Origin: a virus
Lineage: Duplodnaviria; Caudoviricetes
Length of the DNA: 64,000 bases
IMG/VR virus record: IMGVR_UViG_3300012662_000008
Coordinates: 1-64,000 of that record
Direction: 5' to 3' (one strand)
Shown: positions 1 to 64,000 of the stretch, in pieces
Layout of the letters: every line of letters begins with the position of its first letter
How positions within the stretch are numbered: position 1 is the first letter of the stretch
The notes under the pieces: model-generated
Database searches by the model: none
Told to the model about the DNA's origin: nothing
The model's input: only the letters and a program-made list of their open reading frames with translations
Translations under genes and position numbers: made by a program

Positions 1-1
1 A

Positions 2-139
2 GTGAAGTGATTTAACAACAGTAACACAACTAGTTATATCACGATTGATTCTGAGGAAAAATTACAAAAAGTCTTGAATCACGAGGAAATAGAATCTCGT
101 GAAAGAGATTTTGGAGAAACAAAAAATTATAGATTTTAA
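2..139 (+). CDS. 3' end of an upstream gene (partial, TGA=Trp)
   Basis: Frame 2 reads VK(TGA=W)FNNSNTTSYITIDSEEKLQKVLNHEEIESRERDFGETKNYRF-TAA(137-139). Product not identifiable from this fragment. Confidence 0.55.
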
Positions 140-212
140 CCAAAATAAACGATGAATACGTAACAGTTATAAACATCGGTCGAGTTAAATATGGCTATAA
201 ACATATTTTAAC

Positions 213-806
213 TTGGAAATAAAAACAATTTTAAAATTGATGGCAACTTATCACTTATCTGCTGATGAGTTGCTTTTGATTTATATTACCTTACTTGCAC
301 GTGATGAAGAACACGGAGCTGAGTATTTTGACACCTGATTTCGCAACGGAGGAAATGAGGTACTACGTAGCCTATTTAGCTCGTTACAGGAAAAGGGTGT
401 TATATTAAAATCGTACAATCCAACAATTTACAACCCAAACGAGGTTGAATTTAACAAAAACTTTCTAAAAGGTTGATTTAAAAGTGGTTGTACAATGGGA
501 GAGGAATTATTTACAAAATATCCGTCTTGGTTGAATATTAACGGAAAGTTAACTAGTCTTAAAAACATTGCTACTCGTTTTGCGTCTCTTGATGATTTCT
601 TTTGCTTTTATGCAACACAGATTGGAAACAATCCAGAAAAGCACAGAGAAGTTATGGAAATTCTTGACTGAGCAAAAGAGAACGGCAAAATTTCTTTTGG
701 AATCTTAAACTTTGTCGTATCGAGACAATGGGAAGCCTTAAAAGAACTACGAGATAATCCAGAAATGGTTGGAACTGCTGATAATATTTGTATTTTAGAT
801 GAATAG
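213..806 (+). CDS. Conserved replication-module protein upstream of DnaB (possible helicase loader/initiator); missing from ORF track
   Basis: Open from TTG213 (or ATG240) to TAG806 if TGA at 336, 474 and 669 is read as Trp (…ILDWAKENGKISFGILNFVVSRQWEALKELRD…). Overlaps the dnaB start. Function inferred from position only. Confidence 0.75.
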
Positions 807-3040
807 TGTAGATATTTTATATAATATGATTAACTCTGGAAAAGCCGGAAAAAATACAGGGCTTAGTACAGGTATACCAAAACTAGATAGTTATACAGGA
901 GGAGTTAGAAAAGGTATATATACACTTATTTTTGGAACTTCTGGGAGCGGAAAAACAGCACTCGCTTTATATAGTTATATATATAGACCGCTAAAAGACC
1001 ACCCGGATAAAAATATAAAACTTGTATATTATAGTCTAGAACTTTCTGCTGAACTTCTTTTATCCAAACTACTTTGTATTTATATTTACGAAGAATTTGG
1101 AAAAATAATTCCTTATACAAAATTAATGTCTTGACAAGAAATTTTGTCTGACGATGATTATGAGTATGTATTAAAAGGAAGAGAATGACTTAACTCTATT
1201 TCTGAAAAATTAGTCATTTTTGACAAAACATTAACGAATAAAGTATTCTATCACACGCTGATGAATCTTCTTGAACAATGAGGTACATTTACAGAAATAG
1301 ATGGTGGTAATAGAACCGTTTATACACCAAACGATCCAGAACAACTTATAGAAGTTGTGGTAGATCATCTCGGTCAGAGGCCGAGAATAAATTGGGCAAA
1401 ATCGAAAAAGGCTAAAAATATTTAGAAAATTGTTAAAAATATACTAACTTTGGTCTACTAATTCAAATAATATGACAAAATCAAAAGGAATTATACCAAA
1501 GAAAACTCCAGAATTTAAAAATACAATTATCAAAGAATATCTTTCTGGAGTATCTGCACGAGAGCTTAATAAAAAGTACCACACAACTACTGAAAAAATA
1601 TTAAAAGAAGCTGGAGTGTTATTGAGTGCATCAGAATTTAGAGCAAAGTATAGAAGAGATTGTATAAAATTAAATTGGCAATTTGAAGATATCACCAATG
1701 AAACAGAGGCCTATATCTTAGGCTTTTGACTTTCTGATGGTTGCTTGTGTTCAAAAACCCAACTTAGTCTAGCAATAAACGACTTAGATATATTAACCGA
1801 TATACGAAATTATTTTTCCCCCAGATATAACCATCGGGAATCACAATAGAGGAGCATATTGTATTCGTATTTCTTCCAAGATTGCATGTAAAAATGCACA
1901 AAAATGAGGTATTATCCACGGAAAAACAAATACAGAATTTGAAATTCCACCAATACCAGAAAATTTAATCCAACATTTCATTCGAGGTTATTTTGATGGG
2001 GATGGAACAATTTTTGTATGTAATCCTAAGAATCATTGCTCTTATTTAAAAGGAAATATATGTTCTCCGACAATAAAAATTTTGGAAAGTATCCAAAAAC
2101 ATTTAGAAAACCACAATATTTTTACAACAATAAATTGTGAACATAGAAAAAATATTATGCTTCCTAATCCCACTGGAGAATGTATCGGACATTTTGATAT
2201 GTATAGACTTTTTATACGTAAAAAAGATGAAATATATAAATTTTATAAATATATATATGAAGATGCAACAATATATCTAAAACGTAAAAAATCTGTTTTT
2301 GACAATTTTTATATTCATGCTAATATCGAGGTAATTTAATTAATAATATAATTAAACACTGTAACGCATAGTAGTTGAAACTAGAAATAGAATATAATAT
2401 TACCACGAGTGCCCAACACTTATGTGAAAATATATGCTGAACTTTATAGAAATATAAAGAACAAAAAGATAAAAAACTTTTTGGATAACAAATGCTCTGT
2501 ATGCCAATTGATGGTCATACAAAAAAAGCAGAAATGGATCTCATTTCATCATATTGTGTTACGTTGCGTGAGAAATGCAAAGTTTCTTTTGTTATACTTC
2601 AGCAGGAAAATAGAAATTCTGCAGATATGGATAGAAGAAAGGCAGGACTTACGGAATGTAGTTCGGAAGATTTAAAAGATACTGGAAATACTTTTAATGA
2701 CTGTGAAATATGTATTGGTGTTTATTTCCCTCTCAAGTTCAAAATAAAATCTCACTTAGGTTACCCAATTATTGTAGAAGAAAATCCTCTGCAAGGTGGA
2801 TTTAAAGGATTGAGGGATAGATACAAAGCACTAAACATAATAAAAAATCGCCAAGGAGTAAGTGATAGAGTAATTCCTGTTAACTTTTTCGGAGAACTCG
2901 GAATTTTTAGAGAGCTCCCTCCTGCAAAAACAATAACTAATTTTTCTATATATACGTCATTAGAAAATTCTCCCAAAAATAAAATAAAAGATGCAACTCC
3001 AGATAATGGGGTGAAGGAAGAAATAAATTATTCTTTTTAA
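799..3040 (+). CDS. dnaB: DnaB-like replicative helicase, spliced (exon 1 799-1374, exon 2 2495-3040; ~373 aa)
   Basis: GLSTGIPKLD, Walker A GTSGSGKT, YYSLEL, Walker B VVVDH, LQQENR, IIKNRQG. In-frame TGA at 1132, 1186, 1279. The spliced junction reads DHLG|LCMPIDG. Confidence 0.9.
1421..1452 (+). promoter_or_regulatory. Putative Bacteroidota-type promoter for the intron endonuclease
   Basis: TTTA(1421-1424)-N20-TAACTTTG(1445-1452), 20 nt upstream of ATG1472. The -33 box has one mismatch. Confidence 0.5.
1472..2339 (+). pseudogene. Intron-encoded double-motif LAGLIDADG homing endonuclease with a +1 frameshift at 1813-1822
   Basis: Motif 1 AYILGF(TGA=W)LSDG is in one frame and motif 2 HFIRGYFDGDG is in the next. 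The frames switch at TTTTTCCCCC (1813-1822); without the shift a TAG occurs at 1847-1849. Confidence 0.8.
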
Positions 3041-3042
3041 TA

Positions 3043-3783
3043 ATGGCTATTACGCTACCTACTTCAAAAATTCCAGCAACAACACAAGATCCTAAGTACC
3101 TGATACTCTTTGGGTTACCGAAAGTGGGAAAGACAACAATTCTCTCCACACTTGAAGGAAATCTAATTTTGGATTTTGAGAACGGCTCTGACTACGTCTC
3201 CGCTCTTAAAATAAAGGTTAATACACTTAAAGACCTTAACGAGATCTGTGCTGCAATTAAAGAGGCTGGATATCCTTATAAATATATAACGATTGACACG
3301 ATTACTGCCGTTGAAGAAATGGCAAAACCACTTGCGATAAAGCTCTACCAAGATTCTCCAATGTTTTCTGAGAAATATGCAAATGTAAAAGATCCTGCAT
3401 CGCTACCAAATGGATCTGGTTATGCTTTTTGGAGAACTGCAATCGAGAGGGTAATTGATAAAATTGCGGCTTGTGCTCCAAATCTTATTATATGCGGGCA
3501 TGTTAAGGACGCAGCACTTGCTGAAAATGCAAACGGATCTCTTAAAACACTTGATCTTACAGGAAAGGTTTCTCGCATACTCGCAGCAAAGTCTGATGCA
3601 ATCGGTTTCGTACATAGGGACGAAGATAGCAATCTCTGCATACAGTTTGGTACTGATGGAGAAGTTCTCACAGGAGCTAGACCACAGCATCTTGCAAATA
3701 AAGATATTATTGTAGCTGAGCGGGCTGAAGATGGCTCTTTTGTTCCACATTGGGATAGAATCTACCCTAGTCTTGCACAGTAA
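3043..3783 (+). CDS. AAA/P-loop ATPase (AAA_24/Sak4-like recombination ATPase)
   Basis: Walker A GLPKVGKTT, LILDFENG, ITIDTI, IICGH. Typical position next to SSB. Confidence 0.8.
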   Translation: MAITLPTSKIPATTQDPKYLILFGLPKVGKTTILSTLEGNLILDFENGSDYVSALKIKVNTLKDLNEICAAIKEAGYPYKYITIDTITAVEEMAKPLAIKLYQDSPMFSEKYANVKDPASLPNGSGYAFWRTAIERVIDKIAACAPNLIICGHVKDAALAENANGSLKTLDLTGKVSRILAAKSDAIGFVHRDEDSNLCIQFGTDGEVLTGARPQHLANKDIIVAERAEDGSFVPHWDRIYPSLAQ

Positions 3784-4142
3784 TGAATATCGACATTTCT
3801 CCTATAATTGTAGTTAACACAGAAAGTCCAACAGATATTGATCTGACTGATGCAATTGTAGAACTAGGAGATAACAACTTGGTTTTGTCGAAAGATGCAA
3901 TAAAAGCACTTTCGGTGAAACCAAAAGATAAAATTGCAATTAATTATTGGACAGTTAATAGCGAAACCACATTTCCTCTTATTGGACGTGCTGAATGGTT
4001 CGGTTCTGATGAAGGAAATAAATTAACAAAATCTGGTACTATTTCGTTTCGGGGTGAACAGAACAAAGTTCTGCGCGAATATGGTACTTCTTTCAAAATG
4101 GAAAAGTTTAAAGACTTTTACAAATTAACCCCAAAAGTATAA
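3783..4142 (+). CDS. Hypothetical protein
   Basis: 119-aa ORF coupled to the previous gene by a TAATG overlap. Confidence 0.7.
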   Translation: MNIDISPIIVVNTESPTDIDLTDAIVELGDNNLVLSKDAIKALSVKPKDKIAINYWTVNSETTFPLIGRAEWFGSDEGNKLTKSGTISFRGEQNKVLREYGTSFKMEKFKDFYKLTPKV

Positions 4143-4161
4143 TTATTAAAATTTTTTAAAA

Positions 4162-4818
4162 ATGAATTTTGATTTTTCAGATGCAGTAAATGCAAAAGAG
4201 TCTGGTTCTAGATTGACTCCAGGAATTAAAGATGCTACTTTCGAGGGTGTAGAGTTTGCAAATGTAACTAGTCAGAAGACTGGTGATGCTTTTAAGACTC
4301 TCGTTCTCAAAGTAAACATTGATGGCTACGGTCCATATCAGCAGAACTTTTTCGAGCCTCAGTCAGCAGAGCGTCAGGAAATGCAGTGGGGTAAGTCAGC
4401 ATCTCCGCTTGATCATTTTAAGATCACTGTAATGGAAATCCTTGAAGCGATCTGTCCAGAAGTTGCCGCAGAAATTAATGCTGGCACAAAGAAGCTCACC
4501 GGCAATTTTAAGCAAATTGTTGATGCAATTGTAACCTACACTAAGCCTCATATTGGAAAGAAGACCCAAATTAAGCTCATACCTGGCAGAGACAATTATT
4601 GCAATATGCCATCTTTCACTGCGCGTATTGATCGCAATGGCAATCTCGGTATTGCTACACGTATTATTGGTGATAATCTCACTCTTACTAGCTCGGAGGT
4701 AAAGAAGATCGAGAATGCTGCTACAGCAAAGCCTACTAACATGGCTACTTCTACTGCCGATGTAGTTTCTGCAATGGCAACAGACCTTGAGGATCCTGAT
4801 TCGGATCTCCCGTTCTAA
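4162..4818 (+). CDS. Putative single-stranded DNA-binding protein
   Basis: Acidic C-terminal tail ending DPDSDLPF; lies between the ATPase and primase. Confidence 0.7.
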   Translation: MNFDFSDAVNAKESGSRLTPGIKDATFEGVEFANVTSQKTGDAFKTLVLKVNIDGYGPYQQNFFEPQSAERQEMQWGKSASPLDHFKITVMEILEAICPEVAAEINAGTKKLTGNFKQIVDAIVTYTKPHIGKKTQIKLIPGRDNYCNMPSFTARIDRNGNLGIATRIIGDNLTLTSSEVKKIENAATAKPTNMATSTADVVSAMATDLEDPDSDLPF

Positions 4819-4831
4819 GTAATTGATACTC

Positions 4832-5893
4832 ATGGAGATAACAATAGAGCCCGTTAGGATTACCAAGGAGCTTATATTGAGTAGATTTCCACAAGAGCAA
4901 ATACTAGAATATTATCTGGGAATACCAGTTAAAAAAGGTCTTTTCAAAAATCCGTTGCGAAACGACAGAAGACCAACTGCTAGTTTTTTTAAAACAAAAA
5001 CGGGACTAGTTATATTTCACGATTTTTCTGGTTGTTTTTCCGGAGATTGTTTCAAGGTTGTTATGGAAAAGTTTTCCTGCAACTTTTCACAAGCACTGCA
5101 TATTATAGCAAATGATTTTGGAATCATACATGATGATAAATTGGTTGTGAATGAACCAAAGCTGAAATATACAGGAAACAAACTAGATGAAAAACAAACC
5201 TCTGTTATACAGGTTGAAATACGCCCATTTCAATCCTACGAACTTAATTGATGGGCCAAATATGGAATACAAGAAAGCACACTGAAGAAATTCGGTGTGT
5301 TTTCTTGTAAAAATATATGGCTTAACGGGAATATATTTCACTACGAAAGTCCAAAACAAAAGATTTTCGGATACTACGGAGGCATAAAAGAAGGAATTGA
5401 ACAATGGCGATTATATTGACCAGATAGAACTACGATGCGCTTTTTAACAAACTGAAAAGCAAATCAACTACAAGGTGCAAAACAATTGCCGAAAGATGGC
5501 GGAGATCTGTTGATTATCCAAAAATCAATGAAAGACGTCATGTGTTTATATGAACTAGGCATTATTGCAATTGCACCAAATAGTGAAAATCTGTTTTTAA
5601 GTGACTCACAACTAGATAAAGTTAAAAGCAAATTCAAGCGAATAATAGTGTGATATGATAATGACGATCCAGGAAAGAACGCACTAGCTAGAATAAAAGA
5701 AAAACACCCAGAATTGGAATATTTTTATATCCCAGAAAAATACGAAGCAAAAGATTTTAGTGATTTTTATAAAAAATATGGCAAAGAAGCTGCAATAAAA
5801 TTGCTAAAAACCGAGTTAAATATAAATAAATGGGAAGAAAACGAAGCGCAGGTTATTCCCGAAACAAAGGAAATGCCTACGAGCGTAAAATAG
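4832..5893 (+). CDS. dnaG: DNA primase (Toprim), TGA-recoded
   Basis: N-terminal NPLRNDRRPTASF…FHDFSG. After TGA read-through: IQKSMKDVMCL, APNSE, IIV(W)YDND (Toprim DxD), AKDFSDF. Four in-frame TGA; stop TAG 5891-5893. Confidence 0.85.
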
Positions 5894-6213
5894 TAAAGGA
5901 ACTCAAAGAATTGGGTTTTGATGTTGGAACTACTCGAAATAACTCAAAGGCAGAAGATAATAACAAAGTTGATATACACGATAACAAAGGTAATCTGCCA
6001 TGTAAAATCCAATTAAAGGCAACACAACAAACTCCACAATATTTTAAGATACGCTCCGAAACTACTGTGAATCCAGACGAGTTTGTAATTATATGAAACA
6101 AACAAGAGCCTAGAGAAGCAAATATAGTTTCGGTTGGAGAAGTTGTCATAGTTCCAAAATCCTTATTTTATAAATTAATAAAACCATACGCAGATGGAAA
6201 CAGCAATAGTTAA
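5830..6213 (+). CDS. Holliday junction resolvase-like PD-(D/E)XK nuclease
   Basis: KGNAYERKIVKELKELGF…VDI…IQLK. TGA 6094 read through (IIWNKQE) to TAA 6211-6213. Confidence 0.8.
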
Positions 6214-6391
6214 ATTCACTAATCCAGACTCTGAAGGAACAGAAATCACTCTGACTTTTAATTATGATAGAGAAGCAGAGACACTCGAATATAAATCCGA
6301 TCTCAAGAAAGAGTCTGATGAAAAACTCGATTTTATAGGTTTTTTGGCGTCATCTCTCCTGATGACACTAACTAACAAAAAGCCAGAATAA
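6194..6391 (+). CDS. Hypothetical protein
   Basis: 65-aa ORF overlapping both neighbours. Confidence 0.6.
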   Translation: METAIVKFTNPDSEGTEITLTFNYDREAETLEYKSDLKKESDEKLDFIGFLASSLLMTLTNKKPE

Positions 6392-7146
6392 TGTGCGAAA
6401 GATATGATCTTATCCCACCTCACGGAATAGAGTCCGTGGAAAAAGTCCTCCAACACAGGCTAAATAAACACGAAATAAATGAATGGAAATACGGCATTTC
6501 GTGGTCCAAAATACTTTCCTCTCTTAAAAAGCATCTTATAGAGTTTGAAAAAGGAAATGATTTCGATGAAAATGGACTTTTGAATATTGCCTACGTTGCA
6601 GAGTCCGCCCTTATCTTGGCTGAATATTATAAAATATTTCCACACGGTGATGATCGAGTAGTAGGAATAGTTGACAGGCCAATCATCGCTCTTGATATAG
6701 ATGATGTTGTACTCGATTTTAAAGGGGAGTACGAAAAACGTTTTGGAAAACTTAACGATTATTGGGATGGTTCTTATGAACTACTTAAAGACCTTGATAA
6801 AATAAAGGACGATAAAGAGTTTTGGACAAACCTGCCTGTATTGAATATGCCAACGTTTGAACCGGCAATGTATATAACATCTCGATCTATTCCAGTAGAA
6901 TGGACAAAGGAGAATCTTCAAAAAAGAGGGCTACCTTGTGCTCCAGTATATTGTGTACCTTGGAATGAAAGTAAAATTGCTGTTATGAAGGAGCATAATG
7001 TGTCTGTGTTAATCGACGATAAACCAGATAATTACAAAGATGCTATTAATAATGGCATCTTTTGTTATCTAATGGACTCTCCGCATAACAAATGGTTCAA
7101 AGTACCAGAACATCGCCGAATAACAAATCTTGATCTGAAGTTCTAA
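6391..7146 (+). CDS. Fusion of a DUF5664-like (dATP/dGTP diphosphohydrolase N-terminal) domain and a HAD-family nucleotidase
   Basis: N-terminal RYDLIPP…WKYGISWS…LKKHL…DENGLLNIAYVA. C-terminal HAD motifs IALDIDDV, ITSR, LIDDKP. Confidence 0.65.
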   Translation: MCERYDLIPPHGIESVEKVLQHRLNKHEINEWKYGISWSKILSSLKKHLIEFEKGNDFDENGLLNIAYVAESALILAEYYKIFPHGDDRVVGIVDRPIIALDIDDVVLDFKGEYEKRFGKLNDYWDGSYELLKDLDKIKDDKEFWTNLPVLNMPTFEPAMYITSRSIPVEWTKENLQKRGLPCAPVYCVPWNESKIAVMKEHNVSVLIDDKPDNYKDAINNGIFCYLMDSPHNKWFKVPEHRRITNLDLKF

Positions 7147-8183
7147 TGAAAGAAATTAAACTAGATGATTTTAAAATCTTGCCCGATCTAAACTCCCTAA
7201 AAAGGATTGATATGACGGATGAAGAGTATTTCTCTGATAAATATAAAGACTGTGTAAGTAACTCTCGTCTGAAGTTAATAAATCCCGATGAAGGAGGCTC
7301 TCCAAGTAAATATAAAAATCCTCCTAAATTCGTAAGTTCCTCATTATCAATGGGTAGTGTAGTCCACGAACAAATGCTCCAAAATGAGTATTATGAAATG
7401 GCTCCAAAATTAGGGCGACCTAGTGCAAAATTGGGGAATTGTGTAGACGAAATTATAAAGCTACGACAATCTGGAATTGGAGGATACAATGCAATCAAGC
7501 AAGCAATGAAAAATGCTGATTATTATGCAAATGCAATAAATGATTTTAGAATCCGTGATATTATAAAGAAAGGCTTAAAATATTATTTTGCACGCAAAGC
7601 ATATAAAGGCAATGGCACAATTTTAAGTGATGCTGATTGGGAATCCGCAAATAGTGCAATTAAATCTCTACAAGACAATAAAGAGATAATGCAAAAATTG
7701 CATCCTACTGATATTTTTGGAGATCCAATCGAATCACATAACGAAGATGCTATGTTTATTGATTTTTGGGTAGTTTATAAAAACCAAGCCACTACTCTGA
7801 AATATAAAATGAAAATCGATAATTGGACAATCGATAAAGAAAACAAACATCTCGCTCTGAATGATCTGAAAACGGCTCGTGATAACCCAGAGTATTTTGC
7901 TACCAAGAGCGGACATTTAGAAACGTTTAATTATTATCGCCAGGGAGCTCTCTACGGAGATGTTCTGAAGCTCTATTGTATGCATGAATATGGGTATAAC
8001 GAAAATGATTGGACTAAGGAAATGAATTTTCTAGTAGTTAGAAACAATCCTCCTTATAATAGCAAGTGTTGCCCAATGAATAACACTTATTATAAAAAGG
8101 GTGTAGAAGAGTACCAAAAGCTTTTTAAGATGATTGCATATTACCAGATGTTTGGCTGGGAAGAAGAAGTAAAATTTGTATAA
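7146..8183 (+). CDS. PD-(D/E)XK exonuclease (RecE/ExoVIII-like)
   Basis: SNSRLK, GSVVHE, KMKIDNW…LNDLKT, YYRQGALY. Confidence 0.75.
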   Translation: MKEIKLDDFKILPDLNSLKRIDMTDEEYFSDKYKDCVSNSRLKLINPDEGGSPSKYKNPPKFVSSSLSMGSVVHEQMLQNEYYEMAPKLGRPSAKLGNCVDEIIKLRQSGIGGYNAIKQAMKNADYYANAINDFRIRDIIKKGLKYYFARKAYKGNGTILSDADWESANSAIKSLQDNKEIMQKLHPTDIFGDPIESHNEDAMFIDFWVVYKNQATTLKYKMKIDNWTIDKENKHLALNDLKTARDNPEYFATKSGHLETFNYYRQGALYGDVLKLYCMHEYGYNENDWTKEMNFLVVRNNPPYNSKCCPMNNTYYKKGVEEYQKLFKMIAYYQMFGWEEEVKFV

Positions 8184-8186
8184 AAT

Positions 8187-8217
8187 TTTGTTTTTACCTA
8201 GATTTTTAGTATATTTG
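8187..8217 (+). promoter_or_regulatory. Bacteroidota sigma-70-type promoter
   Basis: TTTG(8187-8190)-N19-TATATTTG(8210-8217), matching the -33/-7 consensus. Confidence 0.7.
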
Positions 8218-8255
8218 TGTAGGTAAAAACAGATAACTAATTAATGTTAATGATT

Positions 8256-8756
8256 ATGAAAATTGTTGAAATTGAAGCATTTAGCCTTGATGAGGCTAGA
8301 GAAAAAGCTGCTGAGCAGGGTCTCACAGTTGTAAAAGATGTTACTCGTAGATATGTTAATGCTGATTCTCCAGAAGATATAGAAGCTTTTGCAAACGAGC
8401 AGTTCGAGAAGGATAAAATGACTGAAACTACTGGTACGGCATATATCGTTGTTAAGGTTAAGGGTTCTGCCGACACTAAGGAAAGACCGTACACATTTAA
8501 TAATGTTGTAACAGAGGGCCAGCTCACTAAGAAGCGTGTATTTGAGATACACACAGAATCTGGAAAGCTTGTAGCAACTGCTGAAACGAAGGGTGAAGCA
8601 TCTCGTAAGGCTAAGGCTGCTATGAAAGACGTTAAGGAGAATATGTACTGCGAGCAGGTATATCGAGTAGATGAAGCACACGCTAGAGTATTTACTATCG
8701 ATTACACGCCGTCGAAAGGTACACAGCTTGGAAAGTATATTGTATTTGGAAACTAA
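8256..8756 (+). CDS. Hypothetical protein with its own promoter and terminator
   Basis: ORF 8244/8256-8756, flanked by a promoter and a terminator. Confidence 0.75.
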   Translation: MKIVEIEAFSLDEAREKAAEQGLTVVKDVTRRYVNADSPEDIEAFANEQFEKDKMTETTGTAYIVVKVKGSADTKERPYTFNNVVTEGQLTKKRVFEIHTESGKLVATAETKGEASRKAKAAMKDVKENMYCEQVYRVDEAHARVFTIDYTPSKGTQLGKYIVFGN

Positions 8757-8761
8757 AATAG

Positions 8762-8796
8762 AAAGCAGGGTTGGTTAACTCCAATCCTGCTTTTTT
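8762..8796 (+). terminator. Rho-independent terminator
   Basis: AAAGCAGGGTTGG-TTAACT-CCAATCCTGCTTTTTT hairpin with T tract. Confidence 0.8.
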
Positions 8797-8805
8797 GACC
8801 AAAAT

Positions 8806-9120
8806 ATGATAGAAATTTTGTGAGAGTCCGATTTATATGATCGGACTTTTCCAGCTATTTACGAGATCCACATTGGGGAACATATTTATATTGGCTCGAC
8901 AAAAAGAAATGCAAAAGCCAGAATAACAGAGCATATACGACTTTTGAAGTTGAACAAACATTATAACAGAAACATGCAAACTTGATTTAATGAAATCGGA
9001 GTTGCTAGTTTTTTTGTTATAGAATATCCAGATCTTGATAGAGTCGTTGAAAGAGAACAGTTCTGAATTAATAAAAAGAACCCCGATATTAATATTATAC
9101 AAAATGTTGCGAATTATTAA
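8806..9120 (+). CDS. Free-standing GIY-YIG endonuclease (104 aa), missing from ORF track
   Basis: With three TGA read as W: AIYEIHIGEHIYIGSTKRNAKARITEH…KHYNRNMQTWFN…VVEREQFWINKKNPDINI. TAATG-coupled to the next gene. Confidence 0.85.
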
Positions 9121-9866
9121 TGGAAATTACATTAGAAGGGCTAAGTGCGGGGAAACCAACAATAATTAAAAACAACGAATTTCTTGAAACAAAAGAATAT
9201 ACAGAACCTTTTATAACTGAACTGAAAAAGTACACAAACAAGTTTATTGTTAATGTACAGACTCCTGATCAAATGACAATTACTGGGTCTGGAAAAGACC
9301 TGACATATAATAGAGTTTGGGTACAAGCCATTGTGCCAGGTGAATCTGAATATAAAGAAACTTACAATCTCGTTTATGCACTAGATACGCGTGTTCCTGT
9401 TTATAAAGTGTTTCGAGCCTATATGAATCCAGTTTCAAAGAATCTATATACTTTTACAAATAACTGATTAATAGCTAAAGAGTTAAAACCAAATGAAAAA
9501 CTCGAATATGATATTAAAGAGTTGTTTGGAGCAGTAAATGATCTTGAGACAAATATGCGAAAATTAAAATCGTCGTTTTTACCAACAGATAAAAAACAGA
9601 AATTTCTTGGAGAACTGATTGATAAAGTCCTTGTTTATGAAAGTAAAACTCTAAATGGGAAAATAAAGCTTTCAAGTAATGATATTATAAAGGCCTATGA
9701 ATCAATATATAACAATAGTGGGTCACCTTATTATATATCTGAAAACGAGGAATGTTCCATGTTCAATTTTTATGATGCAATATGTGCACAAATAACAGGA
9801 ACAAAAGATTTTGTGAATCGGTTTGAAAAAACAATGTTAATTAATAACTTATTTCAATTATGCTAA
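9120..9866 (+). CDS. Conserved hypothetical protein (possibly DUF932-like)
   Basis: Track ORFs 9120-9467 and 9522-9866 are in frame and join across TGA 9465-9467. The family assignment is tentative. Confidence 0.7.
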
Positions 9867-12392
9867 CAGTTAAAAAGCGAAGTGGACAAGTAACAGATTT
9901 TAATTTTGGAAAGATTGAGAAGGCAATTAGGAATGCTTTTGCAGATCCAACAGTTCGAGTAAAAGACAGAGATAATTGCGACAAAGTAGTAGATCACGTA
10001 AGATGTTGATTTAATGCCTATGAGGGAGAACAACCCATAGATGTAGAAAGTATCCAAAATCTCGTTGAAGATGTAATAATGAATTTTGGAGAATGTGATG
10101 TTGCTAGATGTTATATTTTGTATAGAGAGAAGCATAGGGAAATTCGAGAAAATGTAGAAAGAAACTTACAGTTTATAGAAAATTTTATAAAATCGGATAA
10201 TACCGCAAACGCAACAATTGATGATAACTCCAATGTTAGCAACCACAATATTGCAGTTCTTAACGCAGAAATTCATAAAGAGAACAACCAGCAAACTAAT
10301 TATAGAATGCTTGAGAATGAATTGCGGAGACTCTATCCAGATTTTGACTACAAACAAATGCTAACTGATTTTAACACAGTGGCTTATCTGCATGACTCTA
10401 GTTCTCAAATTGGTATGCCATATTGTGTTGCTATTACAATGTATCCTTTTCTCTTAAAAGGTATTAAGTCTCTTGGCGGTCTTTCTGCAAAACCAGAGTC
10501 CTTAGAAAGTTTCTGTGGCATTTTTATTAATATGATTTTTGCCATTGCTGCCCAGTTTAAAGGAGCCGTGGCCACTCCTGGTTTTTTGCTCTGTATGGAT
10601 TGGTTCTGTAGAAAAGAGTGGGGAGATGATTATATAAATAACTTGGATAAAGTTATTTCACTTGGAAACAAAAATAGAACAATAAAAAAGCAAATCCTCC
10701 AATATTTTCAACAAATAACATATAGTATCAATCAGCCTGCATCGGCACGTGGGGGCCAATCTGTTTTCTGGAATATTTCAATATTCGATAAAACATTTTT
10801 TAACACAATGTATGGAGATTTCTTTTATCCAGATAACACACGACCTATATGGGAAACGTTTAATTGGCTCCAAAAGGAGTACTTGCATTGGTTAAATCAA
10901 GAGCGTTTAAAGTGCCTTTTAACGTTCCCGGTAGTTTCTGTTGCCCTTATATATAAAGATAGCCAATTCGACGATCCTGAATTATATGATTATACATGCC
11001 AGGAGTATGCCGAGGGAAATTCGTTTTTTACTTATATAAATGACTCCCCGGAAAGTCTGAGTTCATGTTGCCGTTTAAGCTCTAAAATCTCAAAGCCCCA
11101 GTTTAATTTTACAAATGGACAAATAGGTGAGCAGACTGGGTCTGTAAACGTGATAACTCTTGATTTTAATAGAATTATCCAAGATTGGTACAAAAATCTA
11201 CAATGTGATGTTACTGTAGGAGAAAAATCCGGAATGGCATCTCCGGCTTTTGTTAGAAGTTTGTTATATACAGATGAAGAATTACGGCAATCACTACAAG
11301 ATTATATAATAACTATTTTGGAGAGGATATATAAATACCAAATTTCTTACAAATCGTGTCTTACGAGGTTATATAATGCTGGATTGTTAACTGCCTACTC
11401 GGCCGGGTTCATCGATCTTAAAAAACAATATCTTACTACTGGAATTAATGGACTGAATCAAGCTGCTGAATTTCTTGGGATAAAATGTAACAAAAATTTG
11501 CAATATGAAAAATTCTGCAATTTAATTTTTAGTACAATTAAGGAACAAAACGAACTCCATAAATCTAAAGATATTATGATGAATACGGAGTTCACACCGT
11601 CAATGTTCGTGCGGTGTATAAATCTCTTTTAATTGACTCGAAACTCCTAATATAGGACAACGAGGCGCAAGCAGGATATTTCCGTGCAGCGTGAGAGACT
11701 AAATAAAGAGACTACAGAAATGTAGATGTAATAGTCCGAACTCTATGGCAACATAGAGAGTTAATTAGAAATAATTAACCGTTTAATACATAAAATTTTA
11801 TATACTTTTATTTGGATTTTTCCTGGAAAATATGGTCCAAACCGTGATTTATTTTATGTATTAGATCTGCCTTCACCAATTGAGGAATTAAGAAAATTAT
11901 TCTCAGAAGGCGTGTAACAGAATTGGCGAATCCGCCTCTATTAAGTTATATAATAGAGATAAAAAGGACGGATATTGGGTTCCTGAAGACACTAATTTAT
12001 ATGCAAGTTATATTTATAAACCGAACGATGAAGAAATTTCTATATTGGATAAAATTTATTTGCACGGTAAAAACTTTTGTGGAGATAATTTGGATGGAGG
12101 TTCTGCAGCCCATCTAAACATCGACTCGCATTTAACGAAGGAGCAATATAAAAAGCTCCTAAAATATGCCGGTGATGTTGGCTGTAAGTACTTGACTTTT
12201 AATGTTCCCAACTCCGAATGCCAGGATTGTGGTTTTATAACAAAAGTTCCAATTGTAAAATGTCCAAAGTGCGGTAGCAAGCATATAGATTACTACGATA
12301 GAGTGATCGGTTATTTAACTAAAATAAAAAATTGGAGCGCTGGAAGGCAGCAGGAACAAAAAACCAGAGTTTATTCACATATAACAGACTAA
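9860..12392 (+). CDS. nrdD: Anaerobic (class III) ribonucleotide reductase, spliced (exon 1 9860-11600, exon 2 11926-12392; ~735 aa)
   Basis: ATP cone MLTVKKRSG…KIEKAI (TGA at 10007), PYCVA, SSCCRL finger loop, CxxC…CxxC, glycyl-radical RVIGY. The junction reads NTEFTP-C-ESASIKLY. Confidence 0.92.
11601..11925 (+). mobile_element. Group I intron in nrdD (325 nt, no intact ORF)
   Basis: P1 ACACCGT/GCGGTGT with U.G at the splice site, P10 GTTCGT/GCGAAT, P3 TCTCTTT/AAAGAGA, P7 GACTA/TAGTC, terminal G11925. Splicing restores the frame. Confidence 0.9.
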
Positions 12393-12393
12393 T

Positions 12394-13437
12394 ATGCCAA
12401 GAAATAGTAATTTAACAAAAGCTAAGAAAGCAGCTAACGACGAGTTTTATACACAGATCTCAGACATCGAAAAAGAGTTAATTCATTATAAGGATTGATT
12501 TAAGGGGAAGATTGTTTATTGCAATTGCGATGATCCAGAGGAAAGTAATTTTTGAAAATTTTTTGAGTTGAATTTTGAAAATTATGGCCTTAAAAAGTTA
12601 ATTGCAACACATTTTGATGCAAAACAGCCATCATATAAGCTTGAACTACAAGCAGATATAGATGGTGATGGCAAAATAACTAAAAAGGATATCGTTAAAA
12701 CGCCACTGAAGCAGAATGGAGATTTTAGAAGCGAAGAAAGTATTGAACTTTTAAAGCAATGTGACGTTGTCGTAACGAATCCACCGTTTAGTTTATTTAG
12801 AGAGTATGTTGCACAATTAATGAAGTATAATAAAAAGTTTTTAGTTATTGGAAACCAAAACGCGATAACGTATAAGGAGATATTTCCGTTAATTAGAGAT
12901 AATAAAATATGGCTTGGAAATCGAAAAATGTCTCCTTGGGAATTTCGTATTCCCGATACTGCTACCGAGTGAAAACGACAAGATTCTTCTGGAAAATATG
13001 CAACATTAGGCTCTGTTTGTTGGTTTACAAATTTACCAGTGAAGCGCTTTAATGAAAAGATAATACTTACCAAAGAATACGATCCTAAGAAATATCCAAA
13101 ATACGATAATTACGATGCAATAGAAGTAGGAAAGGTGTTAGATGTTCCAAAAGATTATAGGGGTGTCATAGGTGTGCCTATTACATTTTTATATTCTTAC
13201 AATCCAGATCAATTTGAAATTGTCGCTCTTGGAAACTCTAGGGAAAATTTTACACCAAACAAGGATTATATCAATCCCAAAAAACACACATCGAATGGGA
13301 GAATTTCAAACGGAAATGCAATTAATTGTGTTTTAGCAATAAATACTGCTCATTTACCAACAACAACTTATTATACTTCAGATAATTCTGATTATTTAAT
13401 TGCGCCATATGCTAGAATATTAATTAAATTCGTTTAA
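12394..13437 (+). CDS. EcoRI-family adenine-specific DNA methyltransferase, TGA-recoded, with invertible 3' end
   Basis: NDEFYT, YCNCDDP, SNF(W)KFF, GDFRSEE, VVTNPPFSLFREY, CWFTNL, YPKYDNYDAIEV, GVPITFL, YNPDQFEIV, PYARILIK. In-frame TGA at 12496, 12553, 12970. Confidence 0.9.
13205..13225 (+). repeat. Left 21-bp inverted repeat of invertible segment
   Basis: CAGATCAATTTGAAATTGTCG is the exact reverse complement of 13543-13563 and contains the internal dyad CAATTT-G-AAATTG. Confidence 0.9.
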
Positions 13438-13561
13438 TTAAAAGTCTTGCATACGGATCCTTTTTACAAACAGATGACAATGATAATTGTTTTGGTTTGG
13501 GTTTTCCTTGTGCAACAATTGTGAAAAAATGTGGATTAATATCGACAATTTCAAATTGATC
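13424..13561 (-). other. Silent alternative C-terminal cassette of the methyltransferase (45 aa + stop, no start codon)
   Basis: Minus strand reads DQFEIVDINPHFFTIVAQGKPKPKQLSLSSVCKKDPYARLLIKRI-TAA. It shares the DQFEIV and PYAR(I/L)LIK ends with the expressed C-terminus. Confidence 0.88.
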
Positions 13562-13563
13562 TG
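13543..13563 (-). repeat. Right 21-bp inverted repeat of invertible segment
   Basis: CGACAATTTCAAATTGATCTG is the reverse complement of 13205-13225. Confidence 0.9.
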
Positions 13564-13594
13564 TTAGACACTTCTCGTCGATAAAAAGTTTAAA

Positions 13595-14683
13595 ATGAAA
13601 ATAGATAAAATAGAAATTACCTTAAAAGACCTTTCTGGAGGTTATATGAACTCCGATGAAGAAGGCGTTTGGGGTTATGATAAAAAATTAAATATACGAC
13701 CTGCATACCAACGTGAGTTCGTGTACAATGACAAGCAGCGTGATGCCGTTATTAGATCGGTACGCGCTGCTTTTCCGTTAAATACGTTTTATTGGAGTAA
13801 AAACGAAGATGGAACGTATGAACTACTTGATGGACAACAGAGAACGTTGTCTATCTGCAAGTACATTAATGGAGATTACTCCATTGATCACCAATACTTT
13901 TTTAACTTAACTCCAGAAGAACAAAATGCAATTTTAGATTATAAAATCGATGTTTATGTTTGTTCTGGCACGATTGTTGAAAAGCTCGACTGGTTCAAGG
14001 TTATTAACATTGCTGGTGAGAAATTAACTGACCAAGAATTGCGAAATGCTATATATACTGGTCCGTGGATTAATGATGCAAAACGTTATTTTAGCAAACA
14101 ATTAGGTCCGGCATATAACTTGGCAAAAGATTATATGAAAGGTAGTCCAATTAGGCAGGAATATCTCGAAACAGTACTTGATTGGATTTCTAATGATGAA
14201 ATTGAAAATTATATGGCCAAACACCAACATGACCAAAATGCCAATGAAATCTGGTTATATTTTAACTCGGTAATTACCTGGGTTAAAGCAATATTTCCAA
14301 ATTACAGGCGAGAAATGAAGGGCATTGATTGGGGCAGGTTATATAATATATATAAGGCCGAAAAATATAATACAGCCGATCTTGAATCTGATACAGCAAA
14401 GTTAATGATGGATGATGACGTTACCAAGAAGGCTGGAATATATGAATATCTGCTTTCTGGAAAAGATAACGAAAAAGTACTGAATATACGTGCGTTTACA
14501 GAAAGCCAAAAACGTACTGCTTTTGAAAAACAAAATGGTGTTTGCCCAATTTGTGGCAAGAAATTTGCCATTACTGATATGGAAGCAGATCATATAACTC
14601 CATGGAGTGCTGGTGGAAAAACAAATACAGGCAATCTCCAAATGATCTGTAAATCTTGTAACAGAACAAAATCGAATAAATAA
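13595..14683 (+). CDS. DUF262 (GmrSD/ParB-like) domain + C-terminal HNH endonuclease
   Basis: RPAYQREFVY, LLDGQQR, FKVINIAGEKL. C-terminal CPIC…EADHITPWSAGGKT…NLQMICKSCN. Confidence 0.88.
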   Translation: MKIDKIEITLKDLSGGYMNSDEEGVWGYDKKLNIRPAYQREFVYNDKQRDAVIRSVRAAFPLNTFYWSKNEDGTYELLDGQQRTLSICKYINGDYSIDHQYFFNLTPEEQNAILDYKIDVYVCSGTIVEKLDWFKVINIAGEKLTDQELRNAIYTGPWINDAKRYFSKQLGPAYNLAKDYMKGSPIRQEYLETVLDWISNDEIENYMAKHQHDQNANEIWLYFNSVITWVKAIFPNYRREMKGIDWGRLYNIYKAEKYNTADLESDTAKLMMDDDVTKKAGIYEYLLSGKDNEKVLNIRAFTESQKRTAFEKQNGVCPICGKKFAITDMEADHITPWSAGGKTNTGNLQMICKSCNRTKSNK

Positions 14684-14871
14684 TGATTAAACATTGTGTT
14701 GTGCTAGATCAATGGGGCCCAAAAGACCAAAATGGACGCCAGAGATCAATAAAACATTTTTTTAAAGAATTTTCTCGAAAAGAAGATGCACTTAAACAAA
14801 AGCGATATTGGGAAAGCCAATATACTGGAAAAGATATAGAAATTGAATATTTTTCAGTTGACGATATATAA
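14683..14871 (+). CDS. Small hypothetical protein
   Basis: 62 aa, TAATG-coupled at both ends. Confidence 0.6.
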   Translation: MIKHCVVLDQWGPKDQNGRQRSIKHFFKEFSRKEDALKQKRYWESQYTGKDIEIEYFSVDDI

Positions 14872-15062
14872 TGCTTTTAGCGTCCGAATTTTATAAAAGA
14901 CCCGTTTGTTATAAATATAAAATAATAAACGGAGAACCACAGCCAGTCTCTTTTGATAATTATTCAAACATGGAAATTGCATTACGAAAAAAACATAAAT
15001 GGGAACAATTATCAAAAGAAAATCACGCTAATGTTTTTTATACAAAACCAAATTTTGACTAA
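14871..15062 (+). CDS. Small hypothetical protein
   Basis: 63 aa, TAATG-coupled. Confidence 0.6.
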   Translation: MLLASEFYKRPVCYKYKIINGEPQPVSFDNYSNMEIALRKKHKWEQLSKENHANVFYTKPNFD

Positions 15063-15063
15063 T

Positions 15064-15210
15064 ATGATCATAACTACACCAGATGGTAAAATACTCCAAA
15101 TGACTGTAGATGAATATAAACAGTTATATGGGCCAAAACAAGAGTACGAGATAAATAAACCAAATCCAAGTGTTCTCCCAGAATGGCTTGGATTTTTAAA
15201 TTTTTGTTAA
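15064..15210 (+). CDS. Small hypothetical protein
   Basis: ATG15064 (MIITTPDGK…) fills the gap between neighbours. Confidence 0.5.
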   Translation: MIITTPDGKILQMTVDEYKQLYGPKQEYEINKPNPSVLPEWLGFLNFC

Positions 15211-15211
15211 A

Positions 15212-15556
15212 ATGAGTTATACAGTAACACGTTATACAATAGGATATGAGCCCCTTTCTGCGCAATACGCGACATTAGAGGATGCAAAAAATGCGATTTC
15301 CAATGTCTCAAAAAGTAAAAGAAAAAATAAATCGATCTACACAATAGATAAGGATGATACAACAATCGAAGTTGTTGCTGAAACTGACGGTTTTGTCCCA
15401 CCAAACAACGTTCTCCAACCAAACGATTCACACCCAGATAAGATCTGGATGAATATCGACGAAATTCCTGAAATTTTTGGTGATGATATAAATGAGCGTT
15501 TTAATCGTTGGATGAATTTTTATAATAACGGAATTATCTTTTATAGTGATAATTAA
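15212..15556 (+). CDS. Hypothetical protein
   Basis: 114-aa ORF in a tightly packed operon. Confidence 0.65.
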   Translation: MSYTVTRYTIGYEPLSAQYATLEDAKNAISNVSKSKRKNKSIYTIDKDDTTIEVVAETDGFVPPNNVLQPNDSHPDKIWMNIDEIPEIFGDDINERFNRWMNFYNNGIIFYSDN

Positions 15557-15592
15557 AATCTCTATGAGAACAAAAAAAGGAGAAGTTGCCTT

Positions 15593-15988
15593 ATGGGACT
15601 AGACAATGGAATTAGAATAAAAGGGATGCCTGAAGAAGATAAAAAGAAAATCCCTTATTACAATGATATGACTAACTATCTCGGTGCTGGAGAAATTGAG
15701 CCAGTTTATTGGAGAAAGTGTTGGGGGCTTCGTAGAGTAGTTCTTTCTGTACTACATATGGGACAGGAAGAATATCAAAAGGATATTGATCCAGATGATA
15801 TCCCAGCGCTTATTCGAGGTTTAAAACCTTTTCTTTCCCGAGATTATTGGGATGAAAATGCAGATTCAATCTGGGAATATGACGAGTATTTTGAACACTT
15901 TTATAAAAATATTATTTTCTTAGAATGGTTCAAGGAGTACTACAAGGAACACCCAGATTTAAAAGTATATTTTTACGATTCTTATTAA
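15593..15988 (+). CDS. Conserved phage hypothetical protein (MGLD…YWRK…YDSY type)
   Basis: MGLDN start, YWRK motif and terminal FYDSY, a pattern common in phage hypothetical proteins. Confidence 0.75.
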   Translation: MGLDNGIRIKGMPEEDKKKIPYYNDMTNYLGAGEIEPVYWRKCWGLRRVVLSVLHMGQEEYQKDIDPDDIPALIRGLKPFLSRDYWDENADSIWEYDEYFEHFYKNIIFLEWFKEYYKEHPDLKVYFYDSY

Positions 15989-16182
15989 TGAATATAGTCG
16001 TTTTAGATTATAATTTAGGTAAAATATTGTATATGAGAGGTCTTCCATTTGACACTAGTGATCAAGTGGAAGACTTTTTGTTTAATAAAAACGATTTCCA
16101 GCCAGATGAAATTGCATGGATGGAAGTCGATGATTTTTACAAACAATTTGAAGTAGGAGATTACGATGAACAAGTATATTAG
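15988..16182 (+). CDS. Small hypothetical protein
   Basis: TAATG-coupled; MNIVVLDY…EIAWM. Confidence 0.6.
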   Translation: MNIVVLDYNLGKILYMRGLPFDTSDQVEDFLFNKNDFQPDEIAWMEVDDFYKQFEVGDYDEQVY

Positions 16183-16573
16183 AGTTGGAAATATTGAGTC
16201 CAGAAAACCTACGTATCTGTTTGATCCACCGCCAGATAACAGAGATATAGACATAGTTGTTTGGAGTCCGAATCCTTATTATGGACGTGAGAACGAATAT
16301 GATTGGGACGACAATGGGTGTGCGCATATGAAAGGTTATCCTAGTGTTACTATCCACCCTAGTTGTTTTAAAAATCCAGAACAATGTATGTCTGTTGCCG
16401 GGTTTAAATATGATCTAAAAGAACCTTGTTATAAGCTCCAGCATGTTTGTTTTCGTCCGTTTGAACTTTCTGAACAAGATTATAAAGATTACTTGTACGT
16501 TACTAGGCAAGTATATAAGTCTCTTAAAGAAGAGATTAAAAAGAGTATTGACGATGGGAGCTGGATGGAATAA
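16166..16573 (+). CDS. Hypothetical protein
   Basis: 135-aa ORF. Confidence 0.65.
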   Translation: MNKYIRVGNIESRKPTYLFDPPPDNRDIDIVVWSPNPYYGRENEYDWDDNGCAHMKGYPSVTIHPSCFKNPEQCMSVAGFKYDLKEPCYKLQHVCFRPFELSEQDYKDYLYVTRQVYKSLKEEIKKSIDDGSWME

Positions 16574-16673
16574 AAAAGCTATCTGGGCATATTATCTGTT
16601 TGATGTACTTCCAGATGACGCAAAGGCTTTTAAAGATTATTATGTGTTGTGGCTTAATTGGTTGTTATGGTAA
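16554..16673 (+). CDS. Possible small protein
   Basis: 39-aa ORF bridging two genes. Confidence 0.35.
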   Translation: MGAGWNKKAIWAYYLFDVLPDDAKAFKDYYVLWLNWLLW

Positions 16674-17383
16674 AAAAATATCTACAAAATTGTGGCGATT
16701 GATTAATTATAGACAGTAAATCCACTACAAAGGTTAGAAATAGATATTTATATGATTGTCATTTTGATGGATACACCCGGAAGTATGTTCAACGATTAGA
16801 CGAAATAAAAAGCGGACTAATTAAGAACATTGATCAACCAGACGCATTTGGTTTTGTTTGTGATGCCAGAAATGTGGATACTTCAATATATTTTATATGA
16901 AAGAATATAGAGCGGAGATGCTATTATAAAGATATAGATGGTTATTCCAACTACGGTGCAAAAGGCGTATATGTTTCTGAGTATTTTAAATATTATTCAA
17001 ATTTTAAAAGGTGATTCACAGAACACAAATTGGAATATAGTTGTGATATAGATAAAGATTGTATCTGCGAAATTGAGGGCATCTACCCAAAGTGTTATTC
17101 AGAAAAAACATGTATTTTGATCCCTAAAACTATAAATACATTTCTAAGTACGCTCGGGCACGGTATTTATAAAACAAAGCATAATACGTATTGTGTTCGT
17201 TCTAGACGAGTTAATAAAAAGATTAACAAAAATTTTAAAATATTCACAGATGCTGTAAATTTTAAAATGGAACTCGATAGAGAATATCTTGAAATTCTGT
17301 TAAAAAAATTTATATTACCAGAAACAACAATTAATCATCTCAGAAAATATGTTGAAATATGTAGATACGTTGATCGGCCTTAG
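16667..17383 (+). CDS. Free-standing HNH-type homing endonuclease (238 aa), TGA-recoded
   Basis: With three TGA read as W: YFIWKNIERRCY…YSNYGAKGVYVS…NFKRWF…DIDKD…YSEKTCILIPKTIN. Confidence 0.75.
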
Positions 17384-17846
17384 AGAGTTTCCTAAGGAAA
17401 TAGCACTTTGTATTAATATATCAGGTTGTAAACAAGGGTGTAAAAATTGCCACTCGTCTTACTTGGCTGATGATATTGGCATAGAACTAACAAAAGAAGA
17501 GCTAGAACGTCTTATAAATGCGAATAGTGGTATTACTTGTGTTGGTTTCATGGGTGGTGACCAAGACCCAGCATATATAGACGAACTTGCTAGATTCGTT
17601 AAATTACGATTTTTTGGTGTTAAAACAGGTTGGTATTCTGGAAAACAGGAACTCTCGAAAGAAATCAACTTATATAACTGGGATTATATAAAACTCGGAC
17701 CTTATATAGAAGAAAAAGGGCCTCTTACTAGTCCAACTACCAATCAACGATTTTACGAGTATAGTATATTTTATAGTAACTACACGATTGGGCCCGGTTG
17801 GAGAGACGAAACATCACAATTTTGGAAACATGATAACAATTCTTAG
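17349..17846 (+). CDS. nrdG: Anaerobic RNR activating enzyme (radical SAM)
   Basis: CxxxCxxC (GCKQGCKNCHS), FMGGD, YIKLGPY, TNQRFY. Confidence 0.9.
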   Translation: MLKYVDTLIGLREFPKEIALCINISGCKQGCKNCHSSYLADDIGIELTKEELERLINANSGITCVGFMGGDQDPAYIDELARFVKLRFFGVKTGWYSGKQELSKEINLYNWDYIKLGPYIEEKGPLTSPTTNQRFYEYSIFYSNYTIGPGWRDETSQFWKHDNNS

Positions 17847-18030
17847 AAAGTCTGGTTGGTCTCTGAACCCAAACGATAAACTAGTAAATGCGATTTTTAC
17901 CCGCATAGAGAAAAATAACGGAGAGTGCCCGTGTTCGCACCAAGAAAATGATGGAGATCTGCATTGTCCTTGCGAAAGTTATAGACTTAGGGATAAATGC
18001 TGTTGTCAATTATATATTAAAAATGATTAA
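17830..18030 (+). CDS. Ferredoxin-thioredoxin reductase catalytic-chain-like protein
   Basis: LNPN…GECPC…HCPC…CCCQLY matches the CPC/CPC/CHC-type Fe-S and disulfide pattern. Confidence 0.75.
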   Translation: MITILRKSGWSLNPNDKLVNAIFTRIEKNNGECPCSHQENDGDLHCPCESYRLRDKCCCQLYIKND

Positions 18031-18466
18031 AGTTAATTTTAAAAAGCTTGTACCAGAGGCAGTTGTGCCAACGAAAGCACATGCTGATGATTTTGCATAT
18101 GATCTTGTTGCCACTAGTAAAGAAGAGATTGCTCCTGGAGTTTTCAGATATGGTACTGGACTTGCGTTACAAATAGATGATAAAGGTGATGGAGATGTAA
18201 TTGCTGGTTTCACCGTTCGTCCTAGGAGTAGCATATATAAAACCGGACTCCAACTCTGTAACTCGTTGGGTACCATCGACAAATCGTACGTTGGAGAAAT
18301 TATGTGCTGCTTTTATAAAGTAAATCCTAATGGGGAGCCATATAATGTAGGTGATCGCATTGCACAGATTCATCTTGATATAACAGGTGCAATTGAGTTT
18401 AGCGAAGTAACAGAACTCCGTGCAACAGATCGTGGAGAAGGTGGTTTTGGATCAACAGGTAAATAG
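18023..18466 (+). CDS. dut: Trimeric dUTPase
   Basis: AYDL, RPRSS, GTIDKSYVGEI, GDRIAQ, RGEGGFGSTG. Confidence 0.92.
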   Translation: MIKVNFKKLVPEAVVPTKAHADDFAYDLVATSKEEIAPGVFRYGTGLALQIDDKGDGDVIAGFTVRPRSSIYKTGLQLCNSLGTIDKSYVGEIMCCFYKVNPNGEPYNVGDRIAQIHLDITGAIEFSEVTELRATDRGEGGFGSTGK

Positions 18467-18474
18467 AATAAAAT

Positions 18475-18975
18475 ATGTACACAGAAAATGATATTTTGTC
18501 CGAGCTTTTTAATGTGCTTGGATTGTCTAAAGAGGATATTAAGGCTCTAAAAGACGAATGTAAAGATTATGTAAAAGATGCATATAAGAAGGCCGATGAA
18601 CAAAAGAAAGCCGAAAAGAAGATTGAAAAGAGAGACGATGCTGAGTCTTGTAACGGCTATGTGCATGTAGTAAAGCCAGAAGAGCCCGAACCAAAGGAAA
18701 ATGCTATAACTTATACATCTGAGGAATATCCTGAGCCACAAATGGTTGCAAAAGATGTTTATTCAGTAGGAAATCGCTATTTTGAATTATCCAAGCATGC
18801 TGGAAATGCAATCCTTGGTACCGATGCAGTGCCGATCGATTTTGAGGAAAAGATTGGTGATGTGTATTATCCTGGTATAACAAACAAACAACTTCTCTGG
18901 GTATTGTATGTGCGTTATATGCAGGAGCCTAAGAAGCTTGCTCTTGTAAAACAACTTTTGGCAACTGAATTTTAA
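18475..18975 (+). CDS. Hypothetical protein
   Basis: 166-aa ORF. Confidence 0.7.
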   Translation: MYTENDILSELFNVLGLSKEDIKALKDECKDYVKDAYKKADEQKKAEKKIEKRDDAESCNGYVHVVKPEEPEPKENAITYTSEEYPEPQMVAKDVYSVGNRYFELSKHAGNAILGTDAVPIDFEEKIGDVYYPGITNKQLLWVLYVRYMQEPKKLALVKQLLATEF

Positions 18976-18985
18976 TATATTTTAT

Positions 18986-19129
18986 ATGTCTAAGAAAGAA
19001 CTTTTTCGTAGTTTGACTCCAGCACAAAAACAAACCGTAGAAAACTTGATAGATGAGGCATATCTGAAAGGATATGATTCCGGAAAATCTGAAGAAAGAG
19101 CAGTTTGTAATTATGAGCGATTTTGGTAA
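18986..19129 (+). CDS. Small hypothetical protein (47 aa)
   Basis: MSKKELFRSLTPAQKQTVENLIDEAYLKGYDSG… fills the gap before the ligase. Confidence 0.5.
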   Translation: MSKKELFRSLTPAQKQTVENLIDEAYLKGYDSGKSEERAVCNYERFW

Positions 19130-20306
19130 GTCAAACATTTTATTAACACGAGATTCAAAGGGAAAGATTAGACAGATAAATATTTCTTGTTATAAGTCCG
19201 GCAGTAGTTATGAAATAACACGCAAGTCCGGCATTGTTGGTGGTAAATTTGTCGACCACCCTAAAATTGTAATAGACAAAGGAAAAGTAAAACGAACACT
19301 GGAACAACAGGCAGAACTGGAGTATAATTCCAACGTAAAGAGTTATCTGGATAAGGGATATAAACTTTTCGACACAATGCCAGATGATATAGAAAAGGCA
19401 GTACCTAAAACAAAACAAGACCAACAAGGTGCAGTAAAACCGATGTTGGCCAAGTTAATTCAAAACGTTTCAAAAAGTGCTCTTAGTCGTGTAACTCATT
19501 GATACATAAGTAAAAAGATCGACGGAACGAGAAATCTCTTCTACTGGGATGGCACACAAGTACGTAGTGCGTCAAGAGGAGGTGGCAATTATGATTACGC
19601 TACAGCACATATAAGGAATCATCCTAAATTTATAGAGTTTTTTAGGCAACATCCTGATATACAGACAGATGGAGAACTCTTTGTTTTTGGAAAGAGCCTA
19701 CAAAATTTATCTGGGTGCGCAAGACTCGAAGATGGAGAATTGCCTTTTAAGTTGCAATATTATATTTATGATATTGTAGACACTGAAAAGACTTTTGAAG
19801 AAAGATATAAAATCCTACAAGAGATCCAAAAGGAACTCAATTTAGGGTTTGATCCAGAGAAAACCTTTGGAGATGATGAATTAATGGTACAGATGCTACC
19901 ACAAGTTAAAATCCCAAACGATGAAAAATTGATGTGGAAATTGCATGACCAGTATGTCTCTGAAGGCTGAGAGGGTGCTGTATTGCGAGATCCGAATAAA
20001 AAGTACAATCCAGGGGCCAGAGATATGATTAAGTTAAAATCTAGACTAGACTCTGAATTTAAGACAATTGGAATTGAACTAGGTTTACGTGGAATTGAAG
20101 ATATGGTTTTTGTTATGGAAACTGCTGATGGGAAGCAATTTAAGGCGAAACCAATGGGTTCTCGTGAAGTTAAAAATGATTTGTATGCCAATTTTGAAAG
20201 TCAGATAAAAGGTAGACCAGCAACCTGTACGTATTTTTATCTGTCTGACGATGGTGTACCACTCCAGCCAGTTTGAAAGGCTGTTCGTTTAGAAAAAGAT
20301 ATATAA
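19113..20306 (+). CDS. ATP-dependent DNA ligase, TGA-recoded
   Basis: KPMLA, H(W)YISKKIDGTR (motif I KxDG), DGEL, YIYDI, EG(W)EGAVLR, IKLK, GVPLQPV(W). TGA at 19500, 19968, 20274; TAA 20304-20306. Confidence 0.9.
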
Positions 20307-20746
20307 TGGAACTAGATTACAATGATTTAACAAAAGCTCCTAGAATAGCGAAAATAAAAGGCATATTCGACCAGGAAGACGGTGATTATAGAAGGAGAAT
20401 CAATTTTGATAGACCACCAATTTACAAACACAACTCTCAATTTATAGAAAACCTTTTTCCAAAAGGAGATGATGTTGTTTTTATTGGAGATGTTTGTACT
20501 GAAATTCGTTCCACTACTTGGGGAATGATTGATTGTTTTATCTCGTTGTTACCAGAACATTATGATGATGTTACATTAAAAGCTGGAGATCTTGTTGCGC
20601 CACTTATCCAGTGGGAAAATAAGTACGAAAGTAGAGAAATCGTAGAAATGATGCACGATTTACACAAGTTCTGTGATGAAATCCGCAGGCTTTATAATGT
20701 TGACAATGACGATGATGATATTTTGAGGAGTTTTGGTTTGAATTAA
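20306..20746 (+). CDS. Hypothetical protein
   Basis: TAATG-coupled ORF starting MELDYND. Confidence 0.7.
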   Translation: MELDYNDLTKAPRIAKIKGIFDQEDGDYRRRINFDRPPIYKHNSQFIENLFPKGDDVVFIGDVCTEIRSTTWGMIDCFISLLPEHYDDVTLKAGDLVAPLIQWENKYESREIVEMMHDLHKFCDEIRRLYNVDNDDDDILRSFGLN

Positions 20747-20988
20747 TGACACAAAAAACATATAGAAAAGTCCTGGATTTGGCAGTACAGATCCAGGACT
20801 CGTTTGATATTAATGGCCTTACTAGCAAAATAGAAAGTGATCCAATTTTAGAGGAAATTTATGCAAAATATTTTTATATGCTGAATTGTATATTTTCTGA
20901 TGAATTTGGATATGAAAAAGCGGCTGATATAGAACGCTTTATATTTGATGGTGAAGGTGATAAAAAATATATTTATAACATATGCTAG
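20746..20988 (+). CDS. Hypothetical protein
   Basis: 80-aa TAATG-coupled ORF. Confidence 0.6.
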   Translation: MTQKTYRKVLDLAVQIQDSFDINGLTSKIESDPILEEIYAKYFYMLNCIFSDEFGYEKAADIERFIFDGEGDKKYIYNIC

Positions 20989-22343
20989 CGTTAACAAAAG
21001 ACAAAAATGGCGATATTAATTATCTTGCCAAAATAGTTAATATTACACAGTGGCATCCACATCCCAACGCAGATAAAATGAAAATTGCTAGAGTTGGCGG
21101 ATATGAAATTTGTGTAGGGTTGAATGAGGCAGATGGATATTATATATATTTTCCTACTAATTGTAAGATTAACCCTAATTTATTGGGTTACTGTAACTTA
21201 TATAGGCATAGTGATAAAAATTCCAATCCAACAATTTCTGGCTTTTTTGAGGATAATGGACGTGTAAAAGCAATAAAATTACGTGGAGTAGTTTCTGATG
21301 GATTTCTTTTGCCGTTTGATGCATTTGCTGCTTTCTTGCAGGATAATATAAACGAAACAATTGAACCACTTGATAATATTGAGTTCGATACTGTTGAAAA
21401 GGATAAAAAGTCTTTTTGGATCTGTAAGAAATATGTAGTTGAAAGAAAATTTTCAGAACGAAACAATTATCATCTACGTAAGAAAGTTAAGAAATACAAT
21501 AAAATACTCGATACACAGTTTAAGTTCCATTACGAGACAATTACGGTAAAGAAGGAACCATGGTTTATACAGCCAACTGATTTAATATCAATTACTTCCA
21601 AAATTCACGGCACAAGTATTGGATCTGCATATCTTCTCTGTAAGAAAGAGCGTAATTTCTTCCAGAGAATATATGATCGCCTAACTCACAATGAACCAGT
21701 ATTTTACGATTATATATATCACTCTAGAAAGGTTATTAAAAATGCCAATTATAACGCACATCTAAATAGCGGTTATTATGATTGTGATGTTTGGGCAGAG
21801 GCTGATAAAATCTTACGACCACATCTTATTAAAGGCATGCACATATATGCAGAAATCGTAGGTTTCCTACCAAACGGTGGTTTTATACAGAATGGTTATG
21901 ATTATGGATGCGTGCCACCTAAAGGGGGCGAGGAATATACTCATGAAAAGCATTTTAAAGTACGAGTTTATCGAATAACCATAACAAATGTTGATGGAAT
22001 AGCTCACGAATTTTCTGCTAGAGAGGTACAACAATGGTGTCATAACAATGGATTAACACCGGTAACTGAATTTTATTATGGTCTTGCCGGCAATCTATAC
22101 GGCTGGGATAAAGGTGACTATGAAACTTGGAATGATATGTTCTGGGATAAAATGGCCAATGATAAATCTTTCTATATGGAAGCAAATTCACCTGATTGTA
22201 ACAACCCAGTACCACAGGAGGGAGTTGTTATAAAGAAAGAAGATATGATTGCAAGAGCCTGGAAGTTAAAGAGCTACGCTTTCCTCGGAAAATCACAAGC
22301 AGATCTTGATAAAGGCGTTGAAAATATAGAAGATGAAAACTAG
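20982..22343 (+). CDS. RNA ligase (DRB0094/Rnl5-like, N-terminal OB domain)
   Basis: HPNADKM, VKAIKLRGVVSDG, ITSKIHGTS (motif I), IYAEIVG, EGVVIK, KLKS. Confidence 0.82.
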   Translation: MLALTKDKNGDINYLAKIVNITQWHPHPNADKMKIARVGGYEICVGLNEADGYYIYFPTNCKINPNLLGYCNLYRHSDKNSNPTISGFFEDNGRVKAIKLRGVVSDGFLLPFDAFAAFLQDNINETIEPLDNIEFDTVEKDKKSFWICKKYVVERKFSERNNYHLRKKVKKYNKILDTQFKFHYETITVKKEPWFIQPTDLISITSKIHGTSIGSAYLLCKKERNFFQRIYDRLTHNEPVFYDYIYHSRKVIKNANYNAHLNSGYYDCDVWAEADKILRPHLIKGMHIYAEIVGFLPNGGFIQNGYDYGCVPPKGGEEYTHEKHFKVRVYRITITNVDGIAHEFSAREVQQWCHNNGLTPVTEFYYGLAGNLYGWDKGDYETWNDMFWDKMANDKSFYMEANSPDCNNPVPQEGVVIKKEDMIARAWKLKSYAFLGKSQADLDKGVENIEDEN

Positions 22344-22941
22344 CGAAGTTATCACAAAATTAAAAGACAATAAAGATATTTTATATATCTATTGACTCCC
22401 TCGTAGTTTATATGGAATAGAGCCCGATAAAGATTATTATCTTTTTATTGTTACTGAGGATTTTAAAAGACCAGAAGAACTCTTAAATACTGATTTTAAT
22501 TATAGTGTGATTAACATAAATGATTGGTTTTTGAGAGTTATGAATGGTGATATACTCGCTTGGGAATGTGCTTGCTTGAATAAAAAGTACGTTATTAAAG
22601 AGCACGTAAAACTCCTTATGAAGACCGATCTTTTGCAATTGAGGCAATGTGTTGATATACAGTTAGATAAAATTGGTGAAACAGAATTTCCGTCTGAAAA
22701 ACAGCAATCCTTAAAAGCGATTAAATATTGCATTTTCGCAAACCAAATTATAGAAAACCATAAAATCGTCAATTATAACGTGCTTGGCCACGCACATAAT
22801 GCGCTTAGTAGAGCCAATTATGATAATATTAAAAAGGTTTTTTATGATTATTTCAATCCAGAGTACAATCTTTTAAAGAAACGTACTGATGAGATTTTAT
22901 ACAAGTACAAGCTAAATAAAATAGCTAAAAATGAAGGATAA
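22333..22941 (+). CDS. Hypothetical protein, possibly a degenerate nucleotidyltransferase-like fold
   Basis: ATG22333 joins track ORF 22507-22941 across TGA 22393. ILYIYWLPRSLYG loosely resembles the GSxxYG motif. Confidence 0.6.
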
Positions 22942-24160
22942 ATTAATAGAAAATCTTATAGAAGACGAAACTCGGAGGCAATTAAATGGCATAGAATTAA
23001 TTGCCTCTGAAAATTATGTTTCAGATGATATATATGAAGCACTGGGATCTGTCTGCACAAATAAATATGCTGAGGGATATCCTGGGCATAGATATTATGG
23101 CGGTTGCGGAGTTATAGACCAAATCGAGCAATTAGCAATAGATAGAGCATGCAAACTTTTTAATTGCTCTTACGCAAATGTGCAACCACACTCTGGCAGT
23201 CAAGCAAATAGAGCAGTTACTGAAGCTGTGTTAAGTCCAGGCGATACTGTACTTGCACTAGATCTTAATTGTGGTGGGCATCTAACGCATTCATCTCCAG
23301 TTAGTTACATAGGAAAGTATTATAACGTTGAAACCTACGGTTCTACGAAAAACGGGATTGTCGATTATGATGAACTTATTGATAAAGCACGCAAAATAAA
23401 GCCAAAAATGATTATTGCTGGTGCATCTGCTTACTCACGAGAGTGGGGTTACGAAGCGCTTTTGGAAGCCAAAAAACAATCTGAAGCAATATTGATGTTT
23501 GATATGGCACATACTGCTGGCTTAATTGCTGCTGGCCTTTTGATAAATCCGTGCAAATATGCTGATATAGTTACCTCCACAACACACAAGACTCTACGAG
23601 GCCCTCGTGGTGGAATTATTTTGATGCGAGAAGATTTCGAATATGAAGGAAAACTTATGAGCAAACGAATTAACTCGTCTGTTTTTCCTGGGAATCAAGG
23701 TGGTCCGCTCGAAAACACAATTGCCGCAAAAGCCGTTTGTTTCGGAGAAGCACTTTCTCCAGAGTTTGTTGAATACCAAAAACAAGTAGTTAAAAATGCA
23801 AAAAATCTAGCGCAATCACTGCAAGATTTTGGTTTTCACATAATTACAGGAGGGACCGACAATCACAGTTTTCTGATTGATCTGCGCACAAAATATCCTG
23901 ATATGACTGGGAAAGACGCTGAAACAATACTTGGACAATGTGATATAACAGTTAATAAAAATATGATTCCAGGAGACACTAGATCACCTTTTAAGACATC
24001 TGGTCTCAGATTGGGTACTCCTGCAATAACTACTCGGGGAATGAAAGATATGGAGTTAATTGCTCGTTTTATAAATAGGGCTCTTTCTGGAGAAAACCCT
24101 CAAAATATAAAAAACGAAGTTAACTATTTTGCAAATCAATATAAATTATACGCATGGTAA
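22931..24160 (+). CDS. glyA: Serine hydroxymethyltransferase
   Basis: [45 protein letters not shown] (PLP lysine), SGLRLGTPA. Confidence 0.97.
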
Positions 24161-24414
24161 ATAAAGTTCTGAAGCTAGGTGCAGAGTGGTGCGCACCTTG
24201 TAGAGCACTTTCTGAGATGCTTAAGCAAGTAACAGACGTTCCAATCGAAGAATTGGACGTAGATGAAAATGAAGAAATCTGCGAGAAATATAAAATACGC
24301 AATATACCGGTACTACTCTTTCTTAACGAGAAAGACGAAGAACTCGGTAGAACCGTTGGAAATATTTCTCTAGAAACATTTTATAACAAGATAAAAGAAC
24401 TCAATGAAAAGTAA
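24154..24414 (+). CDS. trxA: Thioredoxin
   Basis: WCAPC active site and IRNIP cis-Pro loop. Confidence 0.9.
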
Positions 24415-24568
24415 ATTTCAATTTCGAGTTAAAAGAACTGGAATAGAGCATATTTTAACAATAGAGGCCGAAGATAAGTTCAAGGCGATGAATACGCTCG
24501 ACGCAATGTACCCACGCGAAGATGGATACTCACACTCACTTATTTTTAACGATGAAGTTTGTGGATAG
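24404..24568 (+). CDS. Small hypothetical protein (54 aa)
   Basis: [24 protein letters not shown]… bridges trxA and thyX. Confidence 0.5.
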   Translation: MKSKFQFRVKRTGIEHILTIEAEDKFKAMNTLDAMYPREDGYSHSLIFNDEVCG

Positions 24569-25739
24569 TAGTGTTTCCCTAGTCGAAACACATACCTCGT
24601 TAAAGGGCGTTTACGAGGACATAGAGAGGGCCGGACGCTATAGTTATCAGAGTACTGGGACAAGATATTTTTGCGTTCCAGATGACCTTAAAAACGCGAA
24701 TACGCAGGAGTTGATTAACAAACTAAAAGACGATCCACAAGTAGTTATAAAACAAGGTGCCTTTTTCGACCATTGTTATTATGTGTCGATCCCAAATGCA
24801 CTAGTTGTTTTTTATCCAGAACTTACTAGTTGTGCAGAGGAGGAAACCCTTGAAACCTGCCCTTATTACGAGAATGTTACGGCAGAAAAGTTTGTGGAAA
24901 AACTTAAAAATGCAGGACATCTTACTCCAACTGAGTTTGGTTGTGTTTATCTTACAATTGCTATTCCTTTTGGAAAGTACGATAAAAGGCAAACAATTGC
25001 AGAGAAATATCTCGAAAATCCTTACTCTAGAGTATCTATAAAGACTTTTGGTGTATATAACTATGCACCACTATATTGGAGAGAAATTGTTAAGAAACAG
25101 GGTCCAACTACTTTTTATTGCATAACTACAAATATGCGAGTTTTGATTGAAAATAACTGGCTTGAAGATCTCTGTTATCTGGATGAGCCTAGTGATTTCC
25201 ATGAAAAACGAGCTACTGTTGTAACTAATTGTAGCATAGGGATTTCCAGGGAGTGGAATCGTTCAAGAACTCTAGGCATAGTAGAAATGAGCTCCCGCTA
25301 CTGCAATTTCTCGAAAGACAAGTTTGGAAACGAACTGACTTTTATTGTACCTGAGTGGGCATATAAATTACGTGATGAACTAGCAGAATATGCTGGACCC
25401 GATGGGCTTAGAGATGAAGATCTTGCAAACGCAAAAGGAAATAGTCTTATACGTTATTTAACTTGCAAAGATCGTAGTGTTGCTGCTTATTGGGATTGCC
25501 TTGCAAATATAGAAAAGGATTATATGTACCTCACTACTACAGAGGAGGGGCATAAAATGAAGCCACAGGAAGCACGTGGTATATTGCCACTTGATCTACA
25601 AACAAAAGTTATATATACCGGTTTTATTTCTGATTGGATGCACTTTTTTGAACTTAGAACAGCGAAGGGAGCGCACCCAGATATACAAAAATTGGCAATT
25701 GACTTAAAGAACCAGTTTGAAGCAAAAGAACTGATATAA
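24552..25739 (+). CDS. thyX: Flavin-dependent thymidylate synthase with insertions
   Basis: IERAGR, GHLTPTEF, SREWNRSR…EMSSRYCNFS, PQEARGILP, WMHFFELR…AHPDI. Confidence 0.88.
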   Translation: MKFVDSSVSLVETHTSLKGVYEDIERAGRYSYQSTGTRYFCVPDDLKNANTQELINKLKDDPQVVIKQGAFFDHCYYVSIPNALVVFYPELTSCAEEETLETCPYYENVTAEKFVEKLKNAGHLTPTEFGCVYLTIAIPFGKYDKRQTIAEKYLENPYSRVSIKTFGVYNYAPLYWREIVKKQGPTTFYCITTNMRVLIENNWLEDLCYLDEPSDFHEKRATVVTNCSIGISREWNRSRTLGIVEMSSRYCNFSKDKFGNELTFIVPEWAYKLRDELAEYAGPDGLRDEDLANAKGNSLIRYLTCKDRSVAAYWDCLANIEKDYMYLTTTEEGHKMKPQEARGILPLDLQTKVIYTGFISDWMHFFELRTAKGAHPDIQKLAIDLKNQFEAKELI

Positions 25740-25939
25740 TGAAATATATAGTTACATATAGTCGTTTTGATAACGAGTTGAACGTCCCGGAGAATGCAAC
25801 CCGGGACGTTTTGTTACAGGCATATTTTGCTGCAAATGGCGGTGTTAATGCGGTTGCCAATCACTTTTTTAAATATATGAATATAGTACCAGATTTTACA
25901 GAAGAAGCACAAATAGTAGAGTCTGAGAAGAAAGATTAA
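25739..25939 (+). CDS. Small hypothetical protein
   Basis: 66-aa TAATG-coupled ORF. Confidence 0.6.
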   Translation: MKYIVTYSRFDNELNVPENATRDVLLQAYFAANGGVNAVANHFFKYMNIVPDFTEEAQIVESEKKD

Positions 25940-25944
25940 TAAAA

Positions 25945-27117
25945 ATGACACTTGACAAATGTGTAAAATCCCTCATCGTTAAGGAACCTTTTTATGGGTT
26001 GTTTTTGCTTGGGTTGAATAGATATTTCACCGATGAAGTACCTACGGCAGCCGTTGGAATAAATGGCATAAATTGTGAATTGGTGATTAACGAGGAATTT
26101 TGGAATGGACTTTCCGATGAAGAACAAACTGGAGTACTAATGCACGAAATTTCCCATCTGCTTTATAATCACCTACTTATGGGAAAGGACTTCACAGATA
26201 AACAAAGGTTTAACTTGAGTTGTGATTGCGAAGTGAACGGAAATATCCCAGTACTACAAAAAGACCCTTATGTATGGCCTGCTAGGTTTGGTTTCCAAAA
26301 TAATATGGGTTCCAAATTTTATTATGAAAATCTCCCAGAACCAGAAGATGATGGAGAGAATGACAAAAGTGGTATTGGCAATGGGTCTAGAGGAAATAAA
26401 AGTAAAAAAGGAAAAGGAAAGCAAAAAACAATCGACGATCATTCTACTTGGAAAAAAGCAGACGATCTTTCAGAGGCAGAAAAACAACTAGTTAAAAACC
26501 AAATTGATACACTTGCAAAGAACACAGCAGAGCAAGTGATGAAACAGTGTGGAAACATACCGGGACAGTTTAAAGAATATATAGATAGTCTTTTTGTAGT
26601 AAAGCCGCAGATTTTTAATTGGAAAGCATATTTCAGAAGAGTTATCGGTAATATGATAACATCTGAAATACTTTTAACTAAAATGCGCCCTAGTAGGAGA
26701 TTTCCTGATGCTAAGGGCATTAAAATGAAAAGAAAGCCTAGTGTACTAGTTGGAGTAGATACATCAGGCAGTGTGTCTAACAATGAATTGCTAGATTTCT
26801 TTTCCGAAATAAACCACTTGTGGAAAAGTGGAGTAAAAGTAACAATAGCCGAAATTGATACACGGATCAATAGAATATACGAATATAAAGGTCATTTTGA
26901 CGGTGAAATAAATGGTCGTGGAGGAACTTCATTCGAGGAGTTGTGGGCGTACAAAGATGAGCATAAAAAAGATTTCTCTACACTCGTAATGTTCACTGAT
27001 GGTTTTGTTGATATTAATAACTTAAACGGACGTAATGTTGTCTGGGTTTTAACGTCCAATCACGCAGATCAAGAATACCCAGGCGTTGTAATAGAAATAC
27101 CAAAAGAAAATAAATAA
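25945..27117 (+). CDS. Putative metallopeptidase (HExxH) + VWA-like domain protein (DUF2201-like)
   Basis: LMHEISHL, VGVDTSGSV (MIDAS), GRGGTSF, FTDG. Confidence 0.85.
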   Translation: MTLDKCVKSLIVKEPFYGLFLLGLNRYFTDEVPTAAVGINGINCELVINEEFWNGLSDEEQTGVLMHEISHLLYNHLLMGKDFTDKQRFNLSCDCEVNGNIPVLQKDPYVWPARFGFQNNMGSKFYYENLPEPEDDGENDKSGIGNGSRGNKSKKGKGKQKTIDDHSTWKKADDLSEAEKQLVKNQIDTLAKNTAEQVMKQCGNIPGQFKEYIDSLFVVKPQIFNWKAYFRRVIGNMITSEILLTKMRPSRRFPDAKGIKMKRKPSVLVGVDTSGSVSNNELLDFFSEINHLWKSGVKVTIAEIDTRINRIYEYKGHFDGEINGRGGTSFEELWAYKDEHKKDFSTLVMFTDGFVDINNLNGRNVVWVLTSNHADQEYPGVVIEIPKENK

Positions 27118-27118
27118 G

Positions 27119-28345
27119 ATGGAATTAACACTAGATGAAGCAAAAGACGTTTTGCGTTATATAATTAAGAATAATAGAGCACTCCAAGAAAAAGGACAAT
27201 CTCCTGTTTCAATTTCGTTATGTGGAGCTGCCGGGATAGGTAAAAGTCAAGTTTGTGAACAAATAGCACAAGAAATTGACTCTAATTATATACGTTTGAA
27301 TCTCAGTCAATTGACAGACCCGTCAGAAATTGTTGGCTGGCCATATCAGGAATATCACGTTTGCCGTGGTGATGAGTGCGATTGGATCAGTGCAAAACTT
27401 ATCGACGCTTATACGGCAAACGGATGGACAATTACCCCAGAAACCAGGATGTCTTATGCTGTGCCAGCGTGGATTGAAGGATTGGATCTTAATAAACCGA
27501 CGATACTTTTGTTAGATGATTATAACCGTACAAGCCAAGCTATTATGCAGGCAGTTATGGAAATTATCTGTCGTCAGGAGTATATTTCATGGAAATTACC
27601 GCCAAACTCTACCATTATTTTAACAGAAAATCCAGATGATGGAAATTATGATACAAACGGCTATGATGAGGCTTTCGCGACAAGATTTATGCGTTTTAAT
27701 GTAAAATTTGATGTTAATAGTTGGGCGAGATATGCAGAAAACGCCAGACTTGATGATCGAGCTCAAAATTTTATGCTTGCCTACTCAAGCGAAATAATGA
27801 AAGAAAACGCACAACATAGACATCCAGTTAATGCTAGAAACTACACGATGTTTGCAAACACTATTTCGGGAATTGAAAATTGGGAAGACCCAAAAAGTCT
27901 TGCTCTTATTTTGCAAATTGCATCTGGTGCATTCCTAGATGATAAAGACAACACAATTGGAACTCTTTTCACCAATTTTATTGCAAATAAACTTGATAAA
28001 CTTATTTCTCCAGAAGAACTCTTAACAGGAGACTGGAAGAAAGTTGCGCCTAAAATCGAGAAATGTGTATATGATGACAACGGTAATTATAAACCATTGG
28101 TAGCTAGTATTTTACACACCAGACTTCTTAACTACTCCATGTATTATTTCGAGCAGAAAGGAGCAAAAACAGATGTTGTAGAACAGCGTCTTATTGATCT
28201 TATTGACACAAATGATGACCCAGATAAGAAAATGCTCTTTTCTGAGGATTTCTTGTTTGATATTATTAAACAACTCGTAGGCAAATATAAAGCAAGAACT
28301 AACAAACTTTTGTTAAATGCTAAAATTAGAAATAAAATATTGTAA
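27119..28345 (+). CDS. MoxR-like AAA+ ATPase, partner of the VWA protein
   Basis: GAAGIGKS, LLLDDYNR, TENP, DEAFATRF. Confidence 0.85.
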   Translation: MELTLDEAKDVLRYIIKNNRALQEKGQSPVSISLCGAAGIGKSQVCEQIAQEIDSNYIRLNLSQLTDPSEIVGWPYQEYHVCRGDECDWISAKLIDAYTANGWTITPETRMSYAVPAWIEGLDLNKPTILLLDDYNRTSQAIMQAVMEIICRQEYISWKLPPNSTIILTENPDDGNYDTNGYDEAFATRFMRFNVKFDVNSWARYAENARLDDRAQNFMLAYSSEIMKENAQHRHPVNARNYTMFANTISGIENWEDPKSLALILQIASGAFLDDKDNTIGTLFTNFIANKLDKLISPEELLTGDWKKVAPKIEKCVYDDNGNYKPLVASILHTRLLNYSMYYFEQKGAKTDVVEQRLIDLIDTNDDPDKKMLFSEDFLFDIIKQLVGKYKARTNKLLLNAKIRNKIL

Positions 28346-29370
28346 TGGATATTTTTTTATTAAACAAACCAGTTTATACTTTTTATAGTTATTGTGATTT
28401 TGACGCAGTTGTTCATGATCCTAGTCATCGTAGTATTACTTGAAGATATAATTGCAATAAATTAATAGCATCAGACGCTACACTCACGGAATTAACAGCA
28501 AAAATTAATGAAAAAATAAACACAGTGTCACCGAAAGATGGCGCTGTGTTTTTGTTTGATAAGTCATCAAAATTTCCACGTTTTAAATTGGCAGAAACTA
28601 GCTATAAAAGATGCATTAAAAAAGAAAAAGCTGATTTTATAGTTATTAAGGATTTTGCTATAGAAAATCAATTTTTTAGCAAAATAATTGAAACTGAGGA
28701 TAAATATTACTTATTTCAAAGTCATGCCTATTTTTCTGGAAATTATTGGAATAAATACAGAAAAGAATATGCAAATCTTGATAATTTTATCAAGAAATAT
28801 AAAGATGCACTATTTTCTTCTGAAATTATAAATAGTTATAATTATAATGTATTTCACACAAGTACTCCAGATCTGCTAATTGATGTATTAAATGGTAAAA
28901 CAACCAATATTATAACTGATCAACAATTAGACAAACTTATTACTGGAGGTCTTGATGCAATCAATTATAATATTTTCCACCAGATAAAGGCACTTATTGA
29001 GTCTTCTGATAAAGACAGTATTGGTCTAGGCATTAGATTGTTGAGCAATTATAACATGGAACCAATGCAGGCTTCTGTTAATATGTTATTGGGACTTAAT
29101 TATAATCGTATTAAAATGCTTCCTGAGTGGCAATCAACTGCTACAAAACAATTTCGCAAAAACACCGATATAAGGCAAACTAATTTTTATTCAATTGGTT
29201 GTATTTCAAATTACACAAAACAGAAAAAGCACAGTGATGATGATGCTAAATGTTGCGAAGAAATGTTCCAAGATTTCGTACTAAAGTGGACTAAATCTAC
29301 TCAAACAGCAGTGAATCAAATAATTAACGATTCTGATTTTAAATCAACTTTTAAAATAACTTTTGAATAA
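28345..29370 (+). CDS. Hypothetical protein, paralog A
   Basis: ATG28345, single TGA at 28441, in frame with track ORF 28525-29370. Confidence 0.75.
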
Positions 29371-30407
29371 TGCCAATTTTATTAAAAGACAAACCAATAT
29401 ATGAAATTAGAGGCGTTTATTGGGATGTAATGGAACCGGAGTGCATTAAAGACCATTCGTATTGGGATAGTTTCTGAAGTGATTTTCATGCAAACTGCAT
29501 TGTAAATCCTATTTCAAATAACGACTACTGCAATAAGATAAAAAATGCAACAACAAAAGAATTAAAAGAGGGGTCAAAATTATATTTTAGTAAAAATTCA
29601 AAATTTCCAAGGTTTAAAATCAAGGACACCTCTTTTAAAAGGGTTATTAAAATTGATAAATCTGATTGTGTTGTTATACATGAATCGCCTATTAATTTTT
29701 ATATTGAACATCGTTACATATTAGAAGGTGAAGAGTGTTATTATGTTGTTCAAGGAGCTCTTCCATGTCAACATCGTACCTCTTCACGTTACGGTGACGA
29801 ATATGCACAAGATTGGTACGGGTTTTTAAAGAGGCGTCCATTTATTTTTAAAGAAAATGCTACACCAAAAATATTATACGAAGATGTTACGATATGTTAC
29901 CCTCAAGGAGACTTAGTATATAATATTATGACTGATCAAATAAATGCAATAATTACAGACACGGATCTTGATACAATTGTTTCAAAAAGTCTCAACAAAT
30001 TAAATAAAGACGATTTTTTCTCTATAAGAGACTTGCTTAAATCTCCAGATAAAAGTTCTGTTGGACTAGGATTAAGACTTCTTACAGGATATGATATTTC
30101 GGATGTAAAAACAGCAGTAAAAGTCTTGTTACAATCTACTTATTATGCATGTTCTTATACACCAGAGTGGAACTCCGTTGCAGTAAAACAACTACGAGAT
30201 AAATATATATTGTCTCCAGTTGGCACATCTATTTCATCAATTAGAACATATCTTATGTACTCTCCACAAAGTGATCTAGATAAGGAGTTGTGTGGAATTA
30301 TGTTAAAAGATTGCATAGAGGGAGCTTTTAAAGATGCGTCTAGAGCTCTCGAAGAAACAATTAACAGAAGTGATTATGATATAAAAATATCTGTAAATGT
30401 TGAATAA
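29370..30407 (+). CDS. Hypothetical protein, paralog B
   Basis: ATG29370, single TGA at 29475, in frame with track ORF 29928-30407. Shares SKFPRFK, GLGxRLL and PEWxS with paralog A. Confidence 0.75.
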
Positions 30408-31095
30408 TATTATTGTTATTTCTGGATTAAAAAACTCGGGCAAAGATACTGTAGCAGATATGTTACAGTACTGCCTGAGTGTTCCAGAGCCTTTTAAGAA
30501 GTACTGGATGTACCGACATTACCGATATGCTTTTAATGACACATATAAGAAGGTCGCTTTTGCAGATTCTCTTAAAGATACGCTCTCTGTCTTACTTGGC
30601 ATACCTGTAGAAAAGTTTTATGATCGGGATTTTAAAGAGCATTTCTATATAAGAGGTCTGGAAACAACTAGCTTTCCTCCAAAAGAGGAAACTCTTTCTG
30701 AATCTGATTTTATTAAAATGATTTCCGAAAAAGATTTTTCTTTTTTAAGAACACATTTTATAACAATTAGACAACTCCTACAATGTTTTGGCACGGAAAT
30801 TGTTAGGGGACTTTTCGGAGATGCTTTTTGGGCTGAAAGGGCAATGAAGCACACTTTTGATAAAATGATTATTACAGACTTGCGTTTTAAAATAGAACTA
30901 GAGGCGGTTAGAAAACATAAGGGAATTGTTATATACATAGACAACCCGAATTGTGCACCAGAACAACACTCCAGTGAAAACGAAGTGCTAGAGATGAAAG
31001 AGAATCACGATTTTGATTTTATAATTGAAAACAACGGAACTCTTGAAGATTTATTTAATAAAATAGTAAAATGGACGGATTTACAATGCTCTTAA
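30397..31095 (+). CDS. Deoxynucleoside monophosphate kinase
   Basis: SGLKNSGKDT, AFADSLK, RQLLQCFGTE, ITDLRF, HSSE. Confidence 0.85.
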   Translation: MLNNIIVISGLKNSGKDTVADMLQYCLSVPEPFKKYWMYRHYRYAFNDTYKKVAFADSLKDTLSVLLGIPVEKFYDRDFKEHFYIRGLETTSFPPKEETLSESDFIKMISEKDFSFLRTHFITIRQLLQCFGTEIVRGLFGDAFWAERAMKHTFDKMIITDLRFKIELEAVRKHKGIVIYIDNPNCAPEQHSSENEVLEMKENHDFDFIIENNGTLEDLFNKIVKWTDLQCS

Positions 31096-31271
31096 CAGTG
31101 ATTATTTACATCACAATTATTTATTTCGCTATAAAAGAGGGAGGAAAGAAGAACTTTATAAAAGATAACAAGTCTGCCAATATGCTTATCGGAGGCCTAC
31201 TTGGTTTCTTTCTAGGCTTACTTGGATTGATTATTTTGTGGCTAGTTCCGAATGATGATCGTCTTAATTAG
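31071..31271 (+). CDS. Small membrane protein
   Basis: Two hydrophobic stretches, including GGLLGFFLGLLGLIILWLV. Confidence 0.6.
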   Translation: MDGFTMLLTVIIYITIIYFAIKEGGKKNFIKDNKSANMLIGGLLGFFLGLLGLIILWLVPNDDRLN

Positions 31272-31452
31272 AATACTCCTTTATGTGCTAGTAGCAACTC
31301 TCTTATTTGGATTTGTAGGAGTGGCTTTCTTTGTGTTTGCATTTGCTTTATACGATGCGTCACAGGGTGAATTTAATAGAACATTAGATCTTGCCCGAAA
31401 TTGTAAGTTATATAAATGGGCATATAATTATTTTAAAAAGAAATATAACTAA
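31252..31452 (+). CDS. Small membrane protein
   Basis: Long N-terminal hydrophobic segment. Confidence 0.6.
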   Translation: MMIVLIRILLYVLVATLLFGFVGVAFFVFAFALYDASQGEFNRTLDLARNCKLYKWAYNYFKKKYN

Positions 31453-31697
31453 TGGTAGCAACAATTATTATTTTGGCAATTTTGCTTGTACTTTCTGTGT
31501 TTGCAGGAATGTTTTTCATGGCTCTTTTTGGAATTGTGCTTGTTACAATGGAGGAGCATAGAAGAAATTACTTTGATAGAGTAAAAAATATGTTTAAAAA
31601 GGGAGCACCTAAGGTGTACGAAATTATAGACAACGCAATGGAGGATGATTTTCCTGAGGAAAAGTTTGATGAAATATTAAAAAAGTACGAAGAGTAA
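31452..31697 (+). CDS. Small membrane protein
   Basis: N-terminal hydrophobic segment with a charged tail. Confidence 0.6.
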   Translation: MVATIIILAILLVLSVFAGMFFMALFGIVLVTMEEHRRNYFDRVKNMFKKGAPKVYEIIDNAMEDDFPEEKFDEILKKYEE

Positions 31698-31702
31698 TAT
31701 AT

Positions 31703-31741
31703 AGGGTCATATGGCGAAAGCTGTATGGCCCTTATTTTTTT
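31703..31741 (+). terminator. Rho-independent terminator
   Basis: AGGGTCATATGGC-GAAA-GCTGTATGGCCCT followed by TATTTTTTT. Confidence 0.8.
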
Positions 31742-31810
31742 GTTATATATAATATAAATATAGGAAAAACATAGTTAAGTTCCTGATATATAACACGTTG
31801 ATGTGAAAAG

Positions 31811-31885
31811 TTATACTCCAGTTATATAATATTTATACTCCATTGACACTACTTTTATACTCCATTGATACAATCTTTATACTCG
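31811..31885 (+). repeat. Iteron-like array 1: four TTATACTC(CA/G) repeats at exact 22-bp period
   Basis: Copies start at 31811, 31833, 31855 and 31877. Confidence 0.8.
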
Positions 31886-31901
31886 AAAAAAAGTAGAAAC
31901 T

Positions 31902-31933
31902 CTTGCTTTTTATAAAAAATATAACTATATTTG
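31902..31933 (+). promoter_or_regulatory. Bacteroidota-type promoter for the first repL-like gene
   Basis: CTTG(31902-31905)-N20-TATATTTG(31926-31933). Confidence 0.65.
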
Positions 31934-31969
31934 CAGTATAAAAATGTAGTTAACAAAAGTATAAAAATT

Positions 31970-32431
31970 ATGAAAGAGCAAAAGAAAACAGTAGTAGACT
32001 CCAACACTGGAGAAATTTTAGAAGAAACCACTACAATCGTGGCAGAGAGAAAGTACACAAAAGATAATTTTATTTATTTATATCTGAACGATTTATCCGG
32101 AATAATGAATATAAAAACGCAGACGGAGTTGCGAGTGTTAGCTTGGTTGTGAAAATTTTCGTCTTACCCAGATGACGGAATGACTGGGAATTGTATAGTT
32201 GTAGGAGATTTACTTTTTGATAAAATTGAAAATGATCTCGGAATAAAAAGACAAACGATTAGAAACTGTATTTCAGGGCTGGCAAAATCACAAACAATCA
32301 TAAAAGATCCAAAACATAGATCGACATATTATTTGAATCCGAAGTATTTTTATAAGGGGAAAATTAATGAATTACCAAAAACAAGAAAAGTTATTTTGAC
32401 CTACACAGAAGACGAGACAACAGAAGAATAA
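31970..32431 (+). CDS. RepL-like (plasmid replication/HTH) protein 1
   Basis: VDSNTGEI, HTH-like LGIKRQTIRNCISGL, YYLNPKYFYKG. Joined across TGA 32150-32152. Confidence 0.75.
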
Positions 32432-32537
32432 TATATGGGGGTACGTAGTTTTATGCTACACAGCCCTTATTTTTTTTTCTTTGGAATTTGTTTAAGTATA
32501 CTTATTAAGTATATATTAAGTATAGTTAGTTGATGAA

Positions 32538-32598
32538 ATGTGCGCAGTATGGTGTAAAATGTGCGCACTAATGTGATAGTATGTGCGCACTCTGCGCA
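32538..32598 (+). repeat. Iteron-like array 2: ATGTGCGCA x3 at 21-22 bp period plus a fourth TGCGCA
   Basis: Copies at 32538, 32559 and 32581; TGCGCA at 32593. Preceded by TTAAGTATA x3 (32492-32524). Confidence 0.75.
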
Positions 32599-32816
32599 TA
32601 TATTAACACATTACTAAAAAATAATTGTTCATTTATAAAAATATTTTACAAAACTAATAATTAGATAAGAAGAGATTATTGTTAAAAATAGGGTTAATAC
32701 ATTATATATTAGTTAGTTACAGAGAAATAGTAGTTTCCTACAGAACAACTTTCGGCTACTACAATAGAGATTTCGACTATTGTAGTGGTTATTTTTTCAC
32801 AAAATTGTGAATTTTA

Positions 32817-32848
32817 TTTGGAAATGTCGGAAATTTTGTTCATATTTG
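32817..32848 (+). promoter_or_regulatory. Bacteroidota-type promoter for the second repL-like gene
   Basis: TTTG(32817-32820)-N20-CATATTTG(32841-32848), one mismatch. Confidence 0.55.
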
Positions 32849-32887
32849 TGTGAACAAAAGATGATTAAAATACTTAAAATTAAGAAA

Positions 32888-33361
32888 ATGAAGAAATTTA
32901 TTAACTCTGCAGAAAGAAAAGTTTATGACGAGACAGGGAATGTTAAGGTAGAAACAATTTCTAAAACAATTGTGCATAAGACAGATGAAGATTCTTTTTA
33001 CATGACTTTTACTAATTATATAATGTGAATGTGTCAAGTTAAAAGTGTTGCAACATTAAAGATTTTATATAAATTACTAGAACAGGCAGAATTCAACACA
33101 GGAAATGTAGATATACCAGCTGGTGTGCGCACAGAAATAGAGACAACTCTAGATATATGCAAAAGTCAGTTCACAAAATCAATTACCGAACTAATTAATA
33201 AGAATGTTCTATGACAGAGAACTGTGCTAGACAAAAGCACTGGAGAACTAAAACCATTAAAAGGCTGTTATACAATAAATCCCGAAATGTTCTGAAAAGG
33301 CGATCTTAAAACTAGACGAGATCTGCGAGTTACTTTTGAATCAATACCTACAGATGAATAA
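32888..33361 (+). CDS. RepL-like protein 2
   Basis: Three TGA read as W; AEFNTG, LDICKSQFTKSITEL, YTINPEMF(W)KG; TAA 33359-33361. Confidence 0.75.
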
Positions 33362-33365
33362 AATG

Positions 33366-33411
33366 AATAAACCCCTACATGACCTTTCGGTTGTGTAGGG
33401 GTTATTTTTTT
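33366..33411. terminator. Probable bidirectional terminator at the convergence of the two gene blocks
   Basis: AACCCCTACATGACC-TTTC-GGTTGTGTAGGGGTT, flanked by an A-rich tract and a T tract. Confidence 0.8.
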
Positions 33412-36400
33412 AATTAAAATAGCTACTAAGTTCACGAGTTGCTCCAAATGTCGTTATAATTGCTTGACTCAATTCGCGATCTCCAGTAAGTACACCGTGC
33501 GCTGTTTTTGCTCACTGCGAAACAGATTGAAATGCTGGAGGAGTAATACCCTGTGCAACACTTCCTAAAACCATGTTAATTGGGCCGTCCTCAGCAAAAC
33601 CAGTCAAAACACCATAAGACCATTGTGTTCACCAATCTTGATCTGCCTTGTTTTCTATAACATCTTCTCCGTACATTACTTTTAATAATGCTAAGAAAAG
33701 CATAAGACCGAGAGTGTCCATCAACCCATTTAATAATTGCCCTCTATCTATAGGATTATTTCATAGTTCTTTAAAGCCATCAATGTCAAGAGTGCACAAC
33801 TTCGTTAAGAAACCCCAAGTAGCTGGAACCATTCCAACAGAGTACGTACCTTCTTTTATTCTAAGCACTCTTGCCCTCCCCTCGGTAATTTCTTGTTCAG
33901 TAACTTCGGATTTTGGTATATATTGTATTGCATCCATTCCTGCTGCAATTTCTTCAGGAGTACTAGCAACTTCTCAGATTTCTTCTCCATTTTCATCAGT
34001 TTCAATATATTCTGTTCATTGGTTCTCGAAACCTTTTGTTTTTAAGTGTTGGTTAAGTATTGCTCCTAAGAAAGATTTATATTGCATCACAGCGCCCCCT
34101 AAAACTTGGTAAGAGAAAAGTGATTTATCTTCCGAGTCAAACTCTCCATATAAGTGGGAGGCTGCATGCCTAATTGCAGCTTTTTCATCTGGTGGATATG
34201 CATCCGGGAAACTATCCCCATATTCTATATCTTTTCCAACCCTTGTTCATTGCGCATAATAATCATCGTATTTATCCTTTTGCTTTTTCCACTCTGTTAT
34301 ATCATCAGCCTCTTCTGCTTTTATCATTGTGCCATCTGGTCTAAAAAGCTTGTTGAAACGAGCATCTTTTTCGATATGATAAACAAATCCACCTTGTACT
34401 TCTTCATAGGCATCATATGCTCCGTCGTGCTTCAATTTTGCAATTGCCACAGCTACCCTAAAATAATCATCTGGTAATTTCGACATAAGAAAGACGTCCT
34501 TGCTTCCTATTTGCCTGAGGCCATAATTTCGTATTTTGGACGTTTCTGCCATTTCTCTTGCAGAGAAACTAGACATTGCAAAACGGCTATTTAAAAATGC
34601 AACAAAATTTTTCGTTGAAAAACTAAGTGGTTTTTCAGACGCAACAATCCCAATTGCAGAGGTAAGTTCATCCAGTGTAACACCTTGTAATAATTGTGTT
34701 CCAGATCTTGTATATGCTCTATATGCACTTGAAAGCATTTCCTTTATTCCGGTGCGCGTATTAAAGCCCAGTGTCACTTTGCTAGTTATGCTTTTCATTG
34801 CAGAGAGGACATCTTTAACAAAATCAAGTGATTGTGCTGTAATTTGCTTTCTAAGTAATTTTGCATCAGTAAAATCCTGTAACCATTCACGTATTTCACG
34901 TACATCTAGCCCGAACTTTGATGCGTACTCCAATCCAGACTTAAACGCAATAAAATAAGGGATAAACTCTTTTGAAGCACGAGAGACGGAATCTGCTGCT
35001 GCTACTTCTAAGAAAATAGTTTGAAGATCGGTTGAAAAAACATTTCCTTCTTTCGATAAAAGTACATCTCGTTCATTCCTGCCGATATTAAACGGGTTGT
35101 ATGCGCCGTTAAGATCATTTGTTTTTCTTTGCCAAGTTCTTTGTTGTTTCCTACCTCCGTATACAACTTCCTCAGCAAGAGGTCTAACAGAGTTTTTAAC
35201 GTTTTTTCACATATTTTTTACAACGGAAACAACTCCGCTTTTTTCGAAAGTATCGCGTACCGCCTGCCCAAACTCAGCTTTCATAAGAGGAACTTCAAAA
35301 TAAGAACCGTCGTTTCTTGCTCGTTCTAGTTGTTCGTCACTATATTTTATCCCTTTCGACTCGTTGAAATACGCAGCAAGATATTCTATAAAATCTTGTG
35401 CACTTTCTCTCTGTTCTTTTGTACGGCCTTTTGTAAAATAACTATCACCAGGATTTTTTAATCGAAATTGTTTTGTAACATTTCCACGGTCGTCCAATTC
35501 AAAAAATTGTCTCCAGAATTTTGTTGGGCTATCTGTTATTTGGTTGAACCCTCATGCTTTAAAAACCCGTTCTGTTATTTTCTGAAAATCTTTCGCAGTT
35601 TGTGTAAAATAATCAGTGTATTTATCACGGCATCGATCAAACAACACACTCACGGCGCGTACATTTGCAGATGCAGATTGATCGTTTGGAGCAATATAAG
35701 TACCATTCGGAATTGCACCTTTACTAACAAATTTTCCAGTATCCGGCTCTACATAAACATGTAATCCAGTAGCAATTGCTAGTCTTGCCTGTCCTAAGTT
35801 ATAATAAACAAGCCCTTCTTTTGTTTCTATATTGAAACAACTATCTTTATAAGTACGCTCCATTTTATCCATAAACTGCGTTATCTTTTCTTCTGTATAA
35901 GCTGCCTCATCTCCATTTGGACGTAATGCACCATCAAAAATATCTAAGTTTTCACTAGCGCATAAGTCCATTGCAGTATTTATATAAGAGTCGGAGTCGG
36001 AGAAAAATCACTCTGGATTTATTGTGCGAAATTTTGCTCCTTTTTCATTTTTGTTTTTTCTATATATAAGATTTCAGTTATCAACAAAAGTTTTATTTGA
36101 ATGTGTGTCACACTCCTTTTGGGTTCACGGATTTATAACACGAACAGAGTTAATTTTGCAGCCGTTTAATATTTCTGGATTTGAAGAAATCAACGCGGCA
36201 ACACGCATAAGAGCAAGATTTCCATTTGATGCATTTAATATATTGAAATTATCCGTTCCTTGTGCGAAATCTTTCATTTTTGCACCGCAGATATTTTGAT
36301 TTCCATTTATCTGATTGACATAAAAAAGGTCTTTGCTTGAAATTGAAACAAACTCCATTTGGTTGGATTTATTGAAAATCAGTATTCCATTTTGGTTAAG

Positions 36401-38029
36401 TTCTTTATTTCTAACAAAATTCCAACCTGTTTTATAATATTTTTCAAAAATATTTTTCAGAAAAACACGTGATGAATCATTGAAATTATGATGTCACTTT
36501 TCTATAATATTATCATCTTCACCATGTGTATCAAAAACTCTTTGGAGATTCTCGGCAAAATAATCCAACTCGTTTGCTCTATATTTTTCCAGATCCGCAA
36601 CATATTTACCGAGTTGTTCATCAAGTTCTTCTGGCGCGCAATTAACTCTACGCGAATCTTGCAATCCATCTCTATAAAAGAAATATCTTTTGCCTTTTTT
36701 ATATAGATCGCTATCTTTATCAGTTATCTCGTGTATAAAATTAGGTTTACTTTTATATTCTTCCACAGATGCCACACGCTGCCTACCAGAGTTACTTTCG
36801 GTGTCAAGACCAGGTGCTATAATTCGCATTATATCGTCTGTATTGACTAGTTTATCAATTTCAATTGGCTTATTTACATTGTACATATATCCAAACGTGT
36901 GCTGAGCGCCGTCTGCAATAACTTGTTGTAGCCCAGGTCTTGATGTTGGGGTATCGTGTTTAATTGAGTTAACTTCTGTTATTTCATATTTATCCCCGAT
37001 TTTATCAATTTTATAATCCATAACAAAACGTTCGATATTCTTATCGCCAACTTCTAGGCCTCATTGTGATAGTATTGCACCATATGAGCCAACCTGATAA
37101 TTCGCCTTATTTTTTGCTGCTGAAGAAAGCCAGCCACGATCTGTGATAACACTATTCCGTTGTTCTCCCCAGTCACCAACAGGTCTTTGAGATGTTTTTC
37201 AATCATATATAATTGCTTTTCCGTCTTTATCAATAACAAGCAAGTCAACATAACCGTTAACATATTCTTTCCCTGGTTCGTCTTTTGCGGCAAGAGCTGT
37301 TCGTACATTATTATCTAGTGGCTTTGACACAATTGGAAACTCTGTTTTAAAAATAGCGTCAGGATGCTTTTTCTTAATAGAATTAGCAAACTCCGTTAGC
37401 ATTTTAAGAGTTTTATTAAAATCATCGCCTCTTAGATATTTACACTTATCTGGGTTGATTTTCAATTCCGGATCGGCAACTTGATCAAAAAGTGTTTGTA
37501 ATATATAATGGACATCTTCTCCAAGTTTTGCAGATAATTTACCTTTTGCAAGTTCTTTTGCTCACATTGATGATACTTCTGCAGAATTTGGATCCAAACT
37601 ATATTCTTTTGCCATTTTCATTCGAAAAGGCTCCTCGCCGCGCTTACTATCCATGCCAGTTATAGCTTCTTTCTGCAAGTCTTTTCTGTTTCCAATTAAC
37701 TCAAGTACTTTTGTTACACCAATTGCAACATTTCCAAAATCAAGACGCTCTGTAGGTTCATCGTCTATAATTTCGGTTTCCTCAACAACTTTCTTTTTGC
37801 CATATTTTCTAACAAGTTTATTTATCTCTCTTTCCATCTCGGAAAGTTTTTGCATTGTTTCTTCCTGTGGAGTTAGCTCCTGAAACATTTTATCTAACTT
37901 ACCTTCTGTTTTTAAGTACCAGCTTTCCAGCGACGGAGCATGATCAGCTAAAAACTGATCAAGCTCCTTATCGCTGTTAACTATAACTGGTCCTGCTTTA
38001 CCAAGTGTTATCTCAATATTGCAATTCAT
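33410..38029 (-). CDS. Large virion/ejection-type protein (~1539 aa) with an N-proximal PD-(D/E)XK-like domain
   Basis: Seven track fragments from 34247 to 38029 share one frame (4620 nt = 1540 codons to TAA 33410-33412). Contains EFPI…GYVDLLVIDKDGKAIIYD(W)KTS…YQVGSY. Confidence 0.8.
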
Positions 38030-41000
38030 TTAACAATTATATATTATTTTTGATTTTTTATCTGCCTTTTCAGCATTATCCATCAATATTTGTTTTATTG
38101 TTTTTAATTTTTGGCTTAGTATAATGTTTGATGTAAGATCGTTTGTATCATTATCAACTAATTTTGAACTAAAAGCGACAATAAAATCACCTATGTGTGT
38201 GTTACCCAACTTTTTAAGATCAATCTCTTCTTTCAAGTCAGTTTCAAAAATTTGATTGATAATATTGATCACTTCAGATTTTATATCAGATGTAAACTTC
38301 TGTGTACCAAAATTCTTTTTAAACTTAGACGAGAAAATAGATGTCATATAATCAATCAAAAGCTCCTCTTTAAAATCCGCAGTATTTCCACCATATGCCG
38401 AAATAAGTTCTTTATAACGACCAATCTGTTTTGTTCTATAGTATTCTACAACTTCATTCATTGTATTATAGTAGAGGTCCTTTACAGCATTGTCTTTATT
38501 AAACTTTAATCCAGCACAGAACAAGTGTAAAATTTCATGCATCGCTGTATCTGGCTTTACGTTATTCATATTTATGTACACTTTTCCGTTATGTATGAAA
38601 CCAGCCGCTCTTTTTGTCTTATAGTAATCGTCCCAATTCTTGAAAGTTATTGCAAACTTACTAGGATCCTCTTGATATTCACCCCACGTGTTTGGTAACA
38701 TTCCGTCTTTCAGAACAATTACATCGGCACTTTCATCACTACCAACTTTCAATCCAAGTTTCGCAGAAAGTGTATTTATAACTTCCTGAGTAACTGTTTT
38801 TGAGTTGTAATAATATTGATGCTCCAGATTATAATTCCCGTCATATGCTGTAGTAGTTCCTCCACCAAGTTTTTGATCTCCTAGTACTGGCATATCGAGA
38901 GTCCAATCACTAGCGTTTGGTATTTTTATATCAATTGGAGTTGTTCCATCTTTCTGCCTACCAAAAGTATCAACAAAAAGCATTCTACTAGATGCGCCAT
39001 TTGCATCTGTTTCTATGGCAACGTTGAACTTTTTAGCCGATTTTGGTATCATAGCAAACCTCTTTAAAAGATCATTTATATTACCCTTAACTTCTCCGAG
39101 ATCAAAATTACCGTCCTGGTCAATTGTGAAAATTGTATCAAGATCGCCAACATTTGCCTGCCTACTATCAAGATTCGCTAAAAAATTCTGGTAGCTGGTT
39201 ATTAACGATTCATCGTTATTAAAAGAAAGTGTTTCAAACAATCTAGTAAAACCTCTGTCAGAAAACGCGTTCTTATAAACAAGCGAGTTATATAAAAAGA
39301 ATGCGTCTTTTATCGTCATTCCTCCGAGTTCTGCAATTTGATCATTTGCTACATTATTAAAATCTTTTAATATCTCAGAATAAGTCTGTGCCATGCTATA
39401 ATCAGAATCCGCAATTGTCGAATTTATCGCCAATTTAAGATGCCCAACTTTTTGGTTGTATGCTCTATTATATTTACTCCAATAAGAAAGATTTCTAAAA
39501 AACGCATGGTTTACCGGAATTTGCTTTCCTTCATCGTCCGTTTCATATAAGTATCGATCTTTTAATTTTGGAATAACATAATTTTCAAAATATCTAACAA
39601 AAGATGCACATCCAGAAAGTGTACTCAGATCAATCTGTCGTAATTCTGATTTATCTTCTATAACATTTCCGTCAGACCCAACTATATCATCAACCTTTGT
39701 TGGCGTAAACTCGTCCCCGTCCCTCTGATATAATTCTTGCCCATTTGGCAATTTAATTTTAATTCCCTGTTTTGTTATTCAGTTTGTTAAAATTAAGTCT
39801 CGAACATATTTATCGAGAGCGTCCCATTCGTCGCTATTAAGCGACCTGGTAGCAGATGCATTATCTTCAAAATAATCGAAGATTTTATTGGAGAGTTCTA
39901 CAGTAAGTTTGTTCCTGAACGAATGCGACAACAACTTATATGCTAGAGAATTTTGATCAAACATTGCCTTAAAATTAGGAACAGTGTCTATAACTTTTAA
40001 TATATTATAAACAGATTTTATCGAATCATATTTCTCACATCATTTTTCTTTGTACGCCTGATCATCCAGAAATTTAATAACATCAAATCTATTGTCACTA
40101 GCTAGTTCTTTTCCAAGCCTTTTATTAACAAACATTTCGACCCTTTTAAGAACTTTCATAAAGTCATATAAGTTTGTTTTAAGACCCTGATTTATTCCAA
40201 GAATTGCGCCCATAATAGTTTGTTCTTCAATTGCCGGACGAACATTATCTGCAAAAATTTGTAATTTTTCTACATTATCAGCATAGTCAGGCATTGTAGA
40301 AAGTTGCTCGTTCTTTGGAACAACGTATTGTTCAATATAGTTATATAGTTTTATAAGTGACTCTCTATCAACTTTATATGCAGAATTGCTATCAAAATCA
40401 TCATTCCTAGACTTTTGATACTCTTGGTCCTCATCATCCATATAAGATTCTTCATCTCCCATATAAGCAGATTCATCATCTTGATTTTGCCATTCATTAT
40501 AGTCCTCATCGTCGTTTCTTCGCAGCTTTTTTGAGTACTCACTATTTATAAGATAGTGTAAATGGTCTAACAAAATTTTGGCAATTTGTGTTGAATTTTC
40601 AATGTTGTTAACATCTCCAAGTAGATCAAACAAACCTTTTCTAACTTCAGAATCTTTCGCAAAAACTCCTTTTTCTTTATTTAAAAACAATTCCTCATTA
40701 ATAACAGGCGGAACTCTTTTGATTGGAGATCCGTTTTTATCTAGAATTAACTCGCCTTTCTTATGCCCATTCTCAGTTGTTTCGTAAGTTTGGTATAATA
40801 GTTTATTAATAAAACAATTGTTATCCTTTATTCCCTTTTTCTGGTAAGCTCCCATAATTAATTTAAGATCTCTTCCCGAAACACCAGGCATAAGACCGCG
40901 CCCTAAAACAAAATCAATAACTTTATTTTTATCATTACCAGAAACTGCATTTGAAAAAATATTATTTTTTGAAAATCTTGAAACAACACTAAAAATAGGA

Positions 41001-44000
41001 GATTGCATAAGATCGGAAATTTCTTCTACCGTATGACCAGTTATCATCATTGCAGCTCAAGCATCTGCAAAATCCGTAGTTGCATTAATTTTACTTAAGA
41101 TAAGTTCCTTTGCATTATCTGTCGCACAAGAAAGTAGCTGCGAAATTCCTTCGGCTGTATCAATCCGATCCTTAACGCTATTTAAGTACTCAATTTTTTG
41201 TGAAATATTACCTGTTGCTTGGTCTAGATTTTTTAATTCCATCTCGGAAAGAGTACTAAAATAATCTAAAAGAGGCTGTAAGTTAATATTTGAAATAGTT
41301 GAAAACTCTCCAGTGTAAGGATCTGTAAAAGTAATATCATTAAAATAACTTATTGCCCTACTTATCGCGTTACGTCTAATTCCAGGATCTGCATTATCAT
41401 TTCATTCTTTAATAGCATCAACAATTTGCTCTACTCGCATATTTGCAAAAGTAGTAACTCCAAAAAACACCTTCATTCCAACGGCGGTAATACCAATAAC
41501 ATCTTTTCCAACCATGTTTTGTGTTTGCATAATAAACTTAGTCATTGGATCATCAGATGTCATCGTGCGTTCCTTCTTAGAAAGAACTGATTTTTTAGCG
41601 ATATTTTGGAATGTGCTCATTGTAATTGGCTGATGACCAAGCGGTTGTATAGATGGGTGCTTTAACAAGTTAATGATATCACTTGTAACAGAGTTTTTAA
41701 GGGCTGTTTCAGAGGTATATCTAGATGTTCTTGAAAGACTGTGCGTGTTAAGCATTCTAATAAACGCATAACGATTATTTTTGTTAACGTTTGTCTGGAA
41801 ATGCACAGCATCGTCTTTGCCTTTTAAGATCTTATTAAACGCTGAAACATCATTAAGTTCAATTGCTTTTTGTACTTCTATTTCAGATAATCCATTATCA
41901 GCATCGTCTCCAGCAATATATTTTAATCCAGTTGGCCTTCTAAGTTTCATAACTTCGTCAAATTCAGCACCATTTCTTGCCTGTTTTGCCAAACTTGAAA
42001 AAGTACGTAATTCGCCTTTGTTATTAATATCGAAACCCATAATGTACAGTTTATCAATATCGTAATCCGTAATCAACTATTTTTCAATAATTGCCTGACT
42101 ATATCTTCAGCTAAAAGCTGCCTCGCACTTCGCTATAATAGCTACTCTACTTGATTCGTTTGCGCGTCTTTCGATAGTCGATGAGCCTTCTTCCAAAAAA
42201 TGGAAGCTTGGTTGCAGATTGTCCAATATTCAATGTTTTTACCGCCCGTTAATCATTACATTAACTGCTGCACTATGCGTCTCCGCTAGTCGCGGTAATT
42301 GAATCTTTAGGAGTTTCCCGCAGTTCACGAGGTTTTGGGTTCCAATTAACGATATTTTAATTTGTACATCATATCTTTTGTTATATATTTTCTAATGTTA
42401 GAGTCGAATTCAAACCTACTTTCTGGTAAAATACACAAAAGTCATTGTTCTTTACCTGTAACGTTTTTTATTCTAGTTTTTATTTTAAAATTATTTAATA
42501 ATGTATCTTGTAATAATTCAACTTCTTCCTTACTAAAACAATTTGTTGCGAATATTCCAGCCCTACATCCATCGTCCATAAATCAGTAGGCTATACTTTG
42601 TCATGTTAACTTTTCTAACCATTCTTTTGTAATGGTTTTTATTCCGTTTTTATAAAAAACATCATAAAAATAATTATATGTTTCGTGCGCTAAAAATTTG
42701 CATACAAATTTATTATAAAATTTCTTCGTTCTTTTGTCGAATCTCGGAGTTTTCGAAACCGCACCAAGTAATTCAGAAAATTGTTTACAAACGTGATCAA
42801 AATAAAATTCATGACCACTTCCTTGCGAGATAACAAATCTAGCTTTTTTCTTTGTTTTACTTATTGACATATCTCCAAGCATCGATCCATATATTATCTC
42901 CTTTTGATCTTGACTCAAGTTAGCGCATTTTATTGGTTTTTTCCTAACACTGTTTGTGTCCAATCCAATCATTCTTGTATATTTTCTTGTAGTTGTTGGA
43001 CTTATTTTTAAACTACGAGCGATTTCTAAATTTGTAACACCAGACTCAACCATCAAACGAATTTGCTCAATTAGTTGTTTGTCTTCTTTACTTGTTATCT
43101 TTGTTTTGATTTTAAAACCAATCTTATTTGCATAATTTTTAATTGTTCTTGGGCTAACAGAAAAGATTTGAGCAATCTCATCGCACGTTTTTCCCTCTAA
43201 AATAACTGTCTTTAATTTTTCTATATCCATATTATAATTGTTTTATTATTCGCAAATATAATAAAATAACTATAATTTTCCAAACTTGGTTGTTATTTTT
43301 TATTTAGAACCCTCCAACCATTGCATGCTGGATGGAATATATACTTCATTGACATCACTTTCAGAAAAATCAACAACTCGCAACCCCATAAAAGATTGCA
43401 TGGATTGCGTTGGAATACGAGCTCCAACATATTCAAGTTGCTTTAAGAAAGCATAATAATTTTGTTTTGCAAGAGCATCGATTTCATCGCTTCTTTGCAT
43501 CCTTTCTTCGGAGTTGAGCTTTTCAATTATTTCTGGTTTTTTTAGTAATTCATCAAGCGTTGTTCCGCTGTCTATAATTTGACTCGATATAACATTTCTG
43601 TTCTTTTCCCTAAGTGTAAGTTGTGTATTAAGTTTTCCTTCATCTGAGATATATTTCGCATATTTATGCCTAAAATTATCAAGGAGATTGTTTGTATTAA
43701 AATTATATTCAACACGTGAATATATATCAGATTTTAACAGCTCATCTACTTCAGAAAGATCGTCTATTACTACAAGATGATTTGTAGCTGATGTTCCTGG
43801 TTTTGAATAAAATTGTTTGAAACCACTAACACAGATAGGTTTGTCTTTATAATATATTGTATCATCAATATTTTCAAAAGTCGAATTATCTTGCGCTCAA
43901 CCAGGTAATGAAACTAATTTTCTTTCTCCAGTAATTGGGTCTGCTTCAAGGTGGTTCTTTTTAACAACAACATATAAGCTTTCCCCATTTGCACCTTTTA

Positions 44001-47000
44001 AGACACAATCGTATAAGTTTTTATCAACCGTACCGTCAAGTACTGCGTCACGAGATCGAATCTTATTTTTGAAAAAGTCTTCTTTTTGTTCAAGAACATC
44101 ACAAACATGCTCCCCCTCGGAAAGTCCAAACTGTTTTCCGTTAACACGACCCATAATAATTTCAGCAAAACGAACATCGACATTATAAGCGATATGATCC
44201 CGTTCTTTCAATCAAGTGTTATATTGTAATATAATATCTGGATCGAGAACTTGTCCAATACTTCTTAATTTTTCAAAAAACCTAACCTTATCAGGAATGT
44301 ATTCCTGTATATTTGCAAAAAGTTTTTCTTTGTTTCCAGTAATAAGAAACCTATTTCAGATTTCTGCTGATAATGTATTTAAGTCAGTATCTGGCGAAAA
44401 TTTATCTGCAAACACATCTCCAAAAGCACTAGATGCTGAAACTCGTTGCGTTTTATCAAGGCTTTGCATTTCCTGCCTAACAGCCCAGGAAAGATGCTTT
44501 TTAATTTCGTTAACTGTGGCTGCATCTACTATTCCAGAAATAGCACCGTTTTTTCAAAATCTAGCACGCAATTCTTTTGGAATTGACCAATATATAAAAT
44601 CAAGCTTATTTTGATCTACTATATTTAAGTTGATTGTCCCATCCTTTGCCTGCAATTGTCTAACATAATGAGCTGCACGACAATAGTCCGTATCATATAT
44701 GCTATGTGTTCTTCCATTTACAGTAAAAGTAGTATCGGAGGCCCTAAGATCAACCGGCCTACAACTCCATTTGAAAACTTTAAGTCCGTTGCTCCAATGT
44801 TTAACTCTGTCTCAATCATCCCAGTTATCGCAAACAACCATTTTAGGAGTTGTGCTACCAGGCTCAATAATAAGAACTGTATCACCCATACCAACATTTT
44901 GCGGATCAACTTCCTTTATAAAAGGATGTATGTGCGAATCGCCTAATATAAAAGCATTTTGTACTGGATCAAATCTTCCGTAGTTTCTTATATACTCTCT
45001 TGCAGAATAATTACATTTTGGATTGTTATAAACTTCTCTAGCAAACTTCTCGTAAGTCATTTGCTTTCCGTTATAATTGAAATATTGTATCATTCCACGG
45101 GACGGAACTTGTACTGCCGCAATTCCGGAGTACTTTCTTCGTAATCCTTTCTTATTAATTCCAGAGTTAACTTCTGCCACAAAAGCGCCAATCATCGTCG
45201 GATCGCTAAAAGGAATATTGATATCTGCGCTTGGGTCAGATTTTAAAATTTTTGCAGCTTTTTCCAGATAAGATTGAGCAAGACCCATAGTGTCTTTATT
45301 TCCGCGAGAGAAGCTTTCTATAAGCTCTTTTCCAAGTATCGTATGTAGCGTTCTAAAATCACCGCTATTAACAAGATTGTGTTTCTTTTTAAGAGCTTCT
45401 ATAACAACTTCGCCTATTTCAGAATATATATTATCTACCTCCTCTGTAAAATAACCTCCCTGTATAAGAGATGAGATCATCTGTGACATTTCTGTCACAG
45501 TCGTGTCGTCTCCCAGTGTGTGATCTGCATCCATCTGTACCCCACCAAACAAAAGCGACATTTTTGTTGTAACAAGATCATTACTATCGGTCCAAGACTC
45601 TTTTGGATTCAAGTTTCTTGTTCCAACCTTAATCGCAGATTTATTTACCAGATAACCAGTAAACTTGTCTTTCATACTTTCGTGGCAAACAAGATTTGCA
45701 AGAATCCTGTTGTTGACATTACTATATGCAAGTGTAAAAGATTTTTCATCCATTTGCATTGCATAAGCTCCACCAAAAATTTGGTCAATATCGTATAGAG
45801 ATGTTACATGAACCGTTCTTTTGGTAGTACCCCCAATAACAACGCCCATTTTATTAACTTCGGTCTCAGTTATAGTAACTTCGTTACCATTATTTGTAAC
45901 TGAATCAATTCTAAAATATTTTCCAGAGTTTTCCCCCTTTCTATATATATAATGTTTCTCAGTTAAAATTCTATCTCCATCCATCGATAAGGAGCCATCG
46001 GTACTGTAATATTTCTTGAAGTTAATTTTTGAACAATCAATTGTTTTATTATGCATCTTTCTAAACATTTCCTCAAGGGAAATTACGCTACCCATGGACT
46101 TTCGCCTACGATCGTTTGTTATTGCAAACACAGCTCACTTAAGAAGAGTGGGCATTCCGGTTCTAGGATCAACATCTCCAAAAATTGTCTTTTTATCATA
46201 TCCAACCTTTGCGTCAAAAAGGGACATATTTTCAAGCATTGCCTGAATAGGAGATGAAAATCCAGCACCATCCATTGAATCCATTTTGTCTGTAACGCCC
46301 ATCATATTAAAAAGTTGCACAGGCATATCCTGCATAGCGGCAAACTCAATATTTGACGCCGTACCATATTTTGTTGGCATGAACAAGTGAGTTGTTGCAC
46401 CAGCGATAACTGTTCTCTTATATGACGCAAGCAAACGAGATGCTTCACTATGGTCATAATATTCCTCATTTCACTTTCCAGTAGTTGGGCTAAAAACATC
46501 TGTTTCTTCCGCGTTATATTTATTTGGGTGAAAAAATGTATTTCCAAAAATAACATCGTTAAAAGAATTTGACAGAAGTATATCAGAATAATAAAAAGCT
46601 TTTAAAAGCGGATTTAATTTTCCGTCTTTTTCTAGGAGCATCGTTTCTGACTTTTGATCAAACCAATCGGATCCAATTTTATTATATATGCTTGTGTATA
46701 GCTCTGGATCGTTAATTTTATTTAGGGTGAACCCAACATCCTTAAGATCCTTTAAAAACAACTGTTGTTGTTTGTTAATTCTGTTAAAAAATGCAGTTTT
46801 TGTTGTATCAATTACATAAGTATCAATTGCATGTTCGAGAGTTTCATTAAAAGCACCATTGGCACTATAATGAAATTCCTCCTGAAAATCAATGCCCGCC
46901 TTAACAAACTGATTTCTTCAATATATAAAATCCGCAGCATTCTTTTTAGGACTAAGCCCATTTTGCAACTCCTTACAAGCATCAAGCTTCGTTTTTGCAT

Positions 47001-49425
47001 CAGTACTTTTTAATCGATCTATTAGTGCCATTTCCGCTGAAGCGTCTTGCTTGTTTGCGATTTTTTCATTGGCAATATTAGCTAGAACTTTTTGCCAGTC
47101 AGAAGCAAGATTGTTAAGGAGTGTTTGGAACTTTCCTTGCCTTATATTATATATCGCGTCAAAAAACATCTTTTCTCCCTTTATTGAAGCAGTGGGGCTC
47201 AATATGGTTGAAATAGCTTTTGAAAGAGTTATTGTCTCTTTACCTACAGTATCAATAACAATGTTTTTGTTGTAGGGTATAACGAAATGTGTATTTTTAT
47301 CAGAAAAGCAACTATTTTGTAGATATATGTTTTCTTCATCTGATTTTATAAAACTTTTATAAAAATCAGACATAATGCTAATATGCGCAAGCTCTGCCTC
47401 ACTCATATCACGAGAAGCTTTTTTATTTCCATCAACATCTGCGTCAATTCTAACAATAGGTTTTCCAACAAACTTGCCCATTTGCTTAAAAACAGGATTT
47501 GACTCGAACTGGTTTTCGCCTTTATTGGTAGAGAGCCTCAGTTTAAGTCGATCCATTTGTTGAATCATGGATGTAAGAGTATATGCAGCTACGTTGTTTT
47601 TAAAACTGTTTTTAAGTGTATTTTGTATATTGGTTCCTCAGGCAATTCCTAGGAATGTAGCAATCCTATTTAATGGAGCGTAAAAATTCTGTATAATTAA
47701 CTCACTACGTAATGAATCGTCAGTTATTCCATTTTTCCACATTGCACTATCATTGGCTAAAACTCCGTTTGTATCAGCTGCCTGTAACACGATTCCAATT
47801 GCCGGTACAAACTGTCTAAAAAGACTTGTGTGTATTGCCGAATCACCAGATTGTTGTTTCAAGACAGAATCGTAATTATCAGGAATTCTTGTTCCAAGAA
47901 TGTCCTCAATAAGCATTTTTCCAACACGATTACTTATATTTCCTGTTTTTAGCACAAATGAACGACCTGTTTTGGATCCATCTGCTTTTATATCCATTTC
48001 AATAACAATGTGCTCAGTATATTTATTTGGACCAAACTCAATCTTATTGTCATCAATTGTTATATTATATTTTTCTTTTAATGCTGCAAACTGTTCGGGG
48101 CTCTTGAATCTGTAATTATCAATTGCTGTGTTAATATCATCATATATACTATATAACGCAGCTGTTTGATAATTGTCTTGTATCAACTTATTCGTAACTG
48201 TTCCGTCTCGTTTAACTGTAACAAACCCTTTATTTTGTTCTGTCTTAAACATTAGGTTTAGTAACGCAGATTTTATTTCATTATCAACGTTGGAGTGTAA
48301 CAAGTTTTTAATTCCAAGAACTGTTGTTATATTAACACCTTGTACATCTCTACGAGTAACTGCATTAACAAACTTATCAATTATCGTATATAATGCCCGA
48401 TCAGCTCTTTTATAATCTGCGTCTGTATTTAGGTCAATTCTATAAAAATCTTTTAAAAACCGAACAAACTCCGAACTAGCATTAACTCCAGATAACCCAA
48501 TTGTTGCTGGAGTAACATGTGCAGGTATCCAATTTTTAAAAGTAGTCATAACTTGATTGTACTCTTTAAGAGATATTCCGGACCCATCAATTGGCAAGCC
48601 ATTTGTTTGAACTTTAGGAAAAATTTCTAGTATGGACGTAAGCATCTTTCCTACTTGACTTTCCATATCTACCTCTTCCTTGGTAGTCCACGTTTTAAAA
48701 GTTTCTGAAGTTGGACCAACATAAACGTATTTGTCACGTCCCTCCGTAAGGTTGGTATATTTATCTTTAGTCCTAATAAAAGGGGCCTCTCTTTTAAGTA
48801 GAGTGTCAAAATTTTTAAGAACTGTATATGCATCTCTGGCGTCTTTATATGCGTTTGTAGTTATGTCTCCATTATAATTTCCGAACTCCATTAATGCTAT
48901 ATTAACGGTGTTAACAAATTGCTCTGGAGATTCAAATGTACAGGTAGCTCCAGGATTAACCAGATTTAATATTTTATTAACTAGCTGAGTTTTATAATCA
49001 TAAACTCGCTCATTAATTGTATCGACAAATATCGGATTGCTTGGTGCTAATGAAAGATCTATAGATCTATTAGTTATTGGATTAAAAACGGTAGCGGTTA
49101 AAAGACTTCTCCGAAAATCCTCAATCATTTTATCCATTGCTAATTTGTCGCCACCATAATCTATATCTACATTATCAGAACTCTGTAAAAAGTGATCCAT
49201 AACTTTTTGTGGATCAGCTGTTTTTCCAGTTTTCAAAATATTAAAATTGGAGAGGGAAATATTTTCCCCCTCCTCTTCTAATACTCTTATTATTTCATCT
49301 GCATTTTCATATTTTTCACGAATTAGTTCTTCATAATTCTTACGATATTTGAACCATCTCTTAACTTCGGCGAAAGTGCCCTCGTTGTTTAAAATCTTTT
49401 TACTTGTACAAATTGGTGCATTCAT
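38030..49425 (-). CDS. Virion-associated DNA-dependent RNA polymerase (~3385 aa) with C-terminal zincin-like domain, spliced (exon 1 49425-43306, exon 2 42067-38030)
   Basis: Within each exon all track fragments are co-framed, and the internal fragment ends are TGA. Motifs DSMDGAGF, KSAIKVG, GARIPTQSMQSF, spliced catalytic GS|DYDIDK, ATDNAKEL, C-terminal HEILH. Confidence 0.9.
42346..43230 (-). CDS. Intron-encoded LAGLIDADG homing endonuclease with N-terminal HTH repeats (294 aa)
   Basis: Two HTH-like units (EIAQIFSVSPRTIK, EIARSLKISPTTTR), IYGSMLGD, AY(W)FMDDG. Three TGA read through to TAA 42346-42348. Confidence 0.88.
43253..43284 (-). promoter_or_regulatory. Bacteroidota-type promoter inside the intron driving the endonuclease
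   Basis: Minus strand TTTG(43284-43281)-N20-TATATTTG(43260-43253), perfect consensus. Confidence 0.75.
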
Positions 49426-49427
49426 AA

Positions 49428-52400
49428 TTAATTACAAATTTTCTTAAAATCGTTACTTGAAAATGCGTCTGAAAGATTATCAGCTATATTAAAAAGTACC
49501 GATGCTGCATCTTCGTCAGTAACTTTATCCTCTATTGTGGCATATAATACATCTAGTTGCTGTGTATAATTTTCAAAATTCATATTTTGAATGATGCCAG
49601 CAACATCAGAAATTATAAAAGGATCTATTGAAGAACCCAATGACTTAACCATATCGATAGTTGTGTCAATCTTAACCGGGCGAACTTCGCCGTCATTAAC
49701 TTTGAAGAAATATTGATCACTACCTATATATACTTCAATTGACTCAATAACATTTGACTCGTTCTTATTAACCTTAACACTTGTTACATCTTTTATTGGA
49801 ATCCCATACTGTTCAATCTTTTTAAGTAGTACCTGAGGCAAACTATCTATATTATTTTGGGTTTTTTGTGCTGTTGTCAAGTCGTCAGATATTCTAACTG
49901 GAATCCCGGCTGTTTCGAGCATCTCATTAATTGCGGCTGCCGCTTGTTCGTCTCCTTCTGCATACGCATCTTTTATAATTTCATTAAAACTCAATCTACT
50001 TTCAACATCATAACCCAATGTTCTATTCAACAAAATTACTAAATTTTTCTGAAAATTCAAATAGTTATCTAGACGTTCTTTTCTTGGATCAGTTACCGTT
50101 TCTGGAGCAGACTCTGAGTTTTCAAACAAAGTATTCAAATCGCCGTTTTCAATAATAGTATCAGTAGTATTAAATTCATATATAGGTGGCAACATATCAA
50201 CCACGTCTGAAATTCTATTTTCGGTAGTTTCAAAAGAAGCATCTATATTTTTTCAACAAGTTTTTGGTTTCTCCGAATCTGATATAAACTGACCAACATC
50301 GTTAAGTGTGATCCCATGTTTGAAATAAGAATTTTTCCTAAAAGTATTTTCAAAATCAGCAAAACTTTCAATCGGAATCCCACGTAACATATTATATATA
50401 TTATCGTAGTCCGTTGGAACGAAATATCTAACCTCGACTGTATCGCCCTTTTGTATGGTTTGCTCTGTAGTTAATTCAAACAAAATCTTGGAGTTCTTTA
50501 TATTGTTCCCATTAAACTCTACAGTAACTCCTCCATTTTCAGGGCTATTGTTAATTGCACGAACTATGTCTGAAAGTCTAGTTGTAAGTGTTTTCCCCTT
50601 TTCATATCCGACTCCAGTAACAGATGCTATTGGTTTCTCTTTATAAAATTGTCCAGAGTTTGTTGCTTGTCTATATATTTCATATTTTGATTCAGATGAG
50701 TTATATTGAACAAGATATGTCCTTTTGTTCGATCCGCCACGTCCGCTTGCCATTGTAATCTTTAATCCTGATCGTATTCCAGCTTGCGTACCAGTTTGTG
50801 CAATGGATTTTGTTTGAATCAAACGTAAAACGTTTGTTTCAAAAAGATATTTCATTTTTTTATCTGGATCAAAAGAGTCATCATTAAAAGTCAGATAAAA
50901 GGCATTTAACAAGTGTTTTGCAGACCCATTAGGTAAGAGTCTATATACACCTCGCAATTTTTTGAAATTTTCTGCCTGAATTTTTATTTGTTCAGCTTCA
51001 TCAGCAGATCCTGTTTTATTTAGATTGAATCCACCAATAAACTGCCGCAAGTACATTTCTGCTGCGTCTTTTGAATTTCCAGCGAATTTGCTTTTTTGTG
51101 TTTCTGAAAGATCTTTATATTCAATTGACCCAAGAACGAATCGTTCAATACAAACTATGTTATACAAGTCAGCAAGAGATGCTATTCGTTTTGTTCTAAC
51201 GAGAGAAACTGGAGCTTTTGGAGAAAGAGTTCTCAACGGAGATAATGCAAGGAAACTATTTGTTCCATGTTTTGCATTCTCTTCCTTTTGTTTTGCATAT
51301 TCGGACGTACTGTCATTGAGTTTTTTAACTTCATCAGTATATGTTTTCCAATCAATCTCTTCTTTATCCAATTGATTTTGTAATTCATTAAGTCTTTTAT
51401 AATATTGGACCTCTTCTATTGTGAAGGCAGGCATTTGGTCGATCTCTGTCGATGTGTATGCCAAATTTGTACCAGATCGGTCCTTTCTATAATAAAAGAC
51501 AGACTCAAGATCCTCATCAGTTAAAATATCAATCGGCGATCAAACAGTATAACTAAGACCTTCGTTATTCTTCCTGAAAGTTCTTTGTTTGTATGTTGAG
51601 TATACAGAACTTTCGTCAAGAGTTCCAATATCGGCATCTTCTTTTGCAGGAGCAAAAACTTTTGTTCCAGAATAAGTTGTTCCATAATTAAAAGACGAAA
51701 TAGAAAACTCTCCAGAACCATCTTTACTTCCTTTTAAAAATTCAACAGCTTTTACTAGTTTGAACAATTGTTTTCCACGAGGCACTGTTACAATTCCTTC
51801 TACTCGTTGATTTACTTCTGAAATTGGGATTAATTTTTGTTTACCGTTAACAAGAACTGGAAAATATATAATTGATTTCGGTGTTTTTGAATTTTTAATA
51901 GGAACTGCCCAGAACTTACGTTCTCCATCAGCAACATTGTTCCATTGTGCGCAAACACTTTCAGCAATATCTTGGTCGACACTAGTATAGCGAATCAATT
52001 TATCTACATGCCTCTCTTCAAAAGCCATGTTTGCCATTACCCCAGACGAGAATAATCTAACAAAAGTTCTGTATCGGTCAATTTTATCATATTCCTCGGA
52101 TCCAGTCATATCATCGATCATATTCATGCCCGACGATTTGTCTTGTAACCAAGTTTCAGATTTTGGATTATACATATCATCCATAAACTCCTTTCGATCA
52201 TATATAGTATCTCCAGGTTTTATAACAGAATCTGATACGAGTTTTTGTTGCCTTTTACTGTTGTCAATCTTAACTTTTTCCTGTTCTTTTTTTGTTTCCT
52301 TTAGAATAGATGTGTCATCTAAAACTTTTGTATCAAGACTGACTTCGGGTATTCCGTCGTCAAACTCAGAAACCCCCATTGGTTTTACCGGCGTTCCTCC

Positions 52401-55400
52401 TAAACTAGAACCACTTCCTGAACTAGACCCGCTTTCAGAGCCTCCCGTTGATCCTGCGCTAGAACCACTAGACGAACTACTGGTTGGTGTCGTGGGCGTT
52501 TCTGGTTTTGAACTCTTTATAAGAGAATCAACTATATTTCTCCATTCAATAATTCTATCTTTTGATGCGGTAATTGCAGTTGGTTCAGACGCAACAGAAT
52601 GATCCCTCTGTGATGCTTTTATATTTAATTCAGATAGAGAATTGTCTGATTTAATCACAAATCCCTGCTTTGCACGACTAACCATCGTGTTGAGGTCTTT
52701 TAACTTATCATATAATGTTGCATCATCTTTATCGAACGATTTGTCTATAATAACGTAATCAAACTCTCCACCCTGTACTTTATTCGCATCTATAATGGTA
52801 AGATTCGCATATTTACCCGAGTAATCACTATAGTTATTTGGATTGTCAGTGATAATGGCTACAGTTTCACTATCCTTTGCCAATTTAACAAACTCGTCAA
52901 CATAGTGTTTTGTTTCTGAAACAATTTTTCCACCAACAAACTCGGAGCCAGGATCCTCATAATAGTCAAAATTGATTGAAACATACCCAATCTTTTTTGA
53001 TATCTCATCGTAAGTTAATTCTGGTTCATTCTGGAAAATATCATAACCCCTGTTAACAAGGTTCTCAACAGCAGCTATATTTGTCTGCATTGCAGCATTT
53101 TCGCAACGAATGGATGATGTTAATTCTGGTGTAGTTGTAATGAAACAATCCTCAATTCCACTAACCGCACTTTTATTGTCGTTAAAAACAATTTTTCCAT
53201 TTTGTTTTTTATCTCCAGAGCATATAATAATAGCATTTTCGGCCTTGGCAATTGCAGATAATATCTGCATATCTCCTTCAGACGCAAAAGTAACCTCGTC
53301 AATGATAATCAATTTGTTTTTTGATTTTTTATCAAAAATTGGCTTTGCTGGTTTGGTTAATTTTATTTCGGCATCGTTATATAATAACGCATGCGAAGTT
53401 TCCTCCCCACTCATTGGTTTTGGTTTTGTAGCACAGTTTTGGTTAATAAAATCATCCAACAAAAATGCCTTTTCTGGTTTTGTGCCAGTTTTATTTTGAA
53501 GATTATCAAGTTGTGTTTTATGAGGGGCAATAATAACTGTATCTAAGTCAGCATGTTTGTTTTGCAACAATTTTTGTACAAAAACATCAACGCAACTGGT
53601 CTTTCCCGTTCCCGGACCGCCTTGAACGAATATTGCGTTTTCAATTAATGCCTTATTTTTTAAGTAGATATCAGCTGTTGATCCATCGGCGTTGATATCC
53701 TTTTTAATTTTCCCGAGTATTGCATTAAAAATATCTGGATTTTCAAAATATGCGCCACTAGTTAAAATCACCCAATCTTGATTGAAAAGTGGCAATATAT
53801 CGCTGTTTTCCTCGTGGATTTTTTTAAGACTCAGGTAATCTTCTTTTAAGTTTGTTGCAGCACAACTAGCCAAGAAATAAACAGATGCTAGATTCGTTGA
53901 AGCATATTCCGGATCATCTGTGAATTTACCAGAGTTCAATTTATATGCGTTTTCATCAATTAACTCAGATATAACCTTGTTAAGTTTTTCTTTATCAACT
54001 TTTCTAAGCTCTTCCCCAACTTTTTCTGCAAAATCAAAAAACGCTTTTGTGTATTCTGCAATATTCTCATTTGTTATCTCAGAGAAATCTTTGTCTGCAA
54101 CTAAGTTTTGTCATATACCGAGTATGTCAACTTCTGGCAGAGCATCCTTTAATTTAGATGCAATCGATGGCTTGCCAGTAGTTAATTCAGAGAATAAGCC
54201 CTTAATTAAGCTTGATTTAAAATTCTTTTCAGATTCAAAATGAAATCTAGCTTGCTGAGCTTTATTTGTATCAGAAATAGATATAAGAGCATTTGCTTTT
54301 GAAAGTATATAAGATATATCTGAAATTAAAAAATTTCTAGTATTTTCGTTAATTCCAGAGATAAGTTTCTCCTTGCCGGCATTTTTCCTATATATATTTA
54401 ACAACTCAGAATAACCATTTGTGAGAGGCGAAATAAGGGTTGTTATCATCTCAATAACATCTGGAATCTTTCTCAATGCAGTATCAATTGCCGGATTATT
54501 AATTATATATTTTGTAACATCGTTGAAACCAACAAGAGAGTTTTCCTGCTCTTTTAAAAGCTTGATAACACTAACAACATCGTCTCCAACATTTAATTCA
54601 AAATCCCTAATAAGATCAACAACGTCCATCGAGATCACCTCTTTTTTTAATTTAGAGATTTTATTTAATCGGGTTGTAATATCAAAATCGATGCCCAATA
54701 ACGTTTTAAGAGCGTCTTTAAAAGACGCCTCTGATTCGAACTGTTCACTCGCATTTCTGAAATCTTCCATAGTAAACTGCCCAGAACTAAGTTTTTGCAA
54801 CAATGTGTATAATGTATCCCGTTTTTTTGGAGAATCTTCAATTCCAGTTTCTCCGAGCATATTTTGATATTCAGCATCAAAAACATTCGCAGTTTTTATA
54901 TGTGGACGAACTAAGTCAAACAACACTGTATTTAAAATATTGTCATTATCTGAAACCATTTTTTGATCTCGAAGAGTTTTGTAATAATTTTCAATAAGAC
55001 CAAACTTATCAGAAAAGAACTTTTTTCTGCGAGAAACCGCTTCGTTGATAACCCTCTTATTGTTTGCGCCGTCGTTATTTATTTCAAAACCGTCGCCAAG
55101 TACTGTTTTAACACGAGCATTAATATCACTAGTATCTTCCCCTTTAGAAAAATAATCTAAACTATTATATAATTCTTCTATAAGATCATCATAATCAGAT
55201 ATTTGATCATTTAGTGCAACAATTTTATCCAAAAATGTTTCCGTTCCAGTTTCAGTTATCGATTCAGATAATGAATCTCTATTAAGAGAAAATCTTTTAT
55301 CAAACTCGGAAATACGTCCGGACACTGTGTTAAGATCATCTTGCATAACTTTTATTTCATTAGTTATTGCAGTAAGATTTGTGTCGCCTTTAACAATTGA

Positions 55401-58400
55401 CTGTAATTCTGTATCAAACGCTTTTATTTCATTATATCCAGCTGGCTCATCTGGAATAGTTTCAGAGTCATATAATTCTGCATTACTTCTAGCTGCATCT
55501 AATCCTATCAAGTTAAGCACTTCATATTTCGGATCTTTTAAGAGCTCCTGCTCTTTTTGGTTGTAGCTTGTTCTAAAATTTTTCTGTAACTCTTTTAAAT
55601 CCCTAGTTAACTCTATAACTTTTGCCTGGTCTCTATTATATTGTGAAAACGCTTCGGAGTCACGGCCTATAACTGCGTGATTGTAATATGCATTTGTTTT
55701 TAGGTCTTTTGTTTTTGTCTCCAACTCTTTTAATCTCGGAGACATAAGTTCCATCATTCTATAATGCAATGCCGCAGCGCGCCTTTTTAGATCAATATCG
55801 TTGAGTTTCGATGTGTTCATCTCCTTTTTAATTGCATCTTGTTCATATCTGGAAAGGTCATTAAACTTTTTCCCATATATAACCTGCGCAAAAGTTTCTG
55901 GAGATTGTTGCCAATAAGGTGTAGTATAAGATCCGTCAGCCCTTTTCATTCCTTTTATTCAGGGCTCACTCATTTCTGGAGAAACCGTAAAAAGTACCTG
56001 ATCCGCATATTCATCATCATTTTTTCCAAGCATAAGTTTGTCGCGGAGTTCATTAAGCTCTTTAAGATGCTGTTTCAGATAATCAAGGTTTTTATTTTTT
56101 TCAAGATTTTCCGCAGCAACCTCCCGTTCTTCACGAGTTGGGGCTTTTGTAGTTTCGTTGCCTATTTTATCAATTGCAGCCTGCGTTTCTACTATTTTCC
56201 GAGCAACATCTACTATATCACTCGCATAAGTAGTGTGAAATCCATACTCTTTAATTGTTGCTAGATATGCATTGTGCATTCCCTTGTCTGCAGCGAAAAA
56301 TTCGTCACGAGACTTTGCTTTTGAGTCTTGAAAAAGGGCATCTTCTGTCTCTTGATTCTTTTTAAAAATATCCGTTTCAGTAAGAGTAAGTTCGCCTTTT
56401 GCAATTTTTTCAAAATCGTCTTGGTTGAAAAGTCGTCCATATTTAATATTTAAACCAAAATCATTAACAACATTTTCCATATAACGTATATAATTCTTTA
56501 TAACGTTATAATTATAATTTGCTTGATTGTCAGTTTCTGTGCCTTTTTCAAAAACTTGATTTCCCTCAGAGTTTTTCCTAGTTTTTGTTGCAGAAAGGTT
56601 TTTATTTCCTAAGTAGCCCTTATCATATAAGACATCAAGTCGATCATATAATTCATTTGTTCTACCAGACGTAATCATATATAGCGCCTGCTCTTTTGCG
56701 TCTAAACTAGCAAGTTCAACCACTTTTGGTCCAAAAATTCTCTCATATCTATTCAGCCCCTCAAACACGGCACCACCAAGAAAACCTCCAATAAAAGCCT
56801 GCCCATATCGCGTAGCAATATTTTGTGGTGTATATCCAAAATCAAGTTTTTCCTCTTGTCGTTCCCTAACCGGTATTCCTAGAGCTTCCGCACCAAGAAA
56901 TAGACATTTAACAGCATCGGCAGTAGCTTCCTCCATTGTCTCTTCAACGCCCTCATTAAAAGCACGTCCAATAACATCTTTCGCAACAATCTTTGTTTTC
57001 TTTGTTACGCCAGACGCCAGTGATTGTGCCTTCCCTGCTACTGGACTTGAAAGAAATTTTTGTCAGAGATTCTTTAATTTATTCGAGCTTGCATTATATA
57101 ATACCTTCGCCTCCTCTTTCGTAAGAGATTCTTTTCCGAGCAGCGTTGCATAATATGGATCGGAAAGTTCCTTTCTAAGGTTTTTAATAATTCCAGGAGC
57201 CTCAGATTCATCAAGTACTCCACCTTTAAAAAGCCATTCTCTAAAATAATCAGCATGCATCAATCCATATAATGTACCTATCGATGCAAGCATTCCAATT
57301 CCAGCAGCTTGATCTGACGCTCCAGCTTCTTTAAAATCAGAGTAAACTTGGTCTGATGATGTTATTGCCATAAAACCAAGAGAAAGTTCGCGAGCAAGAT
57401 TTTTATTGCCCATATTAACGGCTTTCTGGATTCCGTAAGTCAATTCACCTAATGTTTTCTGTGAATACAATTGGCTAGCAGAAGATGTGAGAATATCAGC
57501 AATACTTTCGAGAGACCAGAAGCCATCGCGCTGCCCTTTATCAGATTGTGTTGGAGCAAACTTTTGGAACCAATTCTCGGCAACGGTCATATTTTTTCCA
57601 AAAGAACCATTATTATCTCCGCCAAACAGCCCATTAATTGCCTTCCCAAGAGTTGGCATGATGCTAGTAAGGCCGGAAACAATGCCAAGAACACCCATAA
57701 CATTTCTAACTCCAGGAATCAGATAAGGAGTTAATGTGACAGCGGTTTTAACAAGAGTCCCCGTAATGCTTTTTTCAAGTCCATCAGAGTCGAAAAAATC
57801 AAACTTGTTAAGAGTAGATCCATCCACAGTAAGAGTGTCGGTATATCGTAATATATCTCTGCCATATCCCTCTTTGTTTCCTAGTACCTCATAATAAAAA
57901 TCGCCATTTTCGTCGGTTTTATAATCGCCTTTTTTATGAAAAACTTTTTGTCCATTTATCTTTTCGTACCCATCTTCATCATATATTGCAAGGGCTACGG
58001 TTGGATCCAAAAGAGACTTATATAATCCAGAATGTTGGTTTGGAGTTCAATCTAGTTTGTTTCCATTTTCATCACGCACATAGTTATCTTGCGCAATCTC
58101 TCTAATACTAAAAGTAGGATCTCCGAAAACACCAATCCCAGTAATACCCATACTTCTTCTATCTGGGTTGTACATTTTTGGAGTTATTGTGGCGCTAACG
58201 TCTTTTACTTCAGTTTTCAAGGGCTGGGTCCAATCAAAAGGATCTTTTGCTAAATTATCAACAAGCTTCTTTTCCCAGTCCTCATTGGCAAAATCGTTAT
58301 ATGTACTAACGGCACTTGTATAAAAATTATCAAACGCCACTTCATCAAAATTTCCATCTTTTGTAAATGCCTTTTGTACCTCTTCATTGTTTTTATAAAA

Positions 58401-58514
58401 ATCTTCAGATTGTATATTAACATTATCTGGAGTTATTCCATGTGCTACTATTTCATCAAAAGAGCTTGGATTATTAAATAAAAGGGTTGCTACCCAGTCC
58501 TTGTTATTCGCCAT
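49428..58514 (-). CDS. Giant virion/ejection-type protein (~3028 aa) with a superfamily 1 helicase-like domain
   Basis: Seven co-framed fragments; the six internal fragment ends are TGA (9087 nt in total). QGGPGTGKT, IIIDEV, SGDKKQ, QGGEFDYV, TMVSRAK. Hydrophobic Gly/Ala segments near the N-terminus. Confidence 0.85.
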
Positions 58515-58515
58515 A

Positions 58516-60372
58516 TTATAAATTTATTCTTCAGTTACTGTTTTGTTCTGCTGCCGCAATCTGTTGTCCTACAACGTTTGTTTGCGCAGGATGTGAAAAT
58601 TCAGTTTTCGGTCTATATTGACCAATTGTCATTATAACACCTTGTACTGGATCTACAATTGGAATATAAACGTTTCCGTAATAGAAACTACGCTTTAATG
58701 CACCTTTATAATTATTCACAGGATCCGCTCGTTTTGCAGGATCTGCTTTTCCATGTTGTGTATAATTGTTGTATTTGTCGGCGTAATCGGCTCCAAAATC
58801 TCGGTCTTTCTTTTCTAGGAACGGTTTGGATTGTTCTTGTATATCAAGTATTGTATCACTTGCATAAGCGGCAAACGTTGCAAAAAAAGCGGTATTTGTA
58901 CAATTGAAAGTTTTTGTGTTCTGATCATATGTAACTCCCTCAGTTTCAAGTTCTTTCAATTTATTATTTATTTCAAGATCACTTATTCCCGGATTTTCAG
59001 ATATTCATCTATTTAACTCATTAAGTGTCAATACCATATCAAAATCTGGCACAACCTGTCCATGGTCTTTTTTAGCTGGCAATGAAACTCGCATAACTTT
59101 ACTTGTTCCATCCCACACAATTTTTGATTTATCCTCTGGACTAATTCTCTGATTTCCAAAAGTAATAGATGAAGTATCGCACGCTTTTAATTGTTCGGCC
59201 TGTGGTATGAGAACTTCAAGATTGTTTGCATATAATCCCTTTCCATCCTTATCTTGCATTGGGCCCCCATTTCATGCATGTATGGTCATTCCAGCTTGAT
59301 CTGCAACTCGAGATGCAACGGGCACAATTGATGTAGTTGTTTCGGTAAGATCTCCTTTTGCAAACATGTTCGCAAGAGAATCTTGCACCATTGCGCCTTC
59401 TTTATCACTAGCCGCAGTTTTACTAAGCTTGCCATCTTTTTCAACCTGTCCTTCTCAGTCTACAGAAATAGATCTTTCAGTATTTGCAACAAGCATTGTA
59501 GCCATCATTGCTTTTGGATCATATCCCTCTGCAAAAGAAATTGCTTCAAGTTTCCTTTTCATTTTGTTTGGCAGAGTACTCATCAAGTAGTTAAGAGCAG
59601 TATATATATTTTTATCAGCAATTGTGTCCTGATTTTTAATTTTGTAAACTCCATCTGGACCCGCCTGTATAAGCTGTAATTGCTTTGTGTCAAAATCTCC
59701 TCCAATAAGATCTTGTAATCCAGATTGGATTGCATTCTGTTGTTTGTCAGAGTACCCTTCTACTGTACTTGTTTTAAACTTAGAAATAGTATCTTGCAGA
59801 TATTTTGTAATTGTATCAATGCCTACTGCGTTATTTATATCATCAATAATCTTTGTGTTATATGCAAGATCGGGTCTGCTACGCCTAAGATTTAATAACT
59901 CTGCATTTGTAAGAGGAGCAATTTTTCCTTCCTGTTCTTTTATTTTATCTGGAGTCAGTGCTTCAACTTTTCCACTATCTGTATTCATGCAATATATTCG
60001 GCCTCTATCATCAATCGCAAGATCTGCCTCTGCATTCTGCTCCGTTAAGTTTTTAACTGCTGTGTTGTAACGTTCGTAATTTGTAGTAACGGAGGATGCC
60101 ATTCTAGCTAATTGTACCAGATCACGTTGTGTAAGATTTTCTCCGTCTGGGTTAAGTCCCATTTGGAGCTTTATATCAACTGCATCTAAGAACTTGGCGA
60201 CATCAGAGTCAAGCCCTTTTTCTTTAACGAGATCGAATAATTTATCTATTGTTTTGTTTTTCTTTGAAGAATCCTCAGAAGAGGCCGTAGTTGTTTTTAC
60301 GGTCTCTTCTGCGACTCTATTTGTTGTAGGAAGGTAAGCAATACCTCCGCCTGCAAATTTCTTTATTTTCAT
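58516..60372 (-). CDS. Virion/cargo-type protein (~618 aa)
   Basis: Fragments 59455-60372, 59005-59259 and 58531-58959 are co-framed; ends …NSN(W)RINL-TAA 58516-58518. Confidence 0.78.
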
Positions 60373-60375
60373 ATA

Positions 60376-63300
60376 TTATTTCATTAATTTCATCAGCATT
60401 TTATGCAGATTGTTGCTCGCTTGTAAGACAGCACGTTTTGCTGCTTTATCACCTTGTAAGACAAGCCTATCGTTAACGTCGAGTTTTTGCTTCTTTGATA
60501 CAGTTTTTTCTACTTTTCCTCCGGATTTATATCTAACGATTGGTCCATATATAGTCGAGTAGTAATTATTTTGCAAGCCAAGCCTCTTATTTCTGTATCT
60601 ATCTGTAGCGGCTCTAACGCCATTGCCCTCTTTAATTTTATTATATCTATTAAGTCGATTTGCATCAGCAGCAACCCAAGATTCAAAAGACATGCTCCCT
60701 TTATTTGGGTCATTTTCGTATTCGCCTCGCAACCCAGCAAACTCCATTTTAATAGCATCATTGTACTCGTTCTCTGCATCTTGCAGATCGGACTCGTATT
60801 GTGATTGTGCCTTTTTATTCTGCAGATCACGCGCATTCTGTCTAAACTGCTTGCTATAAGTATTTCAAACCTGTGCCCACTTTTCATTTCTTTCAGCAGC
60901 ATCAGCCTCTTTAAGAGATGCGGCCACCTGTGCAGATAATGCTCTATTTGCATCTGCAACTTCTGCATCTTGTGAAGCTTGCGCATTTGCTCTTTGTACT
61001 TCAGTTGCGTTAAACTGGTTGATTGCTTGTGTTTTCTGCTCTCCTGCGCGTTCATGTATATCAGAAATTGCTTTTGCTCTCTGAAGTTCTCCAGCCATAT
61101 TTTCTCTGTTATCAGAAGAATTGAACTGTACCTGCCTGTAAGGCTCAACTGCTTCATTTACTTGTCTATCAATTGGGGAGACATCAAAACGAGTTCCTTG
61201 TATTCTTGGTGATGTCTTCGTTGCAAGTCCAGCCAATTTAATCGCTTCTCTCTTGTCGTCATAAGCCTTTCCAATTGCCGTAGATTGTACTATTGCAGAC
61301 GTCAAGTCCATCATTCCCGGAATATTAAACTTTGGCTTTTTTCCTCTTTCATGTATATTTTCACCACCGTCTTGGAATTTCGGTATTTCACCACCTTGTT
61401 TGAATTTGATTCCTTTTCCTCGCATAAAATTACCAATTTCTCCAGTAGTACTATTATTCAATAAGTAGGTTGTTCCTGTATATAATGGCGTGCCTTTTCC
61501 ATACCATTGTGCAATAATTCGGCGTATTGCGTTCGCGGCCGCCTCTGGATGTTCTTGCATAAACTTTTTTGCTTCAGGCTGTGCGAATATGTTCTCAAGA
61601 CTATAACGAGCCGAGCTTGCGTCCGCTGGGTAGCTGGATGCTTGGCGGGCAATCAGGTCGTTTCTAAAATCAATCAATCTTTTAGCAGATAAACGACTGT
61701 CTGGAACAACTGGCGCTGGAGTTGTTGCTGCTGGAGTAACCGGTGTAACCATCCTATATCCACGTGGCCCAAAAGCATTTGCAGTCAGAGGGCCTAATCA
61801 ACGTCTCCTATCCTGTACTGGCGCGTTACCAAAAGTAGCATTTGTGAAAACTTGCGGATTGTTAACTGTCATCCTAGAAATAGCTTGTGCGGTGTCACGA
61901 GCGCGTAACCAATCAAACAAGTTCATAGAGCTAGTTTCACTGTTTGGATTGTATTGTCTAGTTCTAACTGCTTTATTTGCAGCATTTATTTCCTCTGCAG
62001 AAAGCCCAGAAACAACTCTAGCAAGATTTTCGTCACGCATTCAAACTTTTTTCGGATTCAGCATTTCGCTCCATATCGATGTGTTTTCTGGTAATTTAAG
62101 GCTGTCTCCTAACTCGAAACGAGCATCACCAGCTTCGCGACTTCAATTTAAAAATCCATTTCTTTTCCAGTGTTTCTTTCCAGCCGTCTCTTTAAGACCA
62201 AGAGCGTCAAAAACATCCTGTGCTGCTTTATCAAGAGCTTCTCCATCAAGAGCACTATTTTGCTCTTTTACCATGTCCTTGATTTTGCTAAGAGCCTCTT
62301 TCTTTGTTTTTGTTTTATCAAGAGTTTCAAGTATTTCCCCAGTCTTTTTATCAAAAAGGACGTCTCCTACCTTTCCATTTTTAATTGCCTTTGCATCTTT
62401 TGCAGCAGTTTGTGCTGTATCTGCAAGATTTGTAATTGCACGAGCGTCTTTAATTCCCTGTCTAACAACGGCTCCACCACCAGTAGCAGCAGAAAGTCCA
62501 TTAAAAAGATCAGTAAGATCATTGGAGGTAAGTTTGCTTCACTCTCCCTTAACGATTTTATCAAGAGCTGCTTGTGCGTTTGCAAGACCAGCAGCGCCAA
62601 GAACAGGAGTGGCGAAACGCATTGCTTTTCCAAGTAACGGAGCAATCTTTTGGAGTCCTTTTCCAACTTTGAAAATCTTTGCAGCGGCACCAGCAATAGG
62701 AGCTGCTGTAAGTGCGTCCATCGCATAATTTGCAATTGCACGACCCCAGTAATTCCCAACGTCACGACCCTCTTTTTGTGCCAATCGATCGGCCCGTAAT
62801 TGAGCTGTTGTAGCAAGAGCTCCAGTTACTGCGCCGGCAGTAGAGGCGCCCGGGATAAGAGATACGATTGTTCCTCCTAAGTCAGTGATAGCAGCGCCAA
62901 TCCTAAGTTTTTCAGATTCTGTAAGACCCTCATCCATAGTGTGCGCTTTGGAAATATCGTGTTTAAGATCACTAGTTTTTGTAATTTTTGCCTCAGCCAC
63001 CGGACCAGCGAAAGCCCCTCCAGTTTGGAGCTTTTGGAGCCTATTTCAATCAATTTTTCCTCCTTGTTTTTTAAACGCTAGTCCAGAAATAGCCTCCCGG
63101 CCACGCGATTCTGGATTGTTTGCTCTTGTTTGTGGATCTACCCTGCGCTTTCCAAACTGACTCAATTGCCCATTAAAATCAATATTTCAGATTCCATTTT
63201 TAATATTTTCGAGTATATAATCTTTCCAACTCTGATCTATATCATATCCTTTGGCTCCTTGCGCATTCGGATCATAATTTGTTATAATGCTATATCTTCC

Positions 63301-63999
63301 AGTAGTTGGATTATACATCAATGCGTTATTTTGCCTTGCTTTTCCAGGAGCTTGTGTAGTAAACTCTTTGTAAGGAGCATAACCATTCGCATCTATTTCA
63401 CCTCAATCAATTGGTGTAGCAGTTTGATAGGCTGCTTGTTTTCTAGCACTAGCGTACGCGTCTAGGTTGTTCAGCTTTGTAACAGCACCATTATCAAACA
63501 TCATATAACGTATAATTGGCTCACCATAATTTGTTTGCCCATCCGTATAAGCGAATAATTTCTTTCCTGCGCCTAAGTTATATTCACCAGTTATGTCTTT
63601 TACTCCCTTTCCTGCCAATCCGTTTTTTTTTCTAAACTCACTATCATATTCTCTTGCATAAACGCTTTCTGGGTCGTACATGGTATAACCACCATAGTAC
63701 TTATTATCCTTTCCTGCTCAAATTCTATCACCCTGAAAACGAACTCCAGAGGCGTTCATATTGTCGTAAGTAGTATTTCAATTTGCCCCATTTGCACTAG
63801 CAGTTAAGAATGGACGAAATATCGTACCTAATGCATCATCTGCAGCAACTTCATCCCTAGTGTATAAACGACCTTTGTGATAAAATCCATTTTCGTATTG
63901 TGTGCCTTTAAAAAGATTATTTCCAAAAAGTGCCCAATCTACATCTCCATTACCAAAAATCCCTCCAGTAAGAGTATATTCACCATTCTCACCTTTTGT
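60376..63999 (-). CDS. Large virion/cargo-type protein, 5'-partial (>1200 aa)
   Basis: Fragments 63403-63681, 62539-63000, 61798-62040, 60865-61752 and 60376-60747 are co-framed. The frame runs off the window end. Ala/Gly-rich hydrophobic segments. Confidence 0.78.
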
Positions 64000-64000
64000 A

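Follow-up and report, generated by a model that had tools for sequence, protein, structure and literature searches.

We think it likely that a DNA adenine methyltransferase gene of a large phage contains a two-state, gene-altering programmed inversion that changes the specificity of the enzyme. According to the proposed mechanism, recombination between two 21-bp arms, one comprising the DQFEIV codons of the gene and the other an inverted copy of them, would flip a 359-bp segment, would join the constant first 277 residues of the protein in frame to one of two tails, A (70 residues), which the gene has at present, or B (39 residues), which is now silent, and would leave the adjacent nuclease gene intact. 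The tails would form the end of the C-terminal domain, a domain that stands where gamma-class adenine methyltransferases have their target-recognition domain, and a phage population would gain two patterns of protection from restriction by its hosts. The locus lies in the window (the whole stretch of 64,000 nucleotides that was analyzed, positions 1 to 64,000 of IMG/VR record IMGVR_UViG_3300012662_000008).

A perfect inverted repeat brackets two alternative tails

A repeat finder reproduced both the positions and the sequence of the perfect 21-bp inverted repeat that an earlier, sequence-only reading had described as bracketing 359 bp: CAGATCAATTTGAAATTGTCG at positions 13205-13225, with its exact reverse complement at positions 13543-13563 (Table 1). 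The identity between the arms stretches to 26 nt at 92%. The 64-kb window has no other perfect inverted repeat of at least 16 nt with a spacing of no more than 1000 nt, and none of that length and spacing appeared when the window was shuffled 30 times (first-order Markov). We conclude that the repeat is more than a product of chance. In the whole 166.5-kb genome, the arm sequence occurs in two copies, both bounding the segment, and the genome contains one methyltransferase gene of the PF13651 family, with no further tail cassette found there. Two arm copies and one silent cassette correspond to a two-state switch, not to a multi-segment one, and the earlier label "shufflon-like" therefore does not apply. 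An Rfam search of positions 11400-14000 of the window gave no match.

Table 1. Features of the methyltransferase-nuclease locus (positions in the window).
Feature	Position	Strand	Details or basis
EcoRI-family N6-adenine DNA methyltransferase gene, tail A allele	12394-13437	+	347 aa, three in-frame TGA (Trp) codons
Constant part: catalytic Rossmann domain and first half of C-terminal domain	12394-13204	+	Structural matches
Left arm of perfect 21-bp inverted repeat	13205-13225	+	Codons (P)DQFEIV, residues 271-277
Tail cassette A, expressed	13226-13437	+	Translation: ALGNSRENF...PYARILIKFV, stop
Tail cassette B, silent	13424-13542	-	DINPHFF...PYARLLIKRI, stop; start-less, intact; convergent on A
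Right arm of inverted repeat	13543-13563	-	Sequence and repeat finder
Invertible segment including both arms, 359 bp	13205-13563		L108/L109 homology breaks exactly at arms
Conserved right flank, right arm to nuclease start	13564-13594	+	Starts TTAGAC (other strand GTCTAA)
DUF262(GmrSD_N)-HNH nuclease gene, outside invertible segment	13595-14683	+	362 aa, no in-frame TGA

On the minus strand, positions 13561 to 13424 encode DQFEIV followed by 39 residues and a stop codon, without a start codon, in exact agreement with the translation previously given for a start-less, stop-free cassette. No promoter-like site was found directly upstream of silent cassette B on its strand. Cassettes A and B are bracketed by the arms, start at the QFEIV strand of the protein and end at the YARILIK strand; their middles are unrelated, and their 3' ends share 14 nt (13424-13437). 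The further claim that inversion would fuse cassette B in frame, with the nuclease untouched, stood up both to a check of the reading frame and to comparison with flipped alleles in syntenic relatives. One correction concerns the genetic code: under the standard bacterial code the gene is unreadable, and it is open only if its three in-frame TGA codons are read as tryptophan. The hosts are probably Mollicutes-like.

Relatives carry the homologous segment in both orientations

A flipped allele, which the sequence-only reading had named as the thing to look for in relatives, was found in three pairs, exactly in L108/L109 and approximately in L103/L104 and L097/L107. The sister genomes L108 and L109, which derive from two separate sequencing runs, have the gene order of the window (nrdD, methyltransferase, nuclease) and are ~81-86% identical to the window in nucleotide sequence. 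The two sisters are colinear, with 9 and 2 mismatches per 1000 nt of flank (~99% identical), but the 275-bp segment between their 20-bp arms shows 0 mismatches in 275 positions when compared in inverted orientation, versus 177 when compared directly. Because the arms are shorter than the word length of the assemblers, the flip was not made by an assembler. A second flipped pair (L103 vs. L104-L106) has a segment of 268 nt that is 96.6% identical when inverted, and a third (L097 vs. L107) has a segment of 262 nt with 96.2% identity when inverted vs. 92% in the flanks. That near-identical sisters, L108 and L109, are set apart by the exact flip of a matching segment makes a working switch probable. 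In addition, an N-terminal part like that of the window joined to tail B exists in two natural proteins, P0024 and P0141.

The switch architecture recurs in phage lineages

The same architecture is present in at least nine phage lineages, with cassette pairs that differ. The window, L033, L060, L064, L091, L097/L099, L104-L106, and L108/L109 all have silent convergent cassettes that perfect arms of 18-21 bp delimit at the same codons; the arms of L103 are imperfect (19/21), and the L088 contig stops within its silent cassette. Two phages, L091 and L103, have the switch without an adjacent nuclease, and the stretch 13545-13644 of the window, which takes in the conserved right flank, is 93% identical to L091, whose downstream gene differs. 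Judged by their sequences, the arms undergo concerted evolution: the two arms of each genome are identical, and arms vary between genomes, with the variant in both copies (GAT in the window; CAA, Gln for Glu, in L033; ATCCTA in L097; CAG in L064). At 18-21 bp, the arms offer little length for general homologous recombination; they would be a better match for a site-specific enzyme, of a kind that the searches did not find, and this counts against the proposed mechanism.

Candidate routes of inversion

The statement that the window encodes no recombinase extends, for the serine and tyrosine families, to the whole 95%-complete, 166.5-kb genome, in which PF00239, PF00589, and PF07508 gave no match; recombinases of these families are absent also from the 93%-complete jumbo phage with L060. 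Searches of the 95%-complete genome for RecA, RecT, and ERF returned nothing above the cut-off, with one weak RecA match (E 0.017), and an AAA_24 (Sak4-like) gene is present at positions 3100-3651. The flip would most likely arise, as the phage replicates, from recombination over short homology, in which the Sak4-like recombinase may take part, or from the action of a host enzyme.

A real but lesser possibility is that a site-specific recombinase acting on the arms, either a host enzyme or an unrecognized phage protein, carries out the flip in place of short-homology general recombination. Consistent with this possibility, the arms are short and sharply bounded, most arm examples include a 13-bp palindrome, CAATTTGAAATTG, a conserved hexamer, GTCTAA, borders the right arm on its outer side in the switches of all lineages, and the L064 record contains a small serine recombinase 50 kb from the switch. 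Against it, the 95%- and 93%-complete switch phages contain no recombinase of the serine or tyrosine type, the arms differ among lineages outside the QFEI-constrained codons, and the hosts of the lineages probably differ, since one group of phages reads TGA as tryptophan and the others do not. The DUF262-HNH protein was considered as the invertase and was rejected, because the L091 and L103 switches exist without it.

The tails lie at the predicted position of a target-recognition domain

The methyltransferase product, P0001, matches Pfam PF13651 over residues 6-302 (E 3e-118; 395.5 bits vs. a cut-off of 26.4) and PADLOC MTase_II over residues 4-281 (E 4.7e-107), and its catalytic (D/N)PP(F/Y) motif is TNPPF, at residues 128-132. 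The catalytic domain of an AF2 model of P0001 (mean pLDDT 89) aligns with M.TaqI (Z 9.6, model residues 18-276), MmeI, CamA, and M.BseCI, with structural matches that span model residues ~10-215 and reach up to 276-287. By profile, catalytic motif, and Rossmann fold, the protein belongs to the EcoRI family of N6-adenine DNA methyltransferases. Beyond residue ~280, the model lies C-terminal of the catalytic domain, at the place of the recognition domain in the matched enzymes. PDB sequence and fold searches matched only the catalytic domain and returned no solved relative of the C-terminal domain; a model of the tail-B protein P0024, built from a 10-row alignment, had a mean pLDDT of 58.7, with <50 in the tail, and was too low in confidence for use. 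Because the tails are predicted to sit where related gamma-class methyltransferases carry the target-recognition domain, the tail A and tail B forms most likely methylate different DNA motifs.

The 148 homologs collected comprise ~21 tail families. Single-linkage clustering, applied for a comparison of tail type with neighboring gene, merged most tails via their conserved ends. Tails of type A are expressed in P0002, P0016, P0136, and many CPR bacteria, and tails of type B in P0024, P0141, P0155, and P0173. In one cluster at 90%, seven different tail types follow N-termini that are almost or fully identical (97-100%; 266-273 of 273 residues). Phages draw on a pool of ~21 interchangeable tails and trade them at a pace far above that at which the remainder of the gene evolves.

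It is unlikely that the inversion is real but that the tails affect stability, oligomerization, regulation, or contact with a partner such as the nuclease, and not the DNA motif. The C-terminal part has no solved homolog, and the constant part of the methyltransferase contains a second mosaic block (~residues 176-205) that could be the real recognition element, both of which are in keeping with such a role. However, the tail occupies the recognition-domain position of gamma-class enzymes; the ~21 discrete tail families occur also in bacterial genomes, and each is conserved among methyltransferases that belong to restriction-modification loci of different phyla, a pattern typical of specificity modules; and the switch is present also in L091 and L103, where the adjacent nuclease is missing.

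Evidence bearing on activity in this phage

The silent cassettes are open from QFEI to the stop codon in all cases except L107, which has a frameshift. The dN/dS ratio is 0.16 for two currently silent B copies (dS 0.52), 0.10-0.24 in other silent-cassette comparisons, and 0.10-0.21 for tail B, with similar values for expressed tail A. By these ratios, the silent cassettes are functional coding sequence under purifying selection. In some relatives the silent cassette is gone (L008, L089, L090, L100, and L102) or frameshifted (L107), which indicates that switches in this family can freeze.

Two public runs contain this phage, with ~half of sampled words present, as short, low-depth contigs that leave positions 13212-13413 uncovered and for which no joints were reported. 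Of the run contigs, one has its first letter at position 13544, on the inner edge of the right arm, and another departs from the window at position 13171, where its next 25 letters match nothing in the genome. The flipped junction, the arm sequence, and the right flank were each sought in IMG/VR, in a search that may not include the record of the window itself, and were not found. In JGI metagenomes, the arm gave five matches, of which three are other methyltransferases with the same codons and two are unrelated sequences. For this particular phage, we infer switch activity from its relatives.

On another reading, the silent cassette is a frozen relic, left from past recombination or from a once-active switch, in a segment that no longer inverts here. 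The IMG/VR and JGI searches and the runs, with the gap at 13212-13413, yielded no orientation variant and no read-level heterogeneity of this phage, and the relatives with missing or frameshifted cassettes provide a precedent. We nevertheless consider this reading quite improbable: the arms of the window are perfect over 21 bp, whereas those of L103 have already drifted to 19/21; cassette B is intact and, by its dN/dS ratios, under purifying selection; and sisters whose arms are almost identical to those of the window underwent inversion so recently that a perfect match of the inverted segment stands beside flanks that differ by ~1%. An assembly artefact or chimera, for which the only pointer is the origin of the window as a metagenomic contig, is so improbable that it can be set aside, given that this architecture is found again in assemblies made independently, through many pipelines and from many samples (IMG/VR, ENA, Logan), and that arms of 18-21 bp fall below assembly k-mer length, so that the junctions must have read support.

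An invariant partner nuclease

The nuclease matches PADLOC REase_II over its full length (E 1.1e-130) and forms with the methyltransferase an adjacent MTase_II/REase_II pair (Type II-like in PADLOC). The DUF262-HNH nucleases are unusually uniform: they are 360-362 aa long and show 62-66% identity across phyla and 94% identity between phages with unrelated tails, and the nuclease does not differ between the two orientations of the segment. If the nuclease were a classical sequence-specific restriction partner, a change of motif should be harmful, and in that case its invariance counts against a programmed switch of specificity. The finding raises the question of how a conserved partner nuclease tolerates the switch. 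A speculative answer, in which we place little confidence, is that the tail is the only sequence-reading module and that a motif-less nuclease is aimed or licensed via the methyltransferase, so that one flip would retarget both activities. If this were true, the two-gene, Type II-like system would have a Type I-like division of labor, and a shared library of ~20 tails would let phages track phase-variable host restriction and attack competitors.

Comparison with known inversion systems

Bacterial Type I systems are a familiar case of inversion-based switching of specificity, which has recently been extended to Type IIG, BREX, and DISARM systems; to our knowledge, all of these cases are host defence traits. 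Here, what is probably the same device is carried by a phage and acts on a small methyltransferase of the EcoRI type, with minimal 18-21-bp arms and with no invertase found in the genome. As in gene-altering inversions, the repeats bracket the 3' part of the gene together with a promoter-less, opposite alternative, the alternative protein is in frame, and both orientations exist in nature for the homologous segment of sister phages.

Phage tail-fibre genes are inverted in Mu (G/Gin), P1 (C/Cin), and p15B (Min), and the R64 shufflon uses Rci. These systems resemble the present one in that a mobile element contains an invertible segment that swaps a protein C-terminus in frame. They differ in that they alter host-range adhesins, via a dedicated serine invertase or Rci acting at defined sites; in that Gin and Hin also use an enhancer; and in that the R64 shufflon has several segments, delimited by three or more repeats, whereas there is one here. 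No gene of the recombinase types that drive such switches, serine invertases (Hin, Gin, Cin) or tyrosine recombinases (Rci, PsrA, HvsR), was found in the phage genome or next to the switch.

Close parallels in architecture are found in bacteria: gene-altering programmed inversions have been described for Type IIG/Eco57I-like enzymes, BREX PglX, and DISARM DrmMI (Milman et al., 2023; PMC9881135). Those loci likewise combine a long expressed gene with a short, opposite, promoter-less 3' fragment, with the same size asymmetry between gene and pseudogene, and likewise have repeats inside coding sequence and in-frame exchange of a specificity-bearing C-terminus (PMC9881135). Here, by contrast, the enzyme is a small EcoRI-type PF13651 methyltransferase, of a family not mentioned in PMC9881135; the carriers are apparently virulent phages, not bacterial chromosomes; the arms are only 18-21 bp; the genome has no recombinase gene that was found; and the cassettes come from a ~21-family pool shuffled among phages.

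The invertible hsdS loci of Type I systems, such as S. pneumoniae SpnD39III/ivr and Mycoplasma pulmonis hsd (PMC7672463), also swap recognition modules by inversion and generate alternative methyltransferase specificities in a clonal population, an outcome that we infer for the phage. In those loci, the module is a separate subunit with two recognition domains, usually rearranged by a tyrosine recombinase encoded nearby, and methylase and nuclease share the outcome; in the phage, the module is the methyltransferase's own tail, there are two states and no adjacent recombinase, and the neighbor is DUF262-HNH, not HsdR. Intragenic invertons of gut bacteria similarly have repeats inside coding sequence and recode the protein; they concern bacterial genes, and phage methyltransferase recognition tails are not among the cases in the text searched (Chanin et al., bioRxiv 10.1101/2023.03.11.532203).

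Should the tails determine the motif, phages would hedge their anti-restriction methylation as hosts hedge restriction, the L108/L109 allele pair, which differs in the tail only, would be material for mapping how a structurally unsolved family reads DNA, and the conserved strand-to-strand cassette boundaries would suggest a simple experimental route to specificity swaps.

Occurrence outside the switch phages

In 67 bacterial and archaeal loci with a recognizable tail and at least 300 nt downstream, a motif-based search, which provides weak evidence, detected no second cassette. GenBank phages gave distant matches only. One of these phages, MT835503, has the gene without a silent cassette, and the enzyme of an Anaeroplasmataceae phage in GenBank is a larger fusion.

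An inverted repeat brackets alternative C-termini of a phage methyltransferase

The window covers the first 64 kb of a 166.5-kb IMG/VR phage contig, estimated to be 95% complete. With the standard bacterial code, the reading frame of its EcoRI-family methyltransferase is interrupted by three TGA codons; with TGA read as Trp, the frame becomes a single gene. The label of a close homologue ('Mollicutes bacterium' MAG) agrees with this code and suggests a Mollicutes-like host group.

The left arm of the inverted repeat, CAGATCAATTTGAAATTGTCG, comprises the (P)DQFEIV codons of the methyltransferase, and the right arm is its exact reverse complement. Minus-strand translation from 13561 gives the DQFEIV of the right arm, then 39 residues and a stop; this cassette (tail B) lacks both a start codon and a promoter-like site directly upstream. 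Tail B and the expressed tail (tail A) are convergent, with final codons overlapping at 13424-13437. Across the 64 kb, no other perfect inverted repeat reaches 16 nt with a spacing of at most 1 kb, and none arose in 30 Markov shuffles. Repeat finding and translation confirm the arrangement proposed in the sequence-only reading: that is, an inverted repeat bracketing an expressed tail and a start-less minus-strand cassette. The description 'shufflon-like' holds only as regards an invertible C-terminal switch: since the whole genome contains exactly two copies of the arm, a single EcoRI-family methyltransferase, and a single silent cassette, the locus is a two-state device, not a shufflon.

Features of the methyltransferase locus and its surroundings in the window
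Feature	Position	Strand	Remarks
AAA_24 (Sak4-like) recombination ATPase	3100-3651		family match
nrdD, first part	9860-11632
nrdD insertion	about 11585-11927		~343 nt
nrdD, second part	12045-12392
Methyltransferase	12394-13437	+	347 aa; PF13651 (EcoRI_methylase), E 3e-118; PADLOC MTase_II; TGA=Trp
Second mosaic block	12919-13008		residues ~176-205, between IWLG and WFTN
Left arm	13205-13225
Tail A (expressed)	13226-13437	+
Tail B (silent)	13424-13542	-
Right arm	13543-13563
TTAGAC	13564-13569		GTCTAA on cassette strand
DUF262(GmrSD_N)-HNH nuclease	13595-14683	+	PADLOC REase_II, full length; no TGA

The homologous segment occurs in both orientations in sister phages

Two homologous contigs from two different runs, L108 (117 kb) and L109 (162 kb), have the same gene order as the window, at ~81-86% nucleotide identity to it. 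They are colinear with each other over 5.9 kb at ~99% identity, except that the 275-bp segment enclosed by their 20-bp arms (CAGAACAATTTGAAATTGTC) is exactly reverse-complemented (0/275 mismatches; 177 compared directly); per 1000 nt, the two flanks differ at 9 and 2 positions. The tail expressed in either contig is the silent tail of the other. Such a flip cannot come from the assembler, since assembly k-mers are longer than the arms. The homology of the window to L108 and L109 ends exactly at the two arms.

Two further comparisons of homologous loci gave analogous results. L103 expresses a tail termed I and holds tail B silent, and L104-L106 express B and hold I silent; their segments (268 nt) are 96.6% identical when inverted. 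The segments of L097 and L107 (262 nt) are 96.2% identical when inverted, with flanks at 92%. The flipped alleles that the sequence-only reading had proposed to seek in relatives are therefore present in nature, and they support the proposal of an invertible segment that swaps the methyltransferase C-terminus. Given these sister phages, the switch is probably active in the window's own phage too.

In the low-depth runs holding the window's phage, one contig begins at 13544, the inner edge of the right arm, and one leaves the window sequence at 13171; two independent contigs, L088 and L098, end inside the silent cassette, ~60 nt beyond the methyltransferase stop. These contig ends may reflect heterogeneity of the locus.

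The switch architecture recurs among phages

An expressed tail and a convergent start-less tail, delimited at the same codons by perfect arms of 18-21 bp, were found in other phages: L033, L060, and L064 (three IMG/VR phages, including a 344-kb jumbo phage), L091, L097, L099, L104-L106, L108, and L109. L103 has imperfect arms (19/21). The arms are identical within each genome and different between genomes (the window has GAT in both arms, L033 has CAA in place of the Glu codon, L097 has ATCCTA, and L064 has CAG), a pattern that, at the level of sequence, is a signature of repeated exchange between arms.

Two different phage backbones share, at 94-98% nucleotide identity, a stretch made up of the methyltransferase gene, the invertible segment, and the ~100 nt to its right. 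In one backbone (L091, L102, L103), the methyltransferase adjoins terminase and the nuclease is absent; in the other (L104, L108, window), the methyltransferase adjoins nrdD and the nuclease is present. The methyltransferase and segment therefore move as a module.

In most of the switches compared (window, L033, L060, L064, L091, L097, L103, L104, L108), including those of distant jumbo phages, the hexamer TTAGAC is found 0-3 nt beyond the right arm; L033 has GTTAAT in its place. TTAGAC was never found at the left arm in these switches.

Tails are exchanged between homologues and retained when silent

In close homologues of the methyltransferase, the first 277 residues show 80-85% identity, and similarity is lost entirely beyond QFEI(V/L). 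Seven different tail types are attached to near-identical N-termini (97-100%; 266-273 of 273 residues in the cluster of protein P0006) within single 90%-identity clusters, and the 148 homologues together contain ~21 unrelated tail middles. Four homologous proteins (P0024, P0141, P0155, P0173) express, as their C-terminus, the tail type that is silent in the window, and bacterial methyltransferases from distant phyla carry the same tail families. All tails start with a QFEIV strand and end with a YARILIK strand, predicted as beta-strands 274-279 and 341-346 in an AF2 model (pLDDT 89).

Cassette decay in relatives, which the sequence-only reading had named as counting against a switch, was seen in L107, where the silent cassette is frameshifted; all other silent cassettes are open. 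A comparison of two B copies that are both silent at present gave a dN/dS ratio of 0.16 (dS 0.52), and the remaining comparisons gave 0.10-0.24, values that resemble those of expressed tail A. Judged by these ratios, silent cassettes show purifying selection.

The second mosaic block differs completely among otherwise near-identical homologues, independently of the tail, with no silent copy seen nearby, and may be a further recognition element. At another locus (L013:3200-4800; IMGVR_UViG_3300010365_001248), a second EcoRI-family methyltransferase gene ends after '...EIPMDY'. Behind it come two small ORFs in tandem and in direct orientation; both start MKTYKIKIKNP and continue with GVPITF.DKYNP.QFEII, but their tails differ. 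This arrangement suggests a split enzyme whose two alternative C-terminal modules are free-standing.

Proposed role of the tails and of the nuclease

The catalytic domain of the AF2 model aligns with the gamma-type DNA adenine methyltransferases M.TaqI (Z 9.6, model residues 18-276), MmeI, CamA, and M.BseCI. Residues beyond ~280 come after the catalytic domain, where gamma-type enzymes bear the target-recognition domain; searches for solved structures returned none covering this part of the methyltransferase. Based on this placement, the tail would contribute to motif recognition, and inversion would change the methylated motif. Alternative methylation patterns would give the phage a hedge against the restriction systems of its hosts.

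The classical inversion systems of phages switch tail fibres and have an invertase dedicated to the task. Our literature search found no description of an invertible recognition tail in an EcoRI-family or phage-encoded methyltransferase. The asymmetry between complete gene and fragment is common to the phage switch and to bacterial gene-altering programmed inversions, known for HsdS and, from newer work, also for the Type IIG, PglX, and DrmMI enzymes (PMC9881135). Switching by inversion is known in Mollicutes restriction systems (PMC7672463), and gut bacteria carry intragenic invertons (bioRxiv 10.1101/2023.03.11.532203).

The neighbouring nuclease lies outside the invertible segment and is identical in both orientations of the L108/L109 pair, in agreement with the earlier proposal that inversion leaves it untouched. 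It does not covary with the tail, being 94% identical between the window's phage and both L108 and L104 despite unrelated tails. Unlike ordinary Type II restriction enzymes, its family is unusually uniform across phyla (360-362 aa, 62-66% identity, >8000 matches in CPR bacteria, archaea, and Proteobacteria). Since the nuclease stays constant as the tail varies, it is probably not a classical partner that recognises a matching motif by itself; and since some phages that carry the switch lack it (L091, L103), it is not the invertase. That it is aimed through the methyltransferase seems to us improbable. Its gene contains 0 TGA codons, as against three in the methyltransferase gene.

Candidate mechanisms of inversion

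The absence of a recombinase, proposed for the window, extends to the 95%-complete genome for the serine and tyrosine families: family searches gave no match to PF00239 (serine), PF00589 (tyrosine), or PF07508 (large serine). They also gave no match to RecT or ERF, and only one weak, below-cut-off match to RecA (E 0.017); the Sak4-like ATPase is the only recombination-related family found. A 93%-complete switch-bearing jumbo phage likewise has no serine or tyrosine recombinases. Between lineages, arm sequences vary outside the protein-constrained core. We favour a mechanism in which the segment would flip by short-homology recombination during phage replication. A serious rival is inversion by a host enzyme or an unrecognised site-specific enzyme; the fragmentary, 23%-complete record of L064 encodes a small serine recombinase 50 kb from the switch.

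Interruption of the upstream nrdD gene

The nrdD gene (anaerobic ribonucleotide reductase) upstream of the methyltransferase is broken into two parts in the window, with an insertion judged against the uninterrupted nrdD of L088, L104, and L108. An Rfam search of the insertion gave no match at E <= 0.1. L089 and L107 have a 310-aa HNH_3 ORF at the insertion site, and the insertion resembles an intron, which may or may not carry a homing endonuclease.
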